A stretch of 34,594 nucleotides of DNA, from assembly GCA_947628445.1 (NCBI GenBank), contig CANQZX010000001.1, positions 1-34,594 of the forward strand, in the 5' to 3' direction. How positions within the stretch are numbered: position 1 is the first letter of the stretch; the number at the start of each line of letters is the position of its first letter. Source of the DNA: an uncultured Bacilli bacterium (GTDB taxonomy: Bacteria; Bacillota_I; Bacilli_A; RF39; UBA660). Below the pieces are notes generated by a model. The model saw only the letters and a list, made by a program, of their open reading frames with translations, did not search any database and had not been told where the DNA came from. Shown here piece after piece: positions 1-34,594 of the stretch. Both the position numbers and the translations under genes were made by a program.

Positions 1-28
1 CAAAAGAAAAAACCAATCTTTCGATTGA

Positions 29-84
29 TTCCTATATCAAAAGTTCGAATAGTTCGAACAGATTTCCCAATGGTGCCCTAAGGG
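29..84 (-). repeat. tRNA-3'-end-like remnant (CCCTTAGGGCACCA) followed by a tRNA-trailer motif shared with the tRNA-Cys trailer
   Basis: Minus-strand reading of 71-84 is CCCTTAGGGCACCA. This matches 12 of 14 positions of the tRNA-Thr 3' end CCGTTACGGCACCA (1172-1185). The next 14 nt, CCATTGGGAAATCT (60-73), are identical to 33912-33925 at the 3' end of tRNA-Cys, and ATYCGAACTTTT follows in both copies. Confidence 0.45.
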
Positions 85-125
85 AAGAAGTTCAACAACT
101 TTTTAATAAAAATATAAACTCTAAT

Positions 126-1022
126 TTATTTCTTTTGATTTTTAAGTTTTTCTTTTAAACCATCTTCCATGTTTATTTTTGTTGGAATTATATATTTTGC
201 ATTAATTTTATTAGATATCAAATTGGTAATTACTTTCATTGCTCTTGAACCATCAAACCATAATGGATTATCACTTCTCTCACGTATTTGATTTAAAGAA
301 GTGATAAAGGCATCATGATCATAATTATCACTCATATCTTTTGTTATCATATATTTTTGGTTTTCAGATTTATACAATATGTTTTCTAATAACTTATAAC
401 CTGCATTATTATACCAATATAAATGATCTCCTCCTGCTAATATTAAAACATCAGCTTCTATATTTATATTTCCAATTAGTTCGTTAATATAATTATATAC
501 TTCATTAAAAGTACAATTAGGAGTATCATCTTTTAAACTAGTAAATTTTTGTGTAACGTCTACAACTCCAAAGTCATAGTATTTTTTATCAATTACTTTA
601 CCATTATTAACAAAGATTAATTCAATGGATCCACCACCACCAATAAATACACAGATATTTCCAGAATGTTTTATTTTGTTATAACATCCCAATGCTGTAT
701 ATTTTGCTTCATCTTCTTGAGATACTACTTCTATTTCTACATTAAATTTACTTTTTAATCTCAAATTAATATTGTTTAATTCTTCAGTATTGATATTTCT
801 AAATATACTACATCCGTAAACATGAATATCTTTTGTATATTGCAATGCCTTTTCTATTATATTAAATAATTTATTTAAATCATCTTCATCTATTTTTTGA
901 TTGTGGTTATAATTTTTTTTAAATTCTATTGTTGTATTATCCTCATATATCATTTTTTCATTCTCATAAATATGTGTCTTAGTATTATTACTTCCTATCT
1001 CAATAATAGCAAATGTTTTCAC
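126..1022 (-). CDS. Ppx/GppA-family phosphatase-like protein (ASKHA fold)
   Basis: 298-aa ORF. N-terminal IEIGSNNTK and central FIGGGGSIEL resemble the two phosphate-binding loops of Ppx/GppA proteins. VVSQEDEAKY resembles the conserved EEA segment. Confidence 0.6.
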   Translation of the reverse strand: MKTFAIIEIGSNNTKTHIYENEKMIYEDNTTIEFKKNYNHNQKIDEDDLNKLFNIIEKALQYTKDIHVYGCSIFRNINTEELNNINLRLKSKFNVEIEVVSQEDEAKYTALGCYNKIKHSGNICVFIGGGGSIELIFVNNGKVIDKKYYDFGVVDVTQKFTSLKDDTPNCTFNEVYNYINELIGNINIEADVLILAGGDHLYWYNNAGYKLLENILYKSENQKYMITKDMSDNYDHDAFITSLNQIRERSDNPLWFDGSRAMKVITNLISNKINAKYIIPTKINMEDGLKEKLKNQKK

Positions 1023-1134
1023 TTTTCTTACCTCCTATATCATATTCGACTTGTCAATATGCAAGTATGTTTTCTAAATTGACCAATATATCAATTTATA
1101 CCATAAATATTATATCAAAATTTTAAGCATTTTA

Positions 1135-1161
1135 AAACTCGAACTATAATAGTCCGAGTTT
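1135..1161 (-). terminator. hairpin downstream of tRNA-Thr (weak intrinsic terminator)
   Basis: Minus strand reads AAACTCGGAC-TATTATA-GTTCGAGTTT, a 10-bp stem with one G-U pair, followed by a short T run. Confidence 0.35.
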
Positions 1162-1171
1162 GGTATCTATC

Positions 1172-1245
1172 TGGTGCCGTAACGGTGAATTGAACACCGA
1201 TTTAATCCTTACCATGGATTTGTAATACCATTATACTATTACGGC
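1172..1245 (-). tRNA. tRNA-Thr (anticodon GGU), CCA encoded
   Basis: Hand-folded cloverleaf. Acceptor stem GCCGTAA/TTACGGC. Anticodon stem AATCC/GGATT with loop AUGGUAA. T arm CGGTG-TTCAATT-CACCG. Discriminator A followed by CCA. Confidence 0.9.
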
Positions 1246-1253
1246 GCAAAAGA

Positions 1254-1282
1254 ATTATATCATAAAAATGGTCTTTCGCCAA
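1254..1282 (-). promoter_or_regulatory. sigA-type promoter for tRNA-Thr
   Basis: Minus strand reads TTGGCG (1277-1282), a 17-nt spacer, then TGATATAAT, an extended -10 with TATAAT at 1254-1259. It ends about 8 nt upstream of the tRNA 5' end. Confidence 0.45.
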
Positions 1283-1285
1283 TAA

Positions 1286-2548
1286 TTATGATATTTTTTG
1301 AGGTGGATATTCATCCTCAAAAATATTATATTCTTTTTTCATTACTAAATCATCTTTAATTAAGGATAGTTCAAAGTAAGATAATTCCGTTATTTGGCGT
1401 CCTTTTAAATATGTTTTTAATAATTCATTATCACTTTGTAGAAGGTTTAAAACCTCAACTTGTAAATCTTTTAATTTCGCTTGTTTTAATAATTTAAAAT
1501 CTACCCTTAACAATAACATAAGAGCTTTAACTTTAGACGCCGTAATCATTCCTTTTTCTGGTTTTAGAAATTCCTTTAAATTGGTTAAAGAGGATCCATA
1601 TCTTTTATAACTTATTTCAATTTGATCAATAAAACTCATTAAATCATTATAAGCTTTAATATTTTCCACTAAATCGGTTGTCGCGGAATGACTTAAATTT
1701 TCATTCTTTTCCCCATAAATGGCTAATTGTTCAATAATTGTTTTTTTTAATAATTCTAAATTAGGTAATGAATCTTTAATATTTAGCTTAAATAATTCCG
1801 CGGCATCTTGATATAAATAAGTTGTATCAATACCTATTTTAGTAGCATAATCATTGATTTCTGTTTTTAAAATCTTAATTTTTTGATTTTTAATATGCCG
1901 GTAATTATTTTTAATTTTTTGTGTATAACTCATAATAGTATCTAAACTAAGTTGACCTCTTTTATCTTTTAAAGAATCCTTAATCGGTTTTAATGTTTGG
2001 CCAAACTCATTATATTTAGGTTCCAATATCGCAATTAATTGCATTAATTCATCATAGGCATTAAGGGCACTTATATAATTATTAATGGCATCATTAATCA
2101 TAACTTTAATATTTTTAAACTCATAAGCCATAATTTGGCCCCGATTCGCCGGATTTAATAAACGATCAATTGAGGTTACTAAATTAAGATGATATTCTAG
2201 CATGCGATCTTTTATTTTAAGATAATATTCTTGAAATTCATCAAAAGCAATTTCGTTTTCTTTTATAATATCCGCTTCAGTTTTTACTTTAGGTTCCTTA
2301 GGATTAAAAATTGTATTAAAAATTTTCCCTAAAGTATCTTTTTCGCGTTTTTGAGTTTCTTTTAAAACTATTTTATAAGCTTCATTTATTTCTTTTAATT
2401 TATCTTCGTTTTCTTTTAATAATTCGGCACTAGCATGAGGGTATTTATCGGGATGATAAAACTTTGCCAACTGCCGATAAGCTTTTTTGACATCTTCAAC
2501 TGAAGCGGTATTAGTAACGCCTAAAATTGCATAATAATCTTTAGCCAT
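1286..2548 (-). CDS. J-domain (DnaJ-like) protein with a long helical C-terminal region
   Basis: [10 protein letters not shown]...[12 protein letters not shown] is a canonical J domain with the HPD motif. The ATG at 2548 has AAGGA 9 nt upstream, whereas the ORF-track start at 2557 is a TTG too close to the RBS. There is no Gly/Phe or zinc-finger region. The remainder shows an internal duplication. Confidence 0.8.
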
Positions 2549-2655
2549 GCTAATCAATCCTTTTTATATTACCCTCTCTTATTATTTTACGCTATAAAAC
2601 GGGGTAATCGTCAAGTAATTACCAATATTTTGTTTTTATTTTACTTTCTTTGACA

Positions 2656-3477
2656 TCAACCCCGGAAGCGATTAATACCAATTGCTAGTAAATTCTCAGG
2701 GATACGATTTCTTTTAGCAACTTTTTCTACTGAACCATTTTCCGCAATATAACGACATTCGGCTACAAAGTTACGACCTAACCGGAAATCATTAAGTAAA
2801 AAGACCACGGGTGCTAAAACTTTTGTTAATTCGGGATTTTCCCAAATACTTTTAGCAAAAATAACCATTCTTTCAGGGGCTAAAAAAGAGCCTAATTTCA
2901 TAATTTCATAAATACTATCATCAAGTTTGTCTAAAACTGCAGCTAAATCAATTTTAGATATTTCTTGTAGATAACTAGCTACACTTTTAGAATCATATTC
3001 TCGATGAGCAAAAAATAATTTCATTGCTAATTCAAATTGAATTTGGTTAAAGTTTTCCTTTTTCGCCATTTCTTCCGTATAGGTTACAAACTTAGCGTAG
3101 CCTAATAAATCTTCATAATTGTAAACATCAGGCATTTTTTCAATTAAACGGGATAGACCTTCATATAAAGCAAAAGCATAACGCCGGTCAAAGTTCATTA
3201 GTTTATTCATCATACTTGAAGCAAGAGCCATTTCCTTATCTTCTAACTTATGTCTTTCCATTTGTTTATATAAACCCACGGTTCCATGTAAAATTAAGTC
3301 TTCTTGCCACTTAATATAATCTTCTTCCAGCTTTTTGTCAAAAGGCGGAAAAGAGAGTTCTCCTTGATAAGATAACTCTGTTCCATCACTAAAATACAAT
3401 TTTTGATCATCAAAATTAAGTGTATGTTCCCTTTTTTCTTCGATAACTTTCTTTGCTAGAGTACCACTTAAATACAT
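2656..3477 (-). CDS. hypothetical protein (no recognisable family)
   Basis: 276-aa ORF with its own promoter. The likely start is the ATG at 3477, preceded by GGGTGA. I recognise no motif in it. Confidence 0.6.
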   Translation of the reverse strand: MYLSGTLAKKVIEEKREHTLNFDDQKLYFSDGTELSYQGELSFPPFDKKLEEDYIKWQEDLILHGTVGLYKQMERHKLEDKEMALASSMMNKLMNFDRRYAFALYEGLSRLIEKMPDVYNYEDLLGYAKFVTYTEEMAKKENFNQIQFELAMKLFFAHREYDSKSVASYLQEISKIDLAAVLDKLDDSIYEIMKLGSFLAPERMVIFAKSIWENPELTKVLAPVVFLLNDFRLGRNFVAECRYIAENGSVEKVAKRNRIPENLLAIGINRFRG

Positions 3478-3500
3478 CAAAATCACCCACTTGGCTGCCT

Positions 3501-3528
3501 ATTATATCATTTTTTAGTAATTTTGCAA
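3501..3528 (-). promoter_or_regulatory. sigA-type promoter for the 2656-3477 gene
   Basis: Minus strand reads TTGCAA (3523-3528), a 16-nt spacer, then TGATATAAT with TATAAT at 3501-3506. Confidence 0.5.
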
Positions 3529-3549
3529 GTTTTTCCACTTTTTATGATT

Positions 3550-4875
3550 TTAATCCATTGCTAAACGATAAGGATTTAATTGCGTTCCATTGCCTTTCAA
3601 TAATTTAGTTTGAGAATTTAAATAAAAAACCGGTCTTATCAAATTATTAATGGTATCAGACACTGAATTTGGATGGCCTATACTACCACTTGAAGAAACA
3701 AAAAAACTATGGGATGTACTAGTATTATTATGGGTAATAGTCCATTCAAATAAACCAAGATATAACCAATTTTCTTCAATCGCCGAACGATAATCGGCAT
3801 TATCAGCGCCAGATGTAACTTTTGACCAATTATTAGGTAAAGCTGCATACATATAATCAGAAACATACATGAGTCCAATATAATTGGAATAAAATTGAGG
3901 ATTGGTTTTTGTTAATTCTTTATTAAAAACCGCTTTAGCATTACTTACGGCAATTTCTGACCAAGATCCTCCAGTTATATTCCAATCATGAAACATAATT
4001 AATTTTCGCCATTTTTCCTTTAAATAAGTATTATAGTAAAAATCATTTAAATTATTTTTATTTAAACGACTTTCAAGCCAATTATTAGTTCCTGTACCAC
4101 CTGTTTCTTGTGCTCCATTCCAAAAATAAGTGGCTTTATTTTTAAAATGGGTATTTTCTAAGCGATAAGTACTAAGGGGATTACTAGTAATAGTTTGAGC
4201 ATAATCACCAATTCCTTCACCACCGGTTTGGTCAATAGTTGTATAATCTGCTTTAATTAATTTCATTTCATATTGATTATCATTGTTTAAAAAAAAGCCA
4301 ATTATTTGATATAAATTTTCAATATTACAATTATCATCATCACTATTAAAACAAACAAAATTATTTACTGTTTCTCTTTTCCCCGTATATCGATAACTTA
4401 AATCTTCCGCCTCTAAATTATAATTTTCCATGCCATCATAGTCGGCCTTCCCATCATGATAAATTAGTGCACTATCCTTTTGATAGTTTTGAGTAAAACA
4501 TTCACTCATGTTTTGACCACGACATAAACTAGCGATATTATCCTTATCTAAGTATACATAGCATTTATCACTTTTATCCGCTATTACTTTTACCTTTCCA
4601 TCTTCAAAACTTATTTTACTACCATTTTCACATTTACTTAATTTAGCATTAAATACATATCCCTCTTGAACAAAACTAGCATCTTTACTTTCCTCATACT
4701 TACCTGTTCCTGCTTCACTTTCGAGCATCATACTTATAAAATTATTATTTTTAACTTTTTCCTCGTTAGAAATTATTTTAGCTACAGGATTATTATCTTG
4801 ATAAATTATAATTATGATATTTAATAATAACCAGGTAATTAATATTATATTTAAAAAGGAAAATTTAGTTTTCAT
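3550..4875 (-). CDS. membrane-anchored surface protein, paralog A (conserved N-terminal module plus variable C-terminal module)
   Basis: The ATG at 4875 follows AGGTGA. An N-terminal hydrophobic anchor FSFLNIILITWLLLNIIIIIY is present. Residues up to about 167 are nearly identical to paralog B. The C terminus carries IGLMYVSDYMYAA, IRPVFYLNS and GNGTQLNPYRL motifs. Confidence 0.8.
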   Translation of the reverse strand: MKTKFSFLNIILITWLLLNIIIIIYQDNNPVAKIISNEEKVKNNNFISMMLESEAGTGKYEESKDASFVQEGYVFNAKLSKCENGSKISFEDGKVKVIADKSDKCYVYLDKDNIASLCRGQNMSECFTQNYQKDSALIYHDGKADYDGMENYNLEAEDLSYRYTGKRETVNNFVCFNSDDDNCNIENLYQIIGFFLNNDNQYEMKLIKADYTTIDQTGGEGIGDYAQTITSNPLSTYRLENTHFKNKATYFWNGAQETGGTGTNNWLESRLNKNNLNDFYYNTYLKEKWRKLIMFHDWNITGGSWSEIAVSNAKAVFNKELTKTNPQFYSNYIGLMYVSDYMYAALPNNWSKVTSGADNADYRSAIEENWLYLGLFEWTITHNNTSTSHSFFVSSSGSIGHPNSVSDTINNLIRPVFYLNSQTKLLKGNGTQLNPYRLAMD

Positions 4876-4925
4876 TTTCTTCACCTATTTTCCCCTTTAT
4901 TATATATATATATATATATATGCAA
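4384..4925. repeat. direct repeat copy A (5' half-kilobase of the gene plus 5' UTR plus promoter)
   Basis: By-eye alignment with 5712-6253 shows only scattered substitutions over about 540 nt. Confidence 0.85.
4899..4925 (-). promoter_or_regulatory. promoter with a (TA)n spacer for paralog A
   Basis: Minus strand reads TTGCAT (4920-4925), a 15-nt all-T/A alternating spacer (4905-4919), then TATAAT (4899-4904). The uninterrupted alternating tract spans 4901-4921 (21 nt). Confidence 0.6.
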
Positions 4926-4931
4926 GTTTTT

Positions 4932-6203
4932 TTAATTCATTGCTATACGATAAGGTTTTTCTTTAGTACCATTACCACTGATAAGATTGATCGTTGGTTT
5001 AAGATAAAAGGCTGGTCTTACAGTATAAATATAAGATACTTTATCATATATGATATAGCCTCCAAATGCAAATAATACACCTTGTTGAGGATACATGACT
5101 AATTCCCAATATTTAGGATACAACCAATCAATATTTCTAAAAGTAATATTAGGATCTACATTACATAAATGTCCCTCACCATCATTACCACAAGAGTTCC
5201 AATACTTATTTTCAGCAGCATAAAAATAATCCGATATATACATTAATCCTATTTTAGCATCAACGGTTGCTATTTCTTTATTATTATCAATATTATATAA
5301 TTCTCGAGCATTAAGACGAGAAGGATGTTTTTCATCAAGTAAATTGCTGTTATTGGCCGTAATCCATTTATGACTATTAATATAGTTTTGCCATATAGAA
5401 TTTAAATAGCTATTTAAATAATAACCATTTAAATTAATGTTATTTAAATTACTTTCAGCCCATAACGGCTTAGAAGCATCGCCATTACTAGTATTCCAGC
5501 AATACCGAATAGTATTATTGTCATCTGTTCCACAATAAGCTCCATTTGTACCTAAATGTTTAGTTGATGCTTCCGTAGCTTTAATTAATTTTGCTTCATA
5601 ATTTCCTTCTTCATTTTGAAAGAAACCAATGATGCGATATAAATTATCTTCTAAACAAACCTCATCATTAGAATTAAAACAGACATAATTATTAACAACA
5701 TCATTAGTTCCCGTATATCGATAGCTTAAATCTTCCGCTTCTAGTTCATAATTTTCCATGCCATCATAGTCGGCCTTACCATCATGATAAATTAGTGCAC
5801 TATCCTTTTGATAGTTTTGAGTAAAACATTCACTCATATTTTGACCACGACATAAACTAGCGATATTATCCTTATCTAAGTATACATAGCATTTATCACT
5901 TTTATCCGCTATTACTTTTACCTTTCCATCTTCAAAACTTATTTTGCTACCATTTTCACATTTACTTAATTTGGCATTAAATACATATCCCTCTTGAACA
6001 AAACTAGCGTCTTTACTTTCCTCATACATGCCTGTTCCTGCTTCACTTTCGAGCATCATACTTATAAAATTATTATTTTTGACTTTTTCTTCGTTAGAAA
6101 TTATTTTGACTATAGGACGATTACCTTGATAAATTATAATTATGATATTTAATAATAACCAGATAATTAATATTATATTTAAAAAGGAAAACTTTGGTTT
6201 CAT
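4932..6203 (-). CDS. membrane-anchored surface protein, paralog B (same N-terminal module, different C-terminal module)
   Basis: The ATG at 6203 follows AGGTGA. The N-terminal ~167 aa are nearly identical to paralog A. The C terminus is divergent but keeps IGLMYISDYFYAA, VRPAFYLKP and GNGTKEKPYRI. Confidence 0.8.
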   Translation of the reverse strand: MKPKFSFLNIILIIWLLLNIIIIIYQGNRPIVKIISNEEKVKNNNFISMMLESEAGTGMYEESKDASFVQEGYVFNAKLSKCENGSKISFEDGKVKVIADKSDKCYVYLDKDNIASLCRGQNMSECFTQNYQKDSALIYHDGKADYDGMENYELEAEDLSYRYTGTNDVVNNYVCFNSNDEVCLEDNLYRIIGFFQNEEGNYEAKLIKATEASTKHLGTNGAYCGTDDNNTIRYCWNTSNGDASKPLWAESNLNNINLNGYYLNSYLNSIWQNYINSHKWITANNSNLLDEKHPSRLNARELYNIDNNKEIATVDAKIGLMYISDYFYAAENKYWNSCGNDGEGHLCNVDPNITFRNIDWLYPKYWELVMYPQQGVLFAFGGYIIYDKVSYIYTVRPAFYLKPTINLISGNGTKEKPYRIAMN

Positions 6204-6253
6204 TATCCTCACCTATTTTCCCCTTTATTATATATATATATATATATTGTCAA
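5712..6253. repeat. direct repeat copy B (5' half-kilobase of the gene plus 5' UTR plus promoter)
   Basis: Partner of 4384-4925. Confidence 0.85.
6227..6253 (-). promoter_or_regulatory. promoter with a (TA)n spacer for paralog B
   Basis: Minus strand reads consensus TTGACA (6248-6253), a 15-nt alternating spacer (6233-6247), then TATAAT (6227-6232). The uninterrupted alternating tract spans 6229-6247 (19 nt). Confidence 0.65.
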
Positions 6254-6262
6254 GGTAACGAA

Positions 6263-6482
6263 GTTACTATTCACAGATAAATTATGCAAAAATAATTTTT
6301 CCCACTTTTGGTATTAAAATTGATATAAAATTGGAAATTAAAATCTAAAAAGTAAATATTTTTTGTATACTTCTCCCACTTTGAAGAAAATGGTGTTTTT
6401 AACAACTTTTTTCTGAAATAACTGCAAACCAATATATTATCTAGATTTGCGAGTTTTTTTAAAAAAATCTGTGAATAGTAAC
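6263..6482. mobile_element. MITE-like non-coding element (220 bp) with 16-bp perfect terminal inverted repeats and a flanking 9-10-bp direct duplication
   Basis: GTTACTATTCACAGAT at 6263-6278 is the exact reverse complement of ATCTGTGAATAGTAAC at 6467-6482. GGTAACGAA(G) sits immediately outside both ends, at 6254-6262/3 and 6483-6491/2. The interior has only a low-complexity 80-aa ORF. Confidence 0.5.
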
Positions 6483-6527
6483 GGTAACGAAGCTTTGCAC
6501 ATATGATTATCAAGGCAAAAAATTCTC

Positions 6528-7397
6528 TTATTTGGCGTTATCATCTATTAGATTACAATGCGTACTAGTACATTTTTCATTCTTTAATTCCAGTTCAATA
6601 GTCGAGTGTTCAATATGCCATTTGGCTAGCATATTCCGAATATCTGCCTTTATCTTACTACTATAACGGTTACAAACAACATGCATGGTGGCAAAATTAT
6701 GATAGCCATCAATACTGCGTAAATGAAAATGGTGGATATCAATAATACCGTTAATTTTCATTAATTCTTGCTTTAACTTGGCTAAATCAATATCCGCGGG
6801 CACTTTTTCGAAAAATAAATCCATAATTTTTTGAACTTGGCAGCCCGCATGATAGAAAATATATAAAGCCACAGCAATCGAAAGAACAGCATCCAAATAA
6901 GTAATTTGGGTTATGCGCATAATAATAGCCCCAATTAAAACTACAACCCAGCCCAAAACATCCTCTAACATATGTAGATTAACGGCCTTTTCATTTAAGG
7001 AGTTACCATCTTTAGTATAAAGACAAGCTAGTAGATTAATCGCTACACCCAAAATGGCTAAATAAAGAATACCATCATAATTTAAAGGTACGGGATTAAT
7101 AATTCTTTTAATAGCCTCAATTATTACAACAAGGGAACCAATTAATAAAATAACCGTTGTAATAATGCTTCCTAAAACAGAATATCGAACATAACCATAA
7201 GTATATTTATTGTTGGCTTTTTGATGACTCTTTTTTTCTAAAATAAAGGATAAGCCAATACTTAAAGCATCGCCAAAATCATGCAAAGAATCTGATAAAA
7301 TGGCAATACTGCCGGTTAAAAAGCCACCAATTAGTTCAATAACCGAAAAAACTAAATTTAAAAGAAAAGCTATGAATATATTTTTAACTGTTTTCAT
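6528..7397 (-). CDS. czcD: cation diffusion facilitator family metal exporter (CzcD/ZitB-like)
   Basis: The N-terminal region LLNLVFSVIELIGGFLTGSIAILSDSLHDFGDALS is typical of the CDF family. Six TM segments are apparent, with a His-rich cytoplasmic tail region. Confidence 0.8.
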   Translation of the reverse strand: MKTVKNIFIAFLLNLVFSVIELIGGFLTGSIAILSDSLHDFGDALSIGLSFILEKKSHQKANNKYTYGYVRYSVLGSIITTVILLIGSLVVIIEAIKRIINPVPLNYDGILYLAILGVAINLLACLYTKDGNSLNEKAVNLHMLEDVLGWVVVLIGAIIMRITQITYLDAVLSIAVALYIFYHAGCQVQKIMDLFFEKVPADIDLAKLKQELMKINGIIDIHHFHLRSIDGYHNFATMHVVCNRYSSKIKADIRNMLAKWHIEHSTIELELKNEKCTSTHCNLIDDNAK

Positions 7398-7438
7398 ATT
7401 CTCACCTATTATATTTTAGCACAAAAGAGGAAAGTCGT

Positions 7439-8329
7439 TTATTTTATTCGTTCTTTAATTACATCATCACTGTTAATATAGCCAATAAGCAAGGAGGATT
7501 GAGGATCATGTAAATCATGATTAAGTTTAACCATCTTTTCATCATAATTAGCATAACAATAATGGCAAAAATGCGGACAGGTATTATAAACGCCAATATC
7601 GACCATTTGGACACATTGGCATTTTTGACCCGTCCGAGCTTTCCAACGAGGATATTTTTTGCCTGTTAAACGGTAAGCCATTTCGGCCGAAAGACACTCG
7701 CCCACTTTAAAACCATATTCTTCTAAGGTACGATCTTCAAAACAAGTTTGGACACTCATGCCATATTTTTGAGCAGTTTGAATAAAGCTTCGACCAATGC
7801 CTTCCAAATCAGCTTCTTGGAAGGGTTTTAAGGCCAAAGTTTGGGCATGACGGCGCACATTTTTATAGTCATCAATAAAAGATACAATAAAATGTTTAAC
7901 ATAACCATCTAATAACTGACATAATCGAGCAAAGGCCTTTTGGTGATAAGCCACATTATATTTTTCATTTAACAATATTGGATCATAACGAATATATAAA
8001 TTATCTATCCCAATAATTTGCGATAATTTTTTTATGCCCACGATAATATGGGTTTTATCCCCAACATTAGGTTCAATATCTTTTTGATAAGGGGTTAAAG
8101 TCACATGAAAAATAATCGGCTTTTTGATTTCTTCAAGATAATCTAAAATCGGCCAAGGATTTTTGGTACAAAATAAAATAGCATCCACATTTTGAAAATT
8201 AATCCGACTGACAAGATGCGGATTAAAAGGATTACGGACATCGACAAAACCTGCCCGATAGCGATTCATAAACCATTCGGTATAAAAGGCCACAATATCG
8301 GTTCGCCCACTGACATTTAAAATCATCAT
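7439..8329 (-). CDS. DUF1848 domain-containing protein
   Basis: The N terminus SGRTDIVAFYTEWFMNRYRAGFVDVRNPFNP matches my memory of DUF1848. A C-terminal CPHFCHYCY (CxxxCxxC) cluster is present. Confidence 0.7.
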   Translation of the reverse strand: MMILNVSGRTDIVAFYTEWFMNRYRAGFVDVRNPFNPHLVSRINFQNVDAILFCTKNPWPILDYLEEIKKPIIFHVTLTPYQKDIEPNVGDKTHIIVGIKKLSQIIGIDNLYIRYDPILLNEKYNVAYHQKAFARLCQLLDGYVKHFIVSFIDDYKNVRRHAQTLALKPFQEADLEGIGRSFIQTAQKYGMSVQTCFEDRTLEEYGFKVGECLSAEMAYRLTGKKYPRWKARTGQKCQCVQMVDIGVYNTCPHFCHYCYANYDEKMVKLNHDLHDPQSSLLIGYINSDDVIKERIK

Positions 8330-8363
8330 AACCTAACTTTCTTTTATAATAACGCTTGTTACC

Positions 8364-9035
8364 TTACTTACCAGCTACTAAATTGTAACTATTATCAACT
8401 AATTTTAAAATCGTAGCTAATTCTAAAGTACCATCAAGTTTAATCGTTAGCCAACTTCTTTTATTCATGTGATAGGCCGGAAAAATATGTTCATAATCTA
8501 TAACCTCGGCTACCTGATCTTTAGCATATCGTAAATTAAGAACCTCATACTTATGCGAATCTTTTAATCCTAATTTATCCCCCGTAATAACCATCAGTAA
8601 CCCATACCATTTTTGATTTGGTGCATAACGCCAGATGGCCGCATCGGGTAAATTAGCCCATAAAAACTCTAAATCAGCGTGATATTTTTCTTTAATATAT
8701 TTAATAATGGCCTTCGTTTGCTTCTTTTTAAAAATATCTTCATCCGTACATTTAGCAATAAAATCAGCAATAATATCTTCATAGGTAGCTTTAATCTCAC
8801 TAGCATATTCTCCTAAAGTAGTTTTAAGATCGACTAAAATATATTCTTCCCCACTTTTAGTATCTTTAACATGCGTGGTTACCTCACTATCTTTAATGCT
8901 AATTTCTACTTTAAATTTATTATTTTTAAGATATGTTTCATACATCCAATAGTCCTGATGTTTTTTAAAACCATATTTGCTTAACTTAGAGTAATTTAAC
9001 TTGCGATAGGCAAGCTTTTCTTTTAAATTACGCAT
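8364..9035 (-). CDS. MmcQ/YjbR family DNA-binding protein
   Basis: The C-terminal part (FPAYHMNKRSWLTIKLDG) matches the YjbR-family signature as I recall it. The N-terminal half is unassigned. Confidence 0.6.
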   Translation of the reverse strand: MRNLKEKLAYRKLNYSKLSKYGFKKHQDYWMYETYLKNNKFKVEISIKDSEVTTHVKDTKSGEEYILVDLKTTLGEYASEIKATYEDIIADFIAKCTDEDIFKKKQTKAIIKYIKEKYHADLEFLWANLPDAAIWRYAPNQKWYGLLMVITGDKLGLKDSHKYEVLNLRYAKDQVAEVIDYEHIFPAYHMNKRSWLTIKLDGTLELATILKLVDNSYNLVAGK

Positions 9036-9044
9036 TGGTAACTC

Positions 9045-9713
9045 CTATTTTTTAAATTTTTGCCAAAGGTCTTCGTTCAATTGTTCACGAATTAAAGGGA
9101 AAGCATTCCGCAACCGATTGTGTCGCCAATAATGATTAATAATTTTTCTTTTAATTTTTTCCACTTGTTCCGTATTATCTTCTTTTTTAAAAGTAATCTT
9201 TTTCAAGTGATCTGCTACCTCTAAAGATATCTTAGCATCAATCAAATAATTAATTAAAATGATAAGACAAATAATATTTAAAAACAAATTAGGAATCAAT
9301 CTTAGTTCTTTAAAAATAAAAGGATTAATAAAATTAATAATTAAAACTCCTGCTAAACCAAAATAAATTAAATATTCTAAGCATACTCGACCATTGATGT
9401 TAAATTTCTTTTGACTATAATCCCACCATCTGGCCTTATAAACCTTTTCCATAAAATAAGAAAAGAAATATTCAATGCTCCCACATAATAATAAAGAACC
9501 CAGAAAAGTAATTTCTATATTGGGCGAATTTTTTAACAAAAGAGTAATTAAGGTTGCGCCCACGCCATATATAGGAATATATGGGCCAATAAAAAAGCCC
9601 CGGTTAACAATCTTCTTTTCATGAAACCAATTGTTAATCATTTCTACTATCCAACCTATGATGGAATAAATGGTAAATAATAAAAAATACTCTTCAATTA
9701 TTCTAAGCATCAT
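9045..9713 (-). CDS. polytopic membrane protein, CmpB-like putative ABC-transporter type IV family
   Basis: YSIIGWIVEMI and GPYIPIYGVGA motifs plus multiple TM segments. The start is uncertain: the ORF-track start at 9749 is a TTG, while the ATGs at 9713 and 9710 follow GAGGAAAA. Confidence 0.55.
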   Translation of the reverse strand: MMLRIIEEYFLLFTIYSIIGWIVEMINNWFHEKKIVNRGFFIGPYIPIYGVGATLITLLLKNSPNIEITFLGSLLLCGSIEYFFSYFMEKVYKARWWDYSQKKFNINGRVCLEYLIYFGLAGVLIINFINPFIFKELRLIPNLFLNIICLIILINYLIDAKISLEVADHLKKITFKKEDNTEQVEKIKRKIINHYWRHNRLRNAFPLIREQLNEDLWQKFKK

Positions 9714-9761
9714 TTTCCTCATTTCTTTTATTATTATTCGCGATAACAATTTAAGTATAAC

Positions 9762-9797
9762 ACAAAAAGAAAGGAAAACGAATACTTTCCGTTTCCC
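9762..9797 (-). terminator. intrinsic terminator closing the lipoprotein operon
   Basis: Minus strand reads GGAAACG-loop-CGTTTTCC followed by TTTCTTTTTG. Confidence 0.6.
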
Positions 9798-9807
9798 TTA
9801 AGATTCA

Positions 9808-10506
9808 TTATTTTAATAAGGCCTTGGTTATTGTTACTTTTTCGCAACTATCACTTTTTTCATTATAAGTATATTCCTCGCTTGAGCACTTTTTAGTTGC
9901 TGTTCCTGTTTCTGTTTCCACACATTTAGAACCCTCTAATTCACCCTTCGTACAAGAATAAGTTGTTATTACTTTAACCGACTTATGACATTTAAAATCG
10001 TTGCCTAAAGTATAACCATCTTCACATTTAGCAATACTTTTTGCTTCCGCGGGGGTTTCATAACAATCTTCATTTGGTCCTTGACGACAAATCCGAATGA
10101 TACAAGCGCCATCTTTAACTCCTACTGCTTGATAATAATAACCATTACTTTCTTGATGTTGCGTGTAACTTTCCATACACTCATAATCAAATCCTGGTTG
10201 TTTCGTATCCGTAGTACTTAGACACATATCACCCTTTAGTTCATAACCAGTAGCGCAGCTTTTGTTTGCTTTAGCATTAGTTGTCGTTGTTTTAACACAC
10301 TTGCCATCGGTTACTTTAAAACCTTCTTCGCATTCGATAATAGCTTCTTCCGTAGCCACAACTTCACAATTTTCACCCTTTAGCGTGCCTTCTTCACAAT
10401 AATATTCTTTTTCGTTTGCTTTAGTTTCTTTGGTCTCTTTACTACCACAACCGGCAAAAGTTAAGACAAGGATTCCACACATTAAAATACTAAATAACTT
10501 TTTCAT
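9808..10506 (-). CDS. Cys-rich modular lipoprotein, family member 4 (most divergent)
   Basis: Signal peptide with lipobox LTFAGC. The mature part has 16 Cys arranged in repeated C-x2-G-[YFT]-x-[LV]-x-G-x2-C modules. The N and C termini are homologous to 11000-13142. Confidence 0.8.
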   Translation of the reverse strand: MKKLFSILMCGILVLTFAGCGSKETKETKANEKEYYCEEGTLKGENCEVVATEEAIIECEEGFKVTDGKCVKTTTTNAKANKSCATGYELKGDMCLSTTDTKQPGFDYECMESYTQHQESNGYYYQAVGVKDGACIIRICRQGPNEDCYETPAEAKSIAKCEDGYTLGNDFKCHKSVKVITTYSCTKGELEGSKCVETETGTATKKCSSEEYTYNEKSDSCEKVTITKALLK

Positions 10507-10521
10507 TTTTCTCCTATTTAA

Positions 10522-10983
10522 TTAATAATATACGACAACAACGCCATCATCCCGTGTTGAATTCTCAGGATCATAAATATTGTATGATACCCCATACCAA
10601 GTAGTACCACAATCATCGACAATTTCATCACAATTTACGGTAAATACCCGACTATCAACATTATCCGTTATATCAAAGAAGGCCGTACTTTGACTTTCTT
10701 TCGTGCATTCTTCTTTAGTTGCATAAAAATATTTATAATTTTTTGTAAATTTTTTGGGCGTACAAGTTTCAGTTGGAGTAGTTGTCGGAGTTTCTTCTGG
10801 AGTTTCTGTAGGGGTTTCTTCTAATTTATCTTGGGTTTCTTCTTTTTCTTCAACATCAGTTACCTTATCATCAACTACCGGAGCCGTAATATTGGTTTCG
10901 GTATTAACCTTTTCTTTATTGCCACATCCCGTTAAAAAGAAAATACAAAATAAAGCTATAACGATACCATATATCTTTTTCAA
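10522..10983 (-). CDS. lipoprotein with a Glu/Pro/Thr-rich linker (unrelated to its neighbours)
   Basis: TTG start after AGGAAGTGA. Lipobox FLTGC. Linker EETPTETPEETPTTTPTE, then a 4-Cys C-terminal domain. Confidence 0.7.
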   Translation of the reverse strand: MKKIYGIVIALFCIFFLTGCGNKEKVNTETNITAPVVDDKVTDVEEKEETQDKLEETPTETPEETPTTTPTETCTPKKFTKNYKYFYATKEECTKESQSTAFFDITDNVDSRVFTVNCDEIVDDCGTTWYGVSYNIYDPENSTRDDGVVVVYY

Positions 10984-10999
10984 AATATCACTTCCTAAA

Positions 11000-11205
11000 T
11001 TATTTTTCTAAGGCCTTCGTGGTCGTTATTTTTTCACATTGCTTACTTTCGGCATTATAAGTAAAACCATCAGTTTTACAAGTATTGGTTACCTCTTTAG
11101 TATCCGTAATCGTACATTTTGAACCACTTAATTTTCCTTCAGCACAAGTGTAGCTTGTTTTAACGGTACTTGTTTTATAACATTTACCATCAATTTCTTT
11201 GGTAT
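11000..11205. repeat. conserved 3' block of the lipoprotein genes (copy 1 of 3)
   Basis: About 200 nt nearly identical to 11733-11938 and 12447-12652. It encodes ...KCTITDTKEVTNTCKTDGFTYNAESKQCEKITTTKALEK. Confidence 0.8.
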
Positions 11206-11716
11206 CACTAGAACATGCCGTAACTGTAGTATATTCTGTTCTATTAATTTCCCCTCCATCGCATTTGCCTTCATACCAATGTGTACAAGCGCTATACCAA
11301 CATTCACCATTTTCTTCGTAAACTGTATTTTTGCTTGTTTTACCATCAATATCAGTATATTCACCAATATCAAATTCTTTAGGTAAACGGCATTCTTGAG
11401 TAGTCACTTTATCATAAGTTTCATTACTTAAACAAGTACTGCCACTTAAAGTAAAACCTTCACTGCAAGTTTTGGTGGCGGTAGCATTCATCGTTGTCGT
11501 TTTAACACATTTGCCATCCGTTTGTTTATAACCATCTTCACATGTTGCCACAGCTTCTTCGGTTTCAACTGCTTCACAATTTTTTCCTTTTAAAGTTCCT
11601 GTTTCACAATAATATTCTTTTTGATCTTCTTTTGTTTCCTTGGCTTCATTACTACCACATCCCGCAATAGTTAAAACTAGGATTCCACATAATAAAATAC
11701 TTAATCCTTTTTTCAT
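11000..11716 (-). CDS. Cys-rich modular lipoprotein, family member 3
   Basis: The ATG at 11716 follows AAGGAA. Lipobox LTIAGC. Shares the same N-terminal and C-terminal modules. Confidence 0.8.
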   Translation of the reverse strand: MKKGLSILLCGILVLTIAGCGSNEAKETKEDQKEYYCETGTLKGKNCEAVETEEAVATCEDGYKQTDGKCVKTTTMNATATKTCSEGFTLSGSTCLSNETYDKVTTQECRLPKEFDIGEYTDIDGKTSKNTVYEENGECWYSACTHWYEGKCDGGEINRTEYTTVTACSSDTKEIDGKCYKTSTVKTSYTCAEGKLSGSKCTITDTKEVTNTCKTDGFTYNAESKQCEKITTTKALEK

Positions 11717-11732
11717 AAAATTCATTCCTTAA

Positions 11733-11938
11733 TTATTTTTCTAAGGCCTTCGTGGTCGTTATTTTTTCACATTGCTTACTTTCGGCATTATAAGTAAACC
11801 CATCAGTTTTACAAGTGTTAGTTACTTCTTTAGTATCGGTAATCGTACATTTTGAACCACTTAATTTTCCTTCTTTACAAGTATAAGTTGTTTTTACGGT
11901 ACTTGTTTTATAACATTTACCATCAATTTCTTTCGTAC
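11733..11938. repeat. conserved 3' block of the lipoprotein genes (copy 2 of 3)
   Basis: See 11000-11205. Confidence 0.8.
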
Positions 11939-12425
11939 CACTTGGACAGGCATTAACTGTCGTTGGTTCATATTCTTCTATTACACCATCCATACATATA
12001 TCATCTCTGTATTTAACACACATAGATGTTGAACATTTGCCTTCATCATTCAAACTACCTTTTGTAAAACCTTCAGCCGCTAAATCTTGAGGTAAAATAC
12101 ATTCTTGCGTTGCTACTTTTTCGGTTGCTTCATTACTGACACATGTACCGCCATTTAAAGTATAGCCATCACTACAAGTTTTCGTAGCTGCAGCTTTTAT
12201 AGTCGTCGTTTTAACACATTTACCATCTGTTAGTTTATAGTCATCTTCGCACGTTGCCACAGATTCTTCTGTTTCAACTGTTTCACAATTTTTTCCCTTT
12301 AAAGTTCCTGTTTCACAATAATATTCTTTTTGATCTTCTTTGGCTTCTTTAGCTTCATTACTACCACATCCCGTAATAGTTAAAGCTAAGATTCCACATA
12401 GTAAAATATTTAATGCTTTTTTCAT
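11733..12425 (-). CDS. Cys-rich modular lipoprotein, family member 2
   Basis: Lipobox LTITGC. The N-terminal roughly 90 aa and C-terminal roughly 66 aa are nearly identical to its neighbours, while the core is different. Confidence 0.8.
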   Translation of the reverse strand: MKKALNILLCGILALTITGCGSNEAKEAKEDQKEYYCETGTLKGKNCETVETEESVATCEDDYKLTDGKCVKTTTIKAAATKTCSDGYTLNGGTCVSNEATEKVATQECILPQDLAAEGFTKGSLNDEGKCSTSMCVKYRDDICMDGVIEEYEPTTVNACPSGTKEIDGKCYKTSTVKTTYTCKEGKLSGSKCTITDTKEVTNTCKTDGFTYNAESKQCEKITTTKALEK

Positions 12426-12446
12426 AAAAATTTCTTCCTTCCTAAA

Positions 12447-12652
12447 TTATTTTTCTAAGGCCTTCGTGGTCGTTATTTTTTCACATTGTTTACTTTCGGC
12501 ATTATAAGTAAAGCCATCCGTTTTACAAGTATTGGTTACTTCTTTCGTATCGGTAATGGTGCATTTAGAACCACTTAATTTGCCTTCTTTGCAAGTATAA
12601 GTCGTTTTTACGGTGCTTGTCGTATAGCATTTGCCATCGACTTCTTTCATAC
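12447..12652. repeat. conserved 3' block of the lipoprotein genes (copy 3 of 3)
   Basis: See 11000-11205. Confidence 0.8.
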
Positions 12653-13142
12653 CATTTTCACAGCCTAATTCATAAATTGGTTCAACATAATCTTCATAGC
12701 AATCGGTACCATCAGCATTTTGACAAATTTGCACGATACATTTATGATCTTCCGCCCGCACTGAACGATAGTAATAATTTCGTTCCGGATCATAAGCAAA
12801 TTTTTCTTGAATGCCACCGCGACAAGCGGGAACTAATTCACGATCGACACCAGTTTTGCTAAGGCAACTACCATTTTTAAGTTCATAACCATCACTGCAA
12901 GTTTTGGTGGCTGTAGCTTTTACGCTTGTTGTTTTAACACATTTACCATCGGTTAATTTATAACCATCTTCGCAAGTTAACTCGGCTTCTTCCGTGGCTA
13001 TAACTTCACAATTTTGGCCCTTTAATGTACCCTCTTCGCAATAATATTCTTTTTGATCAACAAGCGCTTCTTTTGTTTCACCACAGCCAGCAAGTGTTAA
13101 AATAAGCACACCACATAATAAAAATTGCATAGTTTTTTTCAT
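12447..13142 (-). CDS. Cys-rich modular lipoprotein, family member 1 (operon-proximal)
   Basis: The true start is the ATG at 13142 (MKKTMQFLLCGVLILTLAGC), 8 nt after AGGAG. The ORF-track N-terminal extension merely reads through the TA tract. The core resembles that of member 4. Confidence 0.8.
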   Translation of the reverse strand: MKKTMQFLLCGVLILTLAGCGETKEALVDQKEYYCEEGTLKGQNCEVIATEEAELTCEDGYKLTDGKCVKTTSVKATATKTCSDGYELKNGSCLSKTGVDRELVPACRGGIQEKFAYDPERNYYYRSVRAEDHKCIVQICQNADGTDCYEDYVEPIYELGCENGMKEVDGKCYTTSTVKTTYTCKEGKLSGSKCTITDTKEVTNTCKTDGFTYNAESKQCEKITTTKALEK

Positions 13143-13167
13143 ATCAATAAGCTCCTTTCTTACTTTT

Positions 13168-13196
13168 ATTATATATATATATATATATGAACGCAA
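13168..13196 (-). promoter_or_regulatory. promoter with a (TA)n spacer for the lipoprotein operon
   Basis: Minus strand reads TTGCGT (13191-13196), a 17-nt spacer made of TC plus 15 nt of alternating A/T (13174-13190), then TATAAT (13168-13173). The uninterrupted alternating tract spans 13170-13188 (19 nt). Confidence 0.65.
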
Positions 13197-13248
13197 GCAT
13201 TTTTTGACTTGTGTTAATCCAAAAAAATTCCTTAAAAAGGAATTCATT

Positions 13249-14703
13249 TTAAACTAATTTATGCATTTCATATATCTTTTGGGATAAATCGGTAACAATT
13301 TTAAAATCCCGGTTGGCTTCCATGGTAAGTATAACAACGATATAAGGCTTATTATCTAGCACAATACCAACATCATGATAATAGCCACCGTAATAACCAT
13401 ATTTATGCATAATTGTCGGTGCATTAGGAAATAACAAATAATTGTAATAATCATTAATAAAGTAATTTTTTAGTTCCGTTCTTTTATTAGCATCAATATT
13501 ACTATTATTAATAAAATTATATAAATATTTCATATAGATTAATTGATCATCGACACAAGTGTTACCATAATAATCACTACTACCTCGAGTTAAAGTATAT
13601 TTAGCCCCCATTTTTGTTCCATAATTTTTTAAATTTACAAAACCAATCGTTTGAACTAATTTAGCATGGGTTTGATTATTACTTACCTCAATCGTTGGTT
13701 TAACTAAGGCCTTAAGTTCATCCGTTAAAGTCATATTCTCATAAACATATAAAGCATCTAATGTCTTAACTAAACTAGCCCCATAATATACTTGATTTGC
13801 ATTATATTTATAAGTATAACCAGTATTAATATTATAATAACCAATGCTGACTTTATAATTATTTTCCTTAATATATCTTTCTAAACTAACTTGATAGGTG
13901 GCTAAACTGTCAGTATCAAAACTATAAACAATAACTTTTCTTTGCACTGTAGCCGTATTACCCATTAAATCCGTTACGGTATAAGTTAAAGTATATGTCC
14001 CGGTTTCGTTCGAATTAACCATACCACTTACAGTAACTTTACTAGCCAAATCGCCGGAGCAATTATCTTGAGCCGTATAGCCCGGTTCCGTATATTTGGT
14101 ACCCTTACTTAAATAAATGGTACTTGCTCCCTTTAATTTAAGGTTTGGTTTTTCTTCATCGGTATATTTTATCGTACGCGTGACCTCACTTTGATTATGG
14201 GAAGAATCACTAACCCGATAATAAATTGTATTACCTTCTTGGCTAACTTTAACTTGATCGGTAATATCGCCATCATAATTATCATAAGCCTTATAGCCTG
14301 GTTCCACATATCCTTTACCCGTGCAAGCTTTAATTTCTGTAGCCCCACTTAATTCAATTTGGGGTGCTTCCTTTTCCGTAATTTCCACTTGGCGTTTCAA
14401 CATATATTGTTTATTTTGATTATTTAACGCATAATTAATAGTAAAAGTTCCTATTTTTCCGGGTTCAATATTATTTTCGACTTGCACCACAGCTTTAAGA
14501 TTTTGACAGAAAAATAAATTACATCTTTGTGCAATAAACCCCTCTTCATGATAAGAGTCACTCAAATCTAAAGAATATATTTTGTCTCCTTTTAATTTAA
14601 ATTCCAATTGAAAAGTAAAGAAAGCCCATAAAATAAAAGATAACAAAATTAAAATTATCAAGATATCACTAAAAATTAAAAATCCTTGGTTATTTTTTTT
14701 CAT
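13249..14703 (-). CDS. membrane-anchored protein: two Ig-like (DUF5011-type) domains fused to a class-A beta-lactamase-like serine hydrolase domain
   Basis: The ATG at 14703 follows AGGAG and precedes an N-terminal TM segment. Two repeats have the pattern P-x-[IL]-x-L-x-G...EPGY-x-A-x-D-x-x-x-GD[IL]. The C-terminal domain has YYGASLVKT (S-x-x-K), VSNN (SDN-like) and HKYG (KTG-like). Confidence 0.7.
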   Translation of the reverse strand: MKKNNQGFLIFSDILIILILLSFILWAFFTFQLEFKLKGDKIYSLDLSDSYHEEGFIAQRCNLFFCQNLKAVVQVENNIEPGKIGTFTINYALNNQNKQYMLKRQVEITEKEAPQIELSGATEIKACTGKGYVEPGYKAYDNYDGDITDQVKVSQEGNTIYYRVSDSSHNQSEVTRTIKYTDEEKPNLKLKGASTIYLSKGTKYTEPGYTAQDNCSGDLASKVTVSGMVNSNETGTYTLTYTVTDLMGNTATVQRKVIVYSFDTDSLATYQVSLERYIKENNYKVSIGYYNINTGYTYKYNANQVYYGASLVKTLDALYVYENMTLTDELKALVKPTIEVSNNQTHAKLVQTIGFVNLKNYGTKMGAKYTLTRGSSDYYGNTCVDDQLIYMKYLYNFINNSNIDANKRTELKNYFINDYYNYLLFPNAPTIMHKYGYYGGYYHDVGIVLDNKPYIVVILTMEANRDFKIVTDLSQKIYEMHKLV

Positions 14704-14712
14704 AGTCAACTC

Positions 14713-15429
14713 CTAATATAGCTTTTTATCCAAATTTTTAAGAAACTTTTCGGCTTCTAATAGAGCCTCATTATAAAGCGGGGTAAACTCATTTAAACTG
14801 ACATCTAATTCTTCCTTCGTAAAATGATATGCTAAGTATCCCAATTCTTGCTTATTTAAAAGCCGATAAAAAAATCTTTTTATTCCCCATTTATCAAAGC
14901 GATATAACCATAAAAAAGGATAAACATTATTTATTCTGTGCAACACTCTTTTCGTAATATGGGGCTTATGAAAGTAATTATTAAAAATGCGCGTAAATTC
15001 TTGTTTAAAATCTTTAGTTAATTTTAAATGATGGGGAATTTCTTTCTTTATTTGATTTAAGTCATTTATTTTAACATCAATGACGCTTTCTAAAAACCCA
15101 TGTTTATGGTTATCATATGCGGTTACATTATTAATATACGGATGCACTTTATGATCTAATATTTCATGAGCTAAATAACCATATAAAAAACTTTTTAACT
15201 CATTATTATCTGTTTTACAATTTTTCGCAAAGACTTTTATATTAATTTTTTGGATTTCTTTAGTATAACTAAAATATTTTTTATGCCCTGGATATTCCCA
15301 AAGATGTAAAAAATAATTTAAATCATGTCCTTGATTACCCATGACAAAAAAATCTTTATTTAAAGATGTCATTTGTAAGCGGTTATATAAATCATTAGCA
15401 AATTTAAAATGAGTTAAGGTTCCTGCCAT
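14713..15429 (-). CDS. zinc-dependent phospholipase C-like family protein
   Basis: His-rich motifs GTLTHF, GNQGHD and GYLAHEILDHKVHPY resemble the Zn-dependent PLC fold family. The start is the ATG at 15429; the ORF-track start is a GTG. Confidence 0.55.
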   Translation of the reverse strand: MAGTLTHFKFANDLYNRLQMTSLNKDFFVMGNQGHDLNYFLHLWEYPGHKKYFSYTKEIQKINIKVFAKNCKTDNNELKSFLYGYLAHEILDHKVHPYINNVTAYDNHKHGFLESVIDVKINDLNQIKKEIPHHLKLTKDFKQEFTRIFNNYFHKPHITKRVLHRINNVYPFLWLYRFDKWGIKRFFYRLLNKQELGYLAYHFTKEELDVSLNEFTPLYNEALLEAEKFLKNLDKKLY

Positions 15430-15503
15430 AAAAATCACAAGATTATTTTAATCATTATTTCTAATTCTGTCAAATTATAGTATAATTATAATGGTGAAGT
15501 AAG

Positions 15504-16313
15504 ATGAATTTATTAAAATATATATTATTGGGTATTATTCAAGGTTTAACCGAACCCTTACCGATTTCTAGCAGTGGTCATATTTTTTTATTTAAGACTA
15601 TTTTTAATACTAATTTGTTCAATTCTCTTAATTTTGAAATCGTATCTAACTTTGGTTCTTTTATTGCCATTTTAATTATTTTTTGGCACGATATCGTTGA
15701 TTTAATTAAGGCCTTTTTTACTTATTTATTTAAAAAAGATAAACGGAAAAGCGAATTGCCTAAATTTAAATATTGTCTATATATTTTAGTTAGTACGATT
15801 CCGGTTGGAATAACAGGTTTAATCTTTAAAAGTAAATTAGAAAACCTTTATTCCGTGAAAGGTTTAGGTTTTGCTTTTTTAATTACCGCCTTAATGTTAT
15901 TTATTGTTCGCAATATTAAAGGGGAAAAAGGCGATAATGATATTACTTTAAAAGATGCCCTATTGATTGGTTTATTTCAAGCTGTTACCATAATCCCAGG
16001 TATCTCCCGTTCTGGAACCGTTTTAGTTGCCTGTTTACTTTGTAAATTAAAACGCGAAACAGCTTTAAAATATACCTTTATTTTATATTTTCCTGTAAGT
16101 GTAGCAACCATGGCTTTAGGCATTAAAGATTTAATAGCAACTCCTAATATTGGAGATATGGTTTTACCTTATACTTTAGGCATGATTAGTGCTGGTATCG
16201 TTACTTATTTTGCTTATCTATGGTTAAGTAATCTAGTTAAAAAGGGTAAGCTTTGGAAATTCTCGATTTATTGTATCTGTTTAGCGTTATTTATCTTTAT
16301 CTATTTTAGATAA
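15504..16313 (+). CDS. uppP: undecaprenyl-diphosphate phosphatase
   Basis: GIIQGLTEPLPISSSGH and PGISRSG signature motifs are present in a polytopic membrane protein of typical length. Confidence 0.9.
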   Translation: MNLLKYILLGIIQGLTEPLPISSSGHIFLFKTIFNTNLFNSLNFEIVSNFGSFIAILIIFWHDIVDLIKAFFTYLFKKDKRKSELPKFKYCLYILVSTIPVGITGLIFKSKLENLYSVKGLGFAFLITALMLFIVRNIKGEKGDNDITLKDALLIGLFQAVTIIPGISRSGTVLVACLLCKLKRETALKYTFILYFPVSVATMALGIKDLIATPNIGDMVLPYTLGMISAGIVTYFAYLWLSNLVKKGKLWKFSIYCICLALFIFIYFR

Positions 16314-16355
16314 CAAAAAAAATACTAAGCTTTACTCTAACTTAGTATTTTTATT
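16313..16355. terminator. bidirectional intrinsic terminator between convergent uppP and rplL
   Basis: A 9-bp stem AATACTAAG/CTTAGTATT (16321-16349) is flanked by an A8 run on one side and a T run on the other. Confidence 0.7.
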
Positions 16356-16368
16356 TGCTATTTTTTAA

Positions 16369-16740
16369 TTAAGCAAGTTCTACTTCAGCACCAGCTTCAG
16401 TTAATTGATCAGCAATACCTTGAGCTTCTTCAGCAGGAATGTTTTCTTTAACATTACCACCATTGTCCGCTAAAGCCTTAGCTTCAACTAAACCTAAACC
16501 AGTAATTTCTTTTAATAACTTGATAACTGCAATTTTGTTGCCACCAGCGCTTTTTAAAACAACTGTTTTAGTACTTGATCCCGCATCTTCGCTAGCACCA
16601 GCTGCAGGAGCAGCAGCAACGGCAACAGCCATTGGATCAACACCAAATTCTTCTTTCATTGCATCGACTAATTCTTTTACTTCAAGAATTGTCATTTCTT
16701 TTAATGAACTAATAAATTCATCTTTTGTTAATTTTGCCAT
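16369..16740 (-). CDS. rplL: 50S ribosomal protein L7/L12
   Basis: N-terminal dimerisation segment, Ala/Pro hinge AVAAAPAAGA, and C-terminal domain KEITGLGLVEAK. The start overlaps the rplJ stop (TAATG). Confidence 0.95.
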   Translation of the reverse strand: MAKLTKDEFISSLKEMTILEVKELVDAMKEEFGVDPMAVAVAAAPAAGASEDAGSSTKTVVLKSAGGNKIAVIKLLKEITGLGLVEAKALADNGGNVKENIPAEEAQGIADQLTEAGAEVELA

Positions 16741-17240
16741 TATTCATCCTTCCCTTCCTTTTGTTCTGAATATAAATTCAAACTAATAGCCAAATCTTTA
16801 ACATATTGCATCATACCACCGGCCAACATTGTAAGTAAACCTTCTCTTGATGGTATTTCCGCATATTCTTTAATTGTAGCTAAATCCGCTACATCGCCAC
16901 TAATAATCCCAACTCTAATGTCTAATTTGTTATTCTTTTTCGCAAATTCTGAGACAATTTTAATTGGTTCTAGTAGCGTTTTCCCAAAGCAAATTGCGTT
17001 AGGGCCTTCCAAAAAGCCATCTAAATTAATTTTTAATTCATCAGCGGCTCTTTTTAGTAAAGTGTTTTTATAAATTTTAACATCAGCTTCAACGGGTTTT
17101 AATTCTCTTCTTAAAGCTTTTAAATCATCAACCGTTAAACCTTGATATTGGAATATAATAACTGCTTCACTGGTCTTTAGCTTATCAACTAATTCCGCAA
17201 CAATTGCTTTCTTTTGGGCAATTATTTTTTCGCTTGCCAT
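16740..17240 (-). CDS. rplJ: 50S ribosomal protein L10
   Basis: Position between rplA and rplL, 166 aa, and a typical L10 N terminus (KKAIVAELVDKLK...GLTV..L..LR). Confidence 0.9.
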   Translation of the reverse strand: MASEKIIAQKKAIVAELVDKLKTSEAVIIFQYQGLTVDDLKALRRELKPVEADVKIYKNTLLKRAADELKINLDGFLEGPNAICFGKTLLEPIKIVSEFAKKNNKLDIRVGIISGDVADLATIKEYAEIPSREGLLTMLAGGMMQYVKDLAISLNLYSEQKEGKDE

Positions 17241-17244
17241 ATTT

Positions 17245-17350
17245 CCTCCTTTTTTAAAATTAAAAGCCTCCGCATAGGGAAGCTTAAAAAAATACTCATT
17301 TTAAGATTTCCCTCGGTAGGACTTACTAATTGCCTACTGTCTTCGGTTTT
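17245..17350 (-). promoter_or_regulatory. ribosomal protein L10 leader-like attenuator upstream of rplJ
   Basis: Minus strand reads CCGAAGACAGTAGG...CCTACCGAGG, a hairpin with an internal loop. It is followed by AAGCTTCC-CTATGC-GGAGGCTT plus a T-rich run, directly before the rplJ RBS. This position and layout match the Firmicute L10 leader. The assignment is from memory, with no covariance-model search run. Confidence 0.5.
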
Positions 17351-17376
17351 CATTTCGTATTATATTACATTAATAA

Positions 17377-18075
17377 TTAAATGTCAAAACTATTTTTATC
17401 AAGTTTAATACCAGGACCCATTGTTGTTGAAATTGTAATATTTTGGATGAAGACACCCTTAACAGATGCTGGTTTAGCTTTCGCAATAGTATTAACAACA
17501 TATTCTAAGTTTTCTTTTAACTTTGAAGCATCGAATGATACTTTACCAATAATTGTATGGACATTACCGAATTTATCATTCTTGTAAGTAACCATCCCTT
17601 TTTTGATATCTTTAACGGCATCAGCAACTTTGGTTGTAACCGTTCCAGTTTTAGGGTTTGGCATTAAATTACGAGGCCCTAAAATGTTCCCGATTTTACC
17701 AAGTTCTGGCATCATATCAGGCGTTGCCACGATGACATCAAAGTCAAACCATGCTTCATCTTTAATTTTCGCAATTAAATCTTTATCGCCAACATAGTCT
17801 GCACCGGCTTTTTTGGCTTCTTCTGCAAAATTACCACTGGCAATAACTAAGATTTTTTTGGTTTTACCCGTTCCATGAGGAAGAGATAAAGAACCTTTTA
17901 ATTGTTGGTCAGATTTTTTCGCATCAAGTTTTAAACGAATGGCAACTTCAACCGTACTATCAAATTTAGTAACAGATGATTCTTTGACTAACTTAATGGC
18001 ATCATCAATACTATAAGTTTTAGTTTTATCAATATTTTTTGATGCTTCCACATATTTCTTACTATATTTTTTCAT
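17377..18075 (-). CDS. rplA: 50S ribosomal protein L1
   Basis: 232 aa with typical L1 sequence (FDSTVEVAIRL..D.....Q.KGS..LPHGTGK). Confidence 0.95.
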   Translation of the reverse strand: MKKYSKKYVEASKNIDKTKTYSIDDAIKLVKESSVTKFDSTVEVAIRLKLDAKKSDQQLKGSLSLPHGTGKTKKILVIASGNFAEEAKKAGADYVGDKDLIAKIKDEAWFDFDVIVATPDMMPELGKIGNILGPRNLMPNPKTGTVTTKVADAVKDIKKGMVTYKNDKFGNVHTIIGKVSFDASKLKENLEYVVNTIAKAKPASVKGVFIQNITISTTMGPGIKLDKNSFDI

Positions 18076-18106
18076 TTTTCCCTCCTAACTGTGGTTCATT
18101 AGCGGA

Positions 18107-18718
18107 TTAATTATTTTCTTCTTCAGTTTCGCTTTGTTCAGCTTCTTCATCAGCATGCGTTGGAACTTCAGCACTAGCAGTAGCCATTTCTTTAGCTTCC
18201 GCTTCAAGTTCTTCTAATTCAGCGTCCCTCTTAGCTTGTTCTCTTTCTTCTTCGGCTGCTTCAGCTGCTTGTTCGGCAAGTTCGGCATCGTTTAGACCTT
18301 TAACCGCAATACCCATGTTTCGAGCAGTACCAGCAATTTCTTCCATGGCTGCTTCTACATCATAAGCATTTAAATCAGGTAACTTTTCTTCTGCAATTTT
18401 ACGAAGTTGATCCTTCGTAATTGTTGCCACGATTTCATTAGCACCTTTTTTACTAGCTTTTTGAATACCAGCGGCTTTCTTTAATAAAAAGGCCGCAGGG
18501 GCAGTTTTTAAAACAAAATCAAAGCTCCGATCTTCATAAATAGAAATTTCACAAGGAATGACATCTCCCATTTTATCTCTCGTTGCTTCATTGAATTTGC
18601 TACAAAAATCGCCTAAATTAATTCCGGCAGGTCCTAAAACTGTTCCAACTGGTGGAGCTGGGGTTGCTTTACCAGCTTCAATTTGTAATTTAATTTTTTT
18701 AACGACTTCTTTGGCCAC
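18107..18718 (-). CDS. rplK: 50S ribosomal protein L11 with an approximately 60-aa acidic C-terminal extension
   Basis: GTG start after AGGAGGTG. The first roughly 140 aa are canonical L11 ([24 protein letters not shown]). The tail is an Ala/Glu-rich run ending [13 protein letters not shown]. Confidence 0.9.
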
Positions 18719-18817
18719 GAAAACACCTCCTATATAAATATTTTTCGCGTAAGTGGGAATTGGGCAAGTCCGCTACTCTTCCCTGCCACTTAGCCAATAA
18801 CTAAATTGGCATTAAAG

Positions 18818-18846
18818 ATAATATCATAAAAAGGTAAGAAATACAA
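18818..18846 (-). promoter_or_regulatory. sigA-type promoter for rplK-rplA
   Basis: Minus strand reads TTGTAT (18841-18846), a 17-nt spacer, then TGATATTAT with the -10 at 18818-18823. Confidence 0.5.
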
Positions 18847-18921
18847 GAATTTTTCGAATATTTCTTGGCGAAAATGCTAATTTGTGTTATGATTATTTTG
18901 ATAAATGGAGAGTGATTTTTC

Positions 18922-19920
18922 ATGGCTAAAAAATTTTTTCGCCAAAAAGTTCATAATAAGAAACGAACGATAACGCAAGTTATCATTATAAGTGTATGCG
19001 TAATTGGCATTATTTCATGCTTACTATTAGTTCATTATTATAATAATAAGCTACCTGAAGGAGCAGTGGCAACCATACGGGATTCCGTAGCCGTCGAAGT
19101 TAATACCAAGCTTCCCGACAAAACAGCCTTCTTTTCCGAATTGAAGAATGTTGATGCCAAAAATATTAGTGTTGATTACAAAAAAATTGATATTAAACAA
19201 ACCGGAGAATACGAAATAAAAATTAAAGTATTTAAGAAAAAATATAAATCTACGCTAAAAATTGTCGATACTATTTCTCCTGAACTGACGGTTAAAGATG
19301 TAACTATTGCCAAGGGTACTAAATATCGAGCTGAAGATTTCGTGGCTTCTTGTAGTGATAATAGTAAAATCGAATGCCATGTGGAATTTTATCAATTAGC
19401 AACAACCCAAGATGGGGGCAAAATTGATTATGCTAAGTTTGAAGAAGAAGGTACTTACACGATACAAATAATTGCGACCGATGATTTTGGTAACAAAACA
19501 GCGCCAATGGAAGCAACTTTAGTTATTGGGGAAGGTTCCGAAATGCCAAAACCTGTTAAATGTAATTTTGGTAATACGGATTATGATAATGAAAAATATA
19601 TTTTAGCCGTTTCAGTTGGCGAAAACAATTGTGCTATTGATCCAGACCTATATAATAATGAAACTATTTTAGCCGCCATCAATACTTTCACTAATGATGA
19701 ACTAGCTAAAATCAAAAATGAATTCAATAAATTAAATATTAAAGGAACTATTAATGTTTATCCTAACCAAGTACCTATCCCAAATAAAACCGGCGAAGGC
19801 CTCGTAGGTTATGCTTTAGAAATGGTCTTAAAAAATGGCGAAGGAACAGAACTAGAACATTACTTTGTACGCAGTGATGGCTCCAGAGTTTACTCCGTAA
19901 ATAAATATAATTTAAAATAA
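18922..19920 (+). CDS. membrane-anchored protein with an Ig-like (DUF5011-type) domain
   Basis: N-terminal basic segment plus TM (VIIISVCVIGIISCLLL). The segment DTISPELTVKDVTIAKGTKYRAEDFVASCSD resembles the Ig-like repeats of 13249-14703. Confidence 0.65.
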   Translation: MAKKFFRQKVHNKKRTITQVIIISVCVIGIISCLLLVHYYNNKLPEGAVATIRDSVAVEVNTKLPDKTAFFSELKNVDAKNISVDYKKIDIKQTGEYEIKIKVFKKKYKSTLKIVDTISPELTVKDVTIAKGTKYRAEDFVASCSDNSKIECHVEFYQLATTQDGGKIDYAKFEEEGTYTIQIIATDDFGNKTAPMEATLVIGEGSEMPKPVKCNFGNTDYDNEKYILAVSVGENNCAIDPDLYNNETILAAINTFTNDELAKIKNEFNKLNIKGTINVYPNQVPIPNKTGEGLVGYALEMVLKNGEGTELEHYFVRSDGSRVYSVNKYNLK

Positions 19921-19943
19921 GAGCAACACTGCTCTTTTTTTTA
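19921..19943 (+). terminator. intrinsic terminator
   Basis: GAGCA-ACAC-TGCTC followed by T8, immediately after the stop codon. Confidence 0.6.
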
Positions 19944-20117
19944 TGGGTAAAATAATGGACCCTTAAAAGGGTCCAAAGGGGGTTTTGGTTGACCTTACAC
20001 ATTATTAATCGTGATAAGGTCATTAGGTTATAAGAAGCATAGCACATGTTTGATATTGTACTATGCTAGTTTAAATATAACTTGTTTTAAGTTATTTGTC
20101 AATTATATTTTCGAGCC

Positions 20118-22103
20118 CTAATCGAGAAACATAATATCATCTAAGATTTTTTGATAATAAGGATTATCTAAATAGGCCTCCGATTTCAAAAATTGAGCCG
20201 AATCTTGACTGGCTTGAAATAATATTTTGTGATCATTTTTAATACTAGCTAATTTAAAAGTAATATCGCCACTTTGTTTGATGCCAAATAAATCGCCTTG
20301 GCCCCGTTGTTCAAAATCTTTCTCACTAATATAAAAGCCATCCGTACTTTCTTCCATAACTTTTAAGCGGGCATTATCCTGATCACTTATTAAGTAACAA
20401 TAACAAGTTAAATCATTACGGCCTACCCGACCCCGGAGTTGATGAAGTGCCGCCAAGCCAAAGCGTTCAGCATTAAATATGACCATCATAGTGGCATTCG
20501 GAATATCAATACCAACCTCGATAACTGTCGTGGAAATTAAAATTTTGATTTCGCCGGCTAAAAAGTCATTCATTATTTTATCTTTTTCAGCTTGTTTCAT
20601 TTTGCCATGAATAATACTTATATTGACTTGATTATTAAAAGCCGTATTTAATTTTTCTTGTAATTTTTTAACACTATTTAAATTACTTTCTTCACTTTCA
20701 TCAATTAAAGGCGAAACGACAAATATTTGATGCCCCGCTTTAATTTCTTCAAGCATTTTAAATAAAACATCCTTAATTTCGTTTTCTTTTTTTACCTTGG
20801 TAATGACCTCTTTTCGGCGATGCGGTTTCGTTTTTATTAAGGATAAATCCAAATCGCCGTATAAGCAAAGCGCATAACTTCGCGGAATGGGTGTCGCTGA
20901 TAAATATAAAACATCGGGACCAACATTGCCTTTTTCTTGCAAAGCATTCCGTTGTTTAACCCCAAATAAATGTTGTTCGTCAATAACGACTAAACCCAGT
21001 TTCGCAAAAACAACATTATCATTAATTAAAGCATGTGTTCCAATAATGATATCAACCTCATGGTTTTGGATTTTTGCATAGGCTGCTTGTTTTTCCTTGG
21101 CCCGCATATGACCCGTCAAAAGTAAAAGCTTAAGATTAGTATTCGCAAAATAATTTTTAATAGTTTCATAATGTTGTTTGGCTAAGATTTCTGTAGGAGC
21201 CATAAATGCCGTTTGATAACCACTTAAATAATTAGCCAAAGCGCTAATAATTGCCACAATTGTTTTGCCGCTACCAACATCACCTAAAACCAACCGATTC
21301 ATTCGTTTTTCATCTTGCATATCGTTTAAAATATCTTCGATGGCTGTTCCTTGATCTTCCGTTAATTTAAAGGTCAAATTGGCTAAAAAGTCCGTAATTT
21401 CTTCCCTATTAAATTGATGTTTAAGACCTAATACCTTTTCATTTTTTAACTTCAAAACATTGATTTTAAAAGTATACTCAAATAATTCTTCATAAATTAA
21501 TTTTAGTTTGGCTTTTTTGATATCCGCCATTGTCCTGGGCCGATGAATTAAATTAACGGCATCCTTTTTCGCAATAAATTCATATTTCTCATTATAATAA
21601 TCGGGAACATGATCTGCGATGTTAAGATTTTGGGCTAAAGCCGTATCCACCCATTTTATCAACATACTTTCTTTTAACCCACTTATTAAATGATAATGGG
21701 GTTCAATTGATTTATCTTGAACATTAAACTTAATTTCACTAGCCATAAAACTATTTTTTAAATAGTCATATTTACCTAATAAAACTATCGCTTTACCAAC
21801 TGTTAAAATATTTTTCAGAAAAGCCCGGTTGAAGATTTTGACATTTACTAACTTTCCATCAATCGTAACCACGAAACTAAGATAATTAAAGTTCTTTCGA
21901 ATATAAGAAACTTTAGGGACTGTCGCAATAGTTCCTTTAACATAAATAGGTTCCGTCGATGTTGCTTCATTTAAATTAACAATATTTATAAAACTATACC
22001 GATAGGGATAATAACCTAATAAATCTTCAACCGTATTGATATCTAATTTATGAAGCAAAGCTTGATTTTTAGGGCCAATTCCCTTAAGTTGTTCAATATT
22101 CAT
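20118..22103 (-). CDS. recG: ATP-dependent DNA helicase RecG
   Basis: Walker A GDVGSGKT, DEQH box (VIDEQHLFGV), helicase C motifs (QLRGRVGR) and an N-terminal wedge region. The ATG at 22103 follows AGGAG. The ORF-track 31-aa N-terminal extension runs through the promoter. Confidence 0.9.
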   Translation of the reverse strand: MNIEQLKGIGPKNQALLHKLDINTVEDLLGYYPYRYSFINIVNLNEATSTEPIYVKGTIATVPKVSYIRKNFNYLSFVVTIDGKLVNVKIFNRAFLKNILTVGKAIVLLGKYDYLKNSFMASEIKFNVQDKSIEPHYHLISGLKESMLIKWVDTALAQNLNIADHVPDYYNEKYEFIAKKDAVNLIHRPRTMADIKKAKLKLIYEELFEYTFKINVLKLKNEKVLGLKHQFNREEITDFLANLTFKLTEDQGTAIEDILNDMQDEKRMNRLVLGDVGSGKTIVAIISALANYLSGYQTAFMAPTEILAKQHYETIKNYFANTNLKLLLLTGHMRAKEKQAAYAKIQNHEVDIIIGTHALINDNVVFAKLGLVVIDEQHLFGVKQRNALQEKGNVGPDVLYLSATPIPRSYALCLYGDLDLSLIKTKPHRRKEVITKVKKENEIKDVLFKMLEEIKAGHQIFVVSPLIDESEESNLNSVKKLQEKLNTAFNNQVNISIIHGKMKQAEKDKIMNDFLAGEIKILISTTVIEVGIDIPNATMMVIFNAERFGLAALHQLRGRVGRNDLTCYCYLISDQDNARLKVMEESTDGFYISEKDFEQRGQGDLFGIKQSGDITFKLASIKNDHKILFQASQDSAQFLKSEAYLDNPYYQKILDDIMFLD

Positions 22104-22119
22104 AGGCACTCCTAAAAGG

Positions 22120-22148
22120 ATTATAGCAAAATTTAAAAAAAGTTGCAA
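22120..22148 (-). promoter_or_regulatory. recG promoter
   Basis: Minus strand reads TTGCAA (22143-22148), a 17-nt spacer, then TGCTATAAT with the -10 at 22120-22125. Confidence 0.6.
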
Positions 22149-22155
22149 AAAGTTG

Positions 22156-22184
22156 TTGACAAATGATAGTAAATCAGTTAGGAT
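22156..22184 (+). promoter_or_regulatory. divergent promoter for the candidate sRNA
   Basis: TTGACA (22156-22161), a 17-nt spacer, then TAGGAT (22179-22184). It lies 8 nt from the recG -35 on the opposite strand. Confidence 0.5.
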
Positions 22185-22190
22185 AATACT

Positions 22191-22287
22191 CACCAATTCA
22201 CTGAAGAAGGCGAATTGGTGCTAGTATCACACTAGTCAACCCCTTTTTATTCTTTAGGAGCCACATCAAGTGGCTCCACCTTTTTTT
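22191..22287 (+). ncRNA. candidate small RNA (about 95 nt) with a C-rich single-stranded motif and its own terminator
   Basis: Hairpin 1 is CACCAATTC...GAATTGGTG (22191-22220). Hairpin 2 is CTAGT-ATCAC-ACTAG (22221-22235). An unpaired stretch TCAACCCCTTTTTATTC follows. The terminator is GGAGCCAC-ATCAA-GTGGCTCC plus T7 (22257-22287). No ORF is present. Confidence 0.45.
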
Positions 22288-22291
22288 ATAG

Positions 22292-22320
22292 AAAACCAAA
22301 TGTACCTGGTTTTATTTTTT
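22292..22320 (+). terminator. second tandem hairpin plus T run
   Basis: AAAACCA-AATGTACC-TGGTTTT followed by ATTTTTTT. Confidence 0.4.
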
Positions 22321-22341
22321 TACATCTTTTTAGGTGTAAAA

Positions 22342-22358
22342 TTGGTAAATATTACCAA
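22342..22358. promoter_or_regulatory. palindromic candidate operator upstream of the XRE gene
   Basis: TTGGTAA-ATA-TTACCAA has 7-bp perfect arms. It lies 34 nt upstream of the XRE start codon. Confidence 0.4.
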
Positions 22359-22391
22359 ATATGGTCAATAATATTCCTAGGTGAGGAAAAA

Positions 22392-22649
22392 ATGAGTGTT
22401 GGTAGACTTAAAGAAATCCGCATAGACCGGGGAAAATCACAATATGATATTGCCAGAATAATTCATACTACCCAACAACAATATTCTAAATACGAAATTG
22501 GAATTCAAATGATTCCTTTGGAAAAGATTGTTGTTCTTGCCGATTACTATAATACCTCTGTTGATTACTTACTAGGCCGCACTGATGAAAGAGAGCCCTA
22601 TCCCAAATCAATCTTAATGGAAAAAACGAAAATTTTAGTTCAACAATAA
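22392..22649 (+). CDS. XRE-family helix-turn-helix transcriptional regulator
   Basis: 85 aa. LKEIRIDRGKSQYDIARIIHTTQQQYSKYEIG...VDYLLGRTD is a typical HTH_3/Cro-C1 domain. Confidence 0.85.
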   Translation: MSVGRLKEIRIDRGKSQYDIARIIHTTQQQYSKYEIGIQMIPLEKIVVLADYYNTSVDYLLGRTDEREPYPKSILMEKTKILVQQ

Positions 22650-22672
22650 AAAAGCCCTATGCGGCTTTTTCA
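22647..22672. terminator. bidirectional hairpin shared by the convergent XRE and PFOR genes
   Basis: AAAAAAGCC-CTATGC-GGCTTTTTC overlaps both stop codons. Only 3 G-C pairs, so it is weak. Confidence 0.45.
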
Positions 22673-25600
22673 TTTTGACTAATTTTTTGATAATATTGAT
22701 ATCTTTTTTGGGCATTGGCTTTTTGACCTGCCAAAACTTGGGCGGCTAAATCTGGATCTTTAATTTTTAAAGCATTAAAGCGAACTTCATTAGCCAAAAA
22801 CGCTTCATATAAATCAAAGTTTGGTTCACTACTATCCAAAGTTAATTTTTGGCCATCATAACGCATTAATAATTGGTAACCACAACTAACCGCTAATTTT
22901 TGTTCAACTAAACTATTATTCATGCCTCCCTTAATGCCATGTTCAATACAAGTTGCATAGGCAATGACAATGGCTGGTCCTTCATGTTTGTCGGCTTCTT
23001 CTAAGGCCTTGATGGCTTGCATCATATTGCCGCCCAGACAAATACTCGCCACATAGCAATTCGGAATACTAGTAGCAATTCGGAATAAATCTTTTTTGGC
23101 AGTTTTCTTACCAAAGTTAGCAAATTCCGCAACTGCACCTAATTTCGTGGCCTTGCTGGCTTGACCACCAGTATTAGAATAAACCTCGGTATCTAAAACT
23201 AAAACTTTAATATTTTCATTAGTATGCAAGACATGATCCAAACCACCATAACCGATATCATAAGCCCAACCATCACCACCGATAGCCCAAACTGTCCGAG
23301 CCGGCACATAAGGTAGTAAGTCATGTAATTCTTTGGGAATAACTTTATCTTGTAAGCCCTTTTTAACTTTTTGGGTTACTTTTAAATCATTGGGTTGGTC
23401 TAAATATTCTTTAAATAAACTTTGGGTTTCTAAATCCACTGATTCCAATGCTTCTTGCATAATCTTAGCAATCCGTTCTCTTTTTTGTTTATAAGATAAG
23501 TGAATACCTAAGGCAAACTCAGCATTATCTTCAAATAAAGAGTTAGCCCACGGAATACTGTAAGGTGTTGATGGTACACTACCACCATAAATACTCGAAC
23601 AACCGGTAGCATTAGCAATGACTAATTTTTCGCCAAAGAGTTGCGTTAATAATTTGATATATGGCGTTTCCCCACAACCCGCACAAGCACCACTAAACTC
23701 AAACAATGGTTTTTCTAATTGACTACCTTTAATCGTAAATTTATTTAACGGATTTTCTTTTAACGGAAGACGGGCAAAATCAACATCGTTTTTGGTAATC
23801 TTTTGCACCATTTGTAAGGCCTTGTTGCCACCTTTACCTGGACAGATGCTCAAACAAACACCACAACCCGTACAATCTTTTTCACTAATCACAATTTCGT
23901 ATTTTAAATCTTCATGACCCATCAAAGGTAATCCCTGGGTATCATTTAAAATAGGTCGAATAACGGCATGAGGACAAGCCAAAGCACACATCCCACATTG
24001 AATGCAATTTTCTGACAACCATTCCGGTACCAGAGTTGATATATCGCGTTTTTCGTATTTAGTTAACCCATTAGGCCATGCCCCTTGAGCAAAAGGCACT
24101 AACTTACTAACAGGTAATTCGCTACCTTTCCGTGAATTAATCATAGCCATAATACTTTGATCTTCTTTTGGCTCTTCGACCTTTTCAATTACATTAATCT
24201 TTAATTCTTTAATACTAGATAAGGCCTTTTCCACTGCCTTAATATTACTTTCAATTACCTCATTACCTTTTTCCACGAACTCTTGCTTAATCCATTTTTT
24301 AACAATATTCAAGGCCTCCGGTATGCCCAATAAATATAGAATAATCGTTTCCATAATTTTATTAATTTTACCTTTAATACCGGCTTCTAAAGCAATATTT
24401 TCGGCATCAATATATAATACTTTGATATTTTTATCTTTTATAATTTGTTTTACTTTATTCGGTAATAAGGTATACAATTGTTCCGCATTTTTAATTGTGG
24501 CGATTAATAAAGTTCCGTTTTCTTGAATGTTATCGATGATATCAAAAAGGCGAAAATAAACATCTTTGGTCACGACTACTAATTCGGGATTTGTCACATA
24601 ATAAGGGGCATTAATTTTGGTATCCGCGATTCGTAAGTTGGAAGCCGTTACACCCCCACTTTTTTTGGAATCATATTCAAAATATCCTTGAACATATTTA
24701 TTTTGAACATCATGTAAGATTTTTAAAATTTCTTTACTGGCACTTACCATTCCATCCGAACCAAAACCAAAGATTTTTATTTCTTGAGCAATAGGTGGTA
24801 ATTTTATTTCAGCAGGCGGTAAGCTTAAATTTGTCACATCATCCTTTATTCCAATCGTAAAGTTTTCTTGAAGATTACCATCAAGCATTTGATAAACGCT
24901 ATAAATATCACTTGGCGTAGTATTTTTGCTAGACAAACCAAAGCGGCCTCCCACAATATTAATCGCGCGATTTTTTAAAGCCGCACAAACATCTAAATAT
25001 AAGGGCTCGCCTTCACTACCGGCTTCTTTGGTCCGGTCCAATACCGCAATATTTTTTACGGTCTTTGGTAAAACATCAAGTAAGTATTTAGCACTAAAAG
25101 GCCGATACAAGTGAACCTCAACTAAACCAGCATGGGGAGTAACGTTTAGGACTTGTTTAATGATATCAGTTACACTGCCCATCGCGATGATAACATTTGT
25201 TGCTGCAGCATCCCCATAGTAATTAAAGGGCTTATAATCCCGATTAGTTAGCTTATTTATTTCTTGCATGTAATCATTAACAATATCCGGCATGGCATTA
25301 TAGATTTCATTACGGGCTTCCATTGTTTGAAAATAAATATCTTCATTTTGATTCATCCCGTATTGAATGTTGGCCTCGACATTTAAACACCGATTTTTAT
25401 ATTTTTCAAGCATTTCATGATCAACTAATTTTAATAAATCTTCATCTTTTAATTCGGGAATCGTATTAAGTTCATGACTAGTCCGAAAACCATCAAAAAA
25501 ATGAAGAAAGGGTAATGAGCCCTTAATCGCGGCTAAATGGGCAACGGCCGCTAAATTTTGGGCATCTTCCACACTTGATGAGGCCAGCATACAAAAACCC

Positions 25601-25998
25601 GTGGCCCGACAAGCATAAATATCTTGATGATCCCCAAAAATGGATAAAGCATGCGTTGCTAAACTCCGACTTGCCACATGGATAACCCCCGGCAACATTT
25701 CGCCCGCGATTTTATACATGTTAGGAATCATTAAAAGTAGTCCTTGACTAGCCGTAAAAGTAGTGGCTAAACTGCCACTTAACAGAGCGCCATGCAAAGC
25801 TCCCGCAGCCCCGGCTTCAGATTCCATTTCCATCACCCGCGGAACATCATTAAATAAGTTTAATAAACCACTGGTTGTTAATAAATCAATATTCGAAGCC
25901 ATTGGACTAGATGGCGTAATCGGATAAATACTACATACCTCACTAAAAAGATATGCAATCCGGCTACAAGCCCCATTACCATCAACGATTTTGCTCAT
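22657..25998 (-). CDS. nifJ: pyruvate:ferredoxin (flavodoxin) oxidoreductase
   Basis: Two ferredoxin-type clusters, CIQCGMCALACP and CTGCGVCLSICP, are present. A TPP-binding region GGDGWAYDIGYGGLDH is present. The whole ~1100-aa domain order is as expected. The ATG at 25998 follows AGGTGA. Confidence 0.9.
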   Translation of the reverse strand: MSKIVDGNGACSRIAYLFSEVCSIYPITPSSPMASNIDLLTTSGLLNLFNDVPRVMEMESEAGAAGALHGALLSGSLATTFTASQGLLLMIPNMYKIAGEMLPGVIHVASRSLATHALSIFGDHQDIYACRATGFCMLASSSVEDAQNLAAVAHLAAIKGSLPFLHFFDGFRTSHELNTIPELKDEDLLKLVDHEMLEKYKNRCLNVEANIQYGMNQNEDIYFQTMEARNEIYNAMPDIVNDYMQEINKLTNRDYKPFNYYGDAAATNVIIAMGSVTDIIKQVLNVTPHAGLVEVHLYRPFSAKYLLDVLPKTVKNIAVLDRTKEAGSEGEPLYLDVCAALKNRAINIVGGRFGLSSKNTTPSDIYSVYQMLDGNLQENFTIGIKDDVTNLSLPPAEIKLPPIAQEIKIFGFGSDGMVSASKEILKILHDVQNKYVQGYFEYDSKKSGGVTASNLRIADTKINAPYYVTNPELVVVTKDVYFRLFDIIDNIQENGTLLIATIKNAEQLYTLLPNKVKQIIKDKNIKVLYIDAENIALEAGIKGKINKIMETIILYLLGIPEALNIVKKWIKQEFVEKGNEVIESNIKAVEKALSSIKELKINVIEKVEEPKEDQSIMAMINSRKGSELPVSKLVPFAQGAWPNGLTKYEKRDISTLVPEWLSENCIQCGMCALACPHAVIRPILNDTQGLPLMGHEDLKYEIVISEKDCTGCGVCLSICPGKGGNKALQMVQKITKNDVDFARLPLKENPLNKFTIKGSQLEKPLFEFSGACAGCGETPYIKLLTQLFGEKLVIANATGCSSIYGGSVPSTPYSIPWANSLFEDNAEFALGIHLSYKQKRERIAKIMQEALESVDLETQSLFKEYLDQPNDLKVTQKVKKGLQDKVIPKELHDLLPYVPARTVWAIGGDGWAYDIGYGGLDHVLHTNENIKVLVLDTEVYSNTGGQASKATKLGAVAEFANFGKKTAKKDLFRIATSIPNCYVASICLGGNMMQAIKALEEADKHEGPAIVIAYATCIEHGIKGGMNNSLVEQKLAVSCGYQLLMRYDGQKLTLDSSEPNFDLYEAFLANEVRFNALKIKDPDLAAQVLAGQKANAQKRYQYYQKISQNEKAA

Positions 25999-26071
25999 TA
26001 TCATCACCTAGTATAATTATAAAATAAATTTAAATTATTTACTAGTAAAAAGGAGCTATATTAAAGGAATT

Positions 26072-26098
26072 AAAAAACATTCCTTACGGAACATTTTT
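26072..26098 (-). terminator. strand-specific intrinsic terminator
   Basis: Minus-strand RNA reads AAAAUGUUCC-GUAA-GGAAUGUUUU, with two G-U pairs that would be A-C mismatches on the other strand, followed by a U run. Confidence 0.55.
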
Positions 26099-26528
26099 AT
26101 AAATATTTTTTAAGTATTTCCACAGTTTTTTCTTGCATGGTGACATAATCGCTCACAATGAATTCAATTTCTTCATCTATTTTCTTTTTATTTAAGATTT
26201 TTCTCCCCTCTATTATGCCCATGTTAACCCCTTGCAATAATAATTCAGCCAGTTTCGAATTACTATCATCATTCATGGTTTTCATCTCTATTCCTGACCA
26301 GGTCATTGCTTTATTCATCAGATTTGTACTATGGGGTTTACCTTCGTTATATTTCGGATAAATCTCATTTATTTTTTTGGCAATATCTTGATAACTATGG
26401 AGTTGTTTGGTTAAAACTTGTTTTAGATCTTTAGCTTTCACTTTTTCTAAAATCATTGATACCGCATCAATACCCATCGTCGCACCCTTATGGATTTCAT
26501 CTAAAGCATTTATATTATCTTTTTTCAT
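26097..26528 (-). CDS. small helical protein, possibly ferritin-like/DUF2383-like four-helix bundle
   Basis: 143 aa, predicted all-helical. The family assignment comes from a weak resemblance in memory only. Confidence 0.5.
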   Translation of the reverse strand: MKKDNINALDEIHKGATMGIDAVSMILEKVKAKDLKQVLTKQLHSYQDIAKKINEIYPKYNEGKPHSTNLMNKAMTWSGIEMKTMNDDSNSKLAELLLQGVNMGIIEGRKILNKKKIDEEIEFIVSDYVTMQEKTVEILKKYL

Positions 26529-26530
26529 AA

Positions 26531-26560
26531 AAAATCACCATTATTATGATGGTGATTTTG
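26531..26560 (-). terminator. enolase terminator whose 3' arm contains the RBS of the next gene
   Basis: Minus strand reads AAAATCACCAT-CATAATA-ATGGTGATTTT, then TT, then the ATG at 26528. Confidence 0.6.
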
Positions 26561-26574
26561 GAATAAATAATACC

Positions 26575-27807
26575 TTATTTTTTTTGAATCTTTTCTTCAA
26601 TGCGCATTAATTGGTTATATTTAGCGATTCTTTCTCCCCGACACATCGAACCGGTTTTAATAAACGGAATATTTAGCCCAACGGCAAAATCAGCAATGAA
26701 AGTATCTTCCGTTTCGCCACTGCGGTGGGAAATAATCGTCCGATAATTATTCTTTTTAGCCATCAGAATTGTGGCAATCATTTCAGATACCGTTCCAATT
26801 TGATTGGCTTTTAAAAGGATCGCATTGCCAGCCCCCATTTCAATTCCTTGGGCTAAATATTTTTTATTAGTAACAAAATAATCATCACCCACGAGCATAA
26901 TATTATTACCAAGTATTTTGGTTAAGTTAGCCAAAGCTGCAAAATCATTTTCGTAAAAAGGATCTTCAATACTAATTAAAGGATATTCTTGGGTTAACGA
27001 AATATAGTATTGGGTTAATTCTTCGGTCGTTATTTCTTTACCATCCAATGTATATTTTTGCGTAGTTGGATTATAAAACTCACTCGCCGCAGCATCAATG
27101 CCTAAAAAAACCTCTTGACCCGGCGTATAGCCAGCTTCTTTAACCGCGGTAATTATTAAATCAAAGGCCTCACGATTGTTTTTTAAATTAGGCGCAAAGC
27201 CCCCTTCATCACCAACTCCCGCATTAAGGTTCTGCCGCGTAATAATTTGTTTTAAATGATGGAATACCTCAGAAGCCACCCGAATCCGTTCCTTAATTGT
27301 TTTGACCACTGGAATAATCATAAACTCTTGAATATCTAAATTATTAGCCGCATGTTTACCACCATTAATAATATTAATCATGGGAATTGGTAAAGATACT
27401 TTACCACTAGCAATATATTCATATAATTCTTTATGTTCAATTTGGGCTAAAGTTTTTAAACTGGCTAGAGAAACGGCTAATGTCGCATTAGCCCCCAAAT
27501 GGGTTTTATTTTCAGTACCATCTAATTCTAATAAGATTTTATCAATTTCACTTTGGTTTAAATTTTTTCCAATTAAAGCCGGTTTAATTATTTCTTCCAC
27601 ATTTTTAACGGCTTGCTCAACACCTTTACCTAAATAACGCTTGGTATCATTATCGCGCAGTTCTAAGGCCTCTCTGCTGCCGGTTGATGCTCCACTAGGA
27701 ACACTGGCTCTGCCCATGATACCACCTTCCGCTACTAAATCTACCTCAATGGTAGGATTACCGCGACTATCTAAAATTTCCCGGGCTTTAAGATCAATTA
27801 TTTTCAT
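26575..27807 (-). CDS. eno: enolase (phosphopyruvate hydratase)
   Basis: The N terminus is AREILDSRGNPTIEVD. Also present are SHRSGETEDTFIADFAV and a C-terminal RIAKYNQLMRIEE. Confidence 0.95.
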   Translation of the reverse strand: MKIIDLKAREILDSRGNPTIEVDLVAEGGIMGRASVPSGASTGSREALELRDNDTKRYLGKGVEQAVKNVEEIIKPALIGKNLNQSEIDKILLELDGTENKTHLGANATLAVSLASLKTLAQIEHKELYEYIASGKVSLPIPMINIINGGKHAANNLDIQEFMIIPVVKTIKERIRVASEVFHHLKQIITRQNLNAGVGDEGGFAPNLKNNREAFDLIITAVKEAGYTPGQEVFLGIDAAASEFYNPTTQKYTLDGKEITTEELTQYYISLTQEYPLISIEDPFYENDFAALANLTKILGNNIMLVGDDYFVTNKKYLAQGIEMGAGNAILLKANQIGTVSEMIATILMAKKNNYRTIISHRSGETEDTFIADFAVGLNIPFIKTGSMCRGERIAKYNQLMRIEEKIQKK

Positions 27808-27860
27808 CTAATCAACTCCTACTATTAATAGTATAACCAATTACCAATCTTTTCGCAAAT

Positions 27861-27887
27861 AAAAAGGTAGCATTTGCTACCAAAAAA
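27861..27887 (-). terminator. intrinsic terminator after the DUF308 gene
   Basis: GGTAGC-AAAT-GCTACC followed by TTTTT on the minus strand. The stop codon lies within the stem. Confidence 0.55.
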
Positions 27888-28464
27888 TATCCATTATTTC
27901 TTTTGTCCGTTTTTTAAACATAATCGTGTTGCTGAAATCCATAACGGCATTAATCATTAAGAACGCTCCGGCAATCTTCGTTAAAGTTAGAACCCGGGCA
28001 AATGGATCAACTAATAATAAAATACCAAAGACAATTAATAAAATACCCGTTACTAAAGTTACTAACCAAGAATCTTCACTACCTCTTTTAAACCAAAAAG
28101 CATAGTCAATTTTCATGGCCCCTTTAACAATTAAATAAAGGCCTAAGCAAATAGTAACAAAACTCATAACTTTATAAGGATAAATAATTAATATTAAACC
28201 TAAAAGAAAATAAAATACGGCAAAAACAATACTTAAAGCAAAAAGCTTGGCGCCATCTCTTTTTAAATAATTATATAAAGAGCTCGCCCCACTGCCAATA
28301 CAACTAATACCAATCAAGGCCCCTACAATCCGATTAGATACATCTGGTAAAAAAACTAAAACTAAACCGATTATAAAAGTTATGATTGCTGCTCCTAAAG
28401 AATAATTAACAAATCTTTGATAAACATTTTTAATACTTTTTTTAAATGGTGTCCTAGCCATCAT
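27877..28464 (-). CDS. HdeD/DUF308 family membrane protein
   Basis: Six hydrophobic segments with repeated G-x-x-x-[IL]-x-x-G-[IL]-x-[LS]-[IL] patterns (GALIGISCIGSG, GILLIVFGILLLVDPF). Confidence 0.6.
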   Translation of the reverse strand: MMARTPFKKSIKNVYQRFVNYSLGAAIITFIIGLVLVFLPDVSNRIVGALIGISCIGSGASSLYNYLKRDGAKLFALSIVFAVFYFLLGLILIIYPYKVMSFVTICLGLYLIVKGAMKIDYAFWFKRGSEDSWLVTLVTGILLIVFGILLLVDPFARVLTLTKIAGAFLMINAVMDFSNTIMFKKRTKEIMDIFW

Positions 28465-28551
28465 ATCACTCCTTCGAAGAGATTATACCAAACCTTGTCA
28501 AAATTATCAAGATTATGGTATAATATTTCCCTTAAAGGCGGTGAAAAAAGA

Positions 28552-29781
28552 ATGAATATTAGACCCTTAACAATTGATGAATTTAATGCTTTTGTCAAAA
28601 ACCATCCCCTTAGGAGTTACTACCAAAGTTTAAATTATGCTAAACTCCAAGCTGAACAGGGTTATGAATATGAATTTATTGGTTATTGTGAAAATTCTTC
28701 AATTTTAGCCGCATCCCTTATTCTTTATAAAAAAATTAAAAATACTTATTATGGCTATGCCCCACGAGGTTTTTTAATTGATTATACTAATTTATTCTTT
28801 TTAAAAAATTTTACCTTACAATTAACTGCTTATTATAAAAAACGGAACTTTGCTTTTATTAAAATTAATCCCGAAATTGCCATCGCGATGTTAAATCCGC
28901 AAACAAAAAATTTTGAATATAATTCAAATTATGGCATTATTGAAAATCTCCTTAAATGTGGTTATAAAAAATTAAAATCGAATCTTAATTTTGAAACTTT
29001 ATTACCACGATTTACGGCTATCCTACCCTTTGCTAATTTTAGTTTAGCTAATGTTACGAAAAATACCCGAAATAAAATAAAAAAAGGGATCCGGAAAGGA
29101 TTAAAGTTAGAACCCGCGGATAAGTTTGGAATTGAACTTTTCTATAATTTAGTAGCTGATAAAGTAGATAAAGATCGGTTTTACTATAACGATAAGTTTA
29201 ATATTTTTAATCAAGAAGATGCCATTGATTTATTCTTAGTTTCGATTGATTACAAAGAGTTTTTGCTTAATAGTCAGGCCTTGTATGAACAAGAATTACT
29301 TAAAAATAATGAATTAGCCGAAAAAATATCGGCTAAAAACGAAAGTAATCGGATTAATAAAAAAATGAATTCCGATAAACAATTATTAATTTTAAAAAAT
29401 GAAATTGCGGAAGCCAGTAAAAAAATCAATGATAATTCCCTAAAAGAATATATTGCTGCGGCAACTGTTATAAAATACGATAATCGAATTAAAATTGATG
29501 TGACAGGTTTTAATCCGCAATATAAAAAGTTTGCTCCCAATTATTTTTTACATTATGCCATTTTAGAATATTATAAAAATGATTATAAATATGCGGAATT
29601 AAATGGAGTATCCGGTAATCTTGCCAAAGATAGTGAGTATTATGGCTTAACCCGATTTAAAATGGGCTTTAAACCAACTATTTACGAATATATTGGCGAA
29701 TTTGATTTACCAATTGATAATTTAAAATATCAACTCCTTTTAAAAAGTGGGGCCTTGGCCAAAGAGTTTGATAAAGAGTAA
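28552..29781 (+). CDS. FemAB-family peptidoglycan interpeptide-bridge aminoacyltransferase
   Basis: The ATG at 28552 gives MNIRPLTIDEFNAFV...SYYQSLNYAKL, a typical Fem N terminus. A central coiled-coil insertion and a C-terminal GLTRFKMGF motif are present. The ORF-track upstream extension overlaps the divergent gene. Confidence 0.7.
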   Translation: MNIRPLTIDEFNAFVKNHPLRSYYQSLNYAKLQAEQGYEYEFIGYCENSSILAASLILYKKIKNTYYGYAPRGFLIDYTNLFFLKNFTLQLTAYYKKRNFAFIKINPEIAIAMLNPQTKNFEYNSNYGIIENLLKCGYKKLKSNLNFETLLPRFTAILPFANFSLANVTKNTRNKIKKGIRKGLKLEPADKFGIELFYNLVADKVDKDRFYYNDKFNIFNQEDAIDLFLVSIDYKEFLLNSQALYEQELLKNNELAEKISAKNESNRINKKMNSDKQLLILKNEIAEASKKINDNSLKEYIAAATVIKYDNRIKIDVTGFNPQYKKFAPNYFLHYAILEYYKNDYKYAELNGVSGNLAKDSEYYGLTRFKMGFKPTIYEYIGEFDLPIDNLKYQLLLKSGALAKEFDKE

Positions 29782-29783
29782 AG

Positions 29784-29812
29784 AAAAAAGGAAATCGTTG
29801 GTTTCCTTTTTT
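29784..29812. terminator. bidirectional terminator between convergent fem-like and htrA genes
   Basis: AAAAAAGGAAA-TCGTTGG-TTTCCTTTTTT. Confidence 0.65.
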
Positions 29813-30911
29813 AACTGGTTGCTAAGTTTGTTTTAAGTTTAACATTAGCGGTCTTGGCTTCACCATTACGGTAGAATGTAATTTTAATCGTATCGCCAAT
29901 TTCATAGTTATACAAAGCATATCTTAAATAAGCAATATTATTGGTATCGGTATCATCAATTTTGGTAATGATATCACCGGCTTTAAGACCAGCTTTATCC
30001 GCGGGACTGTCTTCTTCTACTTTCGTAATCGCTACCCCTGAGGTTAAATTACCTTTCCGAATATTTTCGTTAAATTGAGGATAGTAATAAGCAGAAGCCA
30101 AGTTCAACATATTAATACCTAAATAAGGAGTTTCATTTATTTTACCAGAGATTATATCTTCAGCGGTTTTTAAGGCCTTTTCAATTGGAATAGCAAAGCC
30201 CATGCCTTCAACCCCACTACTAACAAGTTTTAGGGAGGTAATACCTACAACTTCGCCATTTGCATTGCAAAGTGGTCCCCCACTGTTGCCGGCATTAATC
30301 GCCGTATCGGTTTGAATTGCTTCCATAACATAATCAGCAGAATTACTATTACTTAAAGCGACTTCCACCATCCGGTCTTTACCAGAAATAATACCTCTAG
30401 TAACTGTCCAAGAATATGCATTATCTAAAGGAGCACCAACGGCAAAGGATGTATCACCTACTCTTAAATCTGCACTTTTACCAATGCTGGCAATCGCATA
30501 ATCATCTTTGCTTTCAAAAGATAAAACAGCAATATCGGCATATTGATTAGAACCTACTATTTTAGTTTCGACAATCTTTTTATCAGTGAAAGTAACGTTA
30601 ACTTTATTACCATCCGCAATAACATGGTAGTTAGTTAATAAATAATAGGTATCGTTACTTTTAGTATAAATAAATCCGGTTCCTGAGGCCACAGCTGTAT
30701 TATCTTCATAAGTGGTTACAATAACAACCGCATCATAAATTTTTTCAACAGCATCGGCAATTCCTTCATCAGTTACCGTAACATCTTTTTCTAATTTGGT
30801 CACATTTTCGGTCACCGTTGCAGGAAAATAATAAACTACCCCATACATGGCCAAACAACCAAGAAAGAAAACAATTAAATATAAACAAGCTTTTTTAAAA
30901 TTATTATTCAT
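29811..30911 (-). CDS. htrA: HtrA/DegP-family serine protease (TM anchor, trypsin-like domain, PDZ)
   Basis: Catalytic triad contexts NYHVI, DIAVL and GNSGGPL. C-terminal PDZ (GVAITKVEEDSPADKAGLKAGDIITKID). Confidence 0.9.
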   Translation of the reverse strand: MNNNFKKACLYLIVFFLGCLAMYGVVYYFPATVTENVTKLEKDVTVTDEGIADAVEKIYDAVVIVTTYEDNTAVASGTGFIYTKSNDTYYLLTNYHVIADGNKVNVTFTDKKIVETKIVGSNQYADIAVLSFESKDDYAIASIGKSADLRVGDTSFAVGAPLDNAYSWTVTRGIISGKDRMVEVALSNSNSADYVMEAIQTDTAINAGNSGGPLCNANGEVVGITSLKLVSSGVEGMGFAIPIEKALKTAEDIISGKINETPYLGINMLNLASAYYYPQFNENIRKGNLTSGVAITKVEEDSPADKAGLKAGDIITKIDDTDTNNIAYLRYALYNYEIGDTIKITFYRNGEAKTANVKLKTNLATS

Positions 30912-30912
30912 T

Positions 30913-31857
30913 TTAATCCATCCTTACTATATCTTTATAATTTTGAGGGAATCCCATTTCTTCTAATATTTTATCAATACTGATGGTTTTTAACCGTCCG
31001 GCTAAAATATCCAATTCGTATTCAATTTCACGCATTAACAAATTGAAATTATCGCGATTTAATAACTGTTTTAACATAATAATTAAAGCAAATAAATCGT
31101 TTTTTCCTTTAACATAACCATCTTCCCCTTGAGGAATATTTAATAAATTATGATATTTTGTATCTTCAATTGCCTTATGCGTTTTATTATTATAACAAAT
31201 ATCTTCATGAGCACATAAGTTCCGATAATTCGCAATTATAGGTAAGTATTCTACCATGCTATAAATATCGCTATTAAATAATTCGGCTATTTCTCTTTGA
31301 TCTTGGGCTTGCAAAACTGTATAAAGTTCACTGACAATCCCAAAGGATAAAACTTTCACCACAACCCAAAGGGGGATATAACCATAATAATCAATAAAGT
31401 GTGCCGTGGCTGTATGTTGCCGCCCATTAATACTAATTTGTCTTTTCATCTTTCGAATTAAGTCATTAACTTGTCTTTTCTTTGTCGGATTTTGGACAAA
31501 ATTTCGCGGATTTAAATAATTATTTTCTTTAAACCCATGATTTTTACTCATAACATATGCCAAAATACTTTTTAAGTTATTTTCCACAATCAAAATATTT
31601 TTAAAAATAATATTTCGGAGTTGCCGATCAAAACTAAAAACCGCATAAATTTCATTGAAATTAGTTCCTGGGATAAATGATTTTTCATATATATCAGATT
31701 TAATAAATAGATGCCGATAACCACTTAAAAAGAAATAGTTTTCCCGTAAAAGAATATTTTTGGCATTATCGATATCATCAATTACTAAACCTTTATTCTT
31801 TAATATTTCAATTTGCTCATCCAATGTCTTAAAGGTTTTTGATTTCACTAGCACCAC
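30913..31857 (-). CDS. Abi_2 (AbiD/AbiF-like) abortive-infection family protein
   Basis: The N terminus FKTLDEQIEILKNKGLVIDDIDNAKNILLRENYFFLSGYRHLF closely follows the Abi_2 family consensus as I remember it. A later LCAHED motif is present. The start may be the GTG at 31851. Confidence 0.75.
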   Translation of the reverse strand: MVLVKSKTFKTLDEQIEILKNKGLVIDDIDNAKNILLRENYFFLSGYRHLFIKSDIYEKSFIPGTNFNEIYAVFSFDRQLRNIIFKNILIVENNLKSILAYVMSKNHGFKENNYLNPRNFVQNPTKKRQVNDLIRKMKRQISINGRQHTATAHFIDYYGYIPLWVVVKVLSFGIVSELYTVLQAQDQREIAELFNSDIYSMVEYLPIIANYRNLCAHEDICYNNKTHKAIEDTKYHNLLNIPQGEDGYVKGKNDLFALIIMLKQLLNRDNFNLLMREIEYELDILAGRLKTISIDKILEEMGFPQNYKDIVRMD

Positions 31858-31921
31858 CTTATTAGTTATTATAGCACAAATAACAAAATTATTAAATTAG
31901 TAATTAAGGTTCTATGTCAAT

Positions 31922-32572
31922 TTAAGTATAATAATTTACGACGGCCTGGGCTATTAAAGATGCCATTTTTTGTTGGTAGTTACTACTAATAAGTAAGTTT
32001 CGTTCACTGGCATTTGATAAAAAACCACATTCAATTAAAACTCCTGGTACCTCCAAATGTTGATACATATAAGTTGAAGACGGAATCTTTTTAATTTCTC
32101 GCGTTCCTTTTAAGTTTTGATTTAAATATTTCTGAATACTTTCCGCCAAGTTTTTATTATCTTTATTATAAAAAACTTGGACTCCCGAATATGCATGATT
32201 GGTTAAATAATTTAAATGAATTGATAAATACATATTGGCTTTACTTTCATTAATAAGTTTAATCCGGTTATCAAAATCACTTTTTTTACGATGATTAGCA
32301 TGTGGCGTACTTAAATCATAATCGCCATCCCGCGTTAGAATAACTGTGGCCCCATATCTACTTAAATATTTTTCTAAGGCCAAACTAATCTTTAAATTAA
32401 TATCTTTTTCATAAATATCGCCATACATAGTGCCCGGATCTTTAAATCCGTGACCGGCATCAACAACAATAATTTTGCCTAATAAAGGCATTTCAGCATA
32501 AGCACTATTTGTCCATGCCAAAATAGATACCACCCCAAAGATAATAAAAATTTTAATATAATAATATTTCAT
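31922..32572 (-). CDS. cwlD: N-acetylmuramoyl-L-alanine amidase, CwlD-like (Amidase_3)
   Basis: N-terminal anchor, VVDAGHGFKDPG, DINLKISL, LTRDGD and YLSIHLN motifs. The size fits CwlD, but a sporulation role is not proven. Confidence 0.65.
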   Translation of the reverse strand: MKYYYIKIFIIFGVVSILAWTNSAYAEMPLLGKIIVVDAGHGFKDPGTMYGDIYEKDINLKISLALEKYLSRYGATVILTRDGDYDLSTPHANHRKKSDFDNRIKLINESKANMYLSIHLNYLTNHAYSGVQVFYNKDNKNLAESIQKYLNQNLKGTREIKKIPSSTYMYQHLEVPGVLIECGFLSNASERNLLISSNYQQKMASLIAQAVVNYYT

Positions 32573-32804
32573 ACTAAATTATATTAAAATAAATAATTTA
32601 ATATTTTTAAAATTAATCTTTTCTAAAATTATACATTTTCTTTAGATCCTCTAATATTTCGTATACTATAGGACAAACTTTACTATTATTAACTACGGTT
32701 AGTAAACTATATAATCTTTCTTTTTTATTTGTATAAAGGGTAATCTTGGCAAGACTTTGGTAAACATTCCCATTTACTGACCTTTAAATTATCAACTTAA
32801 TTAA

Positions 32805-33677
32805 CTATTTTTGCTTACTATTTTCCAAAATGTAATAATCTATTGTTGGTATTGTTTTTATAAGAAAAACATATTCAGTAAAATACATTAATATCTCCGA
32901 AGAATCTCCCTTTGAATAATATCCTTCGGGAACATCATCATTTCTTGACATTGTACCTTTAAAAAATTTGATAAAGTGAGGATTTGCCTTATTTATTTTA
33001 GACAAATATTCCTTAGCTTTTTGGTCATTCCCTTGTTTATAATAAAGGACAAATAAGGGAAATAGCATTTCCAAGTGTTGCTCGGGATATTTTTTATGTA
33101 ATTTAAGCATCTCATTTTCATCTTCTAAATAAGCATATATTGCCATGAGTAAATATCTAGCACCAGTATTATCATTTTCATTTAATCTAAGAATTTCCTC
33201 ACAAATACTTAAAGCTTGTTTTATCTTACCATCTAATAGTAGGAACTTTGCTTTCATGTATAGTCCCCTAATATAAGGCCTAGTTTCAAAAAGTCCATAA
33301 AAATGGCCAATGTTATCCTTTTTAAAGTAATTTTCGTTTTTTAACCTGTTTTTTTCAAATTCTAATCCTTCCTCTAATAATTTTTCACTTTTTAAAGGAT
33401 TGTCCTCCAATTGAACTTGAAATAATAAAGCATCAAAACATTCTGGACACATATCATATGCTTTTTTTGCATATTTTAGTGCTTGAGCCTTTGATTTAGC
33501 ATTTTCTGCTTTTTCTAAAAGTTCATATGCATTATCTAATAAGGTGTTTTCATATTCAATTTCATCTGCATTGTATTTTTTTATAAATTCTTGTAATTTT
33601 TCATTTAATTCTTTTTCATCTTTAGCATCTACATTTTTTAAAAACTCATTAATCATATTATTTAATTTATTATTCAT
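32805..33677 (-). CDS. TPR-like helical repeat protein (hypothetical)
   Basis: 290 aa with repeated A-x-x-Y-x-x-K-A type helical hairpins. No specific family recognised. Confidence 0.55.
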   Translation of the reverse strand: MNNKLNNMINEFLKNVDAKDEKELNEKLQEFIKKYNADEIEYENTLLDNAYELLEKAENAKSKAQALKYAKKAYDMCPECFDALLFQVQLEDNPLKSEKLLEEGLEFEKNRLKNENYFKKDNIGHFYGLFETRPYIRGLYMKAKFLLLDGKIKQALSICEEILRLNENDNTGARYLLMAIYAYLEDENEMLKLHKKYPEQHLEMLFPLFVLYYKQGNDQKAKEYLSKINKANPHFIKFFKGTMSRNDDVPEGYYSKGDSSEILMYFTEYVFLIKTIPTIDYYILENSKQK

Positions 33678-33799
33678 TTATTTTACGTATATACTCCCTA
33701 CTTCTTCTTTTTTTTATCTTTTTCGCCGATGTATTTGCAAATAATATACCATGTTATATTATTTTAATCAACTACTATTGTGCATTGTTAGCAATTTAT

Positions 33800-33828
33800 T
33801 TGACATTTATCGTATTATATAATAGAAT
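33800..33828 (+). promoter_or_regulatory. promoter for tRNA-Cys
   Basis: TTGACA (33800-33805), a 17-nt spacer, then TAGAAT (33823-33828), 11 nt upstream of the tRNA. Confidence 0.5.
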
Positions 33829-33839
33829 TATAAATACCT

Positions 33840-33914
33840 GGAGCCGTAGCCAAGTGGTAAGGCGTGGGTCTGCAAAACCTTGATTCACCGGTTCAAATCC
33901 GGTCGGCTCCTCCA
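33840..33914 (+). tRNA. tRNA-Cys (anticodon GCA), CCA encoded
   Basis: Acceptor stem GGAGCCG/CGGCTCC. Anticodon loop CUGCAAA. T arm ACCGG-TTCAAAT-CCGGT. Discriminator U, as expected for Cys, followed by CCA. Confidence 0.9.
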
Positions 33915-33955
33915 TTGGGAAATCTATCCGAACTTTTCGGGCATTAAAATACATT

Positions 33956-33980
33956 TCATCTCTAATAAAGATGATTTTTT
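33956..33980 (+). terminator. intrinsic terminator after tRNA-Cys
   Basis: TCATCT-CTAATAA-AGATGA followed by T6. Confidence 0.5.
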
Positions 33981-34137
33981 ATTAAAACAAAAAATCCCCA
34001 TAGGTCATTTTGATATATTTTCAAACTTCCTATGAAGTTAATTATTTTAAACATAATAATCAATGAAACTAACAAATATTAACACTACTTGGTAATTTAT
34101 ATGGTAAAATAGTAGTATTTAAAGAAAAAATAAATTG

Positions 34138-34153
34138 GTCAGACGCGTCTGAC
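34138..34153. promoter_or_regulatory. 16-nt perfect GC-rich palindrome (candidate operator or 5'-UTR hairpin)
   Basis: GTCAGACGCGTCTGAC lies 8 nt upstream of the AAAGGAGA RBS of the DUF1016 gene. It stands out in an AT-rich context. Confidence 0.4.
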
Positions 34154-34173
34154 TAATTTCAAAAGGAGAAATT

Positions 34174-34594
34174 ATGATAGAAAAAGCCAACAATAAAATG
34201 ATTGCAGAAATTACTAATTTAGTAGAAGAAACTAAATCTAATTTAGCTAATCAAATCAATAAATCTATTATTTATGTGTATTGGAATATAGGAAGAATAA
34301 TAGTATCAAACGAAAATGAATTTAACAACCGATTAGAATATGGTAAAGAAATTTTAAAAGGGTTATCAGATGAACTTACTAAATATTTAGGAAAAGGATA
34401 TTCTATATCTAATTTGAAATATATGAGAGCTTTTTATAAAACATATCCAAACTTTGATGAATTAAATGAAAAATTAAGCTGGTCACATTATTGTGAATTG
34501 ATGATTATTAAGGACATAGATAAACGTAATTTTTATGAAAAAGAATGTATTAATTCAAATTGGTCTGTAAGAGAATTAAAAAGACAATTAGATA
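34174..34594 (+). CDS. DUF1016/YhcG-family (PD-(D/E)XK nuclease superfamily) protein, 5' partial, runs off the window
   Basis: Not in the ORF track because there is no stop before the window end. My own translation from the ATG at 34174 is MIEKANNKMIAEITNLVEETKSNLANQINKSIIYVYWNIGRII...LSWSHYCELMIIKDIDKRNFYEKECINSNWSVRELKRQLD. The LSWSHY...FY...WSVRELKRQ pattern is typical of the DUF1016 N-terminal domain. Confidence 0.75.
   Translation, partial: MIEKANNKMIAEITNLVEETKSNLANQINKSIIYVYWNIGRIIVSNENEFNNRLEYGKEILKGLSDELTKYLGKGYSISNLKYMRAFYKTYPNFDELNEKLSWSHYCELMIIKDIDKRNFYEKECINSNWSVRELKRQLD

Follow-up and report, generated by a model that had tools for sequence, protein, structure and literature searches.

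In M. mycoides, Vmm expression is switched when dinucleotides are inserted into, or deleted from, the spacer of its promoter (Persson et al. 2002, as summarized in PMC2628566 and PMC10502178). In the M. mycoides cluster, lipoprotein genes have poly-TA tracts of 10-16 units in front of them (PMC3053259). [quoted passage not shown] 1993, as summarized in PMC2651432), and some copies of hifA have poly-A in place of TA (PMC2651432). In M. hyorhinis, the promoters of the vlp genes contain a poly(A) tract (Citti and Wise 1995, as summarized in PMC10502178).

We analyzed a stretch of 34,594 nucleotides from an uncultured Bacilli bacterium (hereafter, the window), in which two tandem paralogous genes, A and B, each lie behind a putative promoter with a (TA) tract. 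The element upstream of paralog A resembles the Vmm promoter in carrying a perfect (TA)n tract of ~10 units between –35 and –10, in preceding multicopy genes for predicted surface proteins with conserved 5′ ends, and in showing unit-step length differences between copies; both hosts live in animals, are low in G+C and belong to the Bacilli/Mollicutes radiation. The promoters of the Vmc variable lipoproteins, which Wise et al. are said to have described in 2006, reportedly hold (TA)n in the spacer as well. Yet A and B appear unrelated to Vmm in sequence and differ from it in having no lipobox, a putative N-terminal membrane helix, a length of ~430 aa and a lectin-like module. Vmm belongs to a mycoplasma pathogen. 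The present host lives in the gut, is uncultured and, to judge from the FemAB and BacA/UppP genes of the window, probably possesses a cell wall. Moreover, switching was shown experimentally for Vmm, whereas here we infer it from sequence.

The other two systems are matched in part. As in hif, the spacing of –10 and –35 depends on a TA repeat, and the homopolymer in some hifA copies parallels the alternation of (TA)n and poly-T in the present family. But in hif, whose host is Gram-negative, the tract is shared by two promoters that overlap and diverge, whereas the present promoter is unidirectional and is repeated before tandem paralogs. With vlp, the family shares the arrangement of a multigene surface-protein family in which every gene has its own repeat-containing promoter and combinatorial expression is possible, and its poly-T members resemble the vlp type. 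In contrast, the vlp tract is a homopolymer rather than a dinucleotide repeat, and vlp products are lipoproteins with repetitive C-termini. The class of mechanism is well known; the proteins (A and B are like no named family) and the host differ from the known systems. A limited literature search, which cannot prove absence, found no paper linking this gut Bacilli lineage to phase variation.

We consider it rather probable that the element upstream of paralog A is a slipped-strand phase-variable promoter of the sigma-70 type, carried in a travelling cassette, which would be weak or off with a 15-nt spacer and on with a 17-nt spacer.

Promoter anatomy and repeat tracts in the window

Upstream of paralog A, a perfect simple-sequence repeat lies between recognizable –35 and –10 hexamers (Table 1). 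Read on the minus strand from the stop of paralog B into the leader of paralog A, the order is AATTAA AAAAAC TTGCAT ATATATATATATATA TATAAT AAAGGGGAAAATAGGTGAAGAAAATG. The tract contains the entire spacer and overlaps both hexamers. A first-pass annotation of this DNA had placed the hexamers at these positions, with a 15-nt spacer wholly inside a 21-nt tract; the minus-strand sequence agrees with the former placement and Tandem Repeats Finder with the latter. A 17-nt spacer at this promoter was considered and rejected, as it needs ACTTGC as –35 or TAATAA as –10, both of them poor hexamers.

Table 1. Features of the window, numbered from its first nucleotide
Feature	Position	Strand	Source or remark
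–35 hexamer TTGCAT, paralog A promoter	4920..4925	-	sequence
–10 hexamer TATAAT, paralog A promoter	4899..4904	-	sequence
Spacer, 15 nt, alternating A/T throughout	4905..4919	-	sequence
Perfect (TA)10.5 tract, 21 nt	4901..4921	.	Tandem Repeats Finder
Short conserved leader AAAGGGGAAAATAGGTGA with Shine–Dalgarno AGGTGA (4886-4881)	4881..4898	-	motif recurs in relatives
Paralog A, 441 aa: putative N-terminal membrane helix, beta-rich N module, then lectin-like module	3550..4875	-	
Paralog B, 423 aa	4932..6203	-	
Sister promoter of paralog B: TTGACA (6253-6248), 15-nt spacer, TATAAT (6232-6227)	6227..6253	-	sequence
(TA) tract of paralog B promoter	6229-6247		Tandem Repeats Finder
Third (TA)-tract promoter: TTGCGT (13196-13191), 17-nt spacer, TATAAT (13173-13168)	13168..13196	-	
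Third (TA) tract	13170-13188		Tandem Repeats Finder; absent from the first-pass annotation

One revision concerns the translation start. Paralog A had been started at GTG 4884, a codon that lies inside the Shine–Dalgarno sequence. This sequence stands 5 nt 5′ of ATG 4875, and public gene calls give the 441-aa product, making ATG 4875 the likelier start. Exact-protein look-ups found the ATG-start form of A; they returned no record for the GTG-start forms and none for the ATG-start form of B.

Chance cannot reasonably account for the tract at 4901-4921. Across the window we counted 13 occurrences of the 12-mer TATATATATATA, each inside one of three (TA) tracts, versus 0.07 expected from dinucleotide-preserving shuffles. 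These three tracts are also the only dinucleotide repeats of at least five units in the window, which holds no homopolymer of 9 or more. With a G+C content of 31% for window and genome alike, a chance low-complexity run in A+T-rich DNA with no regulatory role might be suspected, or else an assembly artefact. Either idea can be regarded as already refuted, given the excess over shuffled sequence, the independent recovery of the tract in other assemblies, and its presence at the same position in five other species.

No Rfam family was found near the promoter. Nor did it show the marks of an invertible promoter: no inverted repeat pair was noticed around 4899-4925 when the sequence was read by eye, and no recombinase domain turned up among the ~27 window proteins scanned, a set that leaves out ORFs including 126-1022, 31922-32572 and 32805-33677. 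Elsewhere in the window, the ORF at 30913-31857, which is surrounded by housekeeping genes, encodes an Abi-like domain (PF07751) of the abortive-infection family.

Promoters of the sigma-70 type perform best with a 17-bp spacer and poorly with one of 15 bp. The promoters of A and B have the shorter spacing and that at the third tract the longer. The third tract heads an array (9808-13142) of four Cys-rich lipoprotein paralogs and one unrelated lipoprotein, with lipoboxes in all five. It looks like a second contingency locus and, with its optimal 17-nt spacing, is probably in the on state. Look-ups around this tract gave nothing, or short contigs ending before it.

Near the sister promoter we observed a perfect 16-nt inverted repeat (6263-6278 and 6467-6482, GTTACTATTCACAGAT and ATCTGTGAATAGTAAC) flanking 188 nt. 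The end of its proximal arm lies 9 nt from the –35 of paralog B, on the upstream side. No further copy of the repeat is present in the window, and the other loci lack it. In contigs of the same species, L002 starts within the proximal arm, and the 188-nt segment of L169 is oriented as in the window. The arrangement may represent a segment able to invert, the remnant of a mobile element or paired sites for a regulator.

Tandem paralogs and the junction between them

As proteins, A and B are 55% identical overall, with identities of 95% over residues 1-165, 55% over residues 166-205 and 29% over the remainder. Their genes match at 90% over 682 nt, from the base just before the –35 to near codon 205. 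Promoter, leader and N-terminal module therefore form one cassette that was duplicated or homogenised. The earlier view of the A promoter as a second copy of that of B is borne out, since the homology of the cassettes begins exactly at the –35. A further claim, that the two proteins differ only in their C-terminal modules, needs modification: residues 1-165 are nearly identical, and the remainder is a diverged version of the same region and not simply a different module.

Paralog A has 1142 homologs, all unnamed, and neither A nor B matches any entry in Pfam or NCBIfam. An AlphaFold model of paralog A, built with 40 homologs (mean pLDDT 83.6), has an N-terminal helix at residues 7-28, a beta-rich module and then a mixed alpha/beta module. 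The helix is presumably a membrane anchor; no lipobox cysteine was seen in the N-terminal regions of A and B. Together with the number of homologs and the several paralogs per metagenome-assembled genome (MAG), the helix marks A and B as putative surface proteins, their exposure being predicted from topology only. The sole significant PDB match of the model was the Thomasclavelia ramosa IgA peptidase 9qa6 (Foldseek E = 6e-6, 319 columns); a profile search of PDB sequences gave no match. This peptidase has a ~290-residue N-terminal C-type lectin-like domain (PMC12237041). The portion of 9qa6 matched by paralog A is presumed to be that domain. Reading of the sequences showed no HExxH motif in A or B, so they are not peptidases of the IgAse type.

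The stop codon of paralog B (4934-4932) is followed by six bases, AAAAAC, and the –35 of A begins at the seventh base past the stop, which matches the distance of 7 nt given earlier. No terminator-like site lies between the genes (3300-6700 was examined, and the one site found is inside gene A), and shuffled sequence folds at least as stably as the RNA of 4860-4990 (z = 0.35). For the same two reasons, the (UA)n run was rejected as a terminator hairpin. Both the site search and the fold thus agree with the first-pass annotation, which had seen no terminator here and had raised the possibility of read-through from B. Because B has no terminator downstream, A may also be transcribed by read-through, in which case the two switches would be partly coupled. 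The "four combinatorial states" once proposed for the pair presuppose independence, which read-through from B would break.

This junction also raises the question of whether the A promoter is a vestigial copy, duplicated with the gene and inactive, so that A would be expressed solely by read-through from the B promoter. The closeness of the A –35 to the B stop is in keeping with this, as are the lack of both a terminator and a stable structure between the genes and the 90% identity of the two cassettes from the –35 on. Still, we find it quite unlikely. The –35, the purity of the tract, the –10 and the leader of A are all intact, whereas a decaying copy should accumulate tract interruptions. 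The –35 of A differs from that of B (TTGCAT versus TTGACA) yet is still a good hexamer. Moreover, the same internal arrangement is retained in another species: in L016, a family gene ending in PYRLNLN and a stop codon is followed by a few bases, TTGCAA, (TA)n, TATAAT and the next paralog.

Repeat-containing promoters in related genomes

An alignment-based scan of GTDB species genomes yielded 510 relatives, while a scan of GTDB genomes with a single protein query found none; the species of the window itself is seemingly missing from the representative genomes. Like the homologs of paralog A, the relatives all stem from MAGs of gut Bacilli or "Tenericutes" that are uncultured and that each carry several paralogs. 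The best 80 of the 510 come from MAGs from rabbit, human (Hadza, UMGS) and chicken (Candidatus Onthocola) and from Firmicutes CAG:460; among these 80, there are often 4-7 family copies per MAG.

In the first 83 related loci (484 kb), every (TA) tract of at least six units (16/16, 15 of them distinct) lay sense-upstream of a family ORF. Another 80 loci, taken from metagenomes, had (TA) runs of 10-11 nt outside the promoter position but no tract of at least 12 nt, and the DNA pattern TATAATAAARGGGAAAATAGGTG had no match in the metagenome collection. TTGnnn abuts, overlaps or is within 2 nt of the 5′ end in all 16 related tracts. Of these tracts, 11 are followed by TATAAT; the –10 of the remaining five (L007, L033, L034, L036 and L079) can be read as TAAAAT or, in L079, as TATAAT spanning the tract end. 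A repeat tract is found at most 300 nt upstream of 35 of 156 family ORFs versus 2 of 368 other ORFs in the same loci, and of 28 of 80 ORFs with the same N-terminal architecture. The (TA)-type cassette was seen only in the window and in five rabbit-gut Bacilli MAGs. Downstream of the –10, the leader motif GGG(G)AAAATAG(A)GGTG recurs in many relatives, of (TA) and poly-T types alike. Two 49-aa members of the protein cluster (P0122 and P0123, from L164-L166) were discarded as spurious, having no DNA similarity to the window and no TA tract.

Spacer lengths, read by hand in a tally of 16 that includes the three tracts of the window, fell into two classes. Twelve loci have 15 nt (window A, window B, L003, L007, L009, L010, L011, L015, L016, L026, L033 and L036) and four have 17 nt (L034, L049, L079 and the third tract of the window); spacers of 13 or 19 nt were seen at none of the 16. 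Exactly one TA separates L033 from L034, two paralogs of a single MAG whose flanks are nearly the same. An equal difference separates L003 from L049, the flanks of which are similar. In L026, the 15-nt spacer is made by GA plus a shorter tract.

Other relatives have poly-T in the same upstream position, with lengths of 14-27 overall and T16 to T27 in the genome set. L021, for example, reads TTGA, T18, G, TATAAT, GGGGAAAATAGAGGTG, ATG, with a leader conserved as in the (TA) type. Tract length differs between orthologs with matching flanks in contigs from human-gut metagenomes (T17 in L091 versus T14 in L092), and one flank group of such contigs includes T18, T19, T21 and T24. An interrupted tract, T8CT8, is present in L032. 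Some family members lack a repeat altogether: in L012, L020, L023, L055 and L060, palindromes lie inside or beside the promoter spacer and the upstream gene is divergent. This arrangement suggests that these members are under repressor control instead of slippage.

Many contigs end close to family genes. L002, L005, L006, L008, L009, L013 and L030 start less than ~100 nt upstream of one, in several cases in or beside a repeat tract (L005, for instance, begins with T16). At its end, L013 (1-55) carries ~3.5 tandem copies of a 15-nt unit (AGGCTTCGGGATAAG) directly upstream of the family gene. Such ends fit assembly breaks at repeated cassettes or at tracts of heterogeneous length.

For a comparison within the species, we used three ENA contigs (L001, L002 and L169; samples ERZ27249530 and ERZ27249541) that are ~99.5% identical to the window. 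At the consensus level there was no variation in length: tract A is the same in L001, and tract B is the same in L002 and L169. The comparison is a weak one, involving consensus contigs of 2-4x coverage from neighbouring sample accessions, whose strains may not be independent.

Two of these contigs depart from the window elsewhere. In L002 (1-720, ERZ27249541; compared with window 4230-6290), the B promoter and first ~125 B codons are joined to the body of A, with the crossover within a 59-nt stretch identical in A and B; this is either a real deletion fusing the tandem paralogs or an assembly collapse. In L001 (560-620, ERZ27249530; compared with window ~5240), paralog B contains extra sequence whose +1 frame would encode AKNDVNSQNYIGLMY, and a frameshift at an A run splits the gene in two ORFs. 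Coverage is low, and the differences in L001 may be sequencing error.

The constancy of tract length leads to another explanation, that the promoter is real and does not switch. Its (TA) spacer would be a fixed 15 bp, easily unwound and flexible, making it dependent on supercoiling or a regulator, and selection would hold its length. Consistent with this, 15 nt is found at 12 of the 16 loci, across six species, and L026 keeps that length in spite of its shorter tract. The identical tracts in L001, L002 and L169 point the same way, as a weak test, and regulator-type control does exist in the family, in the form of palindromic operators in the spacer with a divergent upstream gene. But a mere need for A+T would tolerate interruptions, and all the (TA) tracts are perfect. 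A fixed length also sits poorly with near-identical paralogs exactly one unit apart (L033 and L034), and with homologous cassettes whose poly-T runs range from T14 to T27 and differ between orthologs. As a matter of general knowledge, moreover, a 15-bp spacer is poor for sigma-70-type polymerases. We therefore regard a non-switching promoter as unlikely, though deserving of serious attention, and favor one that varies by slippage.

A candidate contingency promoter

Tract purity, promoter anatomy, the exclusive tie to promoters of predicted surface-protein genes, unit-step differences between copies and the interchange with poly-T argue together for a slipped-strand phase-variable promoter. The element itself is real, and it is probably functional. 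Its promoter activity, the assignment of 15 nt to off and 17 nt to on, and switching within a population are predictions drawn from sequence comparison.

The cassette comprises the –35, the repeat tract, the –10, a short leader that holds the ribosome-binding site, and the region encoding the putative N-terminal membrane anchor and the conserved N module, and it travels with the surface-protein gene family. In the mechanism we propose, slipped-strand mispairing in replication would add or remove TA units, shifting the distance between –35 and –10 in 2-bp steps. A spacer of 15 bp would be too short for good recognition by RNA polymerase, leaving the promoter weak or off, and the gain of one TA would bring it to the 17-bp optimum and turn it on. 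Each paralog would be switched stochastically and heritably; with the B promoter on, A might be transcribed by read-through too.

Because 17 bp is optimal and 15 bp poor, the sequenced state of A and B is more likely to be weak or off than on, and one added TA would turn either promoter on. If most family copies were silent in the majority population, an excess of 15-nt over 17-nt spacers such as the observed 12:4 would be expected, and the lack of 13- and 19-nt spacers would mean that every copy is kept one step from on. The interpretation offered in the first-pass annotation was largely sound; the switching in it is a prediction, and the present state is probably off.

A broader picture can be sketched tentatively, and we hold it with less than even confidence. 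Uncultured gut Bacilli with a probable cell wall (MAGs from rabbit, human and chicken that once bore the label "Tenericutes") may run a large phase-variable set in the style of mycoplasmas, with dozens of membrane-anchored, lectin-like paralogs per genome behind homologous cassettes in which (TA)n and poly-T have been exchanged in evolution. Most copies would be parked at 15 bp, one step from 17. The resulting combinatorial surface variation could perhaps serve to evade IgA or phages, and B might in addition be controlled by inversion via the 16-nt repeats.

For pathogens, among them Neisseria, Haemophilus, Campylobacter and the mycoplasmas, there is ample documentation of phase variation driven by repeats; to our knowledge, it has barely been charted in uncultured gut commensals. 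If the tracts switch, the window would hold three contingency promoters within 9 kb and, on the comparative data, an uncharacterised surface-protein family of more than 1000 members would be tied to repeat-controlled expression. Tract switching may also help explain the frequent contig breaks upstream of family genes, as would repeated cassettes. Population heterogeneity could be read directly from metagenomic reads. Finally, the analysis flags a family of lectin-like proteins that may interact with the host or with phages.

Follow-up and report, generated by a model that had tools for sequence, protein, structure and literature searches.

The 34,594-nucleotide stretch of DNA analyzed here (the window) contains a gene for a predicted membrane-anchored protein, paralog B, whose promoter carries two perfect consensus hexamers separated by a spacer made entirely of alternating A and T. 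On balance, and with confidence only a little better than even, we interpret this site as a contingency switch that, as in Vmm, Vmc, and hif, would work through a (TA)n promoter spacer, here one unit below its optimum, in an RF39-like gut lineage. The relevant features are the following.

6253-6248, minus strand: -35 hexamer TTGACA of paralog B (direct read)
6247-6233, minus strand: spacer of paralog B, ATATATATATATATA, 15 nt of alternating A/T
6229-6247, minus strand: tract of paralog B, a perfect (AT)9A and a maximal alternating run of 19 nt, reported as (TA)9.5 by Tandem Repeats Finder
6232-6227, minus strand: -10 hexamer TATAAT of paralog B (direct read and homologous promoters)
6204-6226, minus strand: leader of paralog B, AAAGGGGAAAATAGGTGAGGATA
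6213-6206, minus strand: ribosome-binding site of paralog B, GGTGAGGA
4932..6203, minus strand: coding sequence of paralog B, 423 aa
3550..4875, minus strand: coding sequence of paralog A, 441 aa

The region upstream of paralog B reads, on the minus strand, ...cgttacc TTGACA ATATATATATATATA TATAAT aaaggggaaaataGGTGAGGAtaATG, which agrees with the sequence-only reading in its description of a TTGACA-15-TATAAT promoter with a wholly alternating spacer and a tract at 6229-6247. The first four bases of the -10 (6229-6232) belong to the tract as well, the spacer proper being 6233-6247, and the repeat runs uninterrupted between the two hexamers, TTGACA-(AT)7A-TATAAT, at 6253-6227. The promoter lies 23 nt upstream of the ATG at 6203-6201 and is followed by a good ribosome-binding site. 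We took this ATG as the start codon, as the homologues align from it and not from the in-frame GTG at 6212 chosen by the ORF lister. A gain of a single TA unit, already pointed out in that reading, would bring the spacing to 17 bp (15 + 2) and complete a promoter matching the consensus at 12 of 12 positions. Two alternative -10 hexamers overlap the site, TAATAA at 6230-6225 (17-bp spacing) and ATAATA (16-bp spacing). Re-reading confirmed that TAATAA is the sole alternative at 17 bp and that it has no final T, which makes it unlikely to be the true -10. In the relatives with poly-T promoters described below, the leader's GGG directly follows the -10, and by that position TAATAA is nearer than TATAAT. 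The paralog B site was absent from the list produced by a scan of the window for promoters with 16- to 18-bp spacers, which fits its 15-bp spacing. An alternative sigma factor with a shorter spacing was considered and rejected, as no matching motif was found and the TTG and TATAAT elements are SigA-like.

Paralogs A and B are 56% identical by BLASTP (61% in alignment), and their first ~170 residues are nearly identical. Paralog B has an N-terminal transmembrane helix at residues 7 to 27 and no second helix of that kind; the N-terminus, MKPKFSFLNIILIIWLLLNIIIIIYQGN, carries no lipobox cysteine and so does not place the protein in a lipoprotein family like those of Vmm and Vmc. The body contains cysteines, looks noncytoplasmic, and ends in a VRPxFYL...GxGT..PYR motif, and the AlphaFold model (mean pLDDT of 78) has the N-terminal helix followed by a mixed beta/alpha body. 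Neither paralog matched a Pfam family, a PDB sequence search with the protein gave no match, and a PDB fold search gave no significant match. Neither A nor B reached the gathering score of DUF6273 (PF19789), a domain that 3 of 14 relatives match weakly (E >= 0.002) and for which two database relatives have a precomputed hit. A database search with paralog B gave 3780 relatives (E <= 0.001), of which nearly all lack annotation, and genome scans found many copies of the family per genome. These data point to a membrane-anchored and probably extracytoplasmic protein. Surface exposure, as in the earlier description of the product, is something we infer from the helix and the noncytoplasmic-looking, cysteine-containing body. 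Two further entries listed in the paralog A cluster, P0122 and P0123, are unrelated 49-aa fragments and were discarded.

The genomes that code for the family are uncultured "Bacilli/Tenericutes" gut MAGs of the RF39 type, for example, Clostridium sp. CAG:609 and "Candidatus Onthocola." The nearest relatives of the window are rabbit-gut "Lapin" MAGs, one contig of which (L008) has 83.5% DNA identity to positions 16365-18550. The long ORFs of the window are intact with TGA as a stop, which indicates the standard genetic code even though the organism is Mollicutes-like. The window also has two tRNA genes, tRNA-Thr (GGT) at 1172-1245 on the minus strand and tRNA-Cys (GCA) at 33840-33914 on the plus strand. 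Exact-protein look-ups for paralog B, with both start codons, returned no other contig.

The tract of paralog B is one of three alternating runs of at least 19 nt in the window (4901-4921, 6229-6247, and 13170-13188), where a first-order Markov model of the window predicts 3.7e-5 and 300 simulated windows contained none. All three lie between a TTG and a TATAAT, ahead of a membrane protein or lipoprotein gene. The other two promoters are as follows.

4899..4925, minus strand: promoter of paralog A, TTGCAT (4925-4920), 15 nt, TATAAT (4904-4899)
13168..13196, minus strand: lipoprotein promoter, TTGCGT (13196-13191), 17-nt spacer, TATAAT (13173-13168)

The tract of paralog A (4901-4921; 21 nt, 10.5 units) starts 7 nt past the stop codon of paralog B, and its -10 is followed by the same leader as that of paralog B. 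The spacer of the lipoprotein promoter is TC(AT)7A, that is, TC plus 15 alternating nucleotides, within a tract of 19 nt (13170-13188; 9.5 units). Of the three TA-tract promoters in the window, two (A and B) are thus in a 15-bp register and one is in a 17-bp register. With 9.5 units in B, 10.5 in A, and 9.5 in the lipoprotein promoter, the three tracts exceed the approximately 8 dinucleotide units that we took as sufficient for slippage, the known examples having 9 to 12. The lipoprotein gene (12447-13142, minus strand) starts at the ATG at 13142 with MKKTMQFLLCGVLILTLAGC... and codes for a signal peptide ending in the lipobox LTLAGC; its orthologues in sister species have ordinary TTGACA-18-TATAAT promoters with no tract. 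It is followed by a series of lipoprotein paralogs (11733-12425, 11000-11725, and 9808-10506), none of which has its own promoter tract. No A or T homopolymer of at least 9 nt was found in the window.

A G+C content of ~30% and the 2 to 5x coverage of the related assemblies could suggest that the tracts are chance low-complexity sequence or an assembly artifact. We give this explanation almost no weight, as independent assemblies carry the identical sequence and the placement of the tract is conserved in other genomes, which together with the run statistics effectively refute it.

To place the promoter within its family, we compared the 110 nt upstream of 134 family genes. Among promoters without repeats, the best candidate was almost always TTGACA/TTGACT/TTGATT-17-TATAAT-like, with a few at 18 bp (17-bp examples are L017, L019, L027, L034, L036, L040, L041, L043, L049, L055, L065, L071, L072, L075, L077, and L079). 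As repeat-free homologues use 17 bp, we can assume that the usual preference for 17 bp holds for the polymerase of this lineage and that 15 bp is off-optimum, as the sequence-only reading had proposed on general grounds; a single TA unit is therefore enough to move the paralog B promoter between nonoptimal and optimal spacing.

Simple repeats of at least 10 nt, just upstream of or within the promoter, were found in 36 of the 134 regions (11 TA and 25 poly-T). The TA type is limited to the window species, three of the Lapin MAGs, and a single Logan contig. The poly-T type, a tract of 14 to 39 nt directly ahead of the -10, was seen in other gut MAGs (rabbit, human, and animal) as well as in metagenomes of the human gut (L013, L023, L028, L044, L048, L050, L053, L060, L061, L063, L069, L091, L093, L095, L103, L108, L109, L116, L120, L132, L140, L141, L147, L151, and L162), and the leader that follows its -10, GGGGAAAATAGAGGTG, is homologous to the leader in the window. 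The length of the poly-T tract differs between samples: one orthologous group includes versions with 15, 17, 18, 19, 20, 21, 22, and 24 T, and the same gene was seen with 17 versus 14 T (L091/L093) and with 18 versus 22 T (L103/L132). This variation is likely a case of homopolymer-driven phase variation in RF39-like human-gut bacteria. Different repeat types at one promoter position, together with length polymorphism, are the usual mark of contingency loci. In JGI metagenomes, an exact 24-nt search with the tract end plus the leader gave 0 matches, and a protein-based scan recovered relatives of at most 36% identity, mostly from the human gut, none of them with a TA tract.

Three contigs (L024, L039, and L139) have tandem repeats of 12 to 15 nt, aagaggcttcgggat and similar sequences, upstream of a family gene in place of TA or poly-T, a third type of promoter repeat. 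In another contig (L073, about 285-395), a sequence resembling domain V of a group II intron, gccgtatgcgggaaagctgcacgtacgg, lies between a TA-tract promoter and a family gene; the tract or its vicinity may have been the site of an intron insertion, with the neighboring L074 as the uninterrupted version.

The TA promoters differ from the poly-T promoters in their constancy. All 13 distinct family promoters with the layout of paralog B, from at least five genomes, are exactly TTGNNN-15-TATAAT (A and B of the window, L002, L003, L004 with two, L008, L014, L018, L021, L059, L073, and L076, the genomes being that of the window, the Lapin MAGs CANROR, CANRAJ, and CANPZG, and a Logan contig). In all 13, the TTG is kept at a fixed distance from the end of the tract. 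The length of the tract offsets its flank, with 17 nt after TTGACAGA, 19 after TTGNNN, and 21 after TTGN. The only TA cases at 17 bp are L074 (TTGATA-17-TAAAAT) and the lipoprotein promoter. All 19 TA tracts are uninterrupted, while the 3' halves of the -35 hexamers and the leaders have diverged; such purity despite diverged flanks is typical of microsatellites that slip actively.

Read-level polymorphism of the tract had been named as the check on a switch, and the lengths available turned out to be invariant in a few consensus assemblies of low coverage (2 to 5x), mostly from one study, in which minority variants are invisible. No length difference was found for paralog B (19 nt in the window, L083 [ERZ27249530], and L084 [ERZ27249541], the last two reached via neighboring genes), for paralog A (21 nt in the window and L001), or for the lipoprotein promoter (19 nt in both the window and strain L168, the two proteins being 94% identical). 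Two more contigs, L087 and L002, provided no length comparison, as they stop short of the promoter or only just enter the next tract. The constant register implies that the majority state is under selection.

In the switch that we favor, a housekeeping (SigA-type) promoter would have a pure (TA)n microsatellite as its entire spacer, and slippage during replication would add or remove TA units there. At 17 bp, both the -35 and the -10 would be engaged and transcription would be strong; at 15 bp, only the -10 would be usable and transcription would be low. The sequenced 15-bp state would then be a resting, low-expression state shared by paralog A and the homologous paralogs of related genomes, so that most copies of the family would be silent in most cells, each a single slippage step away from full activity. 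The simplest way to reconcile a switch with the constant register is a cycle with two states, ON at 17 bp and a tight OFF at 15 bp, that would rest mostly in OFF, hence the 15 bp in consensus assemblies, and that would avoid a leaky or rarer 19-bp state. Tract purity, placement, the canonical 17-bp rule, and the family-wide repeats are what favor the switch. We infer both that TA slippage occurs at a useful rate and that expression is low at 15 bp and high at 17 bp. Against the switch, a freely slipping TA tract should scatter as the poly-T tracts do, and the constant register needs an extra assumption, either a tight OFF state one step from ON that is strongly selected or a bias toward contraction. 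The proposal of a slipped-strand switch sitting in a weak state therefore gained from the geometry, the 17-bp rule, the TA-tract lipoprotein promoter at 17 bp, the family repeats, and the poly-T variation and lost from the invariance of the TA lengths. We consider it rather doubtful that the 15-bp register is itself a selected design, be it a default-silent array in which every copy is one step from activity or a TA spacer that permits the use of 15 bp under some structural or supercoiling condition.

The same invariance is the strength of a different explanation, in which TTG-15-TATAAT with a (TA)n spacer is a fixed, selected working form and slippage plays no regulatory role. Such a promoter could be deliberately weak and constitutive, or its activity could depend on TA flexibility, on easy melting or a cruciform, on supercoiling, or on a tract-binding protein. 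The register is invariant across 13 promoters whose proteins have diverged to 35 to 40% identity, assemblies of the same locus show equal lengths, and tract length covaries with the flank while the TTG-to-TATAAT distance stays constant, a signature of stabilizing selection on geometry and not of a random walk; the poly-T promoters of the same family, meanwhile, do scatter. However, 17 bp is the canonical spacer in the lineage, and a 15-bp spacer is not expected to let sigma-70/SigA engage both hexamers; negative supercoiling helps over-long spacers, not short ones. The tract also occurs at 17 bp (in the lipoprotein promoter and L074) and so is not tied to the 15-bp register, and a pure microsatellite kept without slippage is hard to explain. 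Neither a candidate regulator nor an alternative-sigma motif was found. We regard a fixed architecture as a minority possibility and as the main rival of the switch. It is improbable, in our estimation, that the promoters are relics. In that scenario, a TA unit would have been lost from an ancestral promoter, duplication and gene conversion would have carried the contracted form to the paralogs, expression would come chiefly from read-through or other promoters, and the tract would be in slow decay. The promoters are clearly homologous, with cTTG and tract end in common and leaders that are related, and A and B are tandem duplicates with near-identical 5' regions, with an A/B chimera in L084. 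In addition, 100 to 180 nt separate the TA promoter from the gene in L003, L073, and L076, where a second promoter-like site lies closer to the start, a possible decayed copy is present at 6438-6462, and no terminator is predicted between the genes. Decay without selection should nevertheless give interrupted tracts and scattered lengths, whereas all the tracts are perfect next to diverged -35 3' halves and leaders, and TTG and TATAAT are conserved in every copy.

The closest precedents for the switch are found in mycoplasmas. Vmm of Mycoplasma mycoides is controlled by the insertion and deletion of dinucleotides within the spacer of its promoter, and the ON and OFF states of Vmm and Vmc are set by the gain or loss of TA units (PMC2628566, PMC10502178). 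As in Vmm and in Vmc of Mycoplasma capricolum, a (TA)n tract fills the spacer between the -35 and the -10 of a gene for a surface protein (a presumed one in our case), and the host is a low-G+C organism in or near the Mollicutes. The Vmc genes of Wise et al. 2006 reportedly form a multigene set in which each gene has its own promoter of this kind, with an ON spacing of 17 bp. The proteins are, however, unrelated, Vmm and Vmc being small repetitive lipoproteins, while the product described here has ~425 aa, an N-terminal anchor that looks uncleaved, no lipobox, and a weak DUF6273 match in relatives. The organism also belongs to an uncultured gut commensal lineage with the standard genetic code and is not a Mycoplasma pathogen. 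Finally, switching of Vmm and Vmc was shown experimentally, whereas the present case is known from sequence comparison.

A second precedent is hifA/hifB of Haemophilus influenzae, where changes within a functional range of (TA)9-11 alter the spacing between the -35 and the -10 (PMC2651432). The sequenced hif loci have (TA)10 or (TA)9, the optimum or one unit short of it (PMC2651432, Table 7), and hifA loci have TA in some cases and poly-A in others (PMC2651432). The 17- and 15-bp registers and the TA and poly-T types found here parallel the (TA)10/(TA)9 and TA/homopolymer alternatives of hif (van Ham et al. 1993), but the hif tract serves two overlapping divergent promoters and not one promoter per gene, and both the organism and the gene product differ. 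In vlp of Mycoplasma hyorhinis, with a poly-A promoter, and in porA/opc of Neisseria, a promoter repeat switches each surface-protein copy independently (PMC10502178). These systems are the closest analogue of the poly-T promoters in the human-gut relatives; unlike the TA promoters, they have homopolymer tracts, and they involve different protein families.

RF39-like bacteria are common, uncultured, reduced-genome members of the human and animal gut, and their surfaces are almost uncharacterized. A search of the literature for RF39 together with phase variation found nothing relevant. The mechanism is known, and what is new in the literature searched is the lineage, the protein family, and the uniform state one unit short of the optimum. 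The locus and its relatives suggest that repeat-bearing promoters drive a large membrane-anchored family, as they do for the variable lipoproteins of pathogenic mycoplasmas. If this is true, mycoplasma-style contingency promoters would extend to abundant uncultured commensals of the human and animal gut, where host immunity or phages may exert the same kind of pressure. Should the 15-bp register prove to be selected or usable, the invariant geometry would be a new regulatory principle and not a snapshot.

The upstream neighbor of paralog B is a cation-efflux transporter gene (6528-7397). No intrinsic terminator was predicted in the interval that separates B from the transporter gene or in the one that separates it from A, and the lone terminator-like site in 3300-6700 lies inside A, no more than chance gives. 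Without a predicted terminator upstream of either gene, read-through may provide basal expression, which makes the OFF state of paralog B uncertain. The -35 of paralog B is abutted by the following insertion.

6254..6491, minus strand: MITE-like insertion with inverted and direct repeats

The element itself (6263-6482, 220 bp) has perfect 16-nt terminal inverted repeats, GTTACTATTCACAGAT, at 6263-6278 and 6467-6482, and is flanked by a 9-nt direct repeat, TTCGTTACC, at 6254-6262 and 6483-6491, like a target-site duplication. A copy of the element end is found in strain L168 (about 225-280), 9 nt upstream of the lipoprotein -35, where the window is empty. The target-site-like repeat and this second copy at another locus suggest that the sequence is a small mobile element. 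Each of the two known copies directly precedes a TA-tract promoter. An invertible promoter (an inverton of the fim-switch type) was discarded, as inverted repeats of that type bracket the promoter, whereas both of those found here lie upstream of it.

At the syntenic locus of the sister MAG CANRAJ, the transporter gene is directly followed by a homologue of a 276-aa gene, with no A or B in between, which indicates that A and B are lineage-specific insertions or duplications. The corresponding junction (L085 3870-3990, compared with 3487-6527 of the window) holds short tandem repeats, acaataataccaaataggtggaaaa. The chimera of assembly ERZ27249541 (L084 1-1400, compared with 3550-6253 of the window) is a single gene in which the promoter and N-terminus of B are joined to the body of A (P0002); it could be either a real A/B recombinant with one copy deleted or an assembly collapse across the near-identical 5' regions. 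Last, L001, which is otherwise 99.5% identical to the window, has an extra segment of ~20 nt in paralog B (570-600, corresponding to about 5245-5260 of the window) that would encode ...NDVNSQNY..., as well as a break of the reading frame within a short A run; the indel is either strain-level variation or a low-coverage error.

Follow-up and report, generated by a model that had tools for sequence, protein, structure and literature searches.

A five-gene lipoprotein operon with cysteine-ladder ectodomains, conserved core types and an (AT)n promoter tract in an uncultured gut Bacilli bacterium

INTRODUCTION

In Helicobacter pylori, babA, babB and babC encode paralogous surface proteins; the genes resemble one another at their 5′ and 3′ ends and diverge in the middle part, which sets the binding specificity. 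The bab copies undergo gene conversion with one another, and phase variation arises from dinucleotide repeats. F-type TraN is a cysteine-rich extracellular protein whose conserved scaffold includes a variable region that determines which receptor of the partner cell is recognised. Small lipoproteins diversified in tandem arrays are a typical feature of immunity gene clusters, and many lipoprotein families of mycoplasmas are also arranged in tandem.

Here we describe a tandem lipoprotein array in a stretch of 34,594 nucleotides (hereafter the window; contig CANQZX010000001.1, positions 1 to 34,594) from an uncultured 'Bacilli' bacterium. The host is a Gram-positive-type anaerobe from the rabbit gut, and cell-wall genes are present. 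Like the bab genes, the array has paralogues with similar ends and a divergent middle, probable gene conversion and a dinucleotide repeat. However, the bab genes encode beta-barrel adhesins of a Gram-negative outer membrane, and their copies are dispersed, with repeats in the coding 5′ region, whereas the lipoproteins described here are encoded in one tandem operon that has its repeat in the spacer of the promoter, and we saw no chimeras. The position of this repeat is equivalent to that of the tract of Vmm in M. mycoides (PMC2628566). The variable lipoproteins of mycoplasmas, which are Cys-poor and carry low-complexity repeats, have no sequence relationship to those of the window; the window differs from them also by its Cys-ladder domains, its five genes under one promoter and its cell-wall genes, and in that switching is putative here. 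In our reading, to which we assign a probability of about 60%, the locus is one operon that provides four probable, fixed binding specificities carried on a shared stalk, with gene-converted ends and a possibly switchable promoter.

RESULTS

The array consists of five lipoprotein genes in the order A-B-C-D-E, all on the minus strand with intergenic gaps of 15–21 nt, forming one operon in which each gene is preceded by its own ribosome-binding site, and the whole set has one promoter and one terminator. Gene A (12447..13142, minus strand) encodes a 231-aa Cys-ladder lipoprotein with an A-type core (GGIQEKF.YDPERNYYYRSVRAEDHKCIVQIC), gene B (11733..12425, minus strand) a 230-aa paralogue with a B-type core (LPQDLA.EGFTKGSLN.EGKCSTSMC), gene C (11000..11716, minus strand) a 238-aa paralogue with a C-type core (LPKEFDIGEYTDIDGK...GECWYSAC), and gene E (9808..10506, minus strand) a 232-aa paralogue with an E-type core (ESYTQHQESNGYYYQA...), whose tail has diverged from those of A, B and C. 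The operon ends at an intrinsic-terminator-like hairpin followed by a T run (9771..9799, minus strand). Gene A truly starts with an ATG at 13142 that follows a GGAG ribosome-binding site and is kept in the relatives L001 (the closest one) and L016, and the ORF start at 13247 (266 aa) is an artefact; a record look-up for this 266-aa ORF gave nothing.

Gene D (10522..10983, minus strand) encodes a 153-aa lipoprotein with a TTG start, a Glu/Pro/Thr linker and a 4-Cys C-terminal domain. It had been described earlier as an unrelated Pro/Thr-linker lipoprotein embedded in the array, and indeed protein D is unrelated to A, B, C and E; moreover, it is conserved in the syntenic relative L001. The D family comprises 34 proteins, and one D homologue stands alone in another genome, in a context that showed no connection to the Cys-ladder family.

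When a bacterial lipoprotein (Lgt/Lsp substrate) was defined by an N-terminal signal peptide ending in [LVI][ASTVI][GAS]C, all five proteins qualified: in A, B, C and E, K-K is followed by a hydrophobic stretch and L-T-[ILF]-[AT]-G-C, and D has F-L-T-G-C. The paralogous group consists of A, B, C and E, of which A, B and C share 47–51% protein identity with E, and the 16 cysteines after the lipid-anchor Cys that had previously been counted in the E protein are invariant in all four. The ectodomain is ordered as three hairpin modules, a four-cysteine core and three further modules. This module is a true internal repeat, as the N half matched the C half in hhalign with a probability of 97% (E 6e-11) and single modules matched one another (best E 1e-10), giving six homologous modules per protein; the description of four of the five genes as lipobox proteins built of a repeated module was thus correct. 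AlphaFold2 yielded all-beta models of B and E (pLDDT 87 and 86, respectively, and >90 across nearly all of the mature part).

The earlier note had suggested examining the module by a profile and by cysteine pairing. In addition to the repeat confirmed by hhalign, cysteines were found to be co-lost in neighbouring pairs among 68 homologues (C37+C47, C136+C144 and C205+C219), which fits nearest-neighbour disulfides. The predicted shape would be an elongated all-beta rod stapled by eight such disulfides. Such a heavily disulfide-dependent design, as predicted here, is unexpected for an anaerobe of the Firmicute type, since cysteine is as a rule avoided in the exported proteins of that lineage (PMC2823432). 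A Dsb-type gene was not found within the window.

The hairpin module matched no entry of Pfam, NCBIfam or PDB. Scans of the five proteins against Pfam, NCBIfam and PHROGs gave only signal-peptide-level or sub-threshold matches (PHROG matches limited to the N-terminal part with the signal peptide, with E values of 7e-5 at best), and a sequence profile search of PDB returned nothing below E 0.6. Foldseek with the B model against PDB and BFVD gave TM-scores of ~0.1 and no usable match, which is weak negative evidence since elongated repeat models are poor queries. A cluster look-up of five family members for names from the source gave none, JGI metagenome contigs scanned for the promoter pattern and relatives gave nothing, and IMG/VR viral contigs scanned for relatives contained none.

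A likeness to Sushi/EGF-type hairpins had been proposed before. It holds for a short motif, C-x2-G-[YF]-x-L-x-G-x2-C on a disulfide-stapled beta-hairpin, which the weak alignments cover exactly, but the Pfam scores were far under threshold: Sushi/CCP (PF00084) gave no hit at E ≤ 0.1, the PDB profile search aligning the CxxGYxL motif alone (E 0.62), and EGF/cEGF (PF12662) scored best in the E protein with 13 bits against a cut-off of 26.6 bits (E 0.096, 13 residues). EGF and Sushi domains have 6 and 4 Cys, respectively, with interleaved disulfides (a Sushi domain spans ~60 aa, pairs its Cys 1-3 and 2-4 and has a conserved Trp), whereas the module has 2 Cys in ~23 aa with probable nearest-neighbour pairing. 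The CysRRep repeats of Daugavet et al. (PMC7379824, 2026 bioRxiv preprint), with the spacing Cx6-9Cx5-7Cx8-11Cx7-8CC, are unrelated, their spacing differing from the C-x9-13-C pairs found here, which include no CC doublet. The module itself is shared by many bacterial extracellular proteins: 1219 representative clusters contain it at E ≤ 0.001, and some proteins have as many as 36 repeats. It forms part of TraN extensions, of a Ser/Thr-kinase ectodomain and of giant surface proteins, contexts that are without exception extracellular. The long TraN homologues P0041 and P0048 carry this hairpin repeat as an N-terminal extension; however, the window proteins gave no hit to the C-terminal domain of F-type TraN (PF06986 / TIGR02750), are lipoproteins of a Gram-positive-type cell and have no conjugation genes nearby.

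These results bear on a role in the envelope other than binding, in which the proteins would serve as immunity or decoy lipoproteins against toxins or phages, as protease or lysozyme inhibitors, or in redox reactions or metal binding via the 16 thiols. The array does resemble immunity gene clusters, free thiols are conceivable in the reduced gut environment, and a C-type copy in the relative L013 lies ~4 kb from a phage-type integrase. On the other hand, no toxin, secretion-system or phage gene adjoins the array here or in L001, L003 and L007; the PHROG matches are weak and the viral contigs held no relative; and the Cys-ladder proteins contain no CxxC or His/Cys metal-binding motifs, while their cysteines are lost in neighbouring pairs, as disulfides would be. 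We regard such a role as improbable and favour an adhesin or receptor-like role in binding at the cell surface, where the lipid-anchored rods would presumably be exposed. Domain scans found no partner, ligand or enzyme domain, and the gene neighbourhood was uninformative.

The ends and cores of the four paralogues were then compared in terms of identity, selection and phylogeny. The tails of A, B and C are identical in protein only, over the last 46 residues, and their DNA identity is 89% (A-B), 92% (B-C) and 84% (A-C) with pS of 0.25–0.51 and longest identical runs of 39–63 nt, so the near identity that the earlier note gave for the last ~200 nt of three genes does not hold for the DNA. The E tail shows 61–65% DNA identity to these tails, and the N-terminal parts, whose first ~90 aa had been called conserved, are 69–86% identical in DNA. 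The cores, previously divided into unrelated types, are indeed of distinct types, four in number (A, B, C and E) and grouped into two superclasses (A+E and B+C), but all of them keep the same four Cys and flanking Cys, that is, a common cysteine skeleton.

Each core type was found again in other genomes, and within each protein conservation is highest in the core, which shows strong purifying selection (window versus L001: pN 0.00–0.04, pS 0.17–0.34; window versus L003: pN 0.01–0.16; core pN/pS overall about 0.02–0.4). For comparison, the flanking YjbR versus L003 gave pN 0.30 and pS 0.60, with 52% identity. In neighbour-joining trees, N segments clustered by genome (bootstrap L7 100, L3 98 and G5 94), whereas cores clustered by type (E 100, A 99, C 87 and B 81), in agreement with identity matrices and supporting concerted evolution of the ends. 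Tail pS was 0.12–0.51 within a genome versus 0.50–0.65 between genomes for the same core type (L7 tails: 0.12–0.44 versus 0.53–0.65), and pN was also lower within a genome. In GCA_947632275, an E-type copy bears the tail of its A-type neighbour. Taken at the level of sequence comparison, these patterns support gene conversion between tandem copies as the probable cause, in line with the recombination proposed earlier, for the ends. Substitutions shared by paralogues in the window but not in L001 numbered 9 in tails, 7 in N segments and 1 in cores, a count that recurrent synonymous change could by our estimate produce similarly, so that it does not demonstrate any recent conversion between the window and L001.

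The same data allow us to weigh antigenic variation by cassette exchange, in which recombination between tandem copies would swap cores and thereby keep changing the displayed epitopes. The combination of conserved flanks, divergent cores and tandem arrangement is what this would look like, the incongruent segment phylogenies prove recombination in the history of the family, and the array make-up differs among lineages (at one locus, three gene copies in L003, L004 and L005, and one in L017–L020). However, the cores fall into discrete types that have orthologues in other genomes and low core pN; L001, in the comparison of the locus among relatives that had been suggested, has the same four types in the same gene order at 91% DNA identity over 6.6 kb; and no chimeric core was found among the 68 homologues. 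Cassette loci of the vlsE, pilE/pilS or Borrelia vsp/vlp type have one expression site with silent, truncated or promoterless donors, and their variable region differs between close strains, forms mosaic chimeras and is under relaxed or positive selection. In the window, by contrast, all four copies are full length and expressed-looking, each having a start codon, a lipobox and a ribosome-binding site; nothing there resembles an expression site accompanied by silent cassettes, and the cores fall into four clean clades. Cassette-exchange antigenic variation is therefore largely refuted at the time scales sampled and seems to us very improbable as an account of the locus; the cores, once called 'cassette-like variable' and 'swapped', belong to old types.

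Upstream of gene A, a candidate promoter on the minus strand could be read from the sequence: a −35 hexamer TTGCGT (13191..13196), TC and an (AT)9 tract (13171..13188), and an overlapping −10 hexamer TATAAT (13168..13173) composed of the last TAT of the tract and AAT. The tract fills most of the 17-nt spacer (13174-13190). TTGCGT, which is conserved in L001 and L016, is a weak −35 that matches TTGACA at 3/6 positions, and for this reason a consensus scan left it unreported. Shuffling the window 100 times produced no AT tract as long as (AT)9. The tract is (AT)9 in L001 and L016 as well as in the window, with no variation among these three contigs. At another promoter, in L003, the arrangement is TTGACA-(AT)10-AAT with the same −10 arrangement and again a 17-nt spacer, and at the homologous promoters of L003, L004 and L005, which have identical flanks, n is 10 in L003 and L004 and 11 in L005, the single (AT)11 allele coming from an assembly of ~4x coverage that could contain an error at this site. 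A simple repeat thus lies between −35 and −10, where a one-unit change alters the spacer, an arrangement known from promoter-spacer phase variation of the Vmm type and of the H. influenzae hif type, as the suspicion of a slippage-prone promoter had anticipated. The occurrence of (AT)10 and (AT)11 in different samples makes operon-wide phase variation plausible but unproven, so that from the earlier designation as an antigenic or phase-variation locus the latter half survives as a possibility, on the strength of the (AT)n tract, and the former is not supported.

A simpler account would be that A, B, C and E are ordinary diverged paralogues with no ongoing gene conversion, the stalk being held by purifying selection and the AT-rich spacer having no role in switching. 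It gains from the tail protein identity alongside pS of 0.25–0.51, which about equals the divergence of window-L001 orthologues (0.25–0.43), from the invariance of (AT)9 in the three contigs of the window lineage, and from the count of genome-shared substitutions, which is not clearly above chance. But purifying selection alone can neither cluster ends by genome and cores by type nor lower pS within a genome as seen for the L7 tails, and it leaves the neighbour's tail on the E-type copy of GCA_947632275 without explanation; also, a distant genome has an (AT)n spacer of the same exact length, 17 nt, at a non-homologous promoter, where the tract length varies. This account is accordingly, in our judgement, unlikely.

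DISCUSSION

In the reading we prefer, the single promoter and terminator would cause five membrane-anchored lipoproteins to be made together. A, B, C and E would share one ectodomain, a hairpin-module stalk around a four-cysteine central domain, and since each core type is conserved across genomes, its four discrete types most likely supply four fixed binding specificities on that common stalk. Gene conversion would keep the stalk-coding ends of neighbouring copies alike within a genome, and unequal recombination may account for the change in copy number between lineages. Because (AT)n fills the spacer between −35 and −10, slipped-strand gain or loss of a single 2-nt unit could turn all five genes on or off together. 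If it does so, a switch of the mycoplasma kind would be at work in uncultured gut commensals, controlling an entire surface-protein operon.

More broadly, and as a tentative proposal that we regard as less likely than not, the proteins may represent an undescribed bacterial superfamily of disulfide-ladder beta-rod display scaffolds (~200 aa; 3 hairpins, 4-Cys core, 3 hairpins), from which gut Bacilli would maintain, in a phase-variable operon, a few fixed cores for receptor binding, with stalks made uniform by gene conversion and core types held almost invariant across genera by selection. The confidently predicted all-beta fold is absent from Pfam, NCBIfam and PDB although its module is common in bacterial extracellular proteins. 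The locus also offers a clean natural case in which concerted evolution appears limited to the ends of tandem genes, the four central putative 'specificity' domains being nearly invariant. This is clearest for the A core, whose pN versus L003 was 0.01 with a pS of 0.47, a near-invariance that points to a conserved putative ligand, which could be searched for directly.

Organisation of the operon and its genomic setting

The operon runs along the minus strand of the window from 13196 to 9771, where a promoter-like site is followed by five genes and then by one terminator-like hairpin. The genes, A (13142–12447), B (12425–11733), C (11716–11000), D (10983–10522) and E (10506–9808), all on the minus strand, are separated by gaps of 15–21 nt, and each is preceded by a ribosome-binding site of its own. 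A mechanical ORF of 266 aa (12447–13247, minus strand) starts at 13247, but this start is an artefact; the GGAG site, the Met-Lys-Lys signal peptide and the homology conserved further upstream agree in placing the start of A at 13142. The first 35 codons of that ORF (13143–13247) are promoter and leader, and its run of Ile-Tyr codons results from in-frame reading of the (AT)9 tract. Gene D is indeed an unrelated lipoprotein embedded in the array, as had been proposed; its protein has a small domain with four cysteines in addition to a Glu/Pro/Thr linker, and the distinct family to which it belongs numbers 34 proteins. A homologue stands alone in one other genome.

The window has a G+C content of ~30%, is of chromosomal origin, and carries genes for ribosomal proteins L11, L1 and L10, enolase, pyruvate:ferredoxin oxidoreductase, RecG, HtrA, BacA and an amidase, which together show that its source is anaerobic and has cell-wall genes. 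Both the contig and the genomes closest to it were assembled from metagenomes and bear the name 'uncultured Bacilli bacterium', and going by their 'Lapin' sample names they apparently come from rabbit gut. Two genes at 13249–14709 and 14713–15438 (minus strand) lie directly upstream of the operon, at which position the closest relative (L001) has different genes; the membrane-anchored protein directly upstream bears three Bact_surface_Ig-like domains and a beta-lactamase-2-type domain, and its gene is preceded by that of a zinc phospholipase-C-like protein. An Abi_2 (abortive-infection-like) gene at 30913–31857 (minus strand) lies between the genes for an amidase and for a protease of the HtrA type.

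Design and predicted structure of the Cys-ladder lipoproteins

The proteins of A, B, C and E can be aligned end to end (47–51% identity to E) and share a lipobox and 16 invariant Cys residues beyond the lipid-anchor cysteine, their ectodomain being laid out as three modules, a four-cysteine core and three further modules. The earlier note had read a short repeated Cys module in these four lipobox proteins, and profile comparison confirmed it as a genuine internal repeat. When the N-terminal half was compared as a profile with the C-terminal half, they matched with 97% probability (E 6e-11), and single hairpin modules matched each other with E values of up to 1e-10. AlphaFold2 models of B and E (mean pLDDT 87 and 86, respectively, and >90 over nearly the entire mature part) were all-beta, with ~3 strands in each module and a small core sheet, and their pTM of 0.55 fits an elongated shape. 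In a set of 68 full-length homologues, Cys residues were lost pairwise between neighbours (37+47, 136+144 and 205+219), which supports the predicted ladder of eight disulfides between nearest neighbours. In B numbering the predicted pairs are 37–47, 59–70, 84–95, 109–131, 136–144, 160–171, 183–193 and 205–219. Exported proteins so rich in cysteine are unusual in Firmicute-type bacteria (PMC2823432), and no thiol-oxidoreductase gene was found within the window. Neither the family nor its hairpin module has been described. PDB and BFVD contained nothing similar in structure or sequence, and among 5.8 billion proteins searched with a profile only 32 relatives were found, none of which (0/32) is named or carries a Pfam domain.

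Array content and core types in relatives

In L001 the array A-B-C-D-E has the same order as in the window and is collinear with it for 6.6 kb, the DNA being 91% identical. A more distant genome (L003, L004 and L005) carries C-type, B-type and A-type genes, flanked by an HTH and a GDPD gene, and at the same locus related strains (L017–L020) have one B-type gene. A three-gene array is found in L007–L009, an A+E pair beside a CmpB-family gene in GCA_947632275 (L014), which has a lone C-type gene elsewhere (L013), and one E-type gene in L002. Arrays and copy-number changes are therefore typical of the family. The earlier note had suggested comparing related genomes for changes of copy number, and these do occur (three genes in L003–L005, one in L017–L020), whereas order and types are identical between the window and L001. 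At the HTH–GDPD locus, the three genes found in some samples (L003 6437–8702), with an (AT)10–11 promoter, stand against the one B-type gene of related strains (L017 1552–2244), the promoter of which contains no repeat; the leader of the L017 copy matches that of the first L003 gene, and its tail continues into the sequence 3' of the third.

The cores fall into four types, of which A and E make up one superclass and B and C the other. The earlier note had seen at least two unrelated types, but the cores are not unrelated: all have the same cysteine skeleton. Between the window and L001, pN of the cores was 0.00–0.04 and pS was 0.17–0.34. Between the window and L003, pN and pS were 0.01 and 0.47 for the A core, 0.16 and 0.42 for the B core and 0.14 and 0.43 for the C core, compared with 0.19–0.23 and 0.50–0.57 for the N segments and 0.30 and 0.60 for the flanking YjbR gene (52% protein identity). 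Within one type the core is the most constrained part of the protein, which is the reverse of what an antigenic-variation cassette predicts. Moreover, every copy is a complete gene inside one operon, and there are no silent donors. Cassette-type antigenic variation, in which cores would be swapped among tandem copies, is therefore not supported; going by these comparisons, the four core types are ancient and strongly conserved, and the family resembles an unchanging set of four putative specificities on a common stalk. The earlier observation was largely right, and its interpretation half right.

Mosaic evolution of the ends

The alignment was divided into signal peptide, N modules, core and C modules. 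In bootstrapped neighbour-joining trees the N segments formed genome clades (support 94–100) and the cores formed type clades (81–100); for instance, DNA identity of the window's A core is 89% with the A-type core of L003 versus 36–46% with the cores of its own neighbours. The C segment tree was mixed, in that L007 grouped by genome (100) and A and E of GCA_947632275 grouped together (90), the E-type gene of that genome bearing the tail of its A-type neighbour, and the fourth module of A-type proteins was type-specific. The tails of L007 are 86–96% identical among themselves and 63–69% identical to the A, B and C tails of the window and L001. In the window, gene D lies between E and A–C, and the E tail has diverged (61–65% DNA identity to the other tails).

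Tails within a genome show both pN and pS below those of same-type tails in other genomes. Since selection alone leaves the lower pS unexplained, gene conversion is the simplest account, and together with the grouping of N segments by genome this upholds the proposal that recombination between tandem copies shapes the ends. The A, B and C tails, described as near-identical in three genes, do encode the same protein over the last 46 residues, but their DNA identity is just 84–92%, with pS of 0.25–0.51. Because this pS resembles that of flanking genes between the window and L001 (0.25–0.43), the last homogenisation of these tails was probably not recent, and a count of substitutions shared among paralogues gave no clear sign of recent conversion. 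The closest functional analogue of the operon is the set of bab paralogues of Helicobacter pylori, in which the ends are conserved, the middle determines specificity, and both gene conversion and dinucleotide repeats occur; there is no sequence relationship to it.

A dinucleotide repeat in the promoter

The candidate operon promoter (minus strand) consists of TTGCGT (13196–13191), TC, (AT)9 (13188–13171) and AAT, in which the last TAT of the tract and the AAT form a perfect TATAAT as candidate −10 element with a 17-nt spacer. Three (AT)≥9 tracts occur in the window versus none in 100 shuffles. In L003 a non-homologous upstream region places TTGACA-(AT)10-AAT, likewise with a 17-nt spacer but here with both hexamers perfect, before the C-type first gene, and L004 has the same (AT)10 promoter. 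L005, from another sample and with flanks identical to those of L003 and L004, has (AT)11 and hence a 19-nt spacer, this sole variant allele coming from a low-coverage assembly. The promoter had been called slippage-prone: (AT)9 fills the 17-nt spacer and the lengths differ between L003 and L005, but (AT)9 is invariant in the window, L001 and L016, a further locus of the window's own lineage. The mycoplasma lipoprotein Vmm is switched by a repeat in its promoter (PMC2628566), and the position of the tract in the window corresponds to that repeat. Vmm-type switching is the second analogue after bab, again with no sequence relationship. A slippage switch in this promoter is credible, and operon-wide phase variation through (AT)n is plausible.

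A second tandem pair of genes for membrane-anchored proteins, without a Pfam match, lies at 3550–4884 and 4932–6212 (minus strand). Each has its own tract (4902–4921 and 6230–6247), (AT)10 and TTGACA-(AT)9, and in both cases the AATAAAGGGG leader comes next; TTGACA-(AT)9 would give a 15-nt spacer. The two proteins are ~97% identical over the first 165 aa and 55% identical overall, their C-terminal halves having diverged. L001 has no such pair between its CDF-transporter gene and a 276-aa gene; a relative of the 3550–4884 family (34% identity) precedes its array, and the upstream flank of that array matches window 6224–6483 at 92% identity. Homology between the window and L001 ends ~20 nt upstream of the −35 hexamer of the array (window 13190–13330 versus L001 1023–1283), a break that indicates a rearrangement beside the (AT)n promoters.

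The hairpin module in other proteins

An exhaustive profile search of 1.84 billion cluster representatives matched 1219 proteins at E ≤ 0.001, among them the repeat-bearing P0033, P0034, P0041, P0048, P0051 and P0057. The consensus unit of ~23 aa, Y-x-C-P-x-G-Y-T-L-S-G-x-x-C, is unannotated in Pfam and NCBIfam, its sole Pfam echoes being sub-threshold cEGF and Sushi alignments. These cover the motif and explain the resemblance to Sushi/EGF hairpins drawn in the earlier note, but the proteins belong to neither family. Module-bearing proteins range up to ~4500 aa in length and up to 36 in the number of stretches matched, and no Pfam domain was found in the two large repeat proteins scanned, P0033 and P0034. 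The repeat also forms an N-terminal extension of long F-type TraN homologues and makes up the ectodomain of a Ser/Thr kinase. Since its contexts are all extracellular, mostly adhesin, sensor or mating-contact proteins, we infer a surface binding role for the window lipoproteins. Many proteins of 280–330 aa have a cytoplasmic zinc ribbon at the N-terminus, then a membrane helix and then the 3+core+3 ectodomain; this form, which replaces the lipoprotein signal in P0027, P0029, P0037, P0047 and many others as well as in L010 (6001–6852), is commoner than the lipoprotein form among the cluster representatives.

Follow-up and report, generated by a model that had tools for sequence, protein, structure and literature searches.

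The window, by which we mean the whole stretch of 34,594 nucleotides analysed here, is chromosomal: it carries the ribosomal genes L11-L1-L10-L7/L12 with an L10 leader, together with genes for enolase, pyruvate:ferredoxin oxidoreductase and RecG. Because BacA, FemAB and Amidase_3 are present, we conclude that the host makes a cell wall. Related contigs (numbered L001 onwards) come from 'uncultured Bacilli bacterium' MAGs of the rabbit ('Lapin') gut. The canonical L10 leader (17251-17364) upstream of rplJ is an ordinary feature of the surroundings, as is an Abi_2 (abortive-infection-like) gene that adjoins an HtrA-like protease gene (30913-31857).

A lipoprotein gene block and the promoter before it

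Five lipoprotein genes lie on the minus strand, tightly packed as the preliminary description of this DNA had reported: gene 1 (12447-13142, 231 aa, lipobox LAGC, Cys-rich all-beta), gene 2 (11733-12425, 230 aa), gene 3 (11000-11716, 238 aa), gene 4 (10522-10983, 153 aa) and gene 5 (9808-10506, 232 aa). A lipobox is present in all five, that of gene 1 inside the N-terminus MKKTMQFLLCGVLILTLAGC, and the gaps between successive genes measure 21, 16, 16 and 15 nt, each with a Shine-Dalgarno-like sequence. The block is closed by an intrinsic terminator with a 12-bp stem and a T-run (9771-9799, minus strand, -12.9 kcal/mol). Upstream of it, on the same strand, is a gene for an Ig-like/beta-lactamase-like protein (by Pfam) of 484 aa (13249-14703), followed by its own terminator (13218-13249, minus strand), a hairpin and T-run with an RNA fold of -8.7 kcal/mol and then U7. 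This upstream hairpin has 2 G-C pairs and is weak.

Genes 1, 2, 3 and 5 are paralogues whose all-beta product is rich in cysteine: 16 Cys residues are invariant, and hairpins of the form C-x2-G-[YF]-x-[LV]-x-x-G-x-C recur. Gene 4 is unrelated to the other four. Only 22 homologues were found among 5.8 billion proteins, all of them in rabbit-gut Bacilli MAGs and none named, and the family is confined to rabbit-gut ('Lapin') assemblies. The AlphaFold model of the lipoprotein (pLDDT 86) is all-beta and has no fold neighbour in the PDB below E = 0.1. Pfam gave no family for the lipoproteins, only a sub-threshold DUF3761 match, and NCBIfam likewise gave none, only signal-peptide-level matches; no homology to the Vmm/Vmc family was detected by the Pfam, NCBIfam and PDB fold searches. 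The metagenome collection gave no matches to a gapped pattern specific to this locus. Contigs L020-L024 carry genes 2 and 5 of the window, match it at 99.3-100% identity and end short of the promoter. Gene 4 contains a 24-nt in-frame tandem repeat (10774-10822) in an ETPT-rich linker, with two copies in the window and one in L022 (153 aa vs 145 aa), and this is the sole difference between them in 3.3 kb.

The start of gene 1 is a place where gene callers can be misled. An open reading frame at 12447-13247 (minus strand, ATG at 13247) runs for 266 aa across the upstream terminator and the TA tract described below (...YIYIYII...) into gene 1. This frame exceeds the real gene (231 aa) in length, and that may be why the 231-aa product is off record in the protein collection. 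Exact-product look-ups with the first lipoprotein and the upstream 484-aa gene returned no record, and no extra alleles of the window's arrangement were retrieved.

Read directly on the minus strand, the sequence from promoter to start is AAAAAATGC TTGCGT TC ATATATATATATATA TATAAT AAAAGTAAGAA AGGAG CTTATTGAT ATG. The -35 hexamer TTGCGT (13191-13196) matches the consensus in its TTG only and aligns with the TTGACA or TTGATT of repeat-less orthologous promoters. It is separated by a 17-nt spacer (13174-13190) from the -10 hexamer TATAAT (13168-13173), which is invariant in the orthologous-promoter alignment, and the Shine-Dalgarno sequence AGGAG (13152-13156) lies 9 nt 5' of the ATG at 13142. 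On the upstream side, the -35 is abutted by the A-rich AAAAAATGC (13197-13205, minus strand), a putative UP-like element; the sequence 5' of TTGCGT-TC(AT)7A-TATAAT on this strand is GTCAAAAAATGC by direct reading. Tandem Repeats Finder identified a perfect, uninterrupted (TA)9.5 tract of 19 nt at 13170-13188 (100% matches), which makes up 15 of the 17 spacer bases and the first four of the six bases of the -10. The preliminary description had placed both hexamers and their 17-nt spacing correctly to the base, and its count of 15 spacer nucleotides within the tract is confirmed, as are the AGGAG (read at 13156-13152) and the lipobox-containing start at 13142. It was right that the tract overlaps the -10 and slightly understated the extent, calling half of the hexamer (three bases) what is in fact four.

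Chance in AT-rich DNA does not account for this tract: the 12-mer TATATATATATA, or (TA)6, occurs 13 times in the window, every time inside one of three TA tracts, vs 0.07 occurrences expected from dinucleotide-preserving shuffles of the window. After these three tracts, the next dinucleotide run by length in the 34.6-kb window is 8 nt, and a scan of the same 34.6 kb found no homopolymer longer than 8 nt and no simple sequence repeat beyond the three TA tracts. The earlier argument against a chance microsatellite, drawn from the recurrence of the design elsewhere in the window, is therefore borne out both by these counts and by the two further copies described in the next section.

Between the upstream terminator hairpin and the Shine-Dalgarno sequence there are only about 55 nt, and these hold no other promoter-capable stretch. 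Because the interval is so short, and because repeat-less orthologous promoters align with it, the sequence supports the TA tract as the spacer of the sole plausible promoter before gene 1, with a predicted TSS downstream. We took a perfect simple repeat of about 8 or more dinucleotide units as long enough to slip in repeat-in-spacer phase-variable promoters, and the (TA)9.5 tract exceeds this length. In the predicted promoter TTGCGT-17-TATAAT the repeat lies between the -35 and the -10, where unit changes would alter the spacing only. No inverted repeats were found around 13168-13196, and known RNA elements are absent at all three TA-spacer promoters.

A single tract gating all five genes, as originally proposed, is plausible on the sequence because of the tight packing and the flanking terminators, and the five genes would then presumably depend on this promoter alone. 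Two features speak against that part of the proposal: the weakness of the upstream terminator (2 G-C pairs, -8.7 kcal/mol) and a promoter-like sequence, TTGTAAAAC-GATGG-TTTACT-TATAAT (TTGTAA-16-TATAAT, with a perfect -10), of which genes 1-3 each carry a conserved copy in the 3' coding end. The copies at 12528, 11814 and 11081 (12501-12528, 11787-11814 and 11054-11081, minus strand) lie some 100 nt ahead of the start codon of the next gene, which is gene 2, 3 and 4, respectively. The tract might accordingly gate the first gene or genes only, with genes 2-4 on internal promoters or the block fed by read-through from upstream, a reading that we regard as possible but rather unlikely. The internal sites could be promoters or merely conserved coding sequence, and either they or read-through of the weak terminator could uncouple some genes from the tract; however, promoter-like matches in general are near the shuffled level (85 found vs 72.6 expected), these three lie in coding sequence kept for protein reasons, and gaps of 15-21 nt without terminators are typical of co-transcription.

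Two further TA-spacer promoters and an adjacent MITE

The other two tracts lie in promoters of the same kind on the minus strand. In the second promoter (6227-6253), a 15-nt spacer separates TTGACA (6253-6248) from TATAAT (6232-6227) and the 19-nt tract occupies 6229-6247; this promoter stands before a surface-protein gene of 423/426 aa (6212/6203-4932, minus strand). The third (4899-4925) pairs TTGCAT (4925-4920) with TATAAT (4904-4899), again across a 15-nt spacer; it has a 21-nt tract at 4901-4921 and precedes a 441/444-aa paralogue (4884/4875-3550, minus strand); no terminator was found between the preceding gene and this promoter. The two surface proteins are near-identical over their first ~150 residues and divergent at their C-termini, and both have an N-terminal membrane anchor. 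All three tracts share one register, in which a TTG hexamer lies 0-2 nt upstream, the tract ends in TATAAT and a Shine-Dalgarno sequence follows, and in each case the start codon of a secreted protein or lipoprotein is 25-35 nt downstream. The genes behind the three tracts thus encode surface products throughout, namely five lipobox proteins and two membrane-anchored paralogues.

The preliminary description had claimed the same design at two other surface-protein genes. The tracts at 6229-6247 and 4901-4921 bear this out, but the spacers are 15 nt and not 17, and with this spacing the 6229 and 4901 promoters are predicted to be in a weak or OFF state. Two ways of restoring 17-nt spacing at the 15-nt promoters were considered and rejected: TAATAA as the -10 is without the conserved final T, and CTTGCA as the -35 is without the TTG.

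Contigs from related genomes differ from the window in this region. L025 (99.6% identical) carries the same 19-nt tract at the second TA-spacer promoter. Over L025 1-1400, compared with window 3550-6253, a single gene stands in place of the two tandem surface-protein genes, and in it the 6229-type promoter and N-terminus are joined to the main part of the 444-aa gene. Such a fusion implies that the paralogues recombined in their near-identical 5' regions. L007 has neither surface-protein gene at this position; it has a paralogue upstream of the lipoprotein operon instead. Besides the tract, the region has thus diversified by paralogue recombination (L025), by the change in the gene 4 repeat (L022) and through the divergent C-termini of the surface proteins.

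Next to the second promoter is a 220-bp MITE (6263-6482) with 14-bp terminal inverted repeats CTGTGAATAGTAAC at 6263-6276 and 6469-6482. It is flanked by a 9-bp target-site duplication, TTCGTTACC, at 6254-6262 and 6483-6491, and is flush with the -35 of that promoter. L007 has a 219-bp MITE within 1015-1251, with the duplication AAAAAATGC, flush with the -35 of its lipoprotein TA promoter, and window 13197-13205 is the empty site of that insertion. Two independent MITE insertions therefore occupy equal relative positions at two different TA-spacer promoters. In L006, the element at 63-281 is the one found in L007 with a different left flank, which could reflect recombination or a chimeric contig.

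An inverted repeat beside a promoter of a surface-protein gene recalls the invertons of gut commensals, which also give stochastic ON/OFF expression of surface structures. We rejected an inverton at the 6229 promoter: the inverted repeats are the ends of a MITE, which is flanked by 9-bp target-site duplications. This element faces the same way in the window, L006 and L007, and no recombinase gene lies nearby. The mechanism proposed here also differs from that of invertons, being slippage and not inversion.

Tract length in related genomes and metagenomes

Orthologous promoters without a repeat were found in L004/L005 (TTGACA-18 nt-TATAAT-AAATGGTAATGAAGGAG) and in L026-L029 (TTGATT-18 nt-TATAAT-TATGCAAAAGGAGG). 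In alignment A3 both of their hexamers match in position with those of the TA-tract promoters, and we therefore read the tract, which is present in two of roughly eight lineages sampled, as a derived replacement of an ordinary spacer. The spacer of L026 starts with a short TATATAT, a plausible seed of the TA repeat. Housekeeping-type promoters of the clade have spacers of 17-18 bp.

At this locus the tract is 19 nt in 3/3 assemblies (window, L006 and L007/L009), and no variation is seen among these consensus sequences; because L006 and L007 are identical, the three assemblies are effectively two lineages. L007 and the window are 91% identical over 6.7 kb, and 103 nt spanning promoter, leader and signal peptide (13206-13104) are 100% identical between them. 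In a sister species, whose lipoproteins are ~78% identical to the window's, the orthologous promoter is TTGACA-(AT)n-TATAAT, and in three independent assemblies the tract measures 21 (L001), 21 (L010) and 23 nt (L002), for spacers of 17, 17 and 19 nt, respectively. L001 and L002 differ by 4 mismatches and one gap over 9451 bp (99.9% identity), and the gap is the TA tract. Repeat-less promoters served as a control: no differences were found among the four independent assemblies L026-29, nor among the five to six in L030-35. The earlier claim that the tract slips in TA units, and the proposed check for length variants in related genomes, therefore meet a divided result: heterogeneity in the sister-species orthologue (21/21/23 nt), and a constant 19 nt in the two lineages at this locus.

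We scanned the metagenome collection with the pattern TTGACA-(AT)6 or more...ATATATAAT, to which spacers <15 nt are undetectable, and recovered at least 120 TTGACA-(AT)n-TATAAT loci. Among the matches listed, pure-tract spacers were 15 nt in 68 cases, 17 nt in 22, 19 nt in 16, 21 nt in 6 and longer in 4. The 15-nt class is the commonest among them (68/119), with no peak at 17, which fits 'most switches OFF' and a plain microsatellite length distribution equally well. Seven of 11 same-flank groups from different assemblies, among the matches listed, are polymorphic in 2-nt steps, and the polymorphic groups include contigs at 16-47x coverage; in one such group, spacers of 15, 17 and 21 nt precede a ~1,020-aa surface protein (contigs at 16.7x, 5.6x and 6.2x). 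Signal-peptide-like N-termini were assigned to 42/75 downstream ORFs vs 62/456 other ORFs on the same contigs, again among the matches listed (odds ratio 8, p = 1e-14, by a crude heuristic and with orthologues that are not independent). From the scan counts, the polymorphic groups and the ORF enrichment, it follows that this is a common design, one that mutates in nature and goes with secreted proteins.

Length differences between assemblies could in principle be artefacts that arose when a low-complexity repeat was sequenced or assembled. PCR stutter is common at dinucleotide repeats, and because the L001 and L002 contigs have a coverage of only 4-5x, a consensus error is conceivable for the 21/23-nt pair. 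As a general account we hold artefact to be extremely improbable: the differences are exact multiples of 2 nt with flanks otherwise indel-free, they reach three units between contigs at 16.7x, 6.2x and 5.6x and also occur between contigs at 47x and 7x, and repeat-less promoters at equally low coverage have no differences.

A second possibility accepts the promoter and the length changes but not their use. The TA tract might be a neutral microsatellite, expanded from the -10's TATA together with the AT-rich spacer in this genome of 30% GC, and tolerated without being under selection. Its length changes would then be rare promoter-inactivating accidents, not a switch of use to the cell. In keeping with this, the tract is 19 nt in both lineages at the locus despite 9% flank divergence, the repeat-less promoter of L026 has its TATATAT seed at the equivalent place, and tract lengths in the scan become rarer as they grow longer, among the matches listed. 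Against it, the window holds three long tracts and no intermediate lengths, all three in the same register of surface-protein promoters; such promoters are strongly enriched before secreted proteins among the matches listed; and unit-step polymorphism is frequent among near-identical strains. The same 9% divergence cuts the other way as well, since repeat purity is perfect across it and neutral repeats usually gain interruptions. On balance, we consider a neutral tract unlikely.

A proposed slippage switch and its precedents

The reading that we favour, with a probability of roughly 0.65, is a slipped-strand contingency promoter in which the length of the TA tract is the ON/OFF switch of the five-lipoprotein block. 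A housekeeping-sigma (sigma-70/SigA-type) promoter would lie at 13168-13196, the 3' end of the tract supplying the TATA of TATAAT. Slipped-strand mispairing in replication would gain or lose TA units and leave both hexamers intact, because the tract is laid out across the spacer and the -10. Each unit would change the spacing by 2 bp in either direction and rotate the hexamers by ~70 degrees relative to each other. From the hifA/hifB and Vmm precedents described below, we infer that tract length would control transcription: the optimal 17 bp is predicted to be ON, and 15 or 19 bp, one unit away, to be weak or OFF. No alternative hexamers that would restore 17 bp after a unit change were found nearby. 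As the tract heads a terminator-bounded five-gene unit, it would form a heritable, reversible and stochastic switch for a surface-antigen block. Two like switches 7-8 kb away would control the two paralogous surface-protein genes, and because both of those promoters are in the 15-bp state here, the three loci could together produce combinatorial surface phenotypes.

Alternatively, (AT)n could act through DNA structure, by cruciform formation or easy melting, and render promoter activity dependent on supercoiling. Little superhelical stress is needed for (AT)n tracts to extrude cruciforms, and the tract here is self-complementary, with a 7-bp hairpin possible. The hairpin is weak, however (-1.8 kcal/mol, z = 0.07 vs shuffles), and structure leaves the unit-step length polymorphism unexplained. 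We think this very unlikely as the main mode of action; a structural contribution would be compatible with the switch model and does not exclude it.

For the slippage switch, the mechanism, the repeat unit and its position are already known from hif and Vmm-type promoters. In M. capricolum, the Vmc genes have a (TA)n tract in the promoter spacer of variable surface lipoproteins. In Mycoplasma mycoides, Vmm is turned ON and OFF by dinucleotide indels in the promoter spacer (PMC10502178; PMC2628566), and in Haemophilus influenzae a TA repeat alters the -35/-10 spacing of hifA/hifB and hence transcription (PMC3899988). The preliminary description had named the fimbrial genes of H. influenzae as its model. 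Arguably, the mycoplasma (TA)n lipoprotein promoters (Vmm) are the closer precedent, with a TA unit in the promoter spacer, surface lipoproteins of a low-GC Bacillota-lineage organism as products, and several independently switchable loci close together, which here are candidates. The present case differs from Vmm in that the host is a walled, uncultured gut Bacilli with the standard genetic code and not a mollicute, that one tract heads a five-gene block instead of a single gene, that switching is predicted, and that the lipoproteins could not be matched to any named family. The hifA/hifB promoters share the TA dinucleotide repeat between -35 and -10, but their tract lies in overlapping divergent promoters and serves two directions, and their products are the fimbriae of a Gram-negative host, whereas the promoter here is unidirectional and serves lipoproteins. 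A simple sequence repeat in or near the spacer also controls surface proteins, as a volume or on/off control, in porA of Neisseria meningitidis (poly-G) and vlp of Mycoplasma hyorhinis (poly-A) (PMC3899988; PMC10502178); those repeats change in 1-nt steps with graded expression, in contrast to the 2-nt steps here.

New here are the host, a walled and uncultured commensal of the Bacilli, the five-gene load, and the hint of a widespread design before secreted proteins in metagenomes. Simple-sequence-repeat phase variation has been catalogued almost entirely in pathogens, and a 2025 review posed as a question whether multi-locus phase variation is truly pathogen-confined or the result of database bias (PMC11868660). 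With three candidate switches in 35 kb, this uncultured commensal bears on that question. We suggest tentatively, and at something short of even odds, that (TA)n-spacer promoters are a widespread, uncatalogued contingency class in commensal gut Bacillota. Such a class would be consistent with the multi-locus 'phasomes' in uncultured walled Bacilli, the bias towards secreted proteins and lipoproteins, the unit-step polymorphism between hosts and the MITE found repeatedly flush with the -35. Surface-antigen expression in such bacteria would not be readable from a consensus assembly, and tract alleles could mark within-host selection by IgA or phage.

Among the matches listed in the metagenome scan, a conserved protein of ~70 aa (MRIILDTDKKTITVPWNY... 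and variants) recurs behind TTGACA-(AT)n-TATAAT in unrelated gut contigs (L053, L058, L061, L066, L089, L093, L098, L107, L109, L118, L128, L140 and L142). These contigs range in GC from 0.32 to 0.57 and their spacers from 15 to 21 nt, and the protein may be encoded by a mobile-element gene with a variable promoter.
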